From Puniceicoccaceae bacterium (GTDB taxonomy: Bacteria > Verrucomicrobiota > Verrucomicrobiia > Opitutales > Oceanipulchritudinaceae), in assembly GCA_040830765.1 (NCBI GenBank), contig JBFOMH010000004.1, positions 160,001-224,000 of the forward strand: 64,000 nt of DNA, read 5' to 3'. The position numbers were made by a program, and so were the translations under genes. The notes under the pieces were generated by a model. The model was not told the DNA's origin. It was given only the letters and a program-made list of their open reading frames with translations, and searched no databases. This document shows, piece after piece, positions 1-64,000 of this stretch (within the stretch, counting starts at the first letter, position 1; the number at the start of each line of letters is the position of its first letter).

Positions 1-219
1 CTGGACCGGGAAAAGCGAATCATCGCCAAGTTGGCACAAGTGGATCGGATCCAGATTCCCCGCCAGTTCGATTTTGCCAAGGTCTCCGGCCTACGTGCTG
101 AATCGGCCCAGAAGTTATCCCAAGTCCAGCCGGCCACCCTGGGCCAGGCCTCCCGGATTTCCGGCGTTAATCCGACCGATATTACAATCCTTATGATTGC
201 ACTCGGGGCTCTTAAGTGA
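1..219 (+). CDS. mnmG: tRNA uridine 5-carboxymethylaminomethyl modification enzyme, C-terminal fragment (truncated by window edge)
   Basis: C-terminal motif 'GLRAESAQKL...PATLGQASRISGVNPTDI' typical of GidA/MnmG. Confidence 0.9.
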   Translation: MDREKRIIAKLAQVDRIQIPRQFDFAKVSGLRAESAQKLSQVQPATLGQASRISGVNPTDITILMIALGALK

Positions 220-279
220 TTGTTATTCAGGTATTTATCTGATTTTTATCCCCTCGCTACACCCAGTCGTTAGCTTTAT

Positions 280-349
280 TTGTCACCAACTTGTCACGTA
301 GATTGGCATTGCCTTTACAGGGTTCGCCGTATGTTACGAAAGGTGACAA
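280..349. promoter_or_regulatory. Pho boxes upstream of phoB
   Basis: 11-bp-period direct repeat TTGTCACCAAC/TTGTCACGTAG at 280-301, and a minus-strand copy TTGTCACCTTTCGTAACAT at about 331-349; resembles CTGTCAT-N4-CTGTCAY. Confidence 0.7.
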
Positions 350-367
350 TCAGATCAGCAGAGAATC

Positions 368-1060
368 ATGACAGGAAAACGGATATTGGTGGTCGATGAC
401 GAGCCGGATGTGACCGAGTTGGTGTCCTATCGGTTGAAGCGCGAAGGTTACACGGTGGAGGTAATCAACAACCCCCTGGAAATCATGGGAAGAGCCCGTG
501 AGTTCGATCCGGATCTGTTCGTCCTCGACATCATGATGCCGGACTTGGATGGCCTCCAGATTTGCCGAATGATCCGGGCTGATTCAAAACTCAGCAGCGT
601 TCCGATAGTCTTCCTGACGGCCAAGGGTGAAGTCGAGGACCGGATCAAGGGACTTGAGTACGGGGCGGACGACTACATTCCTAAGCCATTTGATACCAAG
701 GAGTTAGCTCTTAGAATCGGGCTTATCCTGAAGCGTGTGGGAAACCAGGCATCTTCTGAGGAGGCCATTTTGCAGGTCGGCGATATCATTCTGGATGAGG
801 AGATTCACCAGGTTACCGTATCCGGTTCCGCACTCGACCTCACCGCGACGGAATTCAAGCTTTTGAAGCTCCTCATGCAGCGCAAGGGGAGGGTGCAATC
901 GCGGGAAAACCTGCTCGTCAACGTGTGGAACTACGACACCGACACGGAGACCCGGACCATTGACACTCACATCCGGCGCCTGCGGGAAAAGCTCGGGGAC
1001 CGGGCAGGGCTGGTGGAAACGGTGCGCGGGGTGGGGTACCGGATGAACGAGCCCGCCTGA
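368..1060 (+). CDS. phoB: OmpR/PhoB-family response regulator
   Basis: Receiver domain (VVDDE, LDIMMP, KPF) plus winged helix (RTIDTHIRRLREKL, TVRGVGY); adjacent PhoR-like kinase and Pho boxes. Confidence 0.85.
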   Translation: MTGKRILVVDDEPDVTELVSYRLKREGYTVEVINNPLEIMGRAREFDPDLFVLDIMMPDLDGLQICRMIRADSKLSSVPIVFLTAKGEVEDRIKGLEYGADDYIPKPFDTKELALRIGLILKRVGNQASSEEAILQVGDIILDEEIHQVTVSGSALDLTATEFKLLKLLMQRKGRVQSRENLLVNVWNYDTDTETRTIDTHIRRLREKLGDRAGLVETVRGVGYRMNEPA

Positions 1061-1076
1061 GAAAGGTGTAGTTACT

Positions 1077-2372
1077 TTGACACTACTTTGTATCACGCTG
1101 CTGCTGATTTGCGGCTACCTGTATATGCGGTTGCGGGCGACAGGTCGCATAACCCGGCAGCTGATAGAAGCTGCGGAACGGACCGAGCCCTTGTTGCTGG
1201 AGGAAAACAATGCCCTCATCCAGGCTTTCCGGCTCGACCAGCTGGTGAAGGCCTTCAATAAGCTGGTGGCCGAAAACGCCCGGTTCTCAGGCTCTGGCCA
1301 GGAGCAATACGACCAAATCCAAACCTTGTTGGGCAATCTCCGGGAAGCGGTGGTAATGGTGGACCGCGACGATGTCATCCTCTCGGCAAACCGGGCCTTC
1401 AACGAACTCACACAAGCCAATGACAGTCCCAAGGGCCAGCGACTGGACACTTACCTGACGGGCCCGGATTTCATTGAGTTTCTCAACCGGCTGCGGTTGG
1501 ACCGGCAACCCCGTCATGATGAGCTGGAGGTTGAAATTAGCCAGGAGCCGTACTGGCTTGAAGCCAGCGCCGCACCGCTAAAAGAAACCCAGGGTGAAGA
1601 TGGAAATTACACCCTCTTCGTCTTCCAGAACATTACCCGGCAGAAGAAGCTGGAAATGATGCGCACGGAGTTTGTGGCCAATGTCTCCCATGAATTGAAA
1701 ACGCCGGTCACCGTGATCCGCGGTTTTGCCCAGACGCTGATGGAGGACGATGCGGATCTCAGCGCTGAAGAGCGCCTCCGCTTCCTGCAAAAAATCATTA
1801 GCAATTCCGAGCGGCTCCATTCCCTGCTCCAAGACCTCCTGCTCCTGTCGCGGCTTGAATCGACAGAGATGATTCTGAAACGGGAGGATCTATCCTTAGC
1901 CGAATTCCTGCGCGACCTGGCCGAGAACTGGAAAGCCACCCTGGCAGATCAATGCGAGCTCGTCCTCGATCTGGAAGATGGTCCGGATATTGTCCACGCC
2001 GACCCTCTTCGTCTCAGCCAGGTCATAACCAATCTCATGGAAAATGCCTTGAGGCACGGGGCAGGCTTGAGTCGGCTAACCATCCGGACAAGGATCGGGC
2101 CCCAGACTATTCAGTTGGAAGTGGAGGACGATGGGGCCGGGATCCCGGAGCGGGACCTGCCACATATTTTCCAGCGCTTTTACCGCGTCGACAAGGGCCG
2201 ATCCCGCGAATCGGGTGGGACAGGACTCGGACTTTCCATTGTGAAACACATTGTCGGCCAGCACGGCGGGGATATCACCGCCTGGAGCCGGAAGGGGGAG
2301 GGGACCCGCATCTCGATCACCCTGCCCACAGCCGACCGCGCTCGTTTAGCCGGCCTCAATGTCCGCAAGTAA
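1077..2372 (+). CDS. phoR: PhoR-like PAS-HisKA-HATPase sensor kinase
   Basis: N-terminal TM, PAS, 'EFVANVSHELKTP', 'FQRFYRVDKGRSRESGGTGLGLSIVKH'. Confidence 0.85.
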   Translation: MTLLCITLLLICGYLYMRLRATGRITRQLIEAAERTEPLLLEENNALIQAFRLDQLVKAFNKLVAENARFSGSGQEQYDQIQTLLGNLREAVVMVDRDDVILSANRAFNELTQANDSPKGQRLDTYLTGPDFIEFLNRLRLDRQPRHDELEVEISQEPYWLEASAAPLKETQGEDGNYTLFVFQNITRQKKLEMMRTEFVANVSHELKTPVTVIRGFAQTLMEDDADLSAEERLRFLQKIISNSERLHSLLQDLLLLSRLESTEMILKREDLSLAEFLRDLAENWKATLADQCELVLDLEDGPDIVHADPLRLSQVITNLMENALRHGAGLSRLTIRTRIGPQTIQLEVEDDGAGIPERDLPHIFQRFYRVDKGRSRESGGTGLGLSIVKHIVGQHGGDITAWSRKGEGTRISITLPTADRARLAGLNVRK

Positions 2373-2969
2373 GGCCGTCAGGCTATAATATTCCGCAAAC
2401 AGATTCTGGAAAAAGGACGGGTTCTCGAACGGCCACGGGGCATCCGCTTGCACCAGCCACAGGGGATGGTCAGCAATCACTTCGCTACACCAATCGAAGT
2501 TGGCCCGGTGGTCGGTCCGGAAATGCAGCACCGCCCCGGGTGTTCCCAGCCGCGCCAGCCGATCCAGCAGGTCGGCCTGAATGATACGGTTCTTGGTGTG
2601 GCGCTTCTTGGGCCACGGATCCGGGAAGAGGATGAAGATCCGCTCCACAGGCACCTCAGCAGGCCAGGCTTGCAGACACTCCTGCACTTCAGCCTTGAGA
2701 AAGTGGAGGTTCTCCAAATGGCGCTTGTCCCGCTTTTCGCAGGCTTTCCGAATCCGCTTGGAGACGATATCGATACCGAGACAATTGGCTTCCGGATGCT
2801 GCTCCGCATAGGCCGTCAGGTAGTGTCCATGCCCACAACCAACCTCAAGGGTGACCGGCTGATTGCCGGGAAAAGCTTCCCTGATTTGTCCATTGAGGCT
2901 GACTATTCGGTCTCCCCGCCTCTTCAGGTAGTCCGCATGCTTGTCTGTTCGTGGAAATGGATCCGTCAT
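2346..2969 (-). CDS. trmB: tRNA (guanine-N7)-methyltransferase
   Basis: 'LEVGCGHG', 'FPDPWPKKRH..NRI', 'FRTD' motifs. Confidence 0.92.
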   Translation of the reverse strand: MTDPFPRTDKHADYLKRRGDRIVSLNGQIREAFPGNQPVTLEVGCGHGHYLTAYAEQHPEANCLGIDIVSKRIRKACEKRDKRHLENLHFLKAEVQECLQAWPAEVPVERIFILFPDPWPKKRHTKNRIIQADLLDRLARLGTPGAVLHFRTDHRANFDWCSEVIADHPLWLVQADAPWPFENPSFFQNLFAEYYSLTALLADIEAG

Positions 2970-3169
2970 CCACCAAGCCAGATAAGGAAGAGCAGCTGCA
3001 GGACAAGGAAGAATCCGATGAGCGTCCAGCAGAAGAGACTGGGCCCGTTAAAGGCCAGTTTGCGCTCCAGGCGAAAAACCTGCGGGAGGACCGGAGCCTG
3101 GCCTTTTGGCAAAACGTTGTGTTTGCTCAATTTTCCGAGCTCACCGGTGATGTCTTTGACCTTTGGCAT
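2966..3169 (-). CDS. small membrane protein (67 aa, C-terminal TM helix)
   Basis: ATG start, hydrophobic C-terminal helix, stop overlaps trmB start in ATGA coupling. Confidence 0.55.
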   Translation of the reverse strand: MPKVKDITGELGKLSKHNVLPKGQAPVLPQVFRLERKLAFNGPSLFCWTLIGFFLVLQLLFLIWLGG

Positions 3170-3179
3170 ACAGCATTAC

Positions 3180-3465
3180 GGTTATATTCTTATATAAGTT
3201 AATAAAAGACTTCTTCTTCTTATGCAGTGTGAATATCTCAACATCTTCATAAGCCGCTGTGTGTCAATGTGTTAAAATACCAAAATCCGGGTACAAGCCT
3301 GTTGGGGAAGCGGTGGCAGAAGCAGGAATAACCTTGTTCACACGCTATCCACACACCTGCTGCCACTTCATTCACGCCCTATCCTCAATCCAGCGTGAGT
3401 AAAAATTCGACTCAAGGGTTGACGCCATGGCAAAGAGAATCCATCCGTTCTTCTTTTCACAGGTA
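3180..3465. other. candidate chromosomal replication origin (oriC)
   Basis: AT-rich tract 3181-3223; DnaA-box-like 9-mers TGTGAATAT (3228), TTGTTCACA (3334), CTATCCACA (3345), TCATTCACG (3368), CTATCCTCA (3379); IHF-like TGTCAATGTGTTA (3262); lies between mnmG and atp. Confidence 0.6.
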
Positions 3466-3476
3466 GGGTTCATCAC

Positions 3477-4343
3477 ATGTTCACTGGGGTTAAGAAGCTG
3501 GTTTACCGAGGAGCTCCGTTAGCAGGTCTGCTTATCGCAACCGAATTGCAAGCGGTTTCCCTCAGCCCGTACAAACTGATCGAAAATACCCTTTTCGGGC
3601 TGCCGATCACCAATTCAATGGTGACGAGTTGGGTCATCTCACTCGCTATCATCCTGGCTGTCCGCCTGATGGTGGGTAAGCCCCAGTTGATTCCCTCGGC
3701 CGGCCAGGCAGTCGTGGAGAACCTCCTTGGGGGAATCCGGGACATCATGGAGCCCATTGTTGGCAAACACTTGATTGCTAAGGTTTTCCCGCTGCTTATC
3801 GGCTTTTTCACCTTCATCCTGATCCATAACTGGAGTGGCCTTTTGCCAGGGGTGGGGGCCTTCGGTTTTAAGGATGAGCACGGCCACATTGTGTACTGGA
3901 TGCGTCCCGGCAATGCGGACCTCAACATGACGGTCGCCCTGGCCATCATTTCCGCCTCCATCGGGTGGGGCTACTTTGTTCTCCGCTATGCCGGTATTAA
4001 ACTGCTTTTCTTCGATCTGTTTGGTAACAAGGCGGATCCGAAGGAAGTGCCGAAAGCGATTTACATCCTTCTCTTTCCCGTCTTTTTCGGGGTGGGCCTG
4101 ATCGAGGTCATCTCGATTCTCTTCCGGAATGTCTCCTTGTCCTTCCGTCTTTTCGGCAATGTCTTCGGGGGCGAAAACCTGCTTGCCAGCATGACTGACC
4201 TGGCCGGCTGGTTTGTTCCCATCCCTTTCTATTTTCTGGAAATCCTCATCGGTGGGGTGCAGGCCCTTGTCTTTACCCTCCTGACAGCCGTCTACATCGG
4301 CCTCATCTGTAATCATGGCGACGAGGAGGACCATGCCCATTAA
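3477..4343 (+). CDS. atpB: F0F1 ATP synthase subunit a
   Basis: '[14 protein letters not shown]', '[14 protein letters not shown]'. Confidence 0.96.
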
Positions 4344-4355
4344 CTGACCAACCCT

Positions 4356-4414
4356 TTCACGCCGGGACCGGTGCCAGAGGTAACCAATCCTCACTGAGTG
4401 CCGGACGGCGGGAA
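4356..4414 (+). promoter_or_regulatory. long stem-loop in the atpB-atpE spacer (candidate cis-regulatory RNA)
   Basis: Nested pairings CGCCG/CGGCG, CCGGTGC/GTGCCGG, CAG/CTG, AGG/CCT around loop TAACCAAT. Confidence 0.5.
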
Positions 4415-4449
4415 CCTGATTAAAACAAAAAATCCAACCACTAAGAAAA

Positions 4450-4665
4450 ATGATCGATATAATCGCCGCAGTTGATTCTAACCTCGCCGACGGCATCCAA
4501 GCCGCATTTGGCTGTGCTGCCGCCGCTATTGGCGTAGGTCTCGTAGGGGCCAAGGCTGTTGAGGCCGTGGGCCGCAACCCGGGCGCTTCCGGCAAGATCC
4601 TTGTCCAGTCCATCATCGGTATGGCTCTGGCTGAGGCTGTCGCCTTCTACGCCCTGTTTCTCTAA
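4450..4665 (+). CDS. atpE: F0F1 ATP synthase subunit c
   Basis: Two TM helices, loop 'GRNP', carboxylate in 'ALAEAV'. Confidence 0.95.
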   Translation: MIDIIAAVDSNLADGIQAAFGCAAAAIGVGLVGAKAVEAVGRNPGASGKILVQSIIGMALAEAVAFYALFL

Positions 4666-4672
4666 GGCTTTG

Positions 4673-4707
4673 AGGCACATCCGGATTCTTCCGGGTGTGC
4701 CTTTTTT
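4673..4707 (+). terminator. intrinsic-terminator-like hairpin inside the atp operon
   Basis: AGGCACATCCGGA-TTCT-TCCGGGTGTGCCT followed by a T-tract. Confidence 0.7.
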
Positions 4708-4740
4708 ACCCATCCATAACGCCACAGAACCCTTTTAACC

Positions 4741-5313
4741 ATGTTGGATTCCTTCATATTGCTCGCAGCCGCAACGGCCGAAACGGCCGCTGAACCCGGC
4801 TTTTTCGACAAGATTGGTCTCGGCGGCTTTGGTCTGGACGGAAAATTGATCCTCGCCCAGATGGTCAACTTCGTCGTTGTCGCTTTCCTGCTCTGGCGCT
4901 TCGCCTTCAAGCCGGTCATGGCCACCCTTGATGAGCGCCAGAACAAGATCGCTGAAGGTCTGCAGTTTGCCGAGGAAGCCAAGACCCAGCTGGCGGAAAC
5001 GGAAAAGCGCCAGGCTGAAGTTCTCCGGGAGGCCAACACCAAGGCGCAGGAGATTCTCCACGAGGCCCGCGACAAGGCCCGTGAGCTGGAAGATCGCCTC
5101 AAGGCGGAAACGTCGACCCAGATTGATGAAATGCGCAAGCGCGCCGAGGAATCCAACGAGCTGGAACGTCAGAAGATGCTCACGGAAGTCCGCCAGGAAA
5201 TCGCCCGTCTGGTGGTGATGACCTCCGGCAAGGTCCTCCAGCGTGAACTCGGTGACGAAGAGAAGGCCCGGCTCGACAAGGCCGCCGCCGCCGAAATTTC
5301 CCAACTGAACTAA
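4741..5313 (+). CDS. atpF: F0F1 ATP synthase subunit b
   Basis: 'AQMVNF..LLWRFAFKPV..LDERQNKI' followed by coiled coil; operon position. Confidence 0.95.
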   Translation: MLDSFILLAAATAETAAEPGFFDKIGLGGFGLDGKLILAQMVNFVVVAFLLWRFAFKPVMATLDERQNKIAEGLQFAEEAKTQLAETEKRQAEVLREANTKAQEILHEARDKARELEDRLKAETSTQIDEMRKRAEESNELERQKMLTEVRQEIARLVVMTSGKVLQRELGDEEKARLDKAAAAEISQLN

Positions 5314-5316
5314 TTC

Positions 5317-5712
5317 ATGGCAGCCACCCAGGACACCAAGTTGGCCAAGCGCCTTGCCCGCCTCGTTGTTGAAGCGGGTGAACCCGGTGTGGCCGAACTG
5401 AAACCGGCCCTCGAGAAGCTGCTCGCCGGTCGTTCCGCGGCCGACCGTAAGGCCTTCCTGAAAGCCTTTCTCAAGGCAGCCACCCGCGAGGTGCAGAAAG
5501 ATACCCTGGTCATCGAGTCTGCCCAGGCCCTTACCAACGAGGTTGTCGCATCCCTTGTCGCCGATTTTTCCAAGGGCCGCGCAAGGCCCCTGCAGGTGGT
5601 TCAAAAATCCAACCCGGCCCTTATCGCCGGCGTTCGCGTCCAGCTGGGTGACACCGTCTACGATGCGTCGGTGGCCAGCAACCTGCAATCCCTCGCCGCC
5701 CGTATCCGTTAA
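5317..5712 (+). CDS. atpH: F0F1 ATP synthase subunit delta (short form)
   Basis: C-terminal 'NPALIAGVRVQLGDTVYDASV' motif; lies between atpF and atpA. Confidence 0.9.
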   Translation: MAATQDTKLAKRLARLVVEAGEPGVAELKPALEKLLAGRSAADRKAFLKAFLKAATREVQKDTLVIESAQALTNEVVASLVADFSKGRARPLQVVQKSNPALIAGVRVQLGDTVYDASVASNLQSLAARIR

Positions 5713-5736
5713 CTTTACCATTATCAAGCAAACGAA

Positions 5737-7275
5737 ATGAGCTCCATTCTCGAACAAATTGAAAAAGAGATCGCCTCGCTGACACCGGATGTCGGCAAGA
5801 CCAACACGGGTGTCATCACCAATGTAGCCGACGGCGTGGCCAAGGTTGAAGGCCTGTCCCAGGTCATGTTCAACGAAATGGTTGAATTCCCGCATGGCAT
5901 TACCGGTATCGCCCTCAATCTGGAGGAAGATGAAGTCGGTGTTGTCTGCCTCGGGGACGCCAACCTTCTCAAGGAAGGCGACGAAGCCAAGACCACCGGA
6001 CGCCTTCTCTCTGTTCCAGTCGGCAAGGAACTCCTCGGACGCGTTGTCGACGCCATCGGCAATCCGGTCGACGGCAAGGGCCCGCTCGATTCCAAGGAGA
6101 GCTATCCCATTGAAAAGATTGCCCCGGGCATCATTCCCCGCAAGTCGGTCGACCAGCCGCTGCAGACAGGTATCATGGCCATCGACTCCATGATTCCGAT
6201 TGGCCGTGGCCAGCGCGAATTGATCATTGGTGACCGCCAGACCGGCAAGACGACCATTGCCATCGACACCATCATCAACCAGGCGAAAATCAACCGCCAG
6301 GGTCTGGCTTCCGGTGATGAGTCCTTCCGTCCGGTCTATTCCATTTACGTTGCCGTTGGGCAGAAGAACTCGACCATCGCCCGCACCATCAAGGCCCTTG
6401 AGTCAGCCGGTGCGCTGGAGTACACCATTATCGTCATCGCCCCCGCAGCTGAGAATGCGGCCAACCTTTACCTGGCCCCGTTTGCCGGTTGCGCCATGGG
6501 TGAGTGGTTCATGCAAAACGGCATGGACGCGCTTATTGTCTATGATGACCTGACCAAGCAAGCGGCTGCCTATCGCCAGATTTCCCTGGTCCTGAAGCGC
6601 CCTGCCGGTCGTGAAGCGTATCCGGGTGACGTCTTCTACCTCCACAGTCGCCTGCTGGAGCGTTCGGCCCGCCTCAATGCGGATAACGGCAATGGTTCCC
6701 TGACGGCCCTGCCGATAATCGAGACCCAGGCCGGTGACGTTTCCGCCTACATCCCGACGAATGTCATTTCCATTACCGACGGACAGATCTTCCTCGAAAC
6801 CGACCTCTTCAACCAGGGCATTCGCCCGGCGGTCAGTGTCGGTCTTTCGGTTAGCCGGGTCGGGTCCGCTGCCCAGATCAAGGCGACCAAACAGGTGGCC
6901 GGCAAGGTCAAGCTGGAGCTGGCCGCCTATCGTGAGCTGGCGGCCTTTGCCCAGTTCGGTTCGGACCTCGATGCCCGTACCCGGCGCCAGCTGGACCGCG
7001 GTGCCCGTACGGTTGAGCTCTTCAAGCAGCCGGCCTACTCACCGAAACCGGTTGAAGTCCAGGTGGCTCTCCTCTGGTCGATGCAGAACAACTACTTCGA
7101 CGATGTCGAAGTGGGTGACATCGTCAGCGCCGCAGCCTCCCTGCAGGACTTCCTCGAAACCGGCAAGCAGGAGGTGCTTTCCGCCATCCTTGAGAAGAAG
7201 AAGCTCGATGATGACACCGAAGCAGCCCTCAAGGACGCCGTTGAAGCCTGGAAGTCGACCTACGCCTCCGCCTGA
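5737..7275 (+). CDS. atpA: F0F1 ATP synthase subunit alpha
   Basis: 'GDRQTGKT', '[19 protein letters not shown]'. Confidence 0.98.
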
Positions 7276-7308
7276 ATTTTGCCAAGCCCAACCCCGTTGA
7301 ATTAAACA

Positions 7309-8181
7309 ATGCCAAACACGCGCGACATCAGGAACCGAATCCGCGGGGTCACGAATACCCAGAAGATTACCCGCGCGATGCAGCTTGTAGCCGCTTCCAA
7401 GATGAAGAAGGCACAGGATCGCGCACTCGAGGGGCGTCCCTTTGCCCGCGAACTGGCCGCTATGCTGACGCTCCTAACCGACAAGGTGGAGGACTTCAGC
7501 CACCCCTTCCTGGAAGAGCGCACGGTCAAGCGCCGGGGCATTTTGCTTATTACTACGGACCGGGGTCTTTGTGGCTCCCTCAACGCCAACTTGTTCCGGG
7601 AGGTTTCCCAGATCAAGCCTGACGAAGCGGCTTTTGTTACCATCGGGCGAAAGGGCCGTCAGTTCATCAGCCGGACCGGGCGCAAGTTGCTGGCCGACTT
7701 TCCCATATCCGAGGAAGCCGCCTTCAAGGAGCTTCGGCCCGTGGTGGAGTTTTTGATCGAGCAGTACAAGGAAGGGGAAATCGATACCATCGAGATTCTC
7801 TATCCCCGCTTCAAGAACACCCTCATCCAGGAGCCCCGGCAGGTTCCTTTGGTCCCGCTTACGGACATGGCGGAGTATGCCCTGAAAATGGCCAAACAGG
7901 AGGGTATCGAGGTAATCCAGGACGCTCGCGAATTCGTCTATGAGCCCTCCGCTGAGATCATCCTGACTTACCTCATGGATCGCTTCGTCAAGCGGGAGAT
8001 CTACCAGATGCTGATCGATGCCCGGGCCTCCGAACACAGTGCCCGGATGGTCGCCATGAAGGCCGCTACCGACAACGCCAAGAAGCTGACCGATTCACTG
8101 ACATTGCAATACAACAAGGCCCGGCAGGCCGGCATTACCCAGGAAATCCTTGAGATTACCGCTGCCACCGCCAATGCCTGA
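7309..8181 (+). CDS. atpG: F0F1 ATP synthase subunit gamma
   Basis: 'TQKITRAMQLVAASK', 'TDRGLCG', 'YNKARQAGITQEILEI'. Confidence 0.97.
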   Translation: MPNTRDIRNRIRGVTNTQKITRAMQLVAASKMKKAQDRALEGRPFARELAAMLTLLTDKVEDFSHPFLEERTVKRRGILLITTDRGLCGSLNANLFREVSQIKPDEAAFVTIGRKGRQFISRTGRKLLADFPISEEAAFKELRPVVEFLIEQYKEGEIDTIEILYPRFKNTLIQEPRQVPLVPLTDMAEYALKMAKQEGIEVIQDAREFVYEPSAEIILTYLMDRFVKREIYQMLIDARASEHSARMVAMKAATDNAKKLTDSLTLQYNKARQAGITQEILEITAATANA

Positions 8182-8196
8182 ACTCAATTTAGCTAA

Positions 8197-9642
<1,446 letters not shown>

Positions 9643-9647
9643 TAGCC

Positions 9648-10067
9648 ATGCCGCTGACCCTCGAAATCGTCACCCCTGAGCGCCGGGTCCTCTCTGAAGA
9701 GGTCGACCACGTCGTCCTGCCGACGGAGGCCGGTGGCGAGATCGACGTCCTTCCGGGACACATCCCGCTGATGTCGATGATCGATCCGGGTGAGCTGCGT
9801 TACTATCAGGGCGGCCAGCCGGAATCGATAGCCATTGCCCGGGGCTTCATCCAGATTATCGGGGACAAGGTTTCTGTCCTGACGGAGGCCGCCATCGAGG
9901 TGGACGATATTGATGTCTCCTCGCTGGCAGACGCCAAAGCCCGTGCCGAACAAGCGCTGGAAGAGGCCCGCCAGAGCGGCGAGGATCCGGAAGTGCTGGA
10001 ACAGCTGGAGACCAAGGCCCGTTTCACCGTCCTGCAGCAGATCATTACCCAGAGCAAGGGCCGCTAG
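9648..10067 (+). CDS. atpC: F0F1 ATP synthase subunit epsilon
   Basis: 'LEIVTPER', 'GEIDVLPGHIPL'. Confidence 0.95.
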   Translation: MPLTLEIVTPERRVLSEEVDHVVLPTEAGGEIDVLPGHIPLMSMIDPGELRYYQGGQPESIAIARGFIQIIGDKVSVLTEAAIEVDDIDVSSLADAKARAEQALEEARQSGEDPEVLEQLETKARFTVLQQIITQSKGR

Positions 10068-10078
10068 GGCGTCTTCTT

Positions 10079-10134
10079 TGGAGTGCGCCGACATGTCGGC
10101 GCTTTGGATAGCTGCGACATGTCGCAGCACCCCA
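10079..10134. repeat. REP-like inverted doublet
   Basis: Two perfect 18-bp palindromes, GCGCCGACATGTCGGCGC and GCTGCGACATGTCGCAGC, framed by TGGAGT...ACCCCA. Confidence 0.7.
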
Positions 10135-10183
10135 TGGTTCTACGGCGTTGCCAATCCGCGTTGGATGCCTTTTATTGGCGTAA

Positions 10184-10786
10184 ATGTCGGGATTTGATGA
10201 GAACATTGTCCGGGAGTACTTTGAGCTGCATGGCTTCCTGGTGCGGCAAGTTCGGAAGTACCAGGTGCAATCCCGCCGCAAGCTGGCCGAAGAGGAAATC
10301 GACCTCATTGTCTATAACCCGAAATTTGCCCCCGGGGGCCGCGAGCCGGATTTCAATATTTTTGCCTCGGAGTTGCCCTACATCCACCGGGCGGTAGTGG
10401 TGGTCAAGGCCTGGCACACGACCCACCGCTTCACCCCGAACCTGCTCAAGAGCAGCTCCGAGATATTCAAGTTTCTTGAGAAAAGTGTGACCAAGACCAT
10501 CGAAAAGAGTTTTGCCGATACCGAGGAGGTTGGGGGGCCGGATTTGAAGCGGATCCTTGTGCTCCCGGGCATCCCGACGGCCGAACCCTACCGGACGGAG
10601 TGTACAGACCTCCTCAAGGAAAAAGGGGTCGACGGGATCATCAGCTTCCGGGCCATGTTGCTCGACATCATCCAGAAAGTAGAGGTCAACCGCAGTTACC
10701 AGAAGAGTGAGTTTCTGCAGATTCTCCGTGTATTGAAAAATTACGACCTCGTGAAGGATTCCCAGATGGGGCTTTTCAAGGACTAA
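10184..10786 (+). CDS. hypothetical protein, possible PD-(D/E)xK nuclease-like fold
   Basis: 200-aa ORF with normal codon style; 'E..VREYF...GF', 'EIDLIV', 'VVVVK' pattern. Confidence 0.7.
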   Translation: MSGFDENIVREYFELHGFLVRQVRKYQVQSRRKLAEEEIDLIVYNPKFAPGGREPDFNIFASELPYIHRAVVVVKAWHTTHRFTPNLLKSSSEIFKFLEKSVTKTIEKSFADTEEVGGPDLKRILVLPGIPTAEPYRTECTDLLKEKGVDGIISFRAMLLDIIQKVEVNRSYQKSEFLQILRVLKNYDLVKDSQMGLFKD

Positions 10787-10809
10787 GGACTAAGGACGAA
10801 AGACGAAGG
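10780..10809 (+). repeat. heptamer tandem repeat (RGACNAA x4)
   Basis: GGACTAA GGACTAA GGACGAA AGACGAA. Confidence 0.75.
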
Positions 10810-10810
10810 T

Positions 10811-11605
10811 ATGCCAAACCACCCGACAGCGGTTATTCATGAAGCCACCCGTATTCCCGACGATGTGACCATCGGGGCTTATTCCGTCATTGAGGACGGG
10901 GTGGAAATCGGTTCGGGATGCATCATCCGCGAGCATGCCATTATCCGGAGCGGAACGATCCTCGGCCAGCGCTGCATTGTCGATGCCCACGCTGTCATCG
11001 GCGGCTTGCCACAGGACTTTTCCTTCAACCCGGCAACACCCTCAGGTGTGCGGATAGGCGACAATGTGACCATCCGGGAAGGTGTCACCATCAACCGGGC
11101 CACAGCCGAGGGCCAGTTTACCGAGGTTGGGGACGGGTGCATGCTAATGGCCAACAGCCATCTCGGGCACGACTGCAAGGTTGGGAGCAACGTTATCCTG
11201 GCCAACAATGTCATGTTGGCCGGCAAGGTGTCGGTGGGCGACTTTACCTTCATTGGTGGTGGCGCGGGGATTCACCAGTTTTGCCGAATCGGCCAGTCAG
11301 TCATGGTCAGTGGCCTGTCTCGTGTCAGCCAGGATATCCCGCCCTTCTGTATGATGGCTGAGCGAAATGAACTGATCGGACTGAACCTGGTGGGATTGAA
11401 GCGCCGGGGTATCGAACGGGAGGCCATCAAGGAGCTGAAGAAGCTTTATCACCTGGTTTACAGCGTGGAGGGTCGACCCAGGGTCCTTGCTGAAGGGGCC
11501 CTCAAGGATGGTATGGCCAAGTCCGACACTGGGTGCCAATTCCTTGAATTCATGACCGGCGAGAGCAGCAAGGGCGTCATGCGCCCACGCAAGGAAGGGC
11601 AGTGA
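10811..11605 (+). CDS. lpxA: acyl-ACP--UDP-N-acetylglucosamine O-acyltransferase
   Basis: Hexapeptide repeats, 'GGLPQD', 'IREGVTINRAT', 'HLGHDC', 'HQFCRIG'. Confidence 0.93.
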   Translation: MPNHPTAVIHEATRIPDDVTIGAYSVIEDGVEIGSGCIIREHAIIRSGTILGQRCIVDAHAVIGGLPQDFSFNPATPSGVRIGDNVTIREGVTINRATAEGQFTEVGDGCMLMANSHLGHDCKVGSNVILANNVMLAGKVSVGDFTFIGGGAGIHQFCRIGQSVMVSGLSRVSQDIPPFCMMAERNELIGLNLVGLKRRGIEREAIKELKKLYHLVYSVEGRPRVLAEGALKDGMAKSDTGCQFLEFMTGESSKGVMRPRKEGQ

Positions 11606-12540
11606 TGGCCTCTATTAAGCCGATTGCCCTGACCTGTGGGGACCCGGCGGGTGTCGGGCCGGAAATTATTGCCCGCTGGATCGATGAAAACCCAAAGTGG
11701 CGCAACCGGGTCTGGCCCATCGGGGAGGAAAACTGGCTTGATGCCCTTGGCTGCAGGGGAACCTTATGCGAGTGTGCCCGGGATCCGGCTATTCCCGGCA
11801 AACCGACCGCCAATGGCTCGAGGATCGCCTGGGAGGCCCTGACCGTTGCCGCCAAGGGGTGTAAGGAGGGCCAGTTTTCAGCAGTGGTGACGGCGCCTGT
11901 GAGCAAGGAACACTTGCAGGCCATCGGCTATCCCTTCCCCGGCCAGACGGAATTTTTCGCGGATGCCTGGGGCGGCACGCCTTCCATGGCTTTTGCCGGG
12001 CGTGAACTCAAAGTCGTCCTAGCCACCTGGCACATTCCTCTGGCTTCCGTAGCAGGGCAGTTGGCCAAGGATCCCGGCCTGCTCGACCGAGCTGTCGAGC
12101 AAGCGGGCGAGTGGGCCAAACTGGAGGGCATCAATAAGCCCCGGATTGCCGTCTGCGGACTCAATCCCCATGCCGGGGAGGGCGGATTAATGGGCACGGA
12201 GGAAAAGGATATCCTAAACCCGAGGCTGGCAAAGCTGCGCCAACGCTACCCGGGTCTCTCGGATTGCCTGCCAGCGGACACAGTCTTCCACCGCCAGCGT
12301 GAGGGCGAGTTCGACTTTGTCGTGGCCCTTTACCACGATCAGGCACTGATCCCGGTCAAGACACTGGAATTCCACCGGGCCGTTAACGTCACCCTCGGCC
12401 TGAAGCATATCCGGACCAGCCCGGACCATGGGACAGCCTTTGACATCGCGGGCAAGGGACTCGCGGAAACGGGAAGTTTCAGTCATGCCGTGGAGCTGGC
12501 ATGGCGGTATGCCCGGTTGCGGGCCGACCTTGAAACTTGA
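11602..12540 (+). CDS. pdxA: 4-hydroxythreonine-4-phosphate dehydrogenase
   Basis: 'GDPAGVGPEI', 'LNPHAGEGG', 'YHDQ', 'RTSPDHGTAFDIAG'. Confidence 0.93.
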   Translation: MMASIKPIALTCGDPAGVGPEIIARWIDENPKWRNRVWPIGEENWLDALGCRGTLCECARDPAIPGKPTANGSRIAWEALTVAAKGCKEGQFSAVVTAPVSKEHLQAIGYPFPGQTEFFADAWGGTPSMAFAGRELKVVLATWHIPLASVAGQLAKDPGLLDRAVEQAGEWAKLEGINKPRIAVCGLNPHAGEGGLMGTEEKDILNPRLAKLRQRYPGLSDCLPADTVFHRQREGEFDFVVALYHDQALIPVKTLEFHRAVNVTLGLKHIRTSPDHGTAFDIAGKGLAETGSFSHAVELAWRYARLRADLET

Positions 12541-12565
12541 GCAAATCCTCCTAACTTAATGGTTA

Positions 12566-12940
12566 ATGGAAAATACAACCGCAGATCTTCCTGAAGGGGT
12601 TCGCCTCGTCGATGACCGGCTGGTCAAGGTGACCGATGCTGCTGCCCGGAAACTGCAATCCCTGCAGGAGCGGGAACAGGAAGGCGAATATCTACGGGTC
12701 CGTGTGACTGGAGGCGGCTGTAGCGGATTGGCCTACAAATTGAAGTTTGTCGGTCAGCCGAAGGCCGGGGATCTCCTCGTGCGAAGCAAGGGAGCGGCGA
12801 TCCTGATTGACACCAAGAGTGCCCTTTATCTCAAGGGAATGACCTTGGATTATTCCGACAAGCTGGTTGCCGGGGGCTTCAAGTTCAATAATCCCAATGC
12901 CAAGGCCAGCTGTTCCTGCGGGGAAAGCTTTGCCGTTTAG
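12566..12940 (+). CDS. HesB/IscA-family Fe-S assembly accessory protein
   Basis: 'GGGCSGLAY', 'NPNAKASCSCGESF'. Confidence 0.92.
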   Translation: MENTTADLPEGVRLVDDRLVKVTDAAARKLQSLQEREQEGEYLRVRVTGGGCSGLAYKLKFVGQPKAGDLLVRSKGAAILIDTKSALYLKGMTLDYSDKLVAGGFKFNNPNAKASCSCGESFAV

Positions 12941-14304
12941 GCGTACCGGGACCGCGCCTCGACAATTTCCGGAGCCCTGGCCTCCGAGCGTAGTGCCAAC
13001 CATCGCAAGTGGCCGGATGCCAGGCAGTAGCTTCCGGTTGGCCATGGACCCTTGTTGACCTGTTTGTGAAGGTGCCAGGGTGTTTTGCTTTTCTCAAAAC
13101 CCGGGAAGCGATCCCCTTCGGTTGCCCACCCAAGAATTCTTGGTTCCGGGCTGAGTAGAAACTGGCACCACTGGCGAATCACGGGAGGCATGGGAACCGG
13201 CAAATGCAGGCCGCGGGTCATTTTGGCATAATCCCTGACGAATCCGGCCGCCGCAGCCAGGATGGCTTCCGCCCCGGGGCCCTTGAAGGAAGCAGTCATG
13301 ATGAGCTCCATCGCTGGAAGAAGCAGCTCCGACGGGACGTCAAAGGGCAGCTCAAGGATGCAATCACCGCGTTTCGCCCCCGGGACCGACAACAGGGAAG
13401 TGGCCCCCTCGCTGGAATGAAAAATGGAGTAGCGGTTTCCGGATACACCAAGGGCCTCAATTTCAGGAAGCCATGGCCAGTAGGCCTGGACGGATTTGGC
13501 CAGCTTGGTCAGGAAATTCCGACCCGTCCCATGAAAGGATACCGGCAACACCTTGCCGGCCAGGGACTGGAAGAGCACGACGAGGGTCGGCCCGATTAGG
13601 CGATAGCCGAGAAGATGTTCCAGGAAGGCGTCTTCCTCGACCGGACGGGCCGATTGATCCTCGAGGTCCTTTTGCAGGAGACCATGAACCAGCTGTGCAG
13701 CGAGTTGTCCTTCTCCGGCATAGGCGTCTTTGCGCATGAACCTCTTTTCAGTCTGAAAATACAGGGCACTTTCCCCGGGTAACGCCTGGTCGCCAATAAG
13801 GACCCGCTGGACCTTGTCAGGGCCGGGTGAGGGCTTGGTCAGCTCATAGCCGTTCTTTTCCTTCAGCAGCGTATGAAACGTGTCAGTAAAGGGACCGAGA
13901 TGGGGAACGGTGACATTCAACCCCTCGACTAGTGCCTTGTGATAGATATCGAGGGCCCAGGCGTTGGGATAGGACATGTCCATCCAGGCCTCCAGCTCAA
14001 AGCTGTAGAGCACTTGCCGGTCATCGAGCCATTCAGGTCGCTTGGTACAGCAGGCATCGATCTTTTCAAGGATGGTGGATCCCCGCATCCCTTGCTCCGC
14101 CGTTTCCCGTACTTCCGCAAATCCGGTGTACTTGAGGTCATCCCGTTGACGAAGCCGTTGCTCGACAAGCTGGAAAATGGAATCCGTGCGCAGCAGGCGA
14201 AAATGGACGATATCACAAATGGATAACTCCAATGTTCCGGCTTTCCTTACCTCCGGGTGGGCCAGCAACGCATCGATGCTCTTGAATGATACCGACTCCT
14301 CCAT
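12937..14304 (-). CDS. hypothetical protein (455 aa)
   Basis: Long ATG-started ORF filling the gap; no confident family. Confidence 0.7.
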   Translation of the reverse strand: MEESVSFKSIDALLAHPEVRKAGTLELSICDIVHFRLLRTDSIFQLVEQRLRQRDDLKYTGFAEVRETAEQGMRGSTILEKIDACCTKRPEWLDDRQVLYSFELEAWMDMSYPNAWALDIYHKALVEGLNVTVPHLGPFTDTFHTLLKEKNGYELTKPSPGPDKVQRVLIGDQALPGESALYFQTEKRFMRKDAYAGEGQLAAQLVHGLLQKDLEDQSARPVEEDAFLEHLLGYRLIGPTLVVLFQSLAGKVLPVSFHGTGRNFLTKLAKSVQAYWPWLPEIEALGVSGNRYSIFHSSEGATSLLSVPGAKRGDCILELPFDVPSELLLPAMELIMTASFKGPGAEAILAAAAGFVRDYAKMTRGLHLPVPMPPVIRQWCQFLLSPEPRILGWATEGDRFPGFEKSKTPWHLHKQVNKGPWPTGSYCLASGHLRWLALRSEARAPEIVEARSRYA

Positions 14305-14357
14305 GAAAGACTGTCTAGTCAGCCCTAGAGTCGATGTTGCGTCAAGCTGCTAGCGGA

Positions 14358-15188
14358 TCAACCGCGCGGGGGTCCGCTGCGGATGGACTGCTGGATTTTC
14401 TCCATAACCTCGGGGGGCGGAGGTGGGGGAAGTTCGGTCGGGGGCGGGGGGATATCAATTTCCGATAAATTGGGCGGGGGTGTCGGGGGCGGGGAGTCTG
14501 GCGGGGGCGGAGGGGAGTAATCGGGACTGCCCGATGCATTCACACCACCGGATACGCCTGAGCGCCCCTGGATGGCCTGGGCCCGGCGGGCGGCCGCTTC
14601 CTCGCGCAATTTCTCAAGCCATGCTGGCGGGGGAGCCGAGTTTGTTGATGTGGGACTCGTGGATGAGCCCGGTCGTGTTGTCGGGCGGATGGTTCTGCGA
14701 ACCGGCGTGGGGGTTCCCTGTTGGGACTGCTGGGCAGATGCCGTTTTAATTTGCCCACTGACCGGCATGGGGGTCGGATTGGCAGCCAGTTCTGTCAGCT
14801 GCAGTTGCTTTTCCGAATTATTGAAAAACAGGGTCAATGTCTCTGATTCGGGATCAAATCGCCGGACTTCGTAACTATCCGATGATTCTCCCAGTTCCAC
14901 CCAATCACCATCGTTTGAGCGCGGTTCGCTAACGAGAAAGCGGTATTTGTCCCCGATGCGGTAGAATCCCTTGAACTCATAGCTGTTGGCAACGGACTTG
15001 GCTGCCGCGGCCCGGCTGTTGCCGGGAGGGGTGAAGTCCGGCGGGATAAACGGGGACCGCTCCATGATACTGGGCTCGGCACTGGAGACTCCGGCCATAT
15101 CCTGACCTTCCAGAGCGGGCGTGACCAGCCAGCCAGCCACTAAGGCGGCGACCAGCGGTGTCCGTGAAAGTTGCATGAATCTCTTCAA
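14358..15188 (-). CDS. secreted proline-rich hypothetical protein
   Basis: Signal-peptide-like N-terminus, small beta domain, poly-Pro C-terminus; start could be 15176. Confidence 0.75.
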   Translation of the reverse strand: MKRFMQLSRTPLVAALVAGWLVTPALEGQDMAGVSSAEPSIMERSPFIPPDFTPPGNSRAAAAKSVANSYEFKGFYRIGDKYRFLVSEPRSNDGDWVELGESSDSYEVRRFDPESETLTLFFNNSEKQLQLTELAANPTPMPVSGQIKTASAQQSQQGTPTPVRRTIRPTTRPGSSTSPTSTNSAPPPAWLEKLREEAAARRAQAIQGRSGVSGGVNASGSPDYSPPPPPDSPPPTPPPNLSEIDIPPPPTELPPPPPPEVMEKIQQSIRSGPPRG

Positions 15189-15304
15189 AACGAAACCAGA
15201 ATAACGGGGTTAATGCTTGAACAGAATGGTTAGACACCGATTGCCAGTCAAAGTTGCAACTTGATTCGGCCCTTTCCGGCGGTCATACCCACTTCATAAA
15301 CAAG

Positions 15305-16735
15305 ATGGCTTCACCTCAGATCAAAGTCCAGTCCGTTGACAAGGTTTATCGCATCTGGTCCCACCCGAGGGCGCGTCTTACTGGCTCCCTGGCCGGAAAA
15401 CTGGCCGCAGCGCGGGGGTGTCCCTCATTTTTGAAACGCACGGCCGCCGCCTACAGCCAATCGGTCTACAAGGAATTCTTTGCCCTCAAGAATGTCAGTT
15501 TTGAAGTCAAAAAGGGTGAAACGGTTGGAATCATTGGCCGGAATGGTTCCGGGAAGTCCACCACGCTGAAAATCATTGCCGGGACCCTGCGACCAACCCG
15601 CGGAAACGTCTCGGTACATGGCCGTATTGCGGCCATGCTGGAGCTGGCATCAGGATTTGAACACGATTTCACCGGACGGGAGAATGTCTTTCTGAGTGCC
15701 TCCATCCTCGGGCTGACGCGCCAGGAGACCGAGGAGCGCTTCGAGGAAATAGCCCGCTTTGCGGACATCGGGGACTTTCTCGACCAGCCGGTAAAGACCT
15801 ACAGCAGCGGCATGCTGGTGCGGCTGGCCTTTGCAGTCCATACGACAATTGATCCGGAGATCCTGATCATCGATGAGGCCCTGTCCGTGGGGGATGAGAC
15901 CTTCCGTCGCAAATGTTTTGCCCGGCTCGACAAGCTGAAGGAAAAGGGCACAACGATCCTCTTTGTCTCCCACGATTTGGGCTCAGTTGTTAATTTGACC
16001 GAACGGGCCCTTTTCTTTCATCAGGGAGAAGTCGTCATGGAAGGGTCTCCAAAGGTGGTAACTGCTGAATATCAACGGTTTTGCCACCTTGCCAAAACCC
16101 AGGCGGAACAGGTGATTTTCAACCTAAAAGCGGCCAAGGCTGGCGCAGAGATACCTCCCGAGACCGCAGCGGAGGAGACTGAAGACACCAAGGAGGGCAA
16201 GGTTAAGCAAAAGGCCGAGGAAAATTTACAAATTGTCGGCCAGTATGATCCCGATTTCCTTTCCGAGAGCCGGGTCGACTATCCCACCCATGGTGGGCAG
16301 ATTTTCGATTTAAAGCTCTACGATGACGAGGGCCAGCCGGCCAATATTCTCGATCGGCGGACCTTTTACACTTTTGAGTACAAGGTCCGGTTTGAAAAAG
16401 GGTGCGAGGACGTGACCTTCGCCATGCTCATCAAGACCTTCAAGGGACATGAGCTTGGCGGCAGTCGTACCTTACCGTGGGATGCCTTTATCAAGCGGGT
16501 GGAGGCCGGTACCTGTTACCGGATCCGTTTCCGCTTCCAAACGCTGGTAATTCCCGGGGTCTACTTCCTCAATGCCGGGGTGGAAGGCCTGATTGAAGGC
16601 AAGCGGGCCTATGTCCACCGGATTATGGACGCCATGGTCTTCCGGGTAATCCGGGAACCTGACATGATGCCTACCGGAACAGTGGACTTTCTCATTGAGC
16701 CGCAAATGGAGGTCATAAAGGATACTGGACAATGA
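15305..16735 (+). CDS. wzt: polysaccharide ABC exporter ATP-binding protein with C-terminal Wzt_C (carbohydrate-binding) domain
   Basis: 'GRNGSGKST', 'TYSSGM..RLAF', 'IIDEALSVGD', extended C-terminal domain; ATG at 15305 preferred to TTG at 15254. Confidence 0.88.
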   Translation: MASPQIKVQSVDKVYRIWSHPRARLTGSLAGKLAAARGCPSFLKRTAAAYSQSVYKEFFALKNVSFEVKKGETVGIIGRNGSGKSTTLKIIAGTLRPTRGNVSVHGRIAAMLELASGFEHDFTGRENVFLSASILGLTRQETEERFEEIARFADIGDFLDQPVKTYSSGMLVRLAFAVHTTIDPEILIIDEALSVGDETFRRKCFARLDKLKEKGTTILFVSHDLGSVVNLTERALFFHQGEVVMEGSPKVVTAEYQRFCHLAKTQAEQVIFNLKAAKAGAEIPPETAAEETEDTKEGKVKQKAEENLQIVGQYDPDFLSESRVDYPTHGGQIFDLKLYDDEGQPANILDRRTFYTFEYKVRFEKGCEDVTFAMLIKTFKGHELGGSRTLPWDAFIKRVEAGTCYRIRFRFQTLVIPGVYFLNAGVEGLIEGKRAYVHRIMDAMVFRVIREPDMMPTGTVDFLIEPQMEVIKDTGQ

Positions 16736-17964
16736 GCGAGCAACCGGACCAACCCATCCTGATCCTCGGGATGCACCGCAGCGGGACATCGTTTCTGGCC
16801 AACCTGATGCAATCCCTGGGGGTATTTATCGGGGATGATCTTGTCGGGTCCCAAAAGGGTAATCCGCGCGGCCATTTTGAGGCCCGGCCGATGCTGGAAT
16901 TCCACCAGCGACTGATCGCTGCCCGGTGCGGGGATGCAAGAAAGGCCTTTGATGAGGATATGCTGGTCCAGGAATCCCTGTCCCAGGAACTGACCGCGGA
17001 AGAGAAGGCAGAAGCGATGGACCTTATCGGAGCGATGCGCCGGGAAGGACCATGGGGCTGGAAGGAGCCGCGGACCTGCCTCTTTCTCCATACGTGGCTG
17101 GAATTATTGCCCCAGTCTCGCCTGTTGATGGTCTACCGGCACCCACTTGAGGTGCAGCAATCCATGCTACGGCGCTCCCATTGGGACTTGGCCCTCTTCC
17201 CGGACCAGGCGATGCAGTCCTATGCCGTCCATAACCAGGCCCTGCTGGAGAAGGCGGATGAGGCATTTGTCTTCAACGCAAATGCCGGTTTCGGCGACCT
17301 GCCACACCTTGCCGAAGAACTTGCCAGCCACTTTGACCTTACGAAGCCGGAAAAGCTCCCGGAATTTCACCAGAAAGAGTTCCAGACGCTGGGCATCAGC
17401 CGGGCCATGCACGAACTCTTCTCCCTGTTCCAGCCTGAAGCCGCCGCCGTTTTTGATCAGCTTCAGGAGAAAGCTGCTATCCCCTATAAGTGGGCTGGGC
17501 GAGACGATGATGGGGCATTAGAAGAGCTGTCCGGCACATTATCCTCCCTGCTGGAGGGACTGCCGGCAGCTGGACGGGCCTTCTTCATGCCGGTGTTGGA
17601 CTGGTGGGCCAGCGGCAGGGACGGGGCCATTCTGGATCACTATACACAATTGGCCTCCGACATCGGGGACCACATCCGTCAAGTCAAGGAATGGAACGAG
17701 GAGGCCGCGGTCATTTTCGAGGAAAACAAGCGATTGGCCGCTGATTACGAAAAGATGGGGACGGAATTTGCCCAGCAACAGGAGTTCCTCGCCAAACAAG
17801 CAACAACGCAGGCCAAGGTTTGGAACGAATTGAAGCAGACCGGAGACAGCTGGAAGGAACAGCGGGAGTACATCAAGAGTGTCCACAAGGAAAGGGAGCA
17901 CCTCCTTGAGCAAATCGAAGAGTTGAAGAAGAAACTGGCCTCAAAGGAGACGTCCGGGGAATGA
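16732..17964 (+). CDS. sulfotransferase-family protein with C-terminal coiled coil
   Basis: PAPS loop 'GMHRSGTS', 'WGWKEPR', 'YRHPLEV..S'; E/Q/K-rich helical tail. Confidence 0.82.
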   Translation: MSEQPDQPILILGMHRSGTSFLANLMQSLGVFIGDDLVGSQKGNPRGHFEARPMLEFHQRLIAARCGDARKAFDEDMLVQESLSQELTAEEKAEAMDLIGAMRREGPWGWKEPRTCLFLHTWLELLPQSRLLMVYRHPLEVQQSMLRRSHWDLALFPDQAMQSYAVHNQALLEKADEAFVFNANAGFGDLPHLAEELASHFDLTKPEKLPEFHQKEFQTLGISRAMHELFSLFQPEAAAVFDQLQEKAAIPYKWAGRDDDGALEELSGTLSSLLEGLPAAGRAFFMPVLDWWASGRDGAILDHYTQLASDIGDHIRQVKEWNEEAAVIFEENKRLAADYEKMGTEFAQQQEFLAKQATTQAKVWNELKQTGDSWKEQREYIKSVHKEREHLLEQIEELKKKLASKETSGE

Positions 17965-20252
17965 AAATCTGGCTGCTGACATCCGAGACGCCCCTTTACA
18001 ATCCGGGCGGCATCGCGCGTTATGTTGATAACTTCGCCCGTTATCTTTCCGCGGCTGGTCACGAGGTCACTGTCTTTGGACGCGACGACACGGAACGGAG
18101 CCAGGAAATCCTGCCCGGATATACCTATGTCTCTGTTGTCCCGCGCTGGGATCGCTGCGGTGAGACCTGTGATAGTCCCCGACCGGATGATCATCCAGCC
18201 TTTCCCTACAACATTCTCGATTACTGGGGAGCCTTCAGCTACCAGATGGCGGAAACCGTCACTCGACAAATATCGGAACAAGGTCCCCCGGATGTCATTG
18301 AGTCCCAGGAGTACTGTGCCCTGCCGTATTATCTCCTTCAGCAAAAACTGACTGCAGACGGCCCCTTGCGCGACATTCCGGTTGTCGTCAATGCCCACTC
18401 ACCCGATTTTCTGATCCGTGCCTGCAACGAGGAACCGCGGTATCAATTTCCTCACTACTGGACGGGACGGCTCGAGATGGCCTGCCTGCATGCGGCCGAT
18501 GCGATCATTTGTCCCAGTGGATACCTGACCCGGCAACTGGAGGAAATGTTTGGAGGCAGCATCGAGGTATCTCATTTTCCCCTTCCGTGGACGGAACCAG
18601 GTGAACCGGTGGCAATTCCTGAAACCGTAACCGGAAAGGTGGTTTACTTCGGCCGACTTGAAGTCCGGAAAGGGACCCTGAAACTTCTGCAGGAATGTGA
18701 CCGCCTCTGGGATGAGGGATTGGATTTCCAGTTGCACCTGATCGGATCCGATACCCGTTACTACCCGAGGGATTGCACAGTAGGGGAGTGGCTGCAGCGC
18801 AAATACACACGTTGGCTTGAGGCCGGTAAACTGGTTATCCACGGGCAAATGGACCATGCGGAGGTGATGGAGGAGATCCGTAGCGCCGCCTTCACGATCA
18901 TCCCCAGCACCTGGGAGAACTGGCCCAATACCTGTATCGAGGCCATGTCACTGGGCAAGGTGGTTGTCGGATCAACGGATGGCGGTCAGGCTGAAATGAT
19001 CGGCGATGACGAAAGCTGTGGTTTTGTCTTTTCCTGGACCGATGAAGACGGTTTTGCAACCGCCTTCAAAAAGGCCCTTGAGCTCGATCCCGGGCAGCGC
19101 TCCCTCATGGGTGAAAACGCCAGGCAACGCATCGCAGGCTTGTGTTCCCCCGATGTGGTTTTACCCACACGACTGGCTCATTTTGAATCCTTGAAAGGAT
19201 ATCCGGCAAAGGAGCGCTTCCCGTTTGTTAACCGGCACCTGCGTGATTCACGCGCAAAGGCAGATTGGCAGGACATATCCGAAGCGGCCAACCGGGTATC
19301 GATCATCATACCTCACTACAACCTCGGCCAATATCTTGAGGCAGCGGTCGACTCAGCCGTTAATGCCGAGTGGCCGGACAAGGAGATCATTGTTATCGAC
19401 GATGGGAGCAATGAGGAATCGAGCCAGGAGGTTTTGGAAAAATTGGCCGGACAGGACATCCCGGGCCTTCGGATACATCGGCAGAGAAACAGCGGACTTG
19501 CCTCTGCCCGGAACAAGGGTGCGGAGCTGGCTACGGGCGAGTTTCTTCTCCTCCTTGACGCGGATGACCAGATTGAGCCCACCTTTATCAGGAAGTGCGT
19601 GGATGTGCTTCGACGCTACGACAATGTCCACATTGTGTATTCATGGGAACGCTACATCGAGGCAAGCCATGACATCTACCCCTGCTGGAATTTTGAATTT
19701 CCCTACCTCCTGGGCCATAACATGACCTGCCCCATCAGCGTCCTCTACCGGAAGAGCTATCTCACTTATGGCCCGTCAAAGCCCATGATGGCCTATAACT
19801 TTGAGGACTTTGAGCTGTGGATTAACCTGGTCAAGAACGGGTGTGGTGGTGTCGCCCTGACGGAGCCCCTCAGCCTCTACCGCATCCGGGAAAATTCGAT
19901 GTGGCAGGGAAGCCCACGCGAACAGCACCTTTATCTTCAGGACCTGATTGCCGAGGAGCACCCGGATCTCTACCAGCGCTATGGTGCCGAGCTGTTTTGC
20001 CTGCTTAATGCCAACGGGTCCTCCCAGAAATGGATCAAGCCCTCTGCCAACAGCCCGTTTGATGAATACGAGCAGTGGAGTCGGCGCCGGATCACTAACC
20101 TGGAAAAGGAAGCCCGCAAATGGTGGGAGCGCACGGTGGAGACAGAAAAGAAACTCCAGCAGTCCGAGGAGGAAAAACACGCAGTCTGGCTGGAGAAAAA
20201 CCGGCTTGATGAGGCACTGCAGCAGCAGGACGAAGGGAAGTCTCCGTCATGA
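17961..20252 (+). CDS. bifunctional glycosyltransferase GT4-GT2 with coiled-coil tail (paralog 1)
   Basis: GT4 'GRLEVRKG...PSTWENWP..CIEAM'; GT2 'IIIPHYN..IDDGS..LDADD'. Confidence 0.88.
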   Translation: MKIWLLTSETPLYNPGGIARYVDNFARYLSAAGHEVTVFGRDDTERSQEILPGYTYVSVVPRWDRCGETCDSPRPDDHPAFPYNILDYWGAFSYQMAETVTRQISEQGPPDVIESQEYCALPYYLLQQKLTADGPLRDIPVVVNAHSPDFLIRACNEEPRYQFPHYWTGRLEMACLHAADAIICPSGYLTRQLEEMFGGSIEVSHFPLPWTEPGEPVAIPETVTGKVVYFGRLEVRKGTLKLLQECDRLWDEGLDFQLHLIGSDTRYYPRDCTVGEWLQRKYTRWLEAGKLVIHGQMDHAEVMEEIRSAAFTIIPSTWENWPNTCIEAMSLGKVVVGSTDGGQAEMIGDDESCGFVFSWTDEDGFATAFKKALELDPGQRSLMGENARQRIAGLCSPDVVLPTRLAHFESLKGYPAKERFPFVNRHLRDSRAKADWQDISEAANRVSIIIPHYNLGQYLEAAVDSAVNAEWPDKEIIVIDDGSNEESSQEVLEKLAGQDIPGLRIHRQRNSGLASARNKGAELATGEFLLLLDADDQIEPTFIRKCVDVLRRYDNVHIVYSWERYIEASHDIYPCWNFEFPYLLGHNMTCPISVLYRKSYLTYGPSKPMMAYNFEDFELWINLVKNGCGGVALTEPLSLYRIRENSMWQGSPREQHLYLQDLIAEEHPDLYQRYGAELFCLLNANGSSQKWIKPSANSPFDEYEQWSRRRITNLEKEARKWWERTVETEKKLQQSEEEKHAVWLEKNRLDEALQQQDEGKSPS

Positions 20253-22483
20253 AAATCTGGATACTGACATCCGAGACCCCTCACCACTGGGCTGGAGGTA
20301 TTGCCCGATATGTGGACAATTTTGCCCGGGCCGCCGGCCGCGAGGGGAATGCGGTGACGGTTATTTCCCGAGGCGATGAGGCTGGGGTGAGGGAAGTCTC
20401 CGAGGGCTACCGCCTGGTGGAGTTTGTCCACAGATATGAAGCCTCCCGTCACCCGATTTCCGATATCGAGCCCGATGAGCACCCGGGGTGGCCGTTTAAC
20501 AACATGTGTTACTTCGCGGCCCTGAGCTACCAGTATGTCTGGGAAGTCGAGCGTCTGTTGAAGGAGGAAGGCCCACCTGATATTATTGAATGCCAGGACT
20601 ACGCGGCCTTGGGCTACTTCCTTTTGCAGAAAAAGCTCACCGATAAATCCTTCCTGGGGGATACTCCGGTAGTTGTGCACCTGCACACCCCCGATTTCGC
20701 CGTCCAGCAATTCAACCAGTATCCCCGCTACAAGCTGCCTGATTACTGGATCGGCAGGATGGAACGGGCAGCCATCTGGATGGCCGATGCCCTGCTCAGT
20801 CCGAGTCACTTCATTGCCCGGGAAATCCAGAACTTCGTCGAGGGTGACCTGCCAAAGGTAACCACCATTCCCTATCCCTGGCCGGAGCTCCAGCAAGCGA
20901 CAGAGGCCGGTGCCGGTCAGCGGAACCTCCTTGTCTGCCCGGGTCGCATCGAACTGCGAAAAGGGGTCGAGCCCCTGCTGGCGGCATGTGAAAAACTCTG
21001 GCTGGAGGGTGCCAGCTTTACCATGGAGATGGTGGGTGGCGATGTGCACACTCCCCTCAAGGGAGGAAGCCTGACAACCTTCCTCAAAAAGAAGTACGCC
21101 CACCGGATCGAAGCTGGTAACCTTGTCTTTACCGGGGCCTTGCCCCACGCCGACTGTGTCCAGAAGATGTCCCAGGCGGCAGCCATCGTTATTCCCAGCC
21201 TTTGGGAAAACTTTCCCAACACCTGCATTGAGGCCATGTCGCTCGGCAAGGTAGTGGTGGCCTCGGAGCAGGGTGGCCAGGCAGAAATGGTGGGCCCGGA
21301 TGGCTCCTGCGGGTTGACCTTCTCCCATCATGAGGAGGGTTCCCTGGAAAAGGCCCTGCTCAAGGCGCTGGCCATGGATGGGCCGGAGCGGGAGGCCATG
21401 GGGCACGCGGCAGCGGAGCGGATTGAGTCCCTCTGTTCCCTTTCCTCTGTCCTACCGGCCAGGTTGCAGCATTTTCAGGAAGTCATTGAAAGCTATCGTC
21501 CGAAAGCCACTTATCCATTCGTCAACGAGGCGCTTCGGGAGAGTTCAGCAGCCCCAACCTTGCCGGAGGATCCCCTGATCAGTGTAGTGATTCCCTACTA
21601 CAACCTTGGGAAATATCTACAGGAGTGCATCGACTCTGTCTATGCCAGCGAGGGGTCGCGGTTTGAAGTGGTTATTGTCAATGACGGTTCAAATGACCCA
21701 CAGAGCCTCGAGGCGCTGGAGATGATCCGTCAGGGGGACTATGCCGGCCTGCGGATCCTCGATATTCCCAACGGCGGACTGGCCAATGCCCGGAATGTCG
21801 GGGCAGAGGCGGCTTCCGGCGAACTGGTGGCCTTTGTCGATGCGGATGACAGGGTGGGGCCCCGTTTTCTGGCCCGGGCCACGGCAGTCATGCAGCGCTA
21901 CAGTAATGTTCACCTGGTCTATTCCTGGGTGCGGTTCTTTGATGGGGGCCTGGGCATATGGCATTCATGGTCCTTTGATCTGCCCTATCTCCTCTGCCAC
22001 AACCAACTGGTCCCCATCGCCATGGTGCGCCGTGACACCTTCCTCAAGCACGGGCGCAACAAGTCCCATATCATTTATGGACTGGAGGACCTTGAGGGGT
22101 GGATATCGCTCGCCGAGGCAGGTTGTGGCGGGGTCGCCATCCCTGAACCACTGGTCCAGTACCGCATCCGCGGCGATTCCATGTTCAAGGCGATCGAGCC
22201 GGACAAGAAACTTTATCTCTACGACTTGATATCCGCCGAGCATCCGGATCTCTATGCCCGTTACGGGCTAGAGCTCTTTAATCTGCAGAACGCCAACGGA
22301 CCTGCCTTCGGATGGGACCAGCCGACCATGTTCCGCGCGCCGCAAGAGCGACTCCTGGGGCAATTGGAAAAGCTATCTCAGCTGGAGCAGCAAAACAAGG
22401 TCCTCCTTGAAGCCGAGGCCTGGTACCGCAAAACCTTTGCCGGGGAAATTGAAGCCCTGGAAAAGGAACAGTCCGGGGAATAG
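20249..22483 (+). CDS. bifunctional glycosyltransferase GT4-GT2 (paralog 2)
   Basis: 'GRIELRKG...PSLWENFP..CIEAM'; 'VVIPYYN..VNDGS..VDADD'. Confidence 0.88.
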   Translation: MKIWILTSETPHHWAGGIARYVDNFARAAGREGNAVTVISRGDEAGVREVSEGYRLVEFVHRYEASRHPISDIEPDEHPGWPFNNMCYFAALSYQYVWEVERLLKEEGPPDIIECQDYAALGYFLLQKKLTDKSFLGDTPVVVHLHTPDFAVQQFNQYPRYKLPDYWIGRMERAAIWMADALLSPSHFIAREIQNFVEGDLPKVTTIPYPWPELQQATEAGAGQRNLLVCPGRIELRKGVEPLLAACEKLWLEGASFTMEMVGGDVHTPLKGGSLTTFLKKKYAHRIEAGNLVFTGALPHADCVQKMSQAAAIVIPSLWENFPNTCIEAMSLGKVVVASEQGGQAEMVGPDGSCGLTFSHHEEGSLEKALLKALAMDGPEREAMGHAAAERIESLCSLSSVLPARLQHFQEVIESYRPKATYPFVNEALRESSAAPTLPEDPLISVVIPYYNLGKYLQECIDSVYASEGSRFEVVIVNDGSNDPQSLEALEMIRQGDYAGLRILDIPNGGLANARNVGAEAASGELVAFVDADDRVGPRFLARATAVMQRYSNVHLVYSWVRFFDGGLGIWHSWSFDLPYLLCHNQLVPIAMVRRDTFLKHGRNKSHIIYGLEDLEGWISLAEAGCGGVAIPEPLVQYRIRGDSMFKAIEPDKKLYLYDLISAEHPDLYARYGLELFNLQNANGPAFGWDQPTMFRAPQERLLGQLEKLSQLEQQNKVLLEAEAWYRKTFAGEIEALEKEQSGE

Positions 22484-22517
22484 CCGGATACATGGGCAAT
22501 GATGGGCTGGAGGTGAA

Positions 22518-24629
22518 TCACCAGCGGGTGAATTCGAAGCGGTGCAGGGCAATGCCCAATTTCCTGGAATCTTCCCCGATACCAAGCGAGGCCGGTGAAA
22601 TGGAATCCGGAGTTTCAATTCTTAAAATCCTGGCATCCTTCTGAATCGGCAACGACAGAGTGACGGGGGGATCTCGAAAGGAGATTACAGAATTAAAAAT
22701 CTCCTCCTCACCCAATGTCAGGCGAACCCGTTGCTCTGGATGGGAATCCGGGGTGTAAGCTCGAAATTCAAGGTTCAGCCAGAGGGGATAGTCTTCCTCC
22801 GCATACTCCGGTATGATGATGACCGCATCTTTGGAAATACTCCAGATACCCCATTCCTCTTTTACGGACCAACCCTTTAGGGTCAGACCTTCAAGGATAG
22901 CGGGACTTTCCTGTAGCAGGTCCCTGCCGATCCAATAACCCTGGCTCTTTTTCTCCAACCAGAAATAATTTTGACGATTGTCAATTTCGGGCAGCGGTTG
23001 TCCCCAAACACCATTATCGAAATCAAAAAAATAGAGTTTTCCGCTGATGCTATTCAGAGCAGCCCAAAGAAGGGCATTTGAGAAAACATCCGGGGCATTA
23101 AGGTCTCTCAAACTCCAGTCGGGTGGATAAAAACCCGACCGCCCTCCACAAACAGGCATATTCCAGTGCTGGGCGTAACTTATACCGCCCGACTGGATGG
23201 TATAAATTTCGTATTCATCTGCGCTTCGGGAATACGGAACAAATGCGGTGGCATCAACCGGAGGCTCCGGAAGGTTTTCCAGTGCCTTCAGCAGTTCAGT
23301 CCGATTCATATGAGTGTTGGGAGTCAGTTGTATTTGCTCGGCAAGAAGTGAAATGGAAAGAAGCGCAACCAACAGGACTCCGGCCCTTTTTTGGAATTGG
23401 CAAGCCAGCTCACGCAAGCCCCACAGGATGACCGGGATGGCCGGAACCACCAGGAAAACCATGAATCGAATGCCCACCCGGATTGCATCCGCGCCGGGCA
23501 CCACTGAGTAAGGCAGTATCCAAAAGCTCAACAGGCCAAGGCGCATTGTCATCAGGAAGCTGATTATCAGGGCAATCCCGGTAACAAGGTACCAGGCCTC
23601 CCGGTCTGTGCGAAGGGCCCAGCGTCTTCTCCAGAGGACAATGCCGGTGGCAACCACCAACACGGCAAAGATCGGGGTAGGGCCCAGCTCCAGTTCCCAT
23701 GGCTTAAAGCCGTTGTATTCGGGTAGGTGGCCGTTGATTTTACCCCACAACAGGTTGGATTCGCTGTGGTTGATGAAGTCCCAGGGATAGGGGAGTGACT
23801 TGATAGACTCGCCCAGGGTCCGGCCCCCCTGTGAAACCCGGACCGGCAAGTAGGTTATGAGGAACAGGCTCAGCCAGCCAGCCGCGATCAGAATTCCTGG
23901 AAAAAATTGCAGCCACAGGCCGGGCAGGCGTTTCAGCTCCTCCCGGATGCGCCCTATATCCAGAAGACAGACCGCCGCGAGGAACCAGACAATGAGAAAG
24001 AGGAAACAAAACCAGGCGATATAAAAGGTGCTGTAAGCCACCAAACCATAAAGCAGGCATAAGCCTGCAAAGGAGAAAAAGAGTCGCCGCGGGTTGCTTT
24101 TAAAATCCTGCCATGCCTGCTCGAGAAGGACAGCCACCCATGGCATGAGCCATACGGCCTGCAGCTGGATGTGGGTATTCCTTGAGCTGATGTAAACAGG
24201 CGAGGCAACCAGGAGGAGAATCGAGCCGAGAAGCACGAGAACGAATCCCAGCTTCCGGTAGCGGGAAAGCCAGATAAACATGCCTGCGAACCCAGTAGCG
24301 GCACAGGCCATCTGGGTCATTTGAAAAGCCAGGAAAGGATCCAGTCCGGCAAGGCGAAATACGGAATGGACCATCCCACCGAGAAGGAACGTGTCCGTAT
24401 ACCCGAGAACATGCTCTACCGGATAAAAAAACCCCAACTCAAACCACCCCTCCTTGCCCTGGAGCACCCGGAACCAATGCTCATGCAGGCAAGCTATCAG
24501 GCGTCCGTCCCGCAAATCCCCGACAATCCATTTTCCACCTGAGAGGATGAAGTACCGGAAAAACAGAAACAGTCCGGTCAGGCCGGCCAGCAAAACCATG
24601 ACTGTCTTGATTATCCAGTGCCAGCGCAT
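22518..24629 (-). CDS. polytopic membrane protein, GT-C/YfhO-like, with C-terminal extracellular beta domain
   Basis: Many TM segments, 'GDLRDGRL', 'FFYP..LGYTD'; ATG at 24629 avoids overlap with the upstream gene. Confidence 0.7.
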   Translation of the reverse strand: MRWHWIIKTVMVLLAGLTGLFLFFRYFILSGGKWIVGDLRDGRLIACLHEHWFRVLQGKEGWFELGFFYPVEHVLGYTDTFLLGGMVHSVFRLAGLDPFLAFQMTQMACAATGFAGMFIWLSRYRKLGFVLVLLGSILLLVASPVYISSRNTHIQLQAVWLMPWVAVLLEQAWQDFKSNPRRLFFSFAGLCLLYGLVAYSTFYIAWFCFLFLIVWFLAAVCLLDIGRIREELKRLPGLWLQFFPGILIAAGWLSLFLITYLPVRVSQGGRTLGESIKSLPYPWDFINHSESNLLWGKINGHLPEYNGFKPWELELGPTPIFAVLVVATGIVLWRRRWALRTDREAWYLVTGIALIISFLMTMRLGLLSFWILPYSVVPGADAIRVGIRFMVFLVVPAIPVILWGLRELACQFQKRAGVLLVALLSISLLAEQIQLTPNTHMNRTELLKALENLPEPPVDATAFVPYSRSADEYEIYTIQSGGISYAQHWNMPVCGGRSGFYPPDWSLRDLNAPDVFSNALLWAALNSISGKLYFFDFDNGVWGQPLPEIDNRQNYFWLEKKSQGYWIGRDLLQESPAILEGLTLKGWSVKEEWGIWSISKDAVIIIPEYAEEDYPLWLNLEFRAYTPDSHPEQRVRLTLGEEEIFNSVISFRDPPVTLSLPIQKDARILRIETPDSISPASLGIGEDSRKLGIALHRFEFTRW

Positions 24630-24645
24630 TGAGGAACCTTTCGAA

Positions 24646-26007
24646 CTAAAAGCCGATTTGCGCCGAAAGGCTGCGGTTGGCCGGTACCTCCGGAGCATCT
24701 ATCTTCATGACCTTCAGGGCCTCCGAGGCCACCCGGATGGAGTTGTTTACCGAACGCTCATCCGGATAGATATGTGCCATGCTGGCGATGAAGAGGCCAC
24801 CTACCGGGGATTGGCACTGCGGTACCCGGGTGGCGAAGTTAAGGTCGCAAACGGTCGCTGCGGTTTCAGTCCGGAATACGTGGACACTCTTTAAGTGCGA
24901 CGGACTGAATTCCGGGGAAAGCCTTGGTAGCTCGGCCAGCATCAGCGCTTCCAACTCGGCCTTGGAAAGGCGGGCAATCTCCTCCTGCTTGGAAAAGTAG
25001 CGCGAGAGATAAGCGATATGGCTCCCGCCATAGTTTTCCGGACCGATAAAGTTGGTCTGCTCAATAACCCCGCCGAAGGGAAAGCCGGGATCGGCAACAT
25101 TCAGCCAATACACCGGTACCAAGGGCCGGTCCATCTCCAGGATCGTGCAGACTGCTCCAAAGTACTCGATGCCGGCCAGCTGCCTTGCATAGTCGGGCCG
25201 CTCCTGCTCAAGCAAAGGGGCCAGCCTGTTGGTTGGAATGGTTGAGAGGAATGCGTGGCTGCTGAAAGAGCCCTTGGGCGTCGTCACACCCTTCAGGGAG
25301 CCATTCACAATTTGCATGGACAGGACGGGGGCATCGGCAACCAGCTCGACGCCGTTCTGCCGGAGCTTATCAAGCAGGGTGTCGAGCAAGCGCCCAAGGC
25401 TTCCCTCAAGATACCCCAGCCGCTCCTCCCCAGCGCTCTTGCGCGAGGCCATCCGCTGTCTCAACCGCCCGATCATCCAGCGTAAGGGAACCTGGTCCGC
25501 ATAGGGGCCAAATTTGATCTGCAGCATTGGATTCCAGATCGCTTCCGCCGATCCTTTGCCGGCCCAGCGATGCAGCCAGGACTGGGCGGAAACTGCTTCA
25601 CCGCCACCTGGTGAGGCCAGCCGTCCAAGATAATAACTGGATGCCGCAAACCTGAATTTATCCGGCCAGTTGAGCGGTTTGAAACCGATCAGATCACGAG
25701 GGCCGTTGAAGGGAAATACCTGTCCGTTCCGGAATACCCCCATCGTGCTGGGATGGAAGATGAGGTGCTTCTCCAGCTCCAATTCCTTCAACAACCAGAG
25801 GATTTCCGCATCATGGGTGAAAAAGTGATGGTAATAATGTTCCAGCCGGTTGCCACCGATCTCAAAGGTGCTCAGCAGTCCGCCAAAGTTGGAACTGCCC
25901 TCAAGGACCCGCACGCGCTTGCCTTTACTGCTGGCCAGGTAGGCGGCTGTCAGTCCGGTTATACCGCCGCCAATGATAGTCAGGTCAGTTGATTCGTCGC
26001 TGGGCAT
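24646..26007 (-). CDS. NAD(P)/FAD-dependent oxidoreductase (amine oxidase/HemY-like fold)
   Basis: 'IIGGGITGLTAA', 'GGL..LEHYYHHFF', 'YPDERSVN'. Confidence 0.85.
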   Translation of the reverse strand: MPSDESTDLTIIGGGITGLTAAYLASSKGKRVRVLEGSSNFGGLLSTFEIGGNRLEHYYHHFFTHDAEILWLLKELELEKHLIFHPSTMGVFRNGQVFPFNGPRDLIGFKPLNWPDKFRFAASSYYLGRLASPGGGEAVSAQSWLHRWAGKGSAEAIWNPMLQIKFGPYADQVPLRWMIGRLRQRMASRKSAGEERLGYLEGSLGRLLDTLLDKLRQNGVELVADAPVLSMQIVNGSLKGVTTPKGSFSSHAFLSTIPTNRLAPLLEQERPDYARQLAGIEYFGAVCTILEMDRPLVPVYWLNVADPGFPFGGVIEQTNFIGPENYGGSHIAYLSRYFSKQEEIARLSKAELEALMLAELPRLSPEFSPSHLKSVHVFRTETAATVCDLNFATRVPQCQSPVGGLFIASMAHIYPDERSVNNSIRVASEALKVMKIDAPEVPANRSLSAQIGF

Positions 26008-26016
26008 AAATTGGGC

Positions 26017-26982
26017 TCAGGTGGGTTTAACGTCGTCGATACCCTGTGTTTCACGAATGATCCAAGGTGGCCGTTGTTTAACTTCCTCGAATATCCGTAC
26101 CAGATACTCGCCGACGATCCCGAGGCAAATCAATTGGACCCCTCCCAGGAATAGAATGGCAATGACGATTGTGGCAAACCCCGGCACCGGAGCAAGGCCG
26201 ATGAGGGCAAACTGTTCGGCGAATACTCGTTGCAGAAAGGTAAAGATGACTCCTGCCAACGAGATCAGGGAAATCCAAAAACCCATATGGGAGGCTAATC
26301 GCAGCGGCAGGCCGGAAAAATTGAAAATACCGTCCGCCGCCAGCTTGATAAGCTTCTGGAAGTTGTACTTGGCTTCCCCGGCTGCCCGGGAATGTCGTTC
26401 ATAGGGCACACCCACTTGTTTGAAGCCGCTCCATGCCCGAAGACCGCGCAGGAAACGGTTTCTTTCCGGCATGTTGTTGATGACCGCCACAACCTTCGCA
26501 TCCATGAGACAGAAGTCCCCTGAATCGAGGGGGATTTCAATGGAGACCAGTTTTCTCATGAGCCGGTAGAAGCCCCAGTAGCAAAGTCGTTTCAGTGGTC
26601 CCTCTTTCCGTTTTTCGCGAATGGCATAGACAACCTCGGCCCCGTCCTTCCAGGTATCGATAAACCGGTGCAGTTCCTCGGGCGGATCCTGCAGATCCGC
26701 ATCCATCAGGAGAACTGCATCCGCATCGGTGGAATGTAACAAGCCCGCCGAAAGGGCGCTTTGATGACCAAAATTCCGCGAGAAGGAGAGAGCCTTCCAT
26801 CTGGGATCCTGGCGATGCTGCTCTGTCAGCAGTTTCCAGGTGGCGTCGCTTGAGCCGTCATCGACACAGATCACCTCCCAGTTCAAATCCCAGGATTCGG
26901 CCGCCCGGGTGAGCCGGTCAAACAACAGGGGAAGTACCGCTTCCTCGTTAAAGCAGGGGATGACGATATTAATTTTTTTCAT
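26017..26982 (-). CDS. GtrB/ArnC-like polyprenyl-phosphate glycosyltransferase (GT2)
   Basis: 'PCFNEE', 'FSRNFGHQ', 'MDADLQDPPE', 'GDFCLMD', two C-terminal TMs. Confidence 0.9.
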   Translation of the reverse strand: MKKINIVIPCFNEEAVLPLLFDRLTRAAESWDLNWEVICVDDGSSDATWKLLTEQHRQDPRWKALSFSRNFGHQSALSAGLLHSTDADAVLLMDADLQDPPEELHRFIDTWKDGAEVVYAIREKRKEGPLKRLCYWGFYRLMRKLVSIEIPLDSGDFCLMDAKVVAVINNMPERNRFLRGLRAWSGFKQVGVPYERHSRAAGEAKYNFQKLIKLAADGIFNFSGLPLRLASHMGFWISLISLAGVIFTFLQRVFAEQFALIGLAPVPGFATIVIAILFLGGVQLICLGIVGEYLVRIFEEVKQRPPWIIRETQGIDDVKPT

Positions 26983-26996
26983 TTCCTGTCAGGGGT

Positions 26997-28946
26997 TTAC
27001 TGAGCGCTCGTTCCATCCACTGGGGATGAAAATTCAACCATATGGACGAACATGCCAAGAATGCGACTATCTTCACTCTCCATTACCTTGCTGGGGCTGG
27101 TGGCAAGGGGGCAAACAATCTTGAGCTCATTTACGTTCCTTATATCGGCGGACTCTAAATCAAAGAAGATGCTACTAGTCGTCCCTGAATCGGTACGCTG
27201 GAAAACCAGCCGGTTATTCCAGAAGACATCAAAAGGTCTGTCTCCGAAGGTATTACCATGTATTTTGACCCTCAATGCCTGTGGCATCAATTCGCCAATC
27301 CGGATGCTTGCCTCCTGGCCTGTCCAACGACCGGTTGCTTCGGGCAGGTGCCAATCGCCCTGCAGCATGGGCTCAATGCCTGTGTCCGCCAGTGAAAGCG
27401 ACCTCACCGGTTCCCCTTTCTCAATATAACGGGCCAGTTTTTCCTGCCTCTGCGGTAGGTACTTGTAGAATTCGGAATGGCGTCTGATGCCATAGTCCTC
27501 ATCCAGAAGGGTAGTATCAATCCTGGCCTTGTAGGCAGGGAACTTGGTGCCCTGTGGAAGGGGGACAGAGCCGTGAGGCATCTTGTCCCTGAAGATGAGC
27601 CATTGGTCATCCTGGACAATGGCCCATCCCTCGAAATCGTAGTAACCCAGCCGGTTGATTGTCCGCACTGTGAAAATCTCCGGATGGGGTGTATACAGGC
27701 CGGGGAAAAACTTGATAACGGCAGCCGCCAATGGCGTATGGTAGACGTAGCGCTCCTCCTTGTACGGATGATAGGAAAGAAGGTGTGACCCGCCTAACAA
27801 AACAAGTAGGGCTACGACTACCCGGCGTCGAACCTTCCCCTCAATGATCATCGAAGCCTGAAGCCAATAAAACAGCGGGAAAAAGAAACAAATGTGCCAA
27901 AGCGCATAACGGCTCAGGCCAACCGTCATGCCGTGGTTGAAGTGGGTAGTCTTGGAACTGGCGTATAGCAGGAAGAGTGAAGCCAGGAGGCAGATGGCAG
28001 ACAATCCAACAGGAGGCAGCTTCCTCATCCGGATCGCCACCCATACAACCGCAATCGTCAAGACCAGGCCCAAAGGCCAGTTGGGGAACAGGCCCAGGTT
28101 AAGATCAAGGAAAGGGATCCAGAAAGTGCCTGTTGCGCCTTCAGCCAGCTTGGCTGAACCCGTAAGGAGCTGCGGGGTGGGCGCGCCGTACCGGACCATG
28201 TAGTAGACTGGGTGGATGGCGACAAGGAGCACCACCAGGGCAAACAGCAATACATGGACGAGATTGAACTGGCGCTGAAAGGGGGATTTCCACAAAGGGA
28301 GCAGGCTCAAGGCCGCTGGAATGGCAAAGGCCGGATTCTGGGTGGAAAGGGCGGCGAAGCAAAGCCCGGCATACAGGTAGTGGGATCGCATCAGGAGCGC
28401 CACTGCTGCAAGAGAGACGGTTACCGTGAAGAACTCGGTGTGGACCTTGTTGATGTACCAAATGGCGGGGGAGAAAACAACCAGCCCGGCATAGACCAGG
28501 AAGCCCCGCCAACCAAACAAGCGGCGGATAAGATAGCCCGCCCCCAGGAACAGAAGGGCGTGGAGAATCAAAAAGGCCCCGGTCGGACCGAGTCCTGTCC
28601 AGGCCAAAGGCTTCCAGATAATGCTGCCGAGCAAACTGTAGAACCAGAAATGAGGAAAGTCCCGTTGGCCGTTTTTTTCCAGCTGCGGCAGGTACAAAAC
28701 AGGTGAGTCGCCAGGCAGAAATTTTGCCAGGGCCCCGTTTTCCCTGAGGTCGTCGTAGGCTTCCCAGGATGCGTCGGTCATCCACGGCCGGCCAGTTTCG
28801 GCCAAGGCAACCAGCATCGCCTGATACTCGCTGGCGTCCCCATGGGGATTCGGCTCATTGAATAATATCAACAAAGCCGACACTACCAGAATGACAATAG
28901 CCCACTTCTTCAGTTCTGACACTTTGCCTGACCAGAATCGATGCAT
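26997..28946 (-). CDS. polytopic membrane protein, GT-C-like, with C-terminal extracellular beta domain
   Basis: 'GDASEY' first-loop motif, multiple TMs, C-terminal domain resembling that of 22518..24629. Confidence 0.68.
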   Translation of the reverse strand: MHRFWSGKVSELKKWAIVILVVSALLILFNEPNPHGDASEYQAMLVALAETGRPWMTDASWEAYDDLRENGALAKFLPGDSPVLYLPQLEKNGQRDFPHFWFYSLLGSIIWKPLAWTGLGPTGAFLILHALLFLGAGYLIRRLFGWRGFLVYAGLVVFSPAIWYINKVHTEFFTVTVSLAAVALLMRSHYLYAGLCFAALSTQNPAFAIPAALSLLPLWKSPFQRQFNLVHVLLFALVVLLVAIHPVYYMVRYGAPTPQLLTGSAKLAEGATGTFWIPFLDLNLGLFPNWPLGLVLTIAVVWVAIRMRKLPPVGLSAICLLASLFLLYASSKTTHFNHGMTVGLSRYALWHICFFFPLFYWLQASMIIEGKVRRRVVVALLVLLGGSHLLSYHPYKEERYVYHTPLAAAVIKFFPGLYTPHPEIFTVRTINRLGYYDFEGWAIVQDDQWLIFRDKMPHGSVPLPQGTKFPAYKARIDTTLLDEDYGIRRHSEFYKYLPQRQEKLARYIEKGEPVRSLSLADTGIEPMLQGDWHLPEATGRWTGQEASIRIGELMPQALRVKIHGNTFGDRPFDVFWNNRLVFQRTDSGTTSSIFFDLESADIRNVNELKIVCPLATSPSKVMESEDSRILGMFVHMVEFSSPVDGTSAQ

Positions 28947-29102
28947 CAAAGGCTGTAGAGTCAGCAAGACTGCTGTTTATCTGCAAGCTTATAACCCGGC
29001 CTAAAGGGGCATGGGTCAGGTCAGGAAAGGCTCATTAACGTTTGCTCGATTCACCGGATAGAGGATTGCCAGTGTCCGTGAAAGCCTTTTCCTTGAGGAA
29101 AG

Positions 29103-29795
29103 ATGAAAGCCTCTGTCGTTATTCCCTGTTACAACGAAAAAACGACCATCCGGACAATCGTCGAGCGGGTTAAGAATGCCGATGTTGGTCTGCACGAAAT
29201 CCTCATCGTCGATGATTATTCAACGGACGGTACCCGGGAAATCCTCAAGGAAATTGCCGAGGATCCGGTCGTCAAGTTGCGCTTTCATGAGGTCAACCAG
29301 GGAAAGGGAGCTGCCCTGCGGACCGGTTTCAAGGAAGTGACCGGCGACGTGGTCATCATTCAGGACGCCGACCTGGAGTATGATCCCGTGGAGTATCCGG
29401 TCCTGCTTGAACCGATTCAATCGGGCGTCGCCGATGTGGTCTTTGGCTCCCGGTTCATGGGCGGCCGGCCGCACCGTGTGGTCTATTTCTGGCATATGAT
29501 CGGGAACCGCTTCCTGACACTGGCCTCCAATATGCTGACCAATATCAACCTGACTGACATGGAAACCTGCTACAAGGTCTTCAGGCGGGAAGTTCTCGAA
29601 CAGATTGAGGTGGAGGAGAACCGCTTTGGTTTTGAGCCGGAAATCACGGCCAAGATCTCCCGCTTGAATTGCCGGATCTACGAGGTCGGCATTTCCTACT
29701 ATGGCCGGACCTACGCCGAGGGAAAGAAGATCGGCTGGAAGGATGGCTTCCGGGCCATCTATGCCATTCTCAAGTATAACCTGTTTAAGAGATGA
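29103..29795 (+). CDS. DPM1-like GT2 glycosyltransferase
   Basis: 'NQGKGAA', 'QDADLEYDP', 'TDMETCYK', '[10 protein letters not shown]', '[10 protein letters not shown]'. Confidence 0.9.
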
Positions 29796-29804
29796 GCGTT
29801 GAGG

Positions 29805-29862
29805 GTAGCGAGCGCCTTTACGGCGCGACCTGTCTGCATCGCGCCATAAAGGCGCTCACTAC
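29805..29862. repeat. GTAG-type REP doublet (inverted repeat)
   Basis: GTAGCGAGCGCCTTTACGGCGCGA ... TCGCGCCATAAAGGCGCTCACTAC: 24-nt arms with 2 differences. Confidence 0.75.
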
Positions 29863-29870
29863 GATTGGAA

Positions 29871-31373
29871 ATGGGGTTGTTTGAGCTGAGCATTCTCGTT
29901 GTTTACTTTCTCCTGGTCCTCGGCATCGGCTGGTGGAAGGGCCGGCATGAAACCTCCGTGGAGGACTATTTTGTCGGGCGGCGGCAGATTCCCTGGTGGG
30001 CGGTACTGGGGTCCCTTGTGGCCACAGAAATCAGCGCCGCCACCTATCTGGCGGTGCCGGGGGTGGGATTCTCCGAGAACATGACCTACCTGCAATTTGG
30101 CGTAGGGAGCTTTTTCGCCCGCATCTTCATCGCCACGGCATTTATCGGGATGTTTTACAAGGCCAACTGCCTGAGCATCTACGAATACCTCCGGCAGCGA
30201 TTTGGCGGCGGTTCCCAGTATACAGCCTCCATCTACTTCCTTATCACCCGGATTCTCGCCTCCGGGGTCCGCCTGATGATTGCCGCCACCGGATTTTCCG
30301 TCATCCTCAATGTCTCCTTCGGCTGGAGCCTCCTCCTTTTCGGTGGAATAACCCTCGCGTACACCTTCATCGGCGGAATCCGGTCTGTCATCTGGACCGA
30401 TTGCCTGCAGGGGGTCATCTTCATTGCCGCCGGACTGGCGGGCGCCCTCTGGCTTGTCGAGAATACCGGGCCATCCTTCCTCTGGGAAACTTCCCTGGCG
30501 GCCGGCAAGTTCGAGATGATCCGCTGGCAACCGCAAGGAGAGGGTTTCCTTGGCTGGTTCAACGATGCCCAATGGCTGGTCACCGCCATGCTGTTCGGGT
30601 TTTTGAGCACCGTCGCCGCCCTGGGAACGGACCAGGACATGGCCCAGCGGCTCCTTTCCAGCAAGACCTCCCGGCTGGCCCGCCGCAGCCTCATCGTCAG
30701 TGGATTCATCGCCCTTCCTGTGGCCGCCCTCTTTCTGCTGGTCGGTGTGGCCCTCCATGCCTGGTTCCAGGCTAATCCGGACCCGGCATTCCCCACCCGC
30801 CTGGTCGATGGACTGGCTGTGCCGGATGGGGACAAGGCATTCTCCTTCTTCATGACAACCGCTATCCCGGCCTGGCTGCGGGGGCTGCTCCTGACCGGCG
30901 TCCTTGCCGCCGCCATGTCCAGCCTGGATTCCGCCATGGCCGCCCTGAGCACGTCAACCGTTCGGGATCTCATTCAGCCACTTTGGAAAAAACCGGTTTC
31001 CGCCGCCCGCTGGCTCTGGATCAGCCGTGGCTTCACCGTCCTTTTTGCGGCAATTCTGCTCCTGGTGGCCTGGAGCCTCCGGGACAGCGGGCGCTTCCTC
31101 TGGCTGGCCTTCAAGATAACCAGCCTCACCTACGGGAGCTTGCTGGGGGTCTTTTTGCTAGGCCGCTTCACCAGCCGCGGCTCGGACCGGGGCAATATCA
31201 TCGCCATGATAGCCGGTACAGTGGTTGCTTCAATTGGCTTGTGGCTGATAGAGGCGGGCATCCTGCCCCTTGCCTGGACGTGGCTCCTCCTCCTTGGGGC
31301 CGGAACAACCATGACAATTGGCGCTTTTTCTCCGGGGAGTTCCCGCGATACGGTTTCAGGTGATTTAGAGTGA
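29871..31373 (+). CDS. sodium:solute symporter (SSS family)
   Basis: 'EDYFVGRR', 'ATEISAAT', 'GTDQDMAQR', 'AAAMSSLDS', many TMs. Confidence 0.9.
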   Translation: MGLFELSILVVYFLLVLGIGWWKGRHETSVEDYFVGRRQIPWWAVLGSLVATEISAATYLAVPGVGFSENMTYLQFGVGSFFARIFIATAFIGMFYKANCLSIYEYLRQRFGGGSQYTASIYFLITRILASGVRLMIAATGFSVILNVSFGWSLLLFGGITLAYTFIGGIRSVIWTDCLQGVIFIAAGLAGALWLVENTGPSFLWETSLAAGKFEMIRWQPQGEGFLGWFNDAQWLVTAMLFGFLSTVAALGTDQDMAQRLLSSKTSRLARRSLIVSGFIALPVAALFLLVGVALHAWFQANPDPAFPTRLVDGLAVPDGDKAFSFFMTTAIPAWLRGLLLTGVLAAAMSSLDSAMAALSTSTVRDLIQPLWKKPVSAARWLWISRGFTVLFAAILLLVAWSLRDSGRFLWLAFKITSLTYGSLLGVFLLGRFTSRGSDRGNIIAMIAGTVVASIGLWLIEAGILPLAWTWLLLLGAGTTMTIGAFSPGSSRDTVSGDLE

Positions 31374-31445
31374 CTTCTCAGGTAAATTCCTAATGGTTTT
31401 AGAAGGTCTCGCATGTTACTATGCGCCCCGATTGGAATCTATAGC

Positions 31446-32870
31446 ATGAATCCCTTCAGGCAGCGGCAGTCAAATAAGGATGAGGATGCTCTTCAACAGG
31501 AGTTGTTTAAGGAGTATTATCCCCTCGTCCTATCCGTGGTTGATGAAATTCAGCCGCTGCTGCAAATGAATGTGGACGGTCGTGAAGTCCTGTCCATGGC
31601 CAGCATGATGCTGGGGCGCCTGATTAAGGGTGGTCAACGGATTGGCCGGCGGGACCTGCGCAAGGCCATTGAGCAATACCTGGTCGAAACCTATGCCCTG
31701 GAGAGCGACCGGGAAGCGATCTTTGAATCCTCCGGATTGCCGCCAGCCAGCGACGACGACATGGTCGGCAGCCGGATTCTTGTGGTCGACGACAGCGCCA
31801 TGGCCCGAAGGCAGATTAGTTTTTTCTTGAAGAAGGACGGCTACGAGGTGTTTGAGGCCAAGTCGGGCGAGGAAGCCCTCTGGCTGGTACGTGAAGTCGA
31901 TCCCGAGCTGATTCTCATGGATGTCAGCATGGACGGCATGGATGGCATGGAAACCTGCCGCCAGCTCAAGGAGGATCCCGAAAACAGCAATTTGCCGATT
32001 ATCTTCCTGTCCGCAAAGGGTGAGCGGGAGGAAATCGTCGCCGGTTTCAAGTCCGGCGCCATCGACTACATCGTCAAGCCCTTCCACCCTTCAGAGAGCC
32101 TGACCCGGATCCGCACCCATCTGCGGGTCAAGAAACTGGCTGAGCTGCGGGAGCGGCACATCCTTGAACTGAAGCACCTCAACAAGACAAAGGACCGTGT
32201 CCTGCGGATCGCTTCCCATGACTTGCGCAACCCAGTGGCTGCCATTGCCGGCCTGGCCGAATTTCTCAAGGACGACTGCAGTAACTTGACCGAAGGCCAG
32301 CAGGAAATCGTCGATTGCATTGAGGAAGCCGGGAAAAGCGTGGTCCTCCTCTTGAACGAGCTATTGGACATTTCCTCCCTCGACAGTGGAAAGGTTGAGT
32401 TGATCCGGGAAGAGCTGAACCTTTGTGAATTGGTTCGCAACCTGGTGCCGCTTTTCCGCGGCGAAGCCGAGCGCAAGGACCTCGTCCTGACTTTCAATTG
32501 CACCCCGGATATTCCCAAGACCTCCATCGACCGTCAGCAGATTCGCCGGGTGGTCGATAATCTGCTCAGTAATGCGCTGAAGTTTACGCCGTCAGGGGGA
32601 CAAATTTCCGTCCGAGTCCGCAAGGACAAAAAGGGCGTCGCTCTCGATGTTGAAGATACAGGTCCCGGTATTCCGGAGAAAGAAGCCGACCGGCTCTTTG
32701 TCGAATTTGGCAAGACCTCCAATATTCCGACAGGCGGGGAGAAAAGCACCGGTCTCGGCTTGTCCATCTGCCACCGGATTGTCACCGCCCACAATGGCTC
32801 CATTGATTTTGAGAATTTACCTGAAGGAGGCACTCGCTTCAGTGTAATCCTGCCAGCTATAGAATCCTAG
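31446..32870 (+). CDS. cytoplasmic hybrid kinase (N-terminal sigma-region-2-like segment, REC, HisKA, HATPase)
   Basis: 'ILVVDDS', 'LMDVSM', 'KPF', 'ASHDLRNP', 'NLLSNALKFT', 'STGLGLSI'; alternative start 31413. Confidence 0.88.
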   Translation: MNPFRQRQSNKDEDALQQELFKEYYPLVLSVVDEIQPLLQMNVDGREVLSMASMMLGRLIKGGQRIGRRDLRKAIEQYLVETYALESDREAIFESSGLPPASDDDMVGSRILVVDDSAMARRQISFFLKKDGYEVFEAKSGEEALWLVREVDPELILMDVSMDGMDGMETCRQLKEDPENSNLPIIFLSAKGEREEIVAGFKSGAIDYIVKPFHPSESLTRIRTHLRVKKLAELRERHILELKHLNKTKDRVLRIASHDLRNPVAAIAGLAEFLKDDCSNLTEGQQEIVDCIEEAGKSVVLLLNELLDISSLDSGKVELIREELNLCELVRNLVPLFRGEAERKDLVLTFNCTPDIPKTSIDRQQIRRVVDNLLSNALKFTPSGGQISVRVRKDKKGVALDVEDTGPGIPEKEADRLFVEFGKTSNIPTGGEKSTGLGLSICHRIVTAHNGSIDFENLPEGGTRFSVILPAIES

Positions 32871-32901
32871 GAGAGTTCATCGTAATTCTTCCTATCCTCC
32901 C

Positions 32902-32935
32902 AAAACGGAAGGCGGCCTCCCTTCCGTTTTATTTT
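32902..32935. terminator. bidirectional terminator between convergent genes
   Basis: AAAACGGAAGG-CGGCCTC-CCTTCCGTTTT. Confidence 0.65.
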
Positions 32936-34392
32936 TGGAGGTTTTCGAAAACTTGGCGCACAGCCGTTTTGTAGGACAGTTCCTGGCCTGTCTTTTGCCG
33001 ATGATGGTGCTGGGCATGGCGGGCGGCCCGGTCGATGAGCTTGTAGTTGCTCGGCTTGACCTTGGTCATGAGATTACTCTCAAAAAGCCTCATTCGGCCC
33101 ATCACAAGCGTGCTCTGGAGGTTGAGACAGGTCTTGAGATAGAGGTGTTTCAGGAGGAGGGGCGTATTTTCCAGCCCCAGATCATGGCTGTGCCCGGCAA
33201 ACTCGAGAATACCCGAGTGGCCATGGACAAGGTAGGGATATTGTTTTTTGCCCGGGTGCCGCCGGTCGCGCCATTCCGGTGCCTCGGCGGATATGTCATA
33301 ACCCAGAAGTCGCTCCCGGGAGGCCACTCCATTCAAAGTGGACCATTCCAGAGTTCGGGGTTGACGATGAAGGAGCTGCTCCCAAGCCGCTTCACTATTT
33401 CTCGCCTCCGGGAGGGAGAGGTAACAAAGGCTTCCCGGATCATCCGGAAGGTTCCGGTTTTCAAACGGGGCCAGTGAAAAGGTTGGTGAGCGCTCCGTGG
33501 TATCGGTGAGGACGGTGACCCCGTAACGGTCGGTCTGGTAGAGGAGCAGGTCTCCTTTTTCATAGATATTGGCCTCCGCCTCAATGAACGGGGCCAGCCA
33601 GCCGGGATCGTGGGCGTGAATCATGCCCGCAAAAGACCGGATCAGCGCCAGTGCGTCTCCCTGTCCCAAAGCTTCGCTGAGGGCGGCTCCGGCCACGAGC
33701 ATTTGGATCGTGGTCGCCTGGAGGCGGGTGCTACCCGCCAGCGCCATGGGACCGGTGTTGAGGAAAAAACTCCGGACGGAAGGGTGCTCCAGGACAGCCC
33801 GGGAACGGTCGGTCAGGCGGCACAGCAGATCCGGCGGATTGCAAAAGAAAAACCATGGCTGGCGACTTGCTACCTCGGCCGCCTTGAGGCAGGCCCCGAT
33901 GACCCAGGGTGTCTCGCCTCCCTCGGTAATTGCCAGCAGCAGGTCCCCGGGGCCAAAACCGTTCTCCATGAGCTGTCGCTCGCCGTACTCGGGATAGTCC
34001 TCAAAAGCCTCGATGGACTTTATCAGCGCGCCATCCCCACCAGCCATGAAACTGACGATTCGGTCGTCGTCTCCCTTGGAGAGCCATTCCTCCCGGGCTA
34101 GGGTCTCCAGGGAAAGGGCCAGACGGCCGGTGGCGCCACAGCCGGCAATGAAAAACCGGCCTCCACCTTCCAATGTTTCCCTCAGGGAGTTTACCAGCTC
34201 CGGAAGAGGATCCATGTATTCCTCAAGCTGGGTCATCGCCTGCCGGTCGACCCGATGGAAGGCTTCAATGGCCTCCAGGAGGTTGTTTTGCGCCAGCTCG
34301 GCAAGTCCGACAGTTTCCGGGTGGGGCTGTTCCGTAACCAACTCACCCAGGCGGAACTGGTCGCACACGTTGAGGAAATCCTCAGGATTCAT
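32929..34392 (-). CDS. tandem-SIS MurQ/glucokinase-regulatory-like protein
   Basis: 'LVTEQPHP', 'GCGATGRLA', 'AGSTRLQA', 'DTTERSPTF', 'NLMTKVKPSNYKLIDRA'. Confidence 0.75.
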   Translation of the reverse strand: MNPEDFLNVCDQFRLGELVTEQPHPETVGLAELAQNNLLEAIEAFHRVDRQAMTQLEEYMDPLPELVNSLRETLEGGGRFFIAGCGATGRLALSLETLAREEWLSKGDDDRIVSFMAGGDGALIKSIEAFEDYPEYGERQLMENGFGPGDLLLAITEGGETPWVIGACLKAAEVASRQPWFFFCNPPDLLCRLTDRSRAVLEHPSVRSFFLNTGPMALAGSTRLQATTIQMLVAGAALSEALGQGDALALIRSFAGMIHAHDPGWLAPFIEAEANIYEKGDLLLYQTDRYGVTVLTDTTERSPTFSLAPFENRNLPDDPGSLCYLSLPEARNSEAAWEQLLHRQPRTLEWSTLNGVASRERLLGYDISAEAPEWRDRRHPGKKQYPYLVHGHSGILEFAGHSHDLGLENTPLLLKHLYLKTCLNLQSTLVMGRMRLFESNLMTKVKPSNYKLIDRAARHAQHHHRQKTGQELSYKTAVRQVFENLQK

Positions 34393-34494
34393 TGCCCGAT
34401 TGTGGAAATTCACCGCTCAATCGTCGAGGAATTCCGCAAGCTACCGTTCAGCAATGGAATTGACCTCGCGTTAGAACAGACGACCTTGGAGGGG

Positions 34495-35295
34495 ATGATC
34501 CTGATAGTCACAGCCCTGATGGTAGAGGCCCGGCCGATCCGGGACCATCTTGGACTGTCTGCACTGGGCAGTGAGCCCTTTCCGGTCTTCTGCGGGGAGC
34601 AGGCCACTCTTGTGGTCAGTGGAACCGGCTCGCTCAAGTCCAGTGCGGCCACCGCCTGGGCGATGGCCCGCTTCCCGGACATCCGGGCCGCCGTGAATGT
34701 GGGCTTTGCCGGGGCGCCATTAGCGATCTCCCCGCTCTATCGCTGGCACCTCATTCATTCTGTCCGCGACCAATCCAGTGGCCGGCTCTATATCCCCGAC
34801 ATTCTTGTCCAGCATGGATTCCCGGAAGCAAACCTGTTGACCTGTGGACAGGCGGTGCGGGATGAGAGCGGCTTGAATGGGCTGGTGGACATGGAAGGAA
34901 GTGGATTTTACGAGGCTGCCCGTCAGTTTCTTTCTCCCGACCGCATCGCATTGCTGAAGTGGGTTTCCGATCACCTCGGGGGGAAACTGGACATGGACGC
35001 TCTTGATCAGCCTTACCGGGAGGCAATGGGACCGTTGGCGGAATTCCTCCACAATTGGGCCCCGCTGGAGAAGGCAAGAGAATCTGAATCCAGTCCGGCA
35101 ATCCTCGAGACGGTTAAAACGCGGCTGCGCCTGAGCCAGACCCAGGAAAAGTTCCTTGATAAATGGGTTCGTGGATACCTTTCCCGGGGAGGCGAGGAAA
35201 GTCGCTTAATGGAGGTCCTGCCGGAAAAAGCGCTCACCGCGAAACGCGAGAATAACCGGTACTTCGAAATTTTGAAAGATGTACTCAAAGGCTAA
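34495..35295 (+). CDS. nucleoside phosphorylase/MTA-nucleosidase-like protein
   Basis: 'ILIVTAL..EARP', 'NVGFAG', 'VDMEGSGF', 'KWVSD'; ATG at 34495 preceded by GGAGGGG. Confidence 0.78.
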   Translation: MILIVTALMVEARPIRDHLGLSALGSEPFPVFCGEQATLVVSGTGSLKSSAATAWAMARFPDIRAAVNVGFAGAPLAISPLYRWHLIHSVRDQSSGRLYIPDILVQHGFPEANLLTCGQAVRDESGLNGLVDMEGSGFYEAARQFLSPDRIALLKWVSDHLGGKLDMDALDQPYREAMGPLAEFLHNWAPLEKARESESSPAILETVKTRLRLSQTQEKFLDKWVRGYLSRGGEESRLMEVLPEKALTAKRENNRYFEILKDVLKG

Positions 35296-36292
35296 AACCT
35301 TTTCCCACGTCTATGTGGAAGACGGCCTTCAGGGACATCCGCGCGCCGGGGCCATCCTGGCCCGGTTTCCTTCCGCGGAAGTTGTGCCCGTGGATGATTA
35401 CCAGAATGTCTTTGGGCGGGGGCGTCAGGACTTCTGGAAGCAAAAGGCCAGCCCAAAGCTGATCCTGGCCCGCAAAAAGGATAATTTCCTTTATCGCGGA
35501 AATCCCTTCCTGCAGGCCAACCTGTCACCGAATTTCAGCTACAATGCAATGGTCCTGAATTGTCCCTACGACTGCCATTACTGTTATTTGCAGGGACTCT
35601 ACAACGGGGCTAATATCGTCGCCTTTGTTAACCTGGAAGACTTCTTTACAGCCGCCGCCACGGCCTGCGAACAGCGCCCGGCCCCGGACGAGCCGATGCC
35701 GCTGGCCATTTCCTACGATACCGATTTGCTGGCCCTCGAAGGACTGCTGGGATTCGCCGGGGAATGGGTTGAATGGGTGCGGCACCAGCCGGACATCCTG
35801 ATTGAGATCCGGACCAAGAGTGCCCCAGGGAGTTTTCTGCGCTCAGTTGCGCCAACGCCGCCAGCCCGGTTGGCATGGACCCTTTCACCGGACAGCATCG
35901 CCCGTCGCTACGAATCCGGGGCCCCCTCCCTGAAGTTGCGGTTGAAAGCAATGAATGACGCCGCTGCCCTCGGCTGGAGGATGACCCTGTGCATCGATCC
36001 AATCCTCAATTTACCCAATGCGGTCGATATCTATCGTGATTTCGTCAAGCAACTGGCCGAGGAAGCCCCCTGGCACGCCATTGAGCGAGTTGAGCTGGGT
36101 GTGTTTCGCGTCAGTTCCGCCTATTTCAAGCGGATGCTCAGCCGACCCGGAACGGACCTCTTGCATTATCCCTATGAGCATGCTAGCAAGGTCGTTTCTT
36201 ATAATAAGAAAGAGCGGGAGGACCTGGTGGATGCTGTACAGTCCGGGCTCCTGGCAACAATTTCCAAGGAAAAGATATTTATATGGACATAG
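35279..36292 (+). CDS. spore photoproduct lyase-like radical SAM protein
   Basis: 'NCPYDCHYCYLQG', 'EIRTKS', 'AWTLSP..YE.GAPSL..RL'. Confidence 0.85.
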   Translation: MYSKAKTFSHVYVEDGLQGHPRAGAILARFPSAEVVPVDDYQNVFGRGRQDFWKQKASPKLILARKKDNFLYRGNPFLQANLSPNFSYNAMVLNCPYDCHYCYLQGLYNGANIVAFVNLEDFFTAAATACEQRPAPDEPMPLAISYDTDLLALEGLLGFAGEWVEWVRHQPDILIEIRTKSAPGSFLRSVAPTPPARLAWTLSPDSIARRYESGAPSLKLRLKAMNDAAALGWRMTLCIDPILNLPNAVDIYRDFVKQLAEEAPWHAIERVELGVFRVSSAYFKRMLSRPGTDLLHYPYEHASKVVSYNKKEREDLVDAVQSGLLATISKEKIFIWT

Positions 36293-37548
36293 CGATCGTG
36301 ACCGGCGCCTCAAGCTCGCTTGGGCTGGCCATTTCAAGACGATTGATTCAACTCGGATTCAGGGTTTACGGCCTTGGCGGTGACTACAAGGATTGCCCCT
36401 TGAACAACGTCAATTTCCGTCCCATGGCCTGTGATCTGGGCGATCCCGCTGCCGTTGAAACCGCCTGCCGCAAGATTGTTGAGGCGGAAAAGGGGGTATT
36501 TCTGGTCGTTAACAACGCCAAATATTTCGGGCAGAACCTCTTCATGGAGATGAGCACTCCGGAGATTGAGCGCATCCTGCGCATCAACCTCCTTTGCCCC
36601 CTGGTGATTGTCCGGACGCTCGCGGAAAGCCTTAAGGAGCTCCAGGGATACATCATCCAGCTGGGAACCCCTTATGCCGAGACCAGCCGTGGCGGCGCCG
36701 CTGGAGCGGCAGCTTCCGGTGGCCTCAAGTGGATGGGGGACTTGCTCTTTCACGAGCTGCGCCAGCACGGTGTGAAAGTGTGCCACCTTTCCCCTGAACC
36801 CAACCGGGGACGCGATGTTCCGCGCAAGGGGCGTCCCGGTGCCCGGCCGGAAGCGGTCATCGATCCCGAGGCTGTTGCCCAGGCGGTTGAGCAGATCCTG
36901 CAAAGCCCGTTTGGGAATGTTGTCACGGAGATGATTTTACGGCCCCTTCGGGTTGATGAGCCGGACCATGATCCCGTTCGGGAAATTCCCTATCCGGATC
37001 CAAAGCCAATCCCCTACACCGTTCCGCGGGAGTTCATTGAGGCCGAGGAACAGTTGGAAGAGGAAGAGTACCAGAAGGAGCAGCAGAAGAAACGGAAACG
37101 CCGCCAGGCCAAGAAGAAAGCTGCCAAACCGGCCAAGTCCTCTGCGCCAAAGGACAAGCCAGCGAAACAGGCCGATGAGCCCAAGGCCACCGAGGAAGCG
37201 CCCAAGTCAAGGCGCCGGGGCGGACGCAAGCCAAGGCCGCCCAAGGTTGAGGTCGGCTTTATGGATTCCAAGCAGCAGAAGGGTGACGATACTCCGCCAG
37301 CCGATAAGGCTGAAAAAGACAAGCCCGCCCGCAAATCCACTCGCAAGAAGGGTAAGTCCCCTGCCCGCAAATCAGCCAGGAAACAGGCCACGAAGGGTTC
37401 AGTGAAGGAGGATTCCAGCCAACCAGCCAGGAAGACTGCTCGCAAGGCGGTTAAAAAGGCGGCCAGGAAGTCGACAAAAAAAGCTGCCCGCAAACGACCA
37501 GCCAAAAAAGTTGCCCGAAAGGGTGAAAAAGGAAAAGAAACTGCTTAA
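36283..37548 (+). CDS. SDR-fold protein lacking YxxxK, with Lys/Arg/Ala-rich histone-H1-like tail
   Basis: 'AIVTGASSSLG', 'VNNA'; tail with repeated 'ARKxxRK/KKAARK'. Confidence 0.8.
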   Translation: MDIAIVTGASSSLGLAISRRLIQLGFRVYGLGGDYKDCPLNNVNFRPMACDLGDPAAVETACRKIVEAEKGVFLVVNNAKYFGQNLFMEMSTPEIERILRINLLCPLVIVRTLAESLKELQGYIIQLGTPYAETSRGGAAGAAASGGLKWMGDLLFHELRQHGVKVCHLSPEPNRGRDVPRKGRPGARPEAVIDPEAVAQAVEQILQSPFGNVVTEMILRPLRVDEPDHDPVREIPYPDPKPIPYTVPREFIEAEEQLEEEEYQKEQQKKRKRRQAKKKAAKPAKSSAPKDKPAKQADEPKATEEAPKSRRRGGRKPRPPKVEVGFMDSKQQKGDDTPPADKAEKDKPARKSTRKKGKSPARKSARKQATKGSVKEDSSQPARKTARKAVKKAARKSTKKAARKRPAKKVARKGEKGKETA

Positions 37549-37557
37549 ATTCGAGTT

Positions 37558-37935
37558 ATGCTACTAAACCTCCTACCGCAACGACTAGCCGTTATTCATT
37601 TCGAGCCGGATGCCAAAATCCCCGACTGGAGCATGAAAGCCGAGTTTTTCTCCATTACCCGGACGCCGGATGAGGTATCCATATTTTGTGACAGCGCCGT
37701 CATGCCGGATCATCCCGACAAGATTGACGGGTGGAGGGCCTTCCGGGTTGCCGGCCAGCTGGAGCTGAGCCTGACCGGAGTGATATCCACCTTGGCTGTG
37801 CCCCTTGCGGCCAAGCAGATACCGGTGTTTTCCATCTCGACTCATGACACGGATTACATGCTGGTCCGGGAAGACCAACTGGAGGATGCCATCGACGTGC
37901 TGAGGCGGGCCGGCCACAGCTTCAACATGGCCTGA
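37558..37935 (+). CDS. ACT-domain protein
   Basis: 'FSITRTPDEVSI', 'LTGVI..LA', 'FSISTHDTDYMLV'. Confidence 0.85.
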   Translation: MLLNLLPQRLAVIHFEPDAKIPDWSMKAEFFSITRTPDEVSIFCDSAVMPDHPDKIDGWRAFRVAGQLELSLTGVISTLAVPLAAKQIPVFSISTHDTDYMLVREDQLEDAIDVLRRAGHSFNMA

Positions 37936-38016
37936 GGGGACGAAAATCAGTTGAAATTCCCCAAAATTTATTGATGGTATGGTCGCTTTTTAAGTGACGA
38001 AATGCCCGTTTGAACA

Positions 38017-38643
38017 ATGAGCGAGAAAGAAGACAAGACACCTGATATTTTAGAGGACGCACCTGAGGCCGAGCCGGTTTCTGAGGCTGTCTCCGAATCG
38101 GCAGAGTCTGTGACGAAGGATGCGGCGACCACCGAGATGCCATCCATTTCAGCGGAGGAGCTCAGTGGCCTTCTGCAGAAACTGGAGGAAGCCACCGGTG
38201 AGATTAACACCCAGAAGGAGCGCTACCTGCGCACGGTGGCGGACCTCGAGAATTACCGCAAGCGGGCGGTCCGCGAGAAGGAAGAAGCCCGTAAACAAGC
38301 GGCCTGTAGTCTTCTGGAAGATCTCCTGCCGATCCTCGACCACTTCCAGTTGGGTCTGAAGTCGGCTGAAGAGCACGAGGGCGGAAAGGCCTTCGCGGAG
38401 GGTTTCCGGATGATTCTCAAGCAGATGGAAGCGGCCCTGAAGCAAAACGGGCTGGAGGAGATAAACCCGGAAGGCGAAGCCTTTGACCCGAATTTTCATG
38501 AATCCATCGCCCACCTTCCCCATGAGTCGATAGGGGATGGGCACATTATCGAGGTGCACCGGGTCGGGTACCGCCTCAATGAGCGCCTCCTGCGGCCGGC
38601 TCAGGTTGTTGTTTCCAGTGGTGCAACAGAGGAGGATGCCTGA
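38017..38643 (+). CDS. grpE: nucleotide exchange factor GrpE
   Basis: 'ADLENYRKR', 'FDPNFHE', 'GYRLNERLLRPAQVVV'. Confidence 0.95.
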   Translation: MSEKEDKTPDILEDAPEAEPVSEAVSESAESVTKDAATTEMPSISAEELSGLLQKLEEATGEINTQKERYLRTVADLENYRKRAVREKEEARKQAACSLLEDLLPILDHFQLGLKSAEEHEGGKAFAEGFRMILKQMEAALKQNGLEEINPEGEAFDPNFHESIAHLPHESIGDGHIIEVHRVGYRLNERLLRPAQVVVSSGATEEDA

Positions 38644-38659
38644 ACCGGCATCCGGTTGA

Positions 38660-39808
38660 ATGATGGCTAAAGAGGATTATTACGAATTGCTGGGCGTCGG
38701 GCGCGATGCTTCCGCGGAGGAAATAAAGAAGGCCTACCGCAAGAAGGCCGTGCAGTACCACCCGGACAAGCACAAGGGCGACAAGGCCATGGAGGAGAAG
38801 TTTAAGGAAGTCTCCGAGGCTTATGAGGTGCTCAAGGATGCTGACAAGAAGGCTGCCTACGACCGTTACGGGCATGCCGCCTTTGAGCAGGGCGGTGCCG
38901 GGATGAGGGGCGCCGGGGGAGGCTTCCACGATCCCTTTGATATTTTTCGTGAAGTCTTTGGCGGAAGTGCCTTTGATGATTTCTTTGGTGGTGGCGGAGG
39001 CTCCCGTGGTGGCGGCAGTGCTTCCCAGTCCGGCTCGGACCTTCGTTACGATATCGAAATTTCGCTGGTCGAAGCCTTCAAGGGAGTGGAAAAGGAAATT
39101 TCCTATCGCACCGCTGGGTCCTGTGACAGTTGCAACGGCTCAGGGGCCGAGCCCGGCTCAAAAGTAGTCACCTGCTCCACTTGTGGTGGCGCTGGCCGGG
39201 TGATCAGCTCGCGGGGCTTCTTCCAGGTCCAGCAGGTATGTCCAAACTGTAATGGCGCCGGACGCATGCCGGAGTCGCGCTGTCGCAATTGCGGGGGAGA
39301 AGGCCGCATCAACAAGAACAAGACGGTCAAGATCAAGGTCCCGGCGGGCATTTCCACCGGCCAAAAGCTGCGTTCCGCGGGCAACGGCGAGGCCGGGGTC
39401 ATGGGTGGGCCGGCAGGTGACCTCTATGTCGTGGTCCATGTGAAGGACCACCCGATTTTTGAGCGCCAGGGCGACGACCTCTATTGTGACGTGCCGGTTA
39501 AGTTCACACTCGCGGCTCTCGGGGGGACGATTGAGGTACCGACCCTCTCCAACAGCAGTGGTTTTGTTTCCTTGAAAATCCCCGCCGGTACCCAGGACGG
39601 GACGGTCTTCAAGCTGCGGGATCGTGGAATGCCGCATCTCCGCACCTCGACCAAGGGCAACCAGTTTGTCCGTGTCCACATCGAGGTCCCGAAAAAACTG
39701 AGTGCCGAGCAACGGGAGCTGCTGGAAAAGTTTGCCAAAGCCTGTGGCGATACCGACCATCCGGTTGAGGAAAGTTTCTGGGAAAAGGCCAAGAAGATTT
39801 TTGATTAG
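38660..39808 (+). CDS. dnaJ: chaperone DnaJ
   Basis: J-domain HPD, G/F-rich region, four CxxCxGxG repeats. Confidence 0.97.
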
Positions 39809-39816
39809 GAGGTAGC

Positions 39817-40398
39817 ATGCGGTTTGTCATTCTAGGATCGGGAACAGGGAGTAACGCGGAAACCCTCCTGACCGAATGGCAGGCCGGGCGACTCGGCAAG
39901 GCCGAGCCAGCAGCCATCTTCAGCGACAAGCCGGAAGCCCGCATCCTGACACTTGGCGAGCGCTATGGAGTCCCGGCAAGGTTCATTGATCCCGGTCCCT
40001 ACAAGACAAAGCTGACTCCGGAAACGGAGGCGGCCTACGTTCAGGCCATCAAGGACACTGGGGCCGACCTGGTTGTCCTGGCCGGCTTCATGCGGGTTAT
40101 CAAGAAAACCATCCTTGATGCTTTCCCGATGCAGATCATCAACCTGCACCCGAGCCTGCTCCCCAGTTTCAAGGGTCTGCACGGTATCAAGCAGGCCTTC
40201 GATTACGGGGTCAAGGTGACCGGTTGCACAGTACATTTCGTCACCGGTGAACTCGACGGTGGCCCCATTATCGATCAGCAGGTAGTTCGTATCGAGAAAA
40301 CGGATACACTGGAATCCTTAGAAGCAAAAATCCACGTCGCCGAGCATGAGCTGCTCCCATCCGTTGTCCGTCGCCTGGCAGAGGGAGGTCTCGGGTGA
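39817..40398 (+). CDS. purN: phosphoribosylglycinamide formyltransferase
   Basis: 'SGTGSN', 'LAGFMR', 'NLHPSLLP', 'GCTVHFV..LDGGPII'. Confidence 0.95.
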   Translation: MRFVILGSGTGSNAETLLTEWQAGRLGKAEPAAIFSDKPEARILTLGERYGVPARFIDPGPYKTKLTPETEAAYVQAIKDTGADLVVLAGFMRVIKKTILDAFPMQIINLHPSLLPSFKGLHGIKQAFDYGVKVTGCTVHFVTGELDGGPIIDQQVVRIEKTDTLESLEAKIHVAEHELLPSVVRRLAEGGLG

Positions 40399-41276
40399 TC
40401 GAGCTGCGACTTCCCGTCACTGCCGAATTGTCCGAGCGCCTCGAGGCGTATTTTTGCGAGGAATACCAGCAATGCTGGTCGATTGAGGAGAATTGGGAAA
40501 CGCGGGAACAGTTTCTCCGGGGTTTTTTCGAGGACAGGGAATCGCTTGAAGCGATTTTTGCCAATCTGAAGGAAATCCTTCCCGATCTGGAAGGGGAGCC
40601 GGTTATCCGCGACCTGCCGGATAGCGACTGGAAAGAGGCCTATAAGCTGCATTTCAAGCCATGGAGCGAGCGGGGCCTGCACTGGGTTCCGGTCTGGGAA
40701 CGGGACAGTTATCCATTGCCGGAGGGTGAGGAAATTGTCTACCTCGATCCGGGGATGGCCTTTGGTACGGGCAACCATGAGACCACCCGCCTTTGTGTGC
40801 GTCGCCTGCTCGATGCCCGGGACGCCTGGGGTGGGGTAGTGAAAGAGAAGCGCGTCATCGACGGAGGCTGTGGTTCCGGGATTCTCGCCATCTCCGCCCG
40901 CAAGGTGGGATTCAATGATGTATACGGCTTCGACAACGATCCGGACTCGGTCCGCATCAGCCTCGACAACGAGAAACTTTGCGACCTCGAGGGGAGCATC
41001 ACCTTCCGCTGGGCTGACCTTGTGGAGGGATTGAAAGAGGAGAGCGGTGACCTGTTACTGGTCAATATCCTCGGGAACATCCTTTGCGACCATGCGGAGC
41101 TGCTCTGCCGCTCCGTCCGGCCGGGGGGTTGGCTGGTACTGAGTGGTATCCTGGCCCGCGAAGTGGAGCAGGTGCATGTCGTCTTTGCCCCGGTGGTGGA
41201 AAGCTTTACCGGCACGCTCCCGGAAATGGATAGTCGCACCGACGGCGACTGGGCGGATTTACTTTACCGCTTCTAG
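40395..41276 (+). CDS. prmA: ribosomal protein L11 methyltransferase
   Basis: 'LDPGMAFGTGNHETT', 'DGGCGSGILA', 'LSGIL'. Confidence 0.93.
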   Translation: MIELRLPVTAELSERLEAYFCEEYQQCWSIEENWETREQFLRGFFEDRESLEAIFANLKEILPDLEGEPVIRDLPDSDWKEAYKLHFKPWSERGLHWVPVWERDSYPLPEGEEIVYLDPGMAFGTGNHETTRLCVRRLLDARDAWGGVVKEKRVIDGGCGSGILAISARKVGFNDVYGFDNDPDSVRISLDNEKLCDLEGSITFRWADLVEGLKEESGDLLLVNILGNILCDHAELLCRSVRPGGWLVLSGILAREVEQVHVVFAPVVESFTGTLPEMDSRTDGDWADLLYRF

Positions 41277-41707
41277 ACCGGGTCCTCCGAGAGCGGGAGG
41301 ATTCCATGAACGGTTTCCGGAATACTCTTTGGCCGCCCCGTCTCCACATCAACAAATACCCAGTCGGTTTCGCCTCGGGCAATGAGCTTGTTGTCATCCA
41401 AACGGAGAAAGGAGTACCTCCGCATGGAGCGAACCCGGCGCATGTTGTTGACCCAGGTAACCGCCTGTATCCGGTCGCCCTCAAAGGCCGGCCGCAAGTA
41501 CTCGATGTGGTGGGAGCGCGCCACCCAGGTGGCCCCGTTCGCCTCGTTCACGGCCTGCCCGCCAACCGTGTTCCAGTGCTTCACGGCAAGGTCCTGCATC
41601 CACTGGACGTACTTCACGTTGTTGACGTGGCCATTCCGATCGATCGCTTCTTTGTGCACCGTAAAGGCGTGGCTGAACCGCTCTGGAAGGCTAAATTCCT
41701 TTTCCAT
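41273..41707 (-). CDS. acyl-CoA thioesterase (hotdog fold)
   Basis: 'IDRNGHVNNVKYVQW', 'HHIEYLRPAF'; start at ATG 41707 (the longer ORF overlaps the permease). Confidence 0.88.
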   Translation of the reverse strand: MEKEFSLPERFSHAFTVHKEAIDRNGHVNNVKYVQWMQDLAVKHWNTVGGQAVNEANGATWVARSHHIEYLRPAFEGDRIQAVTWVNNMRRVRSMRRYSFLRLDDNKLIARGETDWVFVDVETGRPKSIPETVHGILPLSEDPV

Positions 41708-41761
41708 GACTGGATTTTCATGGCACCCCACAGCTTTTGCAATTAAAGATAGTCGGGAGAT

Positions 41762-43273
41762 ATGAAAGTATCCACCAGAAGGAGAATGGGATTGCTCGGC
41801 GGCTTGCTGGTGTTCGTCTTGATGCTCCTCCTTTACAACCCTCAACCGGATCGCCCGGAGGTGGGTAATATGGCCGCCATCGCAGCGCTGATGGCCATTC
41901 TCTGGATTTTCGAGGCGGTTCCTCTCGCGGCCACGGCGCTTATTCCGATTGTCGCCTTTCCCCTGGCAGGGATTCTTGACAGCGGCATCATCGCCAAGGC
42001 CTACGTCAATTCCATCATTTTCCTCTTTATCGGGGGGTTCCTCATCGCCCTCTCGATGGAACGCTGGAACCTCCACCGGCGAATCGCGCTCAATATCATC
42101 TACCTCATCGGGCGGCGGGCGGACTTGCTCATCCTCGGCTTCATGGTTGCTTGCGGTTTCCTCTCGATGTGGATTTCCAACACCGCCACCGCTGTCATGA
42201 TGCTCCCGGTGGGCCTGGCCGTCATTAGCAAGATGGAGGAGGAGTTTGGTGGAGAAAGGGCGCATCCGGTCTCCCTCGCCCTGATGCTGGGCATTGCCTA
42301 TGGCTGTACCATCGGCGGGGTTTCCACCCTTGTCGGGACGCCCCCGAATCTTGCCTTTGTCCGCATCATCCAGGAATCCTTTCCCGATGCTCCGCCGATC
42401 ACGTTTGGCAACTGGATCATCATGGGGGTGCCGTACTCCATCGTGCTCCTGTTCACCACCTGGTTCTTACTAACACGGGTGCTTTGCCGCTTTGACAAGT
42501 CGCTCACGCTCGACCGTTCCATCCTGAGGGACGAGCTGAAGCAACTCGGACCCATGCGTTACGAGGAGAAACTCATCCTCGTGGTCTTTGCCTGTACTGT
42601 CTTTCTGTGGATCTTCCGCCGGGACCTCGATTTGGGGACTTTCACCCTGCCGGGCTGGTCAAGGCTTTGGGGCGGGTTTGATGCCGTTGACGACGGGACC
42701 ATCGCCGTCGCCATGGCCCTTGTCCTCTTCTTCCTTCCGGCTTCAAGGAATGAGCAAGCCAAGCGCCTTCTGGAAATGGATGTCTTCTCGCGTCTCCCCT
42801 GGGGGATCATTCTCCTCTTTGGCGGCGGATTCGCCCTTGCTTCAGGATTTTCCGCCAGCGGGCTTTCCCTCCACATTGGGGAATCCTTCCGGGCCCTGGG
42901 CGACATTCCGGTCCCCATCCTCCTGCTCGTCATCTGCCTCAGCGTGACCTTCCTGACCGAGCTGACCTCCAACGTGGCCACCATCACGATGCTCCTGCCG
43001 ATCCTTGCCGCCTGGGCCGCCAGCCTGCAGATGCATCCGCTCCTCTTTGCCATTCCGGCCACGATTTCGGCCTCCATGGCCTTTATGATGCCGGTGGCCA
43101 CCCCGCCCAATGCGGTCGTCTTTGGGAGCGGCCGCATCCGAATCGCCGAGATGGCCCGCACGGGACTCTTTCTCAACCTTTTCGCCGTCCTCCTGACCAT
43201 CCTCGCCGTCTACCTCTTCTTCCCCCTCGTCACTGGCGCGGCCATGGACAGCTTCCCGGCGTGGGCGAAATAG
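41762..43273 (+). CDS. SLC13/DASS sodium:dicarboxylate or sulfate symporter
   Basis: 'SMWISNTAT', 'GTPPN', 'TELTSN', 'PVATPPNA'. Confidence 0.92.
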   Translation: MKVSTRRRMGLLGGLLVFVLMLLLYNPQPDRPEVGNMAAIAALMAILWIFEAVPLAATALIPIVAFPLAGILDSGIIAKAYVNSIIFLFIGGFLIALSMERWNLHRRIALNIIYLIGRRADLLILGFMVACGFLSMWISNTATAVMMLPVGLAVISKMEEEFGGERAHPVSLALMLGIAYGCTIGGVSTLVGTPPNLAFVRIIQESFPDAPPITFGNWIIMGVPYSIVLLFTTWFLLTRVLCRFDKSLTLDRSILRDELKQLGPMRYEEKLILVVFACTVFLWIFRRDLDLGTFTLPGWSRLWGGFDAVDDGTIAVAMALVLFFLPASRNEQAKRLLEMDVFSRLPWGIILLFGGGFALASGFSASGLSLHIGESFRALGDIPVPILLLVICLSVTFLTELTSNVATITMLLPILAAWAASLQMHPLLFAIPATISASMAFMMPVATPPNAVVFGSGRIRIAEMARTGLFLNLFAVLLTILAVYLFFPLVTGAAMDSFPAWAK

Positions 43274-43403
43274 GGACCAAGGACGAAAGACTAAGGACCA
43301 AGGTCTCTTGGTTCATCGTCTGGCTGGAATAGTCCCTCCTGAAAATCCGTCTTGACCTCTACCTTTTCAGCTTCCTTAGTCCTTGGTCTTTGGTCCTTTG
43401 ACC
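43274..43403. repeat. two inverted tracts of RGACNAA heptamers
   Basis: GGACCAA GGACGAA AGACTAA GGACCAA at 43274-43301; TTAGTCC TTGGTCT TTGGTCC at 43376-43396. Confidence 0.7.
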
Positions 43404-43410
43404 ACCGGAA

Positions 43411-43484
43411 GCGGGCGTAGTTTAATGGTAGAACTCCAGCCTTCCAAGCTGGTCGTGGGAGTTCGATTCTCCCCGCCCGCACCA
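43411..43484 (+). tRNA. tRNA-Gly(TCC)
   Basis: Cloverleaf GCGGGCG.../CGCCCGC-ACCA; anticodon arm CCAGC-CTTCCAA-GCTGG; T loop GTTCGATT. Confidence 0.97.
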
Positions 43485-43574
43485 TGCTTCGTTCTTCGAA
43501 CTTCGCATGGCGCAGCCATGCAGAAGTGAGATTAGAACGAAGCATGCCCCGCGTAGCGCAGCGCAGCGTGGGCT
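43482..43574. repeat. structured REP-like element directly 3' of tRNA-Gly
   Basis: Hairpin CCATGC-TTC-GTTC-TTC-GAAC-TTC-GCATGG; longer inverted repeat ATGCTTCGTTCT...AGAACGAAGCAT; related hairpin in inverted orientation to about 43574. Confidence 0.6.
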
Positions 43575-43771
43575 AAGCAGGGGTCTACAACAACACGTGG
43601 GGCCCAGGCAAAATTTTTGGCAGAACATCGCCAGGCCCGGGATACTTTCCTGTCGACACCGAATTGGCTAAAAATTATCCTGATTCGAATTCGTTCAATT
43701 GGATAATCCCAGCTACGATCAAGCTGCGCACGGATTTTATCCATATCTCTCACAAATCAAAATCCGCACCC

Positions 43772-44836
43772 GTGAATAACTACAAACTGCCAAAATCGAT
43801 TTTCGCTAACACCGCTATCCTCATCCTGATTGCCCTATCCACGACCTTGGAAGCCCGAGACCGCGTCGAGGAGTATATCCGGGAGTATCCCAACCAGGAA
43901 CAGGTCAAGATGATGAACACATGGTTGGAAAATAATGAGAAGGGAACCTTCCAGTTCACCGGTCTTGTTGATCCCGAGGAGGGTACCGTGGTGACGCCCC
44001 AGGCGACGGTGAATTACGGGTACAACTGGTTTTCTGTCTCAGACGGGCCGGCGGTTATCCGCACGCCGCGCTACGACAAGTTCTTTTCGATATCGATCTT
44101 CGACATGAAGCACAATGTGCCTGCAGTCATTGTCGATCCTGAGAAGCCGATCCTCATCAATCGGCCGGGACAGATTATTCCTGACGGGGATTACCACATC
44201 GTTGACCTGGAGACGGACCAGGGACTCGTCCTGGTGCGCATGCTTGTTGTCGACAACGAGGAGGAGGTAATGGAACTGAGCTCCAAAATCGTCATGGAAG
44301 GCGGCAAGGGGGACATGGCCCGTGACGTCCAGCGCTTCTCCAAGGAAACGGAGGTGAACGCCCATACCGTTATCGATGCGGTGATCTCCTACGCGAATCC
44401 GGATGATGCCTTTGGAAAGGTTAGCGGCGACGTGAGTTTCCTCGACCTCGCCGCTGGGGTGAAACTGGGCCAACTGGGCACCCCAAAGGATACCGTCCGC
44501 TATGGGACTATCCTTACCGATGATGCAGGTCAGCCACTCAACGGAGAGGATACCTACATCGTTACGGTACCCGCGGGCCTGCACAAGGAGGGTGGGTACT
44601 TCTCCGTCACCCTGTATGGTGCTGACAACAAGCTCCTAATCCCGAACGAGATGAATCGTTATGACCGGACAACCTTCTCGTCCGAGCCGAACACCGACGG
44701 CACCTATACCCTGACCCTCAGCCCCAGCGGCGAAGGGAAAAACGCCATCCCCACCGGCAAACCCTTTTACGGCATCCTGCGGGCCTACGTGCCCAATCCG
44801 GATGCCAGCATGCGGGTTTTCGTGAAAAAGCAGTAG
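43772..44836 (+). CDS. secreted DUF1254/DUF1214-like protein
   Basis: Signal peptide, 'VVTP...Y', 'GYFSVTLY', 'NTDGTYTL', 'LRAYVP'; GTG at 43772 is the likely start. Confidence 0.75.
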   Translation: MNNYKLPKSIFANTAILILIALSTTLEARDRVEEYIREYPNQEQVKMMNTWLENNEKGTFQFTGLVDPEEGTVVTPQATVNYGYNWFSVSDGPAVIRTPRYDKFFSISIFDMKHNVPAVIVDPEKPILINRPGQIIPDGDYHIVDLETDQGLVLVRMLVVDNEEEVMELSSKIVMEGGKGDMARDVQRFSKETEVNAHTVIDAVISYANPDDAFGKVSGDVSFLDLAAGVKLGQLGTPKDTVRYGTILTDDAGQPLNGEDTYIVTVPAGLHKEGGYFSVTLYGADNKLLIPNEMNRYDRTTFSSEPNTDGTYTLTLSPSGEGKNAIPTGKPFYGILRAYVPNPDASMRVFVKKQ

Positions 44837-45022
44837 GGAGGCCCCGCCCGCACCATCCTTCGCGCCTCGCCCGCCTGCGCGGGATTGTAGATTCGGATGG
44901 CAAGCCACGGGTGGCCCCATTCAAAGAAGCTGTGATGAGTCATTTACTTTACTGGAATAAACTTTATTTAAACACAGTTTTTTTCCTTTACCCGTCTAAA
45001 CTTCCTCTATTTAAAGGAAAGG

Positions 45023-46189
45023 ATGAAACGCCGATCAAATCCCTTTCGTTATGAATTCATCGAGGAGGAGCCGGAAGTCATTGACCGGGTGAGTGAGCGT
45101 GAGCGGATCCGCGAGGCGCTGATGGAACCAGGGTCCCGGCTGCTGGTGCACGGGCGTCGCCGGATGGGGAAGACGACCGTCTGCAAGGCGGTGGTGAACG
45201 AGCTACGGCAGGCGGGCCAGGCGGTTTTACTGGTGGATTTCTCGACGGCGACGCAGCTGGCGGATTTATCTAATGCGCTGCTGGGGAAGATAACGGAGGT
45301 GCTGGGCAAGCGCTGGCAGGATTATGTCAGCGGCTTGATGAAGGCGCTGAGCCTGCAGCTGGAGACGGAGGTGGACGGCATGACGGGCAACATCAAGGTC
45401 CGGCTCAAGCCATCGGCCCGGAAGGCCCCGATGGATGAGCAGCGGTCGACCTTCATTGGCATTCTCAACCAGGCCAACGCGCTGGCCCGGGAAAAGGGGA
45501 CGCATCTGGGAATCGTCATTGATGAGTTCCAGGAGCTGGCCCGTTTCGAGGAAGAAGCGACCCTCTGGAACCTGCGGGGTGAAATCCAGCACCATGCGAA
45601 CATCAGTTACGTCTTCACGGGATCGCGGGTGCACATGATTCGGATCCTCATTTCCAGCGACCGGGCATTCTACAAGATGTTCGGGGTGGTGAATTTCGAT
45701 CCGGTTCCCGGAGACGAGATGGCGGACTGGATCGACTCAAAGTTCAAGGAGGCAGGCGGCGACCCCGGTGATGCGATCACGCGGTTGCTGGAGGTGGCGG
45801 AAACCTGCACCGTCGACCGCTTGAGGATGGCGGCGGTGTGCTTCACCATGGCCCAGGGACGTTCCCTGACCGAGGACATGGTCTTGAAAGCGAGGGCGGC
45901 CATTGTGGAGGAGGACCGGGCCTACTTCCACAGCGACTGGCAACAGATGACCGCCCACCAGCAGAATGTCCTCCGGGCCCTTGCTGAGGGGGAACGGCGC
46001 CTGACCAGCGAGGGGGTGCGGGAGCGATTCAGTCTGCCGACAAGCGGAAGCGTGACAAACACGCTGAAATCCCTGCTGGAACGGGGTATTTTGTATGAGC
46101 TGGAAACGGCACCCGGATATGCCTTCGACAATCCCTTCTTCAGGCAGTGGATCCGGATGCGGAACCGGGATGACCTGGGTTTGGGTTGA
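45023..46189 (+). CDS. AAA-family ATPase with C-terminal winged helix
   Basis: Walker A 'GRRRMGKTT', Walker B 'IVIDEFQ', C-terminal 'L..LLERGIL...FDNPFFRQWI'. Confidence 0.85.
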   Translation: MKRRSNPFRYEFIEEEPEVIDRVSERERIREALMEPGSRLLVHGRRRMGKTTVCKAVVNELRQAGQAVLLVDFSTATQLADLSNALLGKITEVLGKRWQDYVSGLMKALSLQLETEVDGMTGNIKVRLKPSARKAPMDEQRSTFIGILNQANALAREKGTHLGIVIDEFQELARFEEEATLWNLRGEIQHHANISYVFTGSRVHMIRILISSDRAFYKMFGVVNFDPVPGDEMADWIDSKFKEAGGDPGDAITRLLEVAETCTVDRLRMAAVCFTMAQGRSLTEDMVLKARAAIVEEDRAYFHSDWQQMTAHQQNVLRALAEGERRLTSEGVRERFSLPTSGSVTNTLKSLLERGILYELETAPGYAFDNPFFRQWIRMRNRDDLGLG

Positions 46190-46217
46190 AAGCAGGGCTC
46201 GAAAAAAACCTGGAGCG

Positions 46218-47111
46218 ATGTCCATGAATAGAAACAAGGGCAAGACCAAGCACCTCATCATCTTCGGTGAAGTCCTCTTTGACAACTTCCCGGATGGGAA
46301 GAGTGTACTTGGGGGGGCGCCATTCAATGTGGCCTGGTCCCTGAATGGGTTTGGCCGGAAACCGGTCTTTGTCAGTTCCGTTGGGTCGGACGCGAACGGC
46401 GCGGCCATCCGGGAGCAGATGGAGGCATGGGAGATGGACTGCGGGGGATTGCAGACCGACCCGGCGCACCTGACCGGTGAAGTCAGGGTTACCATCGAAA
46501 ACGATGAGCCCTCCTACGAAATTTGCACCGACCGCGCCTGGGACTTCATCGATGATGAAAAGTATGCCGCCGAAGGCCTGCTTTACCACGGCTTGCTGGC
46601 CCTGCGGAGTCCAGTCTCCCGCGCCACCCTGCAACGGATGGTTGAGCGGTCTCCGGCGCAGCGCTTTTTCGATATCAATCTGCGGCCTCCATATACGGAT
46701 CTTGATGTCCTGAAAAAATGGCTACATCAGACGGGCTGGCTGAAGCTGAATATCGACGAGTTGCGCCACCTCCTCGATGACGCCGGGATCACGCTGGAGA
46801 ATTGCGGGGAAGCCATCGACCAGCTGCGGGAGACGTATTCAATTGGCAACGTTGTCCTGACAGGCGGGGCCAGCGGTGCGGTGTTGCATGGGGATTATGG
46901 ATACGTTGCCTGCCTCCCGGCGCCCCAGCCGGATCCGTTTATCGATACTGTGGGTGCCGGGGATGCCTTTTCCGCCGCGACGATTGAGGGAATCCTGCTC
47001 GGGTTGCCAGCTGAGGAGATCGTCACCACGGCCAGCCACTTTGCTGCAAAAGTGTGCGGCCTGCGCGGTGCGACGACGACCAACCGAAGCTTTTACACTG
47101 CGGTCTATTAA
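46218..47111 (+). CDS. PfkB-family carbohydrate kinase (fructokinase-like)
   Basis: 'GEVLFD', 'GGAPFNVA', 'FDINLR', 'DTVGAGDAF'. Confidence 0.9.
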   Translation: MSMNRNKGKTKHLIIFGEVLFDNFPDGKSVLGGAPFNVAWSLNGFGRKPVFVSSVGSDANGAAIREQMEAWEMDCGGLQTDPAHLTGEVRVTIENDEPSYEICTDRAWDFIDDEKYAAEGLLYHGLLALRSPVSRATLQRMVERSPAQRFFDINLRPPYTDLDVLKKWLHQTGWLKLNIDELRHLLDDAGITLENCGEAIDQLRETYSIGNVVLTGGASGAVLHGDYGYVACLPAPQPDPFIDTVGAGDAFSAATIEGILLGLPAEEIVTTASHFAAKVCGLRGATTTNRSFYTAVY

Positions 47112-47132
47112 CCGCTGAATCCGGAGCTAAGG

Positions 47133-49871
47133 TCAGAGTGCCTCAACCCTGAGGCGCATGAACTGGCGGGCATCTGATGCGACCGGGTTGGCCATACGAA
47201 TGACCACGTCCTCGGTCCCGTCTCCATTATCGACAACGCTGTGCTCGACGATGTCCGAGGGTCCGGCAGGATCCCAGTTCTCGAGGTCGGTGGAGACTTC
47301 CACGGTGACGTCGAGTCCGGACAAATCCTGAAGGCGAGTAAAGGCGATGGCTGTGTGGGCCTGTTCGCCTATGACAATCCTTTGTGAATGCGGCCGGCAG
47401 GTGTCGGCGACATCCCATGGATCGCTTCCCATGGCGATTTCGGCAATATTATCCACCCCGTCATCATCGTAGTCCCCGCTTTCCGGGAGGACGGCGTAAG
47501 AGGCAGACTCCATCAGGGTGGGGGGGCACTTCCCGTTTTGGTCCCAGAGATCAAACATCTCCTGGCCCTTGGAGTTGGTGGTGTTTTCATCGCGCAGGAA
47601 CTCGATGAATTCCTTGCTCGTGCTCTGGTAGTAAAGCTTCACTTCGGCGCGGACCGCACCGGTCGGGACCACATAAGCGGGCTCGTCCCAGTACTGGTAG
47701 TCATCGTAATGGTGGCCCACCGGGGCACCACCGAAGGCCTCGAAGGCAGCGTTGGTGAATCCCCTTGGAGGGATGCGGTTGTCCTCGAAGACCTCGTTGT
47801 TGAGGACAAAATGAAGGGAGGGTCCTACCGGCAAACCGACCACGCCGGCAATGTTCTCGCCGATACCCGGATGAATCTCATAGACCGTGGCCTCGGCATC
47901 CTTGGTCAGGACACCGGTTGATGCATCGTAGGCGGCGGATTCGCCAATCAACGTATCGAGGGCGTCATAAAACTGCACATTGAGCCAGATGCGGCGGCCT
48001 TCCGGATAGCCGGTGGGCAGTTTGTGGCCAGTCTCGTTGGTGACCCGGACCACCAGTTTGCCGACCGACCCTTCCTGGGAAAGCGTGGCCGCGTTTTCCA
48101 GCATGTAGGTAGCCCGGGCGACCCCGGACATGACAGCCGCAAGGTCCACCTCCTCCGGATGGGCCGCTGCAATCAGCGGCGGTAACCAGGTTGAGCCACC
48201 GGTCATGTCATGGAGCGGCACGTCATCGCGGTATGGGGTTTGCGGTTCAAGGGTGGGATTGGCTCCATAACCGGCAGTATCGCGCATGTGGCAATCCTGA
48301 CAGGAGGAAACCATGCCACCTGCCTTGTTCCCGGCGAACTCGGGCGCGTAAACGCCCAGCGGTGTATTGTACTGGCTGTTCAGCCATTCGCTGTAAGTCC
48401 GTTCCACCGGTGCCATGGAGTGCGGTGAATAATCCGCATTTGGTGAATCAAAGGCATTTGGCTGATAAACCCCGAATTCATCCCGGTTGAAGACGGGATT
48501 ACTGACGTCATGGCAGGTTCCGCAGATGGCTGAACTCTGATGGAAGGGTGAGAATATCCATTCGTGTGCCGGTTGGGCGTCGTCGAACGGACCCCGCTGG
48601 ATCCCGGCGGGATCGATCACGTACATGCCGTTGCCATACTCGGGTGATCCGGGGAAGGGATTGTCCAGATCCGAAAGGACAGTCAGGTCGCGCAAGGGAC
48701 TGACACCCCCTTCATAATCCGGATCGACCATGCGGTGACAGAAGTCACAGGAGACCCCAATCATGTCATCATGCTCCATGGCGCCCCCGTCGGTCGGAAC
48801 CGAGCGTCCCTGCAGCCAGCCGTTGGAAATGTGGCAGCGCAGACAGAGGTCGCCCGAATCGGGCGCGTCCTGGTTGGCAATGGCCAGATTGGCCTCAAAC
48901 AGTGGATCAATGGAAGCCAGCGACATCATGCTGCCCTGCCAGTTGTAGTAGGGCTCCACCCCGGCGTCGTAATCGCCATGGCAGGACGCACAGTCCTCCG
49001 GGCTGGCTGCTTCCAGGCCGCCCTCGAAGGGTTGGGAACCCGGCATGTCAAAATCCCGCAGGGTGGTCGGGACAACGCCTCCGGGGGGTGAGACGATGGT
49101 AAAGACAGCATCACTGACATCCTGGGCCGCGTTGGTGAACTCGTCCACGGCCTCAATCCGGATGAGGGCTGTTGTTGTGGGCCGGTTGGCCGGGTGCCAG
49201 GTGTAGCTGCCATCGTTATCCAGCCCGAGTGCCAGTTGCTTGTAGGAGCTCCCGCCGTCCGTCGATTCCCAGATGCGCACGTCGACGACTTCATTTTCGT
49301 CGGTCGCTGTCCATGTGATGGTGGTGGCCTGGTTGGCGGTTAACACTTCTCCCCCGTTGGGCGACAGGACCGTCACCACAGGCGGGGTGTCATCCGTTTC
49401 CAGTGAAGGGGTCAGGTAAGGGCTGACTTCAGACAAGGGGATGTTGCTGACCAGACCCTTGTTGCTGTCGGAGAGGCCAGGAAAGGTTGGAATATTCGGA
49501 TAGCCCAATCCGGTGCCCGTCACTTCCAGCGCTGAACTGAAGGTATCACCATCCGAATCAAGGGAACCGAGGGTCGTGATGTTGGCCGGAATGTCATCCT
49601 TGTTGCCGACACCAAGGGTCTGCAGTGCCGCTCCATAGGGATTCAAGGTCCCGCCGCCGCCAAAGTCATAGTGACAGACCCCACAGTGGCCTGAGTTGCT
49701 TGGAAGATTGTCCAGTTGAGTCCCGACAACCGATGGATAGACCGAGAAAAAGTCACTCCGGATGGGCGGCTTGGCAAGGAGACTGGAGCCAAGCAGGGAC
49801 ACCAGAAGGAGTACCTGAAGCATGCGGCGGACAGGAATAAGCAAACAAAAAGGGGCTATGGCTGCGGTCAT
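47133..49871 (-). CDS. secreted multiheme c-type cytochrome (6 CxxCH) with Ig-like domain and C-terminal sorting-type tail
   Basis: CGVCH, CASCH, CLRCH, CDFCH, CGTCH, CQDCH; 'SPNGGE' Ig-like module; 'DYDDDG..N..E..MGSDP'; start at 49871 or 49823. Confidence 0.82.
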   Translation of the reverse strand: MTAAIAPFCLLIPVRRMLQVLLLVSLLGSSLLAKPPIRSDFFSVYPSVVGTQLDNLPSNSGHCGVCHYDFGGGGTLNPYGAALQTLGVGNKDDIPANITTLGSLDSDGDTFSSALEVTGTGLGYPNIPTFPGLSDSNKGLVSNIPLSEVSPYLTPSLETDDTPPVVTVLSPNGGEVLTANQATTITWTATDENEVVDVRIWESTDGGSSYKQLALGLDNDGSYTWHPANRPTTTALIRIEAVDEFTNAAQDVSDAVFTIVSPPGGVVPTTLRDFDMPGSQPFEGGLEAASPEDCASCHGDYDAGVEPYYNWQGSMMSLASIDPLFEANLAIANQDAPDSGDLCLRCHISNGWLQGRSVPTDGGAMEHDDMIGVSCDFCHRMVDPDYEGGVSPLRDLTVLSDLDNPFPGSPEYGNGMYVIDPAGIQRGPFDDAQPAHEWIFSPFHQSSAICGTCHDVSNPVFNRDEFGVYQPNAFDSPNADYSPHSMAPVERTYSEWLNSQYNTPLGVYAPEFAGNKAGGMVSSCQDCHMRDTAGYGANPTLEPQTPYRDDVPLHDMTGGSTWLPPLIAAAHPEEVDLAAVMSGVARATYMLENAATLSQEGSVGKLVVRVTNETGHKLPTGYPEGRRIWLNVQFYDALDTLIGESAAYDASTGVLTKDAEATVYEIHPGIGENIAGVVGLPVGPSLHFVLNNEVFEDNRIPPRGFTNAAFEAFGGAPVGHHYDDYQYWDEPAYVVPTGAVRAEVKLYYQSTSKEFIEFLRDENTTNSKGQEMFDLWDQNGKCPPTLMESASYAVLPESGDYDDDGVDNIAEIAMGSDPWDVADTCRPHSQRIVIGEQAHTAIAFTRLQDLSGLDVTVEVSTDLENWDPAGPSDIVEHSVVDNGDGTEDVVIRMANPVASDARQFMRLRVEAL

Positions 49872-50055
49872 TAGGTGGGCTTCTAGGGTATATAAAAAAT
49901 TTTTATAAACCACTGCTTATCAATTCTTTACAGAATTTAATACCCTGCTTCAAGCGAAAACCAAACCTGACTTGAAGGAGTCCGTTCAGGTTTTCTGCGG
50001 ATAGTCCATCCGCCGGGCCGCTTGCGATTTCAGGCAAACTGGCTGTACTTGTGAC

Positions 50056-50931
50056 ATGAAAGTACGGTTCATTTTCCAGGCGGTGACCTTGGTACTGGTC
50101 ACGACATTTGCAATCAGCGCTCAGGGTCGATTTGAAGATATTGAGTACTCGGTCACAGACCTGGGGCACGGTATTTACCGCCTGGAGGCAACTGGTGGGA
50201 ACATCGGGCTCTCCATCGGCGAGGATGGGGCTTTCCTGATTGACGGCCAGTATGCTCCCCTGACCCCAAAACTTCTGAAGGCGGTCGGCGACCTGACCGA
50301 CAAGCCGATAAAGTTCCTCATCAACACGCACTGGCACGGGGACCATGTCGGCGGGAATGCCAACATTGCTGCCACCGGGACTGTTGTTGCGGCACATAAC
50401 AATGTCCGCAGCCGGATGGCCGCACCCGGTCCCAAGCAATATCCAGAGGAAGCCCTGCCGGCGATCACCTTTTCCGATACCACCACCTGGTATATCAACG
50501 GATTAAAGATACATGCCTTCCATGTGGAGCATGCCCACACCGATGGGGACGCCATTATCCATATCCCGGAAGCCAATATCATCCATGCCGGAGATATACT
50601 CTTCAATGGGCTCTATCCCTATATTGATCTCGATTCCGGCGGTTCGGTTGACGGCTACATCGCCGCCATGGAGCAGCTCGCCGAGCTGGCCAATGAGGAT
50701 ACGCAAATCATCGCCGGGCATGGCCCGCTGGGCAACAAGGCCGACGTAAAGCGCAGCATCGAGATGGTCAAGGATGCCAAAACCCGCGTGGCGGCACTGG
50801 CCGAGGCAGGCAAGACCCTTGAAGAGGTCCAGGAGGCCGATCCCCTCGCGGATTACCACGATGACTGGGCCTGGCGGTTCATCACGGCGGAAAAAATGAC
50901 CGCCATCCTCTACCGGGACCTGACTGAATAA
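50056..50931 (+). CDS. MBL-fold metallo-hydrolase (secreted)
   Basis: 'THWHGDHVGGN', 'AHTDGD', 'IAGHG'. Confidence 0.9.
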   Translation: MKVRFIFQAVTLVLVTTFAISAQGRFEDIEYSVTDLGHGIYRLEATGGNIGLSIGEDGAFLIDGQYAPLTPKLLKAVGDLTDKPIKFLINTHWHGDHVGGNANIAATGTVVAAHNNVRSRMAAPGPKQYPEEALPAITFSDTTTWYINGLKIHAFHVEHAHTDGDAIIHIPEANIIHAGDILFNGLYPYIDLDSGGSVDGYIAAMEQLAELANEDTQIIAGHGPLGNKADVKRSIEMVKDAKTRVAALAEAGKTLEEVQEADPLADYHDDWAWRFITAEKMTAILYRDLTE

Positions 50932-51090
50932 GAGCTTTTTACCGCTGCCTTTTATAAGGGCCATTAGGGTTTCTATTATAAGGGAAACCCATCAACATCG
51001 GCTGGTCTTTTACGAATTTAACCGTTATTCCTCTTTTGGGTTTATAGGCCCTCCCTCTGATACTCACCGTTTTCTAAACAGGAGATTATC

Positions 51091-52197
51091 ATGAAACGAA
51101 TCTTGATCATCGGGGGGATGGTTCTGGCAGTTGCTGTCACCTCCTTACACTTGCAGGCTGCCGCGGGATTGAAACTCGCTCAGGGCGAGGTTGAAGTCCT
51201 TTATGAGTTCATTAACCCTGTGCCGGCTGGCATGGTTACTCCTGAGGGTATCGCCCTCGATCGCAAGGGGAACATCTATGTATCGCTTAGGACAACGGAT
51301 GGGATTTCATACATTAAGAATGAAATCGTAAAATTCACTCCCAAGGGTGACATATCCGTTCTTGCGGACTTGGGACCTGCTGCACCTGGAGGCTTTGGGG
51401 TGATTGGTTTGACCACCGACGCGGATGGCAACGTCTATGTGGCGTTTCCCTCATTTAATGCCGCTCACGGGGTCTGGAAGGTCTATCCCGATGGTTCGGC
51501 GGAGCACCTCAACGGATCCTGGCAGTTGTTGATACCGAATTCCCTGAATTTCGACAACGAAGGCAATCTGTTTGTTACGGACTGGGATCCCTTTAAAGTG
51601 ACAGCTGCGGGGATTTGGAAGTATGGTGCGGATACGATGGTATTTGAGCCCTGGTGTGTTGATCCCCTGATCATGGCCCTGGACGACGATCCATTCGGTC
51701 AGCCCATCGGTGGAGCCAACGGAATTGCATTCCATCCTCCCGATAACATATATGTCTCGAACACAGAACAGGGCACCATCGTCCGGGTTCCGGTCTTGGA
51801 GGATGGAACCGCAGGAGTAGCTTCCGTTATCAATCTGGATCCTTTCCCGATCATGAATCCGGATGGGGTAACAGTTGATGCACATGGGAATGTCTACACC
51901 GTCATACCGGTTTCGACATGGAGGGACTTTCCTCCTGCCCCACCGCCTTGGTTGCTATCACCTATTGTTAAGATATATCCGGATACGGGGATGGTGGAAC
52001 CCATACTGGATCCCGTCCTTTTTGATGATCCACTCTATTTTGATTTCCCGACCACGCTGGCCTTCGGGACAGGTCCGCTGGACAAGAAGAGTGTATTTGT
52101 CATCAGCATGGGGGCGGAGTTTTTCTTTGGGCCTCCGGGTACCGGTCCCAAATTGACCCAAGTGGGCGTGGGTGTGCCTGGCAGAACAGGACAATAG
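51091..52197 (+). CDS. SMP-30/gluconolactonase-like beta-propeller (secreted)
   Basis: 'PEGIALD..GNIYVS', 'ANGIAF', 'PDGVTVD.HGNVY'. Confidence 0.8.
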   Translation: MKRILIIGGMVLAVAVTSLHLQAAAGLKLAQGEVEVLYEFINPVPAGMVTPEGIALDRKGNIYVSLRTTDGISYIKNEIVKFTPKGDISVLADLGPAAPGGFGVIGLTTDADGNVYVAFPSFNAAHGVWKVYPDGSAEHLNGSWQLLIPNSLNFDNEGNLFVTDWDPFKVTAAGIWKYGADTMVFEPWCVDPLIMALDDDPFGQPIGGANGIAFHPPDNIYVSNTEQGTIVRVPVLEDGTAGVASVINLDPFPIMNPDGVTVDAHGNVYTVIPVSTWRDFPPAPPPWLLSPIVKIYPDTGMVEPILDPVLFDDPLYFDFPTTLAFGTGPLDKKSVFVISMGAEFFFGPPGTGPKLTQVGVGVPGRTGQ

Positions 52198-52225
52198 AAC
52201 CAGGCTAGGGCGAATTTTAAATTCT

Positions 52226-52258
52226 AAGGCACCCTGGAGTTTCCGGGGTGCCTTTTTT
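52226..52258 (+). terminator. intrinsic terminator
   Basis: AAGGCACCCTGGA-GTT-TCCGGGGTGCCTT followed by a T-tract. Confidence 0.8.
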
Positions 52259-52300
52259 GAGCCAGCAGAGCACCGCGACCCCTGGACAATTACTTGTCGG

Positions 52301-52478
52301 GGGCGCGATGCCTGTGACTCCCTATACACACCCAATCGTCCTCCGGACTTTTTGGCGGACGGGAAATACTGAGGCCAATTCCAATCGCCGGGACCGCCGC
52401 CTAAAGGGTTATTTCCAGCCGCAGGTACAAGAAACGTTTCTCGGTCGGGTGGGTGTAATCGGCCCCGATACCGCTCCA
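52301..52478 (-). ncRNA. ssrS: probable 6S RNA
   Basis: About 178-nt rod: closing stem, TACAC..CACCCGACCG/CGATTGGGTG..TGTA stem, large central bubble, inner GCGG..GGAAATA/TATTTCC..CCGC stem, GGCATC near the 3' end. Confidence 0.68.
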
Positions 52479-52571
52479 TGAGTGGAAAACCGGATTCCCT
52501 TAGTTGGGATTTTTTCCTGGGACGGGTTTCCGCTTGTGATGGATACTTGAAAAGTGCAGGGTTTCGGGGTC

Positions 52572-53102
52572 ATGAACCGAAATCTTCTCACTCTTCTCAC
52601 CCTCATTCTGGGCTGTCTGCCCTTCACCCTCAACGCCGGAGAGGAGCCGGAAGCGCCAGTTCGTATTACGGACGATCCTGCCATGCTTGATTTCTGGATC
52701 GGGGAATGGGACCTGACTTGGGAAGGCAAGGACGGCCCGGCCAAAGGGACCAATACCATCAGCAAGATACTCGGTGGAGCGGTCATCCATGAATCCTTTG
52801 ACGGCCGGCCGGGAATGGACTTCAGGGGGGAAAGCTTTTCTGTCCTCGGACGGGTTGAGGGCAGCTGGAAGCAGGTCTGGGTGGACTCCGCCAAGGGTTA
52901 TCTCGACTTTGACGGATACAAGGAAGGCGACAAGGTGGTCTTTCACCGTCTCGGTAAAAGCCCGACCGGCGAGCCCCTGTATCAGCGGATGGTCTTTTAT
53001 GACATTGAAGCCGATTCCCTGACCTGGGATTGGGAAACGTCCCCGGACGGCAAGGAATGGACCGTACGCTGGCGTATCAACTACCAGCGGAAGAAGGAAT
53101 AG
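52572..53102 (+). CDS. secreted DUF1579-like beta-barrel protein
   Basis: Signal peptide, 'LDFWIGEWD', 'WKQVWVD', 'WETSPDGKEW'. Confidence 0.75.
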   Translation: MNRNLLTLLTLILGCLPFTLNAGEEPEAPVRITDDPAMLDFWIGEWDLTWEGKDGPAKGTNTISKILGGAVIHESFDGRPGMDFRGESFSVLGRVEGSWKQVWVDSAKGYLDFDGYKEGDKVVFHRLGKSPTGEPLYQRMVFYDIEADSLTWDWETSPDGKEWTVRWRINYQRKKE

Positions 53103-53114
53103 ACAGCCGTTCCA

Positions 53115-56100
53115 TCAGGCCTGCAGGACTTCCAGCTGGAAGGATTCCATCTCCTTTTTCACCGTCTGCAGGAACTGGGCCCCGGCGGCCCCGTTAAGCC
53201 AGCGGTGGTCAAAGCTGAGGCAAAGGGCGACCTGCTGAATCCACTCATCCGGGGCAACGGCTTCCATGTGCGCCTCGCCGAGGAAAAGTGTGCCGATCGC
53301 CGGCGGAACCACCAGTGGCTGGGCGTCCCGGACACTGTATTGACCCATGCTCGTGAGGATCAATGGTACCCTTGCCTTGGAGCGGCGCTGTCCGCTGCGG
53401 ACTGCCTCCACGGCATTGGCATAGGCCGCAATGAAGGAGGGCCCATCCAAATCGCTTGCATCCTGGATGATCGCCGTCTCAAGGGCGTCCTGCTGCAGTG
53501 CGACTGCCACCCCGAAGTCAAACACCTCGTTGTGCGTCAGGGTGTCGTTCTGGTTGATGGTGCAGCGGAAAATGGGATGGCGTTTGATGGATTGAACCAG
53601 TGACCAGGCAACCATGACAGTGGGGGAGGGTGCTTCCTTGCCCATGGCCTTTTTGGCTTCCGCACGGGCTGTCTTGATTGGTTCCCAGCCAGCTTTCACG
53701 GTCATATGGGCGGGAACCACATTTTTCAACTGGGCCACGATCCTCGGCGGGAGGCCCCCCTCGGTGGGCTTTCCATTGGCTCCCTGCAGGGAAATTTCCT
53801 CCACGGACTCACTGGCATTGGATTCCTCTTGCAGGGTGGAGCCGACGGGTGGGGCCGGGACCGAGGAATCGGTCACCTCCAGCTCTGCGATGATCTGGTC
53901 GACGCCTACCTCGTCATCCTCTGCAATTTTCCACCCGACGAACTTACCGGAGTAGGGTGACTCAATCGGAAAAAGTGCCTTGTCCGTCTCCACTTCGCAG
54001 AGGGGATCATCCGGCTCGATATCATCCCCCGGCTTGGCAATGAGGGAGATGACCTTGGCGCTGGTTATGCCCTCACCGAGAATCGGGACCTTGATCGGGG
54101 TCAAGGTCGTCTCCTCGTGCCCGCCGTCGTCCGAAAGGCTTTCCTTCATTTTCTCGAAGGCCGGATTGGCGGCCGGGATGGCAGCGATAGCCGGCGCCTC
54201 GCGGGCCCATTCCAGCGTCAGGAGCTCCTGGATTTTACGGGCGACGTCCTTCTTGTCCGGCAACGCCGAATACTCAAGGACAGGATTGTAGCCGATGTTG
54301 ACATCCGGCTTGGCCAGCAAAGTCGGTGGGGCCTGAAGCCGGGTGAAAAGCTCACCATTTGCGGTGATGCGGGAAATGACATTTTGCCCGATGGAGCAGG
54401 ACTCGGCATCCTCCTGGACGACAAGGAGGCGGCCGGTCTTGGCCACGGAGGTCTCGATTGTCGCCATGTCGATGGGGGAGACGGTCCGCAGATCGATGAA
54501 CTCCACCGTGTCCGGCTCGCCCAGGAGCTCAAGGGCGTGTTGGACCACCTCGGTCCCGTTGCCCCATGAGACTAACGTCAGCTCGGATCCAGTTTTGCGG
54601 ATGGCTGCCTTGCCGAATGGGACCGGCTGGATATCCCCCTCCAGCTTGTGGGGGTGCCACATGAGGTGTTTTGGGATGAGGATGATCGTCGGGGTGTGGC
54701 CATGAATGGCCGTCCAGAAAAGGCCGGCGGCATCCGCGGGAGTGGAGGGGATGCCAATCTGGATCCCGGGAAAATGGGCAATTGCACTCTCATTGGCCTG
54801 GCTGTGCCAGAGGGCACCCCCGGGCAGATAGGCCCCATAGGGGGCATAAATGACAGCCGGGGCCGACCACTCCCCGTTGGTTCGCCAATGCAGGGTGGAT
54901 AACTGCGTCACCAGCTGGTTGAAACCGGGCCAAATGTAGTCCGCAAACTGGATTTCGAAAACGGGCCGCTTTCCGTAGGCAGCCACGCCGGCGGAGACAC
55001 CGAAAATCGTCGATTCCGCCAGTGGTGAATTGTACACCTGCTCGGGTGCCCGGGTGGAAAGGCCCTTCGTCAGGCTGAAGACACCCCCCTTGGGATCCTC
55101 GATGTCCTGTCCGAAGAAGACAACATCCCGGCTGGCCTTCAACGCGGCCTGGAAGGTGGCGTTGATGGTGTCGACCATCCGCGGCTCGGTCGTCTCCAGG
55201 GGAAGGGAAAGGGAGGGAATCTTGGCCGAGGGACCGTAAATGTGCTTCATGAGGTCTTCCGGGCGGGGATCCAGCTCCTCAAAGGCCCGGGTATAGTCGG
55301 ACCGGACCTCATTCTCGATCGATTCCTTCAATTCGGCAAATGCCTCCTCGGTGAGATCCCCCGAGGCAATCATGTCCTTTTTGAGCCGATTGATCGGATC
55401 CTTGTCATCCAGCTCGGCCAATTCCTCCTCGGAACGATATTTGCGGTGATCATCAGCGCTGGAGTGGCTCGAGATGCGCTCTGTCCGGCACCAGACGAAG
55501 GCCGGACCCTTGCCGTCCCGGGCGGATTGCAGGGCTGGTTGGATACCTTCGAAAACGGAATCCGCGTCACAGCCGTCAATGATGCTCCAATGGCTCGCAT
55601 TAAGCATGTCCAGGCCGAGGGGATGCATCTTTTCGGTGACGGTGGATATCCCGATGCCGTTGTCCTCCACGAGAAATACAACCGGAAGCTGATGCTCGAG
55701 GCAAAAGGCCACTGCCTCAAAGAAGTCACCTTGCCGCGTTCCGGCGTCGCCGATGGTCGTCAGGACAATATTGGCTTTCCCGTCCAGTTTCATGCCCCAG
55801 GCCAGGCCCGCAGCCGGCAGGAGGGAGGAACCGACAACCGAGGCGATCGAAAAAATGCCCAGCTGCTTGTTGCTGTAATGGGCGGGCATCTGGCGGCCCC
55901 CGCTGGCGGCCGCGCGCTTGGCGAAGAAGGAGAGGGCGAGGTCGTAATTACCGATGCCGCGGGCCAGGGCAATTGGCCGGTCCCGGTAATATCCGGAAAA
56001 CATGTCACCGTCCTTCAAGAGATAGCCGGCGACAGAGAGGGCCTCATGGCCCATTCCGGAAACATGGAACCAGCCCTTTCCCTGGCGGATCAGGCTCTGC

Positions 56101-56177
56101 TCGCGAAGGTCCCCGGCCCGGGATAGGAGCATGGTCCGGAGGAGCTTACTTTTGTCGTCTACATTCAGTTTCGCCAT
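53115..56177 (-). CDS. 2-oxoacid dehydrogenase E1alpha-E1beta-lipoyl-E2 fusion (branched-chain type likely)
   Basis: 'GHEA', TPP motif 'GDAG..GDFFEA...EDN', 'NSPLAES', 'EIQFADY', lipoyl 'EVETDKA', E2 'FDHRWLNG'. Confidence 0.88.
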   Translation of the reverse strand: MAKLNVDDKSKLLRTMLLSRAGDLREQSLIRQGKGWFHVSGMGHEALSVAGYLLKDGDMFSGYYRDRPIALARGIGNYDLALSFFAKRAAASGGRQMPAHYSNKQLGIFSIASVVGSSLLPAAGLAWGMKLDGKANIVLTTIGDAGTRQGDFFEAVAFCLEHQLPVVFLVEDNGIGISTVTEKMHPLGLDMLNASHWSIIDGCDADSVFEGIQPALQSARDGKGPAFVWCRTERISSHSSADDHRKYRSEEELAELDDKDPINRLKKDMIASGDLTEEAFAELKESIENEVRSDYTRAFEELDPRPEDLMKHIYGPSAKIPSLSLPLETTEPRMVDTINATFQAALKASRDVVFFGQDIEDPKGGVFSLTKGLSTRAPEQVYNSPLAESTIFGVSAGVAAYGKRPVFEIQFADYIWPGFNQLVTQLSTLHWRTNGEWSAPAVIYAPYGAYLPGGALWHSQANESAIAHFPGIQIGIPSTPADAAGLFWTAIHGHTPTIILIPKHLMWHPHKLEGDIQPVPFGKAAIRKTGSELTLVSWGNGTEVVQHALELLGEPDTVEFIDLRTVSPIDMATIETSVAKTGRLLVVQEDAESCSIGQNVISRITANGELFTRLQAPPTLLAKPDVNIGYNPVLEYSALPDKKDVARKIQELLTLEWAREAPAIAAIPAANPAFEKMKESLSDDGGHEETTLTPIKVPILGEGITSAKVISLIAKPGDDIEPDDPLCEVETDKALFPIESPYSGKFVGWKIAEDDEVGVDQIIAELEVTDSSVPAPPVGSTLQEESNASESVEEISLQGANGKPTEGGLPPRIVAQLKNVVPAHMTVKAGWEPIKTARAEAKKAMGKEAPSPTVMVAWSLVQSIKRHPIFRCTINQNDTLTHNEVFDFGVAVALQQDALETAIIQDASDLDGPSFIAAYANAVEAVRSGQRRSKARVPLILTSMGQYSVRDAQPLVVPPAIGTLFLGEAHMEAVAPDEWIQQVALCLSFDHRWLNGAAGAQFLQTVKKEMESFQLEVLQA

Positions 56178-56199
56178 TGGTTGTCTGAAATAGTGAAGT

Positions 56200-57924
56200 T
56201 TAATTGCTTTTTTCGACTGGAGGGGCGGTCTCCTTTTCAGGAGGCGGGGTCACCCTGGCTTGCCACTCAATGGCAATGCCCTGTTCTCCGGCGTTTTGGG
56301 CAGATTTAATACCCCTCCGCAGAAAGGCAAGCTGGACCTTTTCCGGCATCTTCTGCTTTTCCAGTTTCTGGTAGATGCGCAGGGCAGCCCTGGCATCGCC
56401 AAGCTCCAGCAATGTATCCGCGATGTCGGCATAGAGGCCCCAGTCGCCGGACCCGGCCAGCGGTAGGTCTTCAACTAGGGCAAGGGTTTGGCGGGCGGCT
56501 TTTTCCTTCCCGGCTTTCTGGTAAAGTTCTGCCCGAAGGAGGGCCATGGCCGGCCCCGGTGTTTCCCGCATCCCTTTGTCGGCGAGATTGAGGGCCTCAA
56601 TTGTCTGGTCCTCCGCCAGCAGTTGGCGGATTTTCCGGATGACCACATACTGATCCTCAAGAATCTTCAGCGGATCGCCAATGGCTTCCATTTGTACATC
56701 CAGTCCTGTGGCAAAGGGCCTGTAGAGGGGATCGCCAATGGCCACCCCCTGCCAACTGAGACCAGGCAGGGCGAGATAGGCGGCATCCCCGAAATTCCAT
56801 CCCTGGGCAAGGGCGATGAAGAAACCGTCAAACTGGTGGGTCAGGTTAAGGTAGGGCTCTGCGACATTGCCAAATGTGGCACTGACACCTCTTTCGACCA
56901 ATGGACCGACCCAACCCTTGCTCGTCGAACGGATCGGACGGGCGGAAAAGCTGTGTAGGTGGGCAGCGACCGCTCCTTTAGGGAATTTCCATCCAGGGAG
57001 AAAAAAGGGCCCGTTCCGGTTATGGGCATACCACCCTGCATAGAGGACCGGGGCATCAAAGCGATCGGCGACCTGGAAGGTTGCCCTCCGCTTGTCATGG
57101 CTAAGGTCAAAACCCAATTGTTCGAAACGGGCCGCCGTGTTGGCCATCCATTCGTTTCCGAGAGCAAAGGCGCCTCCCCGGCCATCCTCATCGACATAGG
57201 CACGGCCCTTGAGGCCCTGCTGTTCCCCTTCAAGGGCATTGTCGATCATGCGGATGACGGCCTCCGGAGAGGGTCCGTCGAGACGGGTTACACGGAGGAT
57301 ATTTGTTGATACCCGAGAATCGAGGTTTCCATAGAGCGGATTCGGGAAAAATCCCCGGAATGGTATATCGCGGAAAAGGAGGAGGGAAAGTTCGCCGTCC
57401 ACGGACGCATCGGTCCGGGACATGTTTCCCTCCGTGAAAGCCTTGATGAGCCCGAGGTGCTTCCCCTTGAGTTGTTTTCGAAGCAAGGCTGTATCTTCCG
57501 TCTCCGCGGGTGGCGGGCCGGTGACATGGGCCGGTATGCCGTAGCAAAGCACGAGGTAGCGCACCTTGTTGGAGAAGACGGTAACTGTATCGCGACCAAA
57601 GGTATCCGTGGAACCCTTGAAGGCGTCGATCAGCTCCTTTTCCAGCAGGCTGGCCAGAAGGGGATTATAGAGCGTCTCAATGAACGCCTGGCGCCCGATT
57701 TTTTCCTCAGTGATGGTTTCGAGAAGGACCAGGTTGGCTTCCGGAATAGCCCGCTGCTTCATGTAGTGCTGGGCAACCTTCAGCGAACCCTTCATGGCCG
57801 GATTGGCGACAACAACAACGGAATCCGGACCCGGTCTTGGCTGCCCGCTCGCCAGCGGGGCAATGGCAGCCAGAATGAGGACCAGCACCAGAGAGAGGGC
57901 CGTGCGCTTCAATTCGGAGGGCAT
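56200..57924 (-). CDS. TIGR03790-family protein with TPR-like C-terminus
   Basis: 'VVVVAN', 'ASVDGEL', 'VTRLDGP', 'GAVAAHLHSFSA', 'GNVAEPYL', 'GDPLYRPF'. Confidence 0.8.
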   Translation of the reverse strand: MPSELKRTALSLVLVLILAAIAPLASGQPRPGPDSVVVVANPAMKGSLKVAQHYMKQRAIPEANLVLLETITEEKIGRQAFIETLYNPLLASLLEKELIDAFKGSTDTFGRDTVTVFSNKVRYLVLCYGIPAHVTGPPPAETEDTALLRKQLKGKHLGLIKAFTEGNMSRTDASVDGELSLLLFRDIPFRGFFPNPLYGNLDSRVSTNILRVTRLDGPSPEAVIRMIDNALEGEQQGLKGRAYVDEDGRGGAFALGNEWMANTAARFEQLGFDLSHDKRRATFQVADRFDAPVLYAGWYAHNRNGPFFLPGWKFPKGAVAAHLHSFSARPIRSTSKGWVGPLVERGVSATFGNVAEPYLNLTHQFDGFFIALAQGWNFGDAAYLALPGLSWQGVAIGDPLYRPFATGLDVQMEAIGDPLKILEDQYVVIRKIRQLLAEDQTIEALNLADKGMRETPGPAMALLRAELYQKAGKEKAARQTLALVEDLPLAGSGDWGLYADIADTLLELGDARAALRIYQKLEKQKMPEKVQLAFLRRGIKSAQNAGEQGIAIEWQARVTPPPEKETAPPVEKSN

Positions 57925-57925
57925 G

Positions 57926-58279
57926 TCAGGTCATCAAATAGAAGCCACCCCAGGAAGCAAGGCTGCAGAGGGACAGGGTCAAGGCCAGGTAGAGGGCGGC
58001 TTTGCCCAAATGACCGGCCCGGGCGAGGAGAACCGATTCCAGGATGAAGGTCGAAAAGGTTGTCAGGGCACCACAGAATCCAGCGCCCAGAAAGACGCGG
58101 ATGAGCTCCGCCTCTGCAGGTAGTCCATACCAGATGGCAGGCAGGAAAAAGCTGCCACTGACATTAACCACCAGGGTGGCAACGGGAAAATCATATTTTA
58201 AAAGACGTCCGGCAAGGGCACGCAGGAGGGCGCCAGCCGCTCCCCCTAGCCCAACTGCAAGGACCACAAGGACACTCAC
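57926..58279 (-). CDS. crcB: fluoride channel Fluc/CrcB, copy 2
   Basis: 'GGAAGALLR', 'TLVVNVSGSF', 'GFCGALTTFSTF'. Confidence 0.9.
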   Translation of the reverse strand: MSVLVVLAVGLGGAAGALLRALAGRLLKYDFPVATLVVNVSGSFFLPAIWYGLPAEAELIRVFLGAGFCGALTTFSTFILESVLLARAGHLGKAALYLALTLSLCSLASWGGFYLMT

Positions 58280-58665
58280 TGCCGACTCCCTTCAATGGAG
58301 CGCTCCACAATGTGGATCACCAGCACAACGACCCCAATGGCGGTAACGGTTGGGAGGAACAGGTTGGCCAGGGCCGCTGCCCAGCGGCCGGACTCAAACA
58401 GCTGCAGGGTTTCCAGGGAAAAGAGGGAAACGGTGGTGAAGCTGCCACAGAATCCCACCATGTAGAGGTAGCGCCCCTGCGGGTGGAGCTGGTGCTGCGA
58501 CGCATGGAGGAATCCGAGGGCCGCCGCTCCAAGAATATTAATGAGAATTGTCGGGACAGGAAAGTTTCCCAGAAATCCCAGGCCGATCCACCAGCGCAAC
58601 AGGGAGCCCATGGTCCCGCCGAGGCTGATGTAGAGGATGTCGGCTGTGGTGAACCGTTGCGGCAT
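58276..58665 (-). CDS. crcB: fluoride channel Fluc/CrcB, copy 1
   Basis: 'GGTMGSLLR', 'TILINILG', 'GFCGSFTTVSLF'. Confidence 0.88.
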   Translation of the reverse strand: MPQRFTTADILYISLGGTMGSLLRWWIGLGFLGNFPVPTILINILGAAALGFLHASQHQLHPQGRYLYMVGFCGSFTTVSLFSLETLQLFESGRWAAALANLFLPTVTAIGVVVLVIHIVERSIEGSRQ

Positions 58666-59639
58666 TACGAAGCCTCCCTGGCTAGTCGCTGCAGGGTTCT
58701 CTGGTAGACCTGGACCGCCTCAACGAGGGCTGCGGCAATGCGATCCCGGTATCCCCTTGAGCCAATGTTGCGGCCTTCCGCGGGATGGGTCACGAAACCA
58801 CCCTCAACGAGAATTCCCGGCATCGACAACTCTTCCAGGACGGTGAAGCGGGCCCGCTTCAACCCCCTGTCCGCAGCGCCGAGTTCTTCCTCGAGGCTGC
58901 GCTGGACATAGTAAGCGAGTAAGGTGCTCCAGGCGCCGTCCCTGTTGCCCGGATAGGATTTCCGGTCGCTGGCGTGCAGGTCGGCCCGGGAAGTTGAGGG
59001 CTGCATCACGGGAGTATAGACAAAGGTTTCTACGCCCTCGACCCCGCTTTTCCCGGAAGCGTTGAAGTGCAGGGAAATAAACAAGTCCCCCTCAAGGCGA
59101 TTGGCCAACAGCGCCCTCTCCCGGAGGGGAATGAAGCGATCCTCTGTCCGGGTCAGGGTGACCCGGAAACCCTCTGCTTGCAGGCGCTTTTGCAACCGCA
59201 TGGCGAGATCCAGGGCAAGGGCCTTTTCCCTGAGCCCGACGGGCAGATTTTCCGCCCCGGGATCTTTTCCCCCGTGGCCCGGATCCAGGATGATGTGCCG
59301 CAATTTTGGTGGAGGCCCGTTCAACTGGGGCGTCAGGATAGGCCGTATCTGGTGGGTCAGGTCCGATTCACTGAGGTACAGGCGACCTTTGGATTCAACA
59401 ACGGGATAACCCAGGTGGACCCGAAGGCCGTTGAGGAGCATTTCGCGCTTGTGGACCTCGAAGTCCATGCGGGTCCAGCTTGAATCCAGGCGCAGGCGCT
59501 CACCTTTTTCCAGCCAGCTGGAGCGCATGCCCAGCTTCCCTGCCACATCCGTCAGGCGTACGTAGGAAGTGCCGTTAACTTCAAGTGCATGCCCGGCTAA
59601 TGGAACAAGGAGACACAGGATGCACTGGAATAGCCTCAC
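58665..59639 (-). CDS. N-acetylmuramoyl-L-alanine amidase (Amidase_3)
   Basis: 'ILDPGHGGKDPGA', 'EKALAL', 'FISLHFNA', 'LVEGGFV'. Confidence 0.92.
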   Translation of the reverse strand: MRLFQCILCLLVPLAGHALEVNGTSYVRLTDVAGKLGMRSSWLEKGERLRLDSSWTRMDFEVHKREMLLNGLRVHLGYPVVESKGRLYLSESDLTHQIRPILTPQLNGPPPKLRHIILDPGHGGKDPGAENLPVGLREKALALDLAMRLQKRLQAEGFRVTLTRTEDRFIPLRERALLANRLEGDLFISLHFNASGKSGVEGVETFVYTPVMQPSTSRADLHASDRKSYPGNRDGAWSTLLAYYVQRSLEEELGAADRGLKRARFTVLEELSMPGILVEGGFVTHPAEGRNIGSRGYRDRIAAALVEAVQVYQRTLQRLAREAS

Positions 59640-60238
59640 TCCTCAGGCTTGGCGAATGGTTCGTTGTACTTCAATTGGCGCTTGGCCAACGGTAATGGGG
59701 ACATGATCATATTGACATGTCGTCCACTCAACTTCGGGGTCCCGTCGGCCTGGCCGACATGTTTCAAGTCCTCTGCCGCCTTGGCGACTACCTCGAGGCC
59801 GAGATTCTTGTGTTCGTTTTCACGACCCCGGAACATGAGGCTCAGCTTTAACTTGTTTCCCTTGTAGAGAAACTCCTCCCCGTGCCGGAGCTTGGTCATA
59901 TAGTCATGCTCCTCAGTCCGAACGCGGAACTTCACTTCCTTGATCTTGGAAGAGGAGGAGGCCTTGGCCTTGTTCTCCTTCTTCTTCTTGGACTCCTCGT
60001 ACATGTACTTGCCAAAGTCGAGGATGCGGCAAATAGGCGGGTTCGTGTTGCCGGAGATCTCAACCAGGTCGAGGCCGGCCTTCTTGGCCGCCTGCAGGGC
60101 TTCGTCGCGTGAGACGATGCCTATCTGCTTGCCATCCGACCCGATGAGTCTGATTTCCCGGGCGCGGATGCGCTCATTTTTTCTAACATAGTTACCACGG
60201 TCGCGCCGATGGCGACCGCCATGATATGGTCTGGGCAT
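59636..60238 (-). CDS. infC: translation initiation factor IF-3
   Basis: 'NERIRAREIRLI', 'LDLVEI..PPICRILDFGKYMYE', 'KEVKFR', 'FRGRE'. Confidence 0.96.
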   Translation of the reverse strand: MPRPYHGGRHRRDRGNYVRKNERIRAREIRLIGSDGKQIGIVSRDEALQAAKKAGLDLVEISGNTNPPICRILDFGKYMYEESKKKKENKAKASSSSKIKEVKFRVRTEEHDYMTKLRHGEEFLYKGNKLKLSLMFRGRENEHKNLGLEVVAKAAEDLKHVGQADGTPKLSGRHVNMIMSPLPLAKRQLKYNEPFAKPEE

Positions 60239-60337
60239 TTATTCCTTTTTTGCGTTCAGTCCGTGGACCTTCATTGAATTAAAGGTCTCTTATATGAAAG
60301 CTGGCCTTTGTTTGACAAGAAGGAATAGCGGCCCTGA

Positions 60338-60967
60338 TCAGGCATTGACGGAATCGACAACAGCGTCGGCTAGGCCGTATTCGATGGCTTCCTCGGCGTT
60401 GAGATAGAAGTCGCGGTCGGTATCCTTCTGAATCTTCTCAATCGGCTGTCCGCTGGAATCAGCAAGGATACGGTTCATCTCCTCGCGGAGCTTTTCCATT
60501 TCCTGTGCCTGGATATGGATGTCCACCGCGGCCCCGCGCATCGTCCCCATAATCAGGGGTTGGTGGATCAGGACCCGCGAATGCGGGTAGAGAAAGCGTT
60601 TTCCCTTGGTTCCGCCACAGAGGAAAATGGAGCCCATGCTGGCTGCCAGCCCGACCACGATCACCTTGATCGGGCTGCTGATCAGCTTCATTGTGTCATA
60701 GACGGCCATTCCAGCGGTAATGGAACCGCCGGGGCTGTTCAGGTAAATGGTGATTTCCTTGCCTGGCTCGATCGCTTCAAGATAGAGCAGCTGCTCGGTG
60801 GCCAGACGGGCGGAATCATCGTTGACCTCTCCCCAGAAGAAAATTTTGCGCTCTTCGAGGAACTTGCGCCGCATCATCTCCGAAAGCGGAAGCTTTTGCG
60901 GCTTATCGGATTCGTGGTCTTCGTCGTTAGCGTTGGGACGGGATTGCATAAGGTGAAACGTGGCCAT
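60338..60967 (-). CDS. clpP: ATP-dependent Clp protease proteolytic subunit
   Basis: 'YLNSPGGS', 'AASMG', 'IHQP', 'DTDRDFYL'. Confidence 0.95.
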   Translation of the reverse strand: MATFHLMQSRPNANDEDHESDKPQKLPLSEMMRRKFLEERKIFFWGEVNDDSARLATEQLLYLEAIEPGKEITIYLNSPGGSITAGMAVYDTMKLISSPIKVIVVGLAASMGSIFLCGGTKGKRFLYPHSRVLIHQPLIMGTMRGAAVDIHIQAQEMEKLREEMNRILADSSGQPIEKIQKDTDRDFYLNAEEAIEYGLADAVVDSVNA

Positions 60968-61004
60968 TCGGGCGGTTTGGGCAAGGCTGTGGATGGATTT
61001 TTTT

Positions 61005-61889
61005 CTAGTTGATACGAAATTCCAGTTTCTTGATGAGAGCCATCAGGAAAGCTGTTTTTGCTCCCTCAAGACGGCTACAGGCGGCGAGCGCCTCATCCGT
61101 GGCCTGTTGTGCCGCCTGCCGGCTGGCCTCAAGCCCATGCAGGGAGACATAAGTATTCTTGGCCTGTTTTTCGTCGTTGCCGACGGTCTTCCCAAGCACC
61201 TCCGGGGTCGAGGTGGCATCAAGGATGTCATCGACAATCTGAAACGCGAGGCCGAGGGACTGGCCAATCTTGCGAAGACAGTCGGAAGCATCCAGGGGAT
61301 ACTCGGTCAGCTCAAGGCCCATCAAGAGAGCGGCTGTAATGAGGTCGGCGGTCTTGTGGTGATGGATGTAATCCAGCGTCTCTTCCGTTATGGCCTGGTT
61401 CTCGGAGAGCGTGTCCACCACCTGGCCACCGATAAGGTGGCGACTGTCGGCCGCTTCCGTCAGAATCCGTAACAGGTTGAGCGCCCGTTGCGGATCACTG
61501 GCGTAATGAAAGGCCAGCAGCCGAAAGGCTTCGGTGAGGAGGGCGTCACCGGCGAGGAGCGCGGTCGCCTCATCGAAGCGGACATGGGCGGAGGGCTGCC
61601 CCCGACGCAAGGGACTGTCATCCATGCAGGGCAGGTCGTCATGGACCAGCGAATAGGTGTGGAGGCACTCGATGGCCACCGCGGCCGGCAAGGGGTCCTG
61701 CTTTTGTGGGTAGAGATCGGCCGCGGCCATCAGGAGAACCGGACGCAGGCGCTTACCCCCGGCGGAGAGGCAATAGTTCATGGCCTCGTGGATCTTTTCC
61801 GGAGTGGTGCCGGAGGCAGGGACGAGTTGTGTCAGTCCTGCCTCGACGGTTTGCCGGTAGGCCTCATAGGTTTGATCGAAAGACTCCAT
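61005..61889 (-). CDS. ispA: polyprenyl (farnesyl/geranylgeranyl) diphosphate synthase
   Basis: 'GGKRLRP', 'HDDLPCMD..RRG', 'FQIVDDILD'. Confidence 0.88.
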   Translation of the reverse strand: MESFDQTYEAYRQTVEAGLTQLVPASGTTPEKIHEAMNYCLSAGGKRLRPVLLMAAADLYPQKQDPLPAAVAIECLHTYSLVHDDLPCMDDSPLRRGQPSAHVRFDEATALLAGDALLTEAFRLLAFHYASDPQRALNLLRILTEAADSRHLIGGQVVDTLSENQAITEETLDYIHHHKTADLITAALLMGLELTEYPLDASDCLRKIGQSLGLAFQIVDDILDATSTPEVLGKTVGNDEKQAKNTYVSLHGLEASRQAAQQATDEALAACSRLEGAKTAFLMALIKKLEFRIN

Positions 61890-61966
61890 TGGGGGAGGGA
61901 ATATTGAATTGCGGTTGGCGGCAAAGGAAGATTGATTAAGCGAACTCAAAAGAAGGAATCAGGCAA

Positions 61967-62593
61967 ATGGAGAATATGGAAAAAATCAGCTGGCGCATCT
62001 GGGAAAGCCAGGGGCTGGGCCGGGCGCTTCTCATCGGGGGCTTACTGTTTTACGTGCCCATCATCAACTTCCTCCTGTTGGGATATTTCGGGTGCTGGGC
62101 CCGGAAATTGATCATGCAGGAAGGTATGGATTTGCCGGAATGGCGTGACGGGCGCTCGATCGTCTCCGAGTTGGGCCGGGTCATTGTTCCATTCGCGGTG
62201 TGGGTGCTGCTGCCAGTCATTCTTGCCTCAACATTGGTATGGGCCTTGGCCGGATTGCTCAACTTCATGCACCTGGGATTTTTCGCCGGCACCCTGGCAT
62301 GGTTGCCGATGGTCCTCGTGGCAGTTCTCTCGCCACCCGCGATCGTTGTTTCCCTGATCCGGCTCTACACAGGCCATACGCTGAAAGAAACCCTCGATAT
62401 CCCAGAAGTCATCCGGGAAGTTGTGCGGCACCTGCGTGAGTGCATTTTTCCCCTCCTGCAGTATTATGGCCTGCTTGTTCTCGGGTGGCCCCTGCTCGGA
62501 TTTGCCGTCTTCCTGGCCACGCTCCCGTTGCTGGCGCAGCTGATACTTGTCTTCAGGAAGATGCATGAGGACTTGAAAAGCGGCGCGATTTAG
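61967..62593 (+). CDS. DUF4013-like membrane protein
   Basis: 'LIGGLL..VPIINF...GY', 'LPEW', four or more TMs. Confidence 0.7.
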   Translation: MENMEKISWRIWESQGLGRALLIGGLLFYVPIINFLLLGYFGCWARKLIMQEGMDLPEWRDGRSIVSELGRVIVPFAVWVLLPVILASTLVWALAGLLNFMHLGFFAGTLAWLPMVLVAVLSPPAIVVSLIRLYTGHTLKETLDIPEVIREVVRHLRECIFPLLQYYGLLVLGWPLLGFAVFLATLPLLAQLILVFRKMHEDLKSGAI

Positions 62594-62626
62594 GTATCTG
62601 CATTGGTCTTTTCATAAAATCGCACC

Positions 62627-62908
62627 ATGCCCACCTACGAATACGCCTGCCAAAACTGTGGTCACGATCTGGAGGTCTTCCAGCGCATGTCGGATGATCC
62701 GCTGGAGGTGTGCCCCTCCTGCAACGAACCATCCCTGAAGCGCAAAATTGGGCTGGGGGCCGGCATCATTTTCAAGGGTGGTGGCTTTTACGAGACGGAC
62801 TTCAAGGACCGCAAGGGAAGCGCCTCAGGCGAGACCGGGAAGGCTGCCGAGAAGAAGCCGGAGAAGAAGGAAACCCCAGCCAAGACCGCTGAGAAGGCAG
62901 CTGACTGA
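62627..62908 (+). CDS. FmdB-family zinc-ribbon protein
   Basis: 'MPTYEYACQNCG', 'CPSC', 'FKGGGFYETD'. Confidence 0.9.
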   Translation: MPTYEYACQNCGHDLEVFQRMSDDPLEVCPSCNEPSLKRKIGLGAGIIFKGGGFYETDFKDRKGSASGETGKAAEKKPEKKETPAKTAEKAAD

Positions 62909-63039
62909 GCCGATCCGGGCCTATCCCGGTAAAATCCGCGTCAAAGTTGCGGGCCCCCTCCACATCCGACCTTGCCTCGGAGGTCGGGTTCGCCTATTCC
63001 ATTGTCCTAAAGCTGAATCTATATCAAGAAGCAGGAATC

Positions 63040-63732
63040 ATGAGCCCACAAAAGGAACCTACCGGACCGCGGATGTCATCCGTTATCATTATTGGCGTCT
63101 TGACCTTTATCCTTGGGAAAATGCTGGGTCTGGCCAGCCTGGTCACCCAACCGGTCATCGTCGTGAACAAGGAACCGAACCCGGAAAACGTGGTTCCCGG
63201 CACGGTCTATTACCAGAAGGGCACCAGCTCCGGCCGCACCGTCTGGCGGGCCAAGGAGGAAGCCTGGAGAGAGGGAACAGTAAGCGTCCTTTCGCTCAGT
63301 GAAACCGAACTCAACCAGTGGGGCCGGGATCGCTTCAAGAAGACGTCTTCCGCTCCTTCCGAGGAGGAGGGCTTCATGGACCGTGTGCAGCTCCACGTCT
63401 CGGCGGTCAATTTTCGTATTCTGGAGGATGAGGTACAAATGGCCTCCGAGGTTCGGATTGGAGACCTTTTTGGCGAGCGCACCTTTATCTATCAGGTCCG
63501 GGGCCACTTTGAATCAACTTCGGACGGGGTTAAGTTCGTCCATGAGAAAGGCACATTGGGCAGTGCTCCCCTGGGGCACTTCCCGGTATATGGGGACGTG
63601 CTCTTCTCCCTGGTCTCTGGAAGTCTTGAAGAAACCCCGGAAATGGAATGGCTCCCGGAAAGCCTGGCCAGTCTGGAATCGATTGAAATCGAAGGCGGAC
63701 AATTAATCCTGCGCCGGCGGGCCCAAGGCTAG
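63040..63732 (+). CDS. hypothetical membrane-anchored protein
   Basis: N-terminal TM helix then soluble domain; ATG at 63040 preceded by AGGA. Confidence 0.7.
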   Translation: MSPQKEPTGPRMSSVIIIGVLTFILGKMLGLASLVTQPVIVVNKEPNPENVVPGTVYYQKGTSSGRTVWRAKEEAWREGTVSVLSLSETELNQWGRDRFKKTSSAPSEEEGFMDRVQLHVSAVNFRILEDEVQMASEVRIGDLFGERTFIYQVRGHFESTSDGVKFVHEKGTLGSAPLGHFPVYGDVLFSLVSGSLEETPEMEWLPESLASLESIEIEGGQLILRRRAQG

Positions 63733-63735
63733 CCG

Positions 63736-64000
63736 ATGGACGGGGCGGACGGACAGGCCGCCAAACGGGTGGCCCTGCTTTTCACCCAATTTCCGGTGGC
63801 AACCGAGACTTTTCTGCAACGGGAAGTCATCGCCTTGCAGCGCTGTCAACGCGACTGGCCCGTGTTCGCCCTCTGGCCGACCTCCGAGGGTGGGGTCGAG
63901 AGCATGACGGCGACCCACACCTTTCACCGTTGGCACCTCCTGAGCCTTTTCTGGTGGATCCCCTATTGGACGATAAGGAATCCAAAGGGCATGCGCAGCC
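63736..64000 (+). CDS. GT4 (WcaL-like) glycosyltransferase, N-terminal fragment
   Basis: Translates to MDGADGQAAKRVALLFTQFPVATETFLQREV...; 'FP..TETF..RE' motif; runs off the window. Confidence 0.75.
   Translation, partial: MDGADGQAAKRVALLFTQFPVATETFLQREVIALQRCQRDWPVFALWPTSEGGVESMTATHTFHRWHLLSLFWWIPYWTIRNPKGMRS

Follow-up and report, generated by a model that had tools for sequence, protein, structure and literature searches.

A single-gene segment behind tRNA-Gly(TCC) in a Puniceicoccaceae genome, probably a site-specific insertion lacking a recombinase of its own

The window, the whole 64,000-nt stretch of a Puniceicoccaceae genome (G000) that was analysed, contains a single tRNA gene, tRNA-Gly(TCC), which is followed by one gene for a DUF1254/DUF1214 protein and then by an AAA ATPase gene (Table 1). 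The 15-mer CCCCGCCCGCACCAT, made up of the last 14 nt of the tRNA gene and the next T, is present in two exact copies, and the 1,356 bp between them (43486-44841) hold one gene; the second copy, termed attR here, begins 5 nt past the stop codon of this gene, as TAG lies at 44834-44836. Pattern searches thereby confirmed the duplication and its position behind the gene, from which the original prediction had derived a single-gene cassette at the tRNA. When up to one mismatch was allowed, two matches were obtained in the window (100 shuffles: mean 0.03, none with two or more), and the same two sites were the only matches in the whole genome of 3,993,000 bases (reversed-pattern control 0), so that the 15-mer is not common genome-wide. 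The similarity between the copies extends imperfectly for 6 further bases, with 20 of 21 matching, because one tRNA-trailer family follows both. An exact 12-nt match to the repeat at 6378-6389 was rejected as chance and lies inside a 512-aa ORF, and a likeness of the bases before attR, around the stop codon, to the 5' strand of the tRNA T stem was rejected as too short and overlapping the native end of the gene. The right arm of the inverted repeat between symporter and tRNA is also found upstream of the tRNA in the relatives G010 and G007. Contigs of an independent DNA run (X4) span both junctions (43379-43831 and 44600-45108), and the arrangement is therefore not an assembly artefact. No joints for an empty site or a circle were found among the contigs of four public runs on 42000-47200, a material in which rare forms cannot show up, and searching metagenomes for the attR/empty-site junction, with a 22-nt IUPAC pattern written to include both the G000 and the G010 variants, gave 0 matches at little power.

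Table 1. Features at and around tRNA-Gly(TCC); positions refer to the window.
Feature	Position	Strand	Evidence or remark
Na+/sulfate-type (DASS) symporter gene, conserved left flank	41762..43273	+	Pfam Na_sulph_symp 8.4e-74
24-nt inverted repeat, 88% complementary	arms 43274-43297 and 43373-43396		between symporter stop and tRNA
tRNA-Gly(TCC), intact, encoded CCA	43411-43484	+	ARAGORN; Rfam tRNA 71.9 bits
attL copy of the 15-mer	43471-43485	+	pattern search
Trailer A, structured tRNA 3' trailer; left end of the putative insert	43481..43590	+	copies after other tRNAs; RNA fold
Cargo gene, DUF1254/DUF1214 protein	43664..44836	+	Pfam DUF1214 1.2e-16, DUF1254 3.1e-13
attR copy of the 15-mer, putative displaced native 3' end of tRNA-Gly(TCC)	44842-44856	+	pattern search; G010 synteny
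Trailer B, putative native trailer of tRNA-Gly(TCC), now detached	44852..44907	+	trailer type in G004, G000 and G010
AAA ATPase gene (AAA_22/AAA_16/ATPase_2), weak Orc1/Cdc6-like C-terminal match	45023..46189	+	Pfam
PfkB-family kinase gene and 926-aa Big_7/multihaem-like protein gene	within 46095..49913	+ (kinase), - (926-aa protein)	Pfam
Metallo-beta-lactamase-fold gene, conserved right flank	50056..50931	+	genus-level synteny resumes here

The cargo ORF as listed starts with TTG at 43664; the GTG at 43772 is the likely start, because homologues align only from residues 36-66 on and this codon opens a signal-peptide-like N-terminus. Relatives of the protein in the PDB are uncharacterised Vibrio proteins only (3u07, 3vb9, 2p3y). 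A search of 41 genomes led to matches in two, G000 itself and one other with a weak hit (E 8.9e-4), and no orthologue was found among the 40 relatives. Proteins of 60-75% identity are encoded at 29 genome loci and 53 metagenome loci or contigs, with homologues in Marinobacter, Rubripirellula, Synechococcus, Holophagae, Desulfarculaceae, Verrucomicrobiota, Bacteroidota and Nitrospirota records; no closer donor was found, full-length metagenome matches reaching at most about 74-75%. By this distribution, the gene is accessory and horizontally spread. Among 82 homologue loci, only 2 have a tRNA in the flanks that were fetched. One of these is the best match, in Marinobacter sediminicola, where the gene is found together with one lipoprotein-like ORF between tRNA-Leu(CAA) and queA-tgt-yajC-secDF, without an integrase. 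Direct repeats around the 29 homologue loci (about 190 nt in Synechococcus MIT S9503, 17 nt in Rubripirellula) look like local intergenic repeats and not like tRNA ends. Contigs of the RNA library X2 cover 43641-44716, which hints at transcription only weakly at best, as DNA can occur in such libraries.

On the symporter side, synteny reaches up to the tRNA in G010, G009, G004, G008 and G007. On the other side, tblastx blocks were obtained at the metallo-beta-lactamase-fold gene in G008 and G009, and its product shares 64% amino acid identity with that of the gene following a tRNA fragment in G008. The sequence between is variable: by DNA match the AAA ATPase gene is present at the locus in G010 and G004 and on a different contig in G007, and the content of 46095..49913 is common to G010 only among the five loci compared. 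As each congener has different content after the tRNA, the interval from tRNA-Gly to the metallo-beta-lactamase-fold gene, in the window about 43485-50000, is a genus-level variable island. The ATPase gene, proposed earlier to be an older cassette, does sit in this variable interval, but no third tRNA fragment was found downstream of it and it thus has no bounding fragment. None of the ten ORFs between 38.6 and 52.2 kb had a mobile-element family among its domain matches. Tyrosine recombinases (PF00589) gave no match on the 303-kb contig of the window, all five genome matches being on other contigs, and serine recombinases (PF00239) gave 0 matches in the genome; the statement that no integrase, transposase or phage gene lies near the repeats was therefore upheld.

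Comparison with the same tRNA locus in relatives showed what can lie between such boundaries. Synteny of G010, the closest relative, with the window ends at 43488 (86.1% identity up to there) and resumes at 44846 (88.7%), a position inside attR. Between these boundaries G010 has 2.37 kb compared to 1.36 kb, consisting of two hairpins, a trailer and the gene of a 708-aa TPR protein on the opposite strand, and the repeat is 10 nt only. In the congener G007, tRNA-Gly(TCC) is used by an integrase-bearing element of 15.3 kb, which ends in an exact 31-nt tRNA fragment and encodes a tyrosine integrase, an AAA_25 ATPase, type I restriction-modification and a HigB/HigA-like toxin-antitoxin pair; we take a replication function of this ATPase to be possible. 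In tandem behind the element follows a HipA-like single-gene cassette, ending in a third, degenerate tRNA fragment. G008 has the HipA-like cassette alone, with a 41-nt tRNA fragment and then a metallo-beta-lactamase-fold gene. The HipA cassettes of G007 and G008 share 75.1% nucleotide identity and their flanks 70.5%; the cassette being about as diverged as the flank, such cassettes can persist for long without moving, and the HipA unit looks vertically inherited. In G004, the tRNA and its trailer are separated from the AAA ATPase gene by 14 kb of other genes, and another sequence follows the tRNA in each of G006, G009, G011, G012 and G002. The DUF gene has the same orientation as the tRNA, and the TPR and HipA genes have the opposite one. 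Since relatives hold other cargo between the same boundaries, the proposed insertion of integrase-less accessory cargo at the tRNA 3' end gained support. The further idea of a tRNA-anchored array fits the tandem units with tRNA fragments in G007, but the window holds only one bounded unit; similarly, a larger integrase-bearing island of which the cassette could be a remnant does exist at this tRNA in G007, but its content is unrelated to the cassette.

The hairpin behind the tRNA had been suspected to be a mark of the cassette as well, a view that had to be abandoned because the trailer was found after many intact tRNA genes. The first bases of trailer A pair with the tRNA CCA end, followed by a long hairpin and a G+C-rich hairpin, and its RNA fold has -60.2 kcal/mol (z -6.05). 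In G000, copies of 73-83 nt with 96-100% identity directly follow tRNA-Pro(TGG), twice, and tRNA-Met, and behind tRNA-Leu(TAA), the tmRNA gene and a second tRNA-Met there are more diverged ones. In G010 this subtype is found after tRNA-Pro(GGG) and tRNA-Met, not after tRNA-Gly; the congeners G006 and G009 have trailer-A-type trailers after tRNA-Gly(TCC). Altogether 20 of the 47 tRNA/tmRNA genes of the genome have a trailer within 75 nt, ending in TGGC, 2-3 bases and GCCA, whose upstream part forms base pairs with the CCA end plus one to three bases behind it. The fourth pair is T-A in 16, C-G in 3 and T-G in 1 case, the fifth G-C in 12 and C-G in 3. A strict pattern led to 33 sites in 10 of 41 genomes (control: no matches), namely 8 of the 13 of the window's genus, its own genome counted, and two other genera; read by eye, a compensatory combination is present at every site among the matches listed. 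No Rfam family matched the trailers. From these occurrences, the trailer family is largely genus-specific, and the hairpin after tRNA-Gly is a tRNA trailer and not a cassette site. Trailers of type B directly follow the intact tRNA-Gly(TCC) in G004 and tRNA-Gly(CCC) in G000, and G010 retains trailer B ahead of the AAA ATPase gene. The position after the intact tRNA in G004, together with the identity to G010 from 44846 on, points to the attR side as the ancestral 3' flank.

A separate observation concerns small GIY-YIG genes, three of four in the genome being located 150-300 nt behind trailers. Across the genus, the trailer 3' motif was detected at most 600 nt upstream in 10 of 24 small GIY-YIG loci, with 0.027 expected per locus. 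The DUF gene lies 254 nt past the trailer 3' motif, and the GIY-YIG domain in locus C27 237 nt past it.

Further units bounded by tRNA fragments, a possibility raised together with the array, were indeed found in the same genome. An exact copy of the last 13-17 nt within 4 kb downstream was detected for 4 of 47 tRNA/tmRNA genes, and none of the four units encodes an integrase. Besides tRNA-Gly(TCC) (repeat 14-15 nt, distance 1,358 nt), these are tRNA-Lys(TTT) with an AbiEii-like gene and one ORF (17 nt; 1,450 nt), tRNA-Ser(CGA) with trehalase and alginate lyase genes (14 nt; 3,928 nt) and tRNA-Leu(TAA) with genes for a GIY-YIG protein, a small ORF and an FG-GAP/LamG protein (13-16 nt; 3,804 nt). 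When the tRNA-Lys(TTT) locus was compared with five congeners, the tRNA alone matched, so that no empty site could be scored. At tRNA-Ser(GGA), a tRNA-like orphan fragment with a trailer is located 75.6 kb downstream of the tRNA, and two integrase genes lie 5-8 kb away from the tRNA; this classical island shows an attR anatomy matching that of the tRNA-Gly(TCC) unit. Two further tyrosine recombinases are encoded on contig C17. No close homologue of the G007 integrase was found in the window's genome, the best match having 26% identity. The genome also encodes an integron integrase on contig C18 (TIGR02249, 378.8 bits, cut-off 265), adjoining tRNA-Gly(GCC), and no attC array was detected in the genome by two crude scans.

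From the repeat, the relatives and the trailers, we consider it probable that the tRNA-Gly(TCC) unit goes back to a site-specific insertion which left a non-autonomous, CIME-like att-flanked cassette in an additive flexible island. Site-specific recombination would have placed trailer A and the DUF1254/DUF1214 gene (43486-44841) in the 3' end of tRNA-Gly(TCC). As the incoming DNA would have brought 14-15 nt mimicking the end of the tRNA, the tRNA gene stayed intact (attL), and the native 3' end with trailer B would have been displaced by 1.37 kb (attR, 44842-44907). As both att scars are present without a recombinase, the unit would be non-autonomous, and it would form the tRNA-proximal end of an additive flexible island reaching to about 50.0 kb. 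Presumably the junctions were made by a tyrosine integrase, which may then have been lost by deletion or have acted from another element. The length of the distal tRNA-like stretch differs in all four elements at the site (10, 15, 31 and 41 nt), and this fits different attP sites and would not be given by homologous exchange. Insertion followed by decay is opposed by the 1.36 kb being free of an integrase, a pseudogene or other debris; with the cargo stop 5 nt from attR, decay by random deletion would need to be very tidy. Against the preferred explanation itself stand the shortness of the 15-nt identity segment and the missing close homologue of the G007 integrase in the genome. In addition, the insert begins on its left with a trailer that has up to 100% identity to those behind other tRNAs of G000, so that the foreign gene was no simple foreign arrival: either trailer A is the product of conversion or of a later insertion, or a congener supplied the cassette.

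The feature as such is of a known kind, an att-flanked cassette at a tRNA hotspot. For additive flexible islands of Alteromonas and other marine bacteria, direct repeats of the tRNA are described downstream of the cassettes, and as at the tRNA-Gly locus one site holds different cassettes across one genus, with horizontally acquired cargo (PMC4898812); here the sequence after the tRNA differs in G010, G004, G006, G007, G008, G009, G011, G012 and G002. Unlike in those islands, we deal with a different lineage and one genome per species, and no identical cassette common to different species was seen, the sole shared one (HipA) being as diverged as the core. With islands of tyrosine integrases at tRNA genes, the unit has in common the tRNA left intact and the distal 15-nt repeat of the tRNA 3' end, whereas an integrase of its own is lacking, only one ORF lying between the repeats. 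CIMEs are defined as att-flanked remnants of ICEs or IMEs, and at the sequence level the unit resembles them in that attL-like and attR-like sites are kept and genes for integration and transfer are absent (PMC5704250). The tandem of the integrase-bearing element and the HipA unit in G007 resembles CIME accretion, but the tRNA-Gly unit holds no ICE or IME remnant genes and is CIME-like on sequence grounds. Streptococcal CIME examples are far larger than this unit. Tycheposons and Prochlorococcus islands are described as integrating at tRNAs, with later arrivals pushing earlier ones distally and with partial tRNAs and degenerated elements accumulating beside the tRNAs as the islands grow (preprint 10.1101/2020.12.28.424599). 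The G007 element is tycheposon-like in its tyrosine recombinase, AAA_25 ATPase gene and defence cargo; the tRNA-Gly unit has neither a recombinase nor a replication module and differs from tycheposons in this respect.

Two other explanations deserve to be weighed, both of which we regard as unlikely. The first is that of a dedicated non-autonomous mobile unit in a tRNA-anchored, integron-like cassette system, with a recombinase or nuclease from another locus inserting and excising it in trans; it comes close to the capture in trans of the original prediction. Compact integrase-less units do recur (four in G000, the TPR unit in G010, the HipA unit in G007 and G008), none of them shows gene debris, and the integron integrase, the two C17 tyrosine recombinases and the trailer-linked small GIY-YIG genes are candidate factors in the genome. 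The likeness to integron cassettes lies in single genes without a recombinase of their own in a genome that does encode an integron integrase. However, no attC core of R'' and R' (RYYYAAC ... GTTRRRY) was seen on reading 44837-45022, no attC-like site is found at the boundaries, and the crude scans for arrays were negative; the unit is on contig C4 and the sole integron integrase on C18, and so it does not lie beside intI/attI; the orientation of the cassette genes is not uniform, unlike in integron arrays, and the repeat is a tRNA 3' end. The varying repeat lengths argue against one dedicated enzyme, and the seemingly vertical inheritance of the HipA unit speaks against this explanation as well. 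As neither an excised nor an empty form was seen in the run contigs and no close homologue of the G007 integrase was found in the genome, direct evidence for capture in trans was not obtained.

The second would be a cargo swap by homologous recombination with congener DNA, the repeat being an older scar unrelated to the arrival of the gene. Homology arms could have been provided by the symporter gene with the tRNA to the left and by the tRNA fragment, trailer B and the AAA ATPase gene to the right, and the flanks of G000 and G010 are both 86-89% identical, with the difference confined to the sequence between. Joining of the genus-endemic trailer A to a foreign gene would also fit an assembly within the genus, as would the trailer-A-type trailers after tRNA-Gly(TCC) in G006 and G009. 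What makes such a swap improbable is the distal stretch, which changes from 15 nt in G000 to 10 nt in G010 exactly at the start of the cargo and would not result from crossovers outside the scars; moreover, the scar needs a site-specific event at some point anyway. We judge it very unlikely that the trailers act together with the small GIY-YIG nuclease genes found 150-400 nt downstream as a system targeting tRNA 3' ends, in which short foreign segments would be captured directly after the tRNA without an integrase, helped by cleavage or pairing at the trailer; if true, this would explain the four compact integrase-less units bounded by tRNA fragments in the genome. That the second copy is a chance match or a relic of a tandem tRNA duplication beside a native gene can practically be dismissed, for although 7 of the 21 similar bases (CCAT and the trailer start) are explained by the trailer family consensus, the 11 bases before CCAT match the acceptor and T stem of tRNA-Gly(TCC) exactly, the 15-mer occurs only at these two sites in 3.99 Mb, and the gene was not found in 40 relatives, the closest of which has other cargo.

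On the preferred reading of a site-specific insertion, the cassette would be a clean example of tRNA genes as landing pads for flexible genes in a poorly studied marine lineage, and the locus shows that single-gene units flanked by att sites are able to outlast divergence at the species level even when they lack a recombinase. Of greater use is the corrected view of the hairpin, which led to a family of structured tRNA 3' trailers with compensatory changes against the CCA end. Through their link to small GIY-YIG genes, these trailers would offer a testable lead, either on how tRNA 3' ends are processed or on a mobile element with tRNA ends as its target.

Of the 47 tRNA and tmRNA genes in the genome, 20 were found to carry a structured 3' trailer behind them, and two members of this trailer family lie in the window. 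The initial bases of the trailer extend a stem in which the CCA end of the tRNA is paired with a TGG downstream, and compensatory changes were observed in this CCA-TGG stem. At its 3' terminus the trailer ends in a short motif containing GCCA. The family is largely restricted to the genus and has no entry in Rfam.

Three further segments of the same genome, all lacking an integrase, have a tRNA at one end and, at the other, a repeat of the last 13-17 nt of that tRNA. At tRNA-Ser(GGA), C17:12566-88204 is probably a 75.6-kb island, with two tyrosine recombinase genes 5-8 kb from the tRNA and, at its far end, an orphan tRNA fragment (17/19 nt) and the native trailer. An integron integrase gene on contig C18 is convergent with tRNA-Gly(GCC). 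Because the contig starts 425 nt upstream of this gene, an attI or cassette array, if there is one, lies outside the assembly; no array turned up elsewhere in the genome in crude scans for attC.

Coordinates of trailers, segments and nuclease or integrase genes in the genome
Feature	Position	Remark
Trailers	window 43481-43590; 44852-44907	
Integrase-less segment L060	C3:105280-106822	AbiEii-like pair
Integrase-less segment L061	C17:146637-150668	trehalase + alginate lyase
Integrase-less segment L062	C33:22172-26074	GIY-YIG + FG-GAP/LamG protein
Integron integrase gene (L063)	C18:426-1751	TIGR02249, 378.8 bits
Small GIY-YIG nuclease genes	C17:88353-88568; C27:88484-88699; C33:25498-25710	

The best homolog of the DUF1254/DUF1214 cargo gene was detected in Marinobacter sediminicola (75% identity; locus L031, 7625-9774), where it likewise lies about 200 nt behind a tRNA gene, tRNA-Leu CAA, and forms, together with one other ORF, an insert ahead of queA-tgt-yajC-secDF. 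Neither an integrase nor a direct repeat of at least 11 nt was found at this locus. In the marine Synechococcus sp. MIT S9503, direct repeats of about 190 nt lie on either side of the homolog (L035, 7540-7725 and 9085-9270). A 17-nt repeat flanks the homolog of a Rubripirellula MAG (L032, 3886 and 5101), its copies sitting inside similar hairpin-like elements.

Between the symporter gene and tRNA-Gly(TCC), a 24-nt inverted repeat (88% complementary; arms 43274-43297 and 43373-43396) was observed, the right arm of which is kept upstream of the tRNA in the closest relative, G010, and in the congener G007. In the congener G009, the variable interval at the same tRNA-Gly locus encodes a prokaryotic STING-domain protein (7.2e-15; L024, 8874-9932), neighboured by sulfatase, ECF sigma factor and Ser/Thr kinase genes.

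Small GIY-YIG nuclease genes follow trailers at a distance of 150-400 nt downstream. Such a placement was observed for three of the four small GIY-YIG copies of this genome and, across the genus (loci L125-L154), for 10 of 24 loci, compared to 0.027 expected per locus. The pairing of trailer and small GIY-YIG gene may represent a mobile or functional unit tied to tRNA ends.
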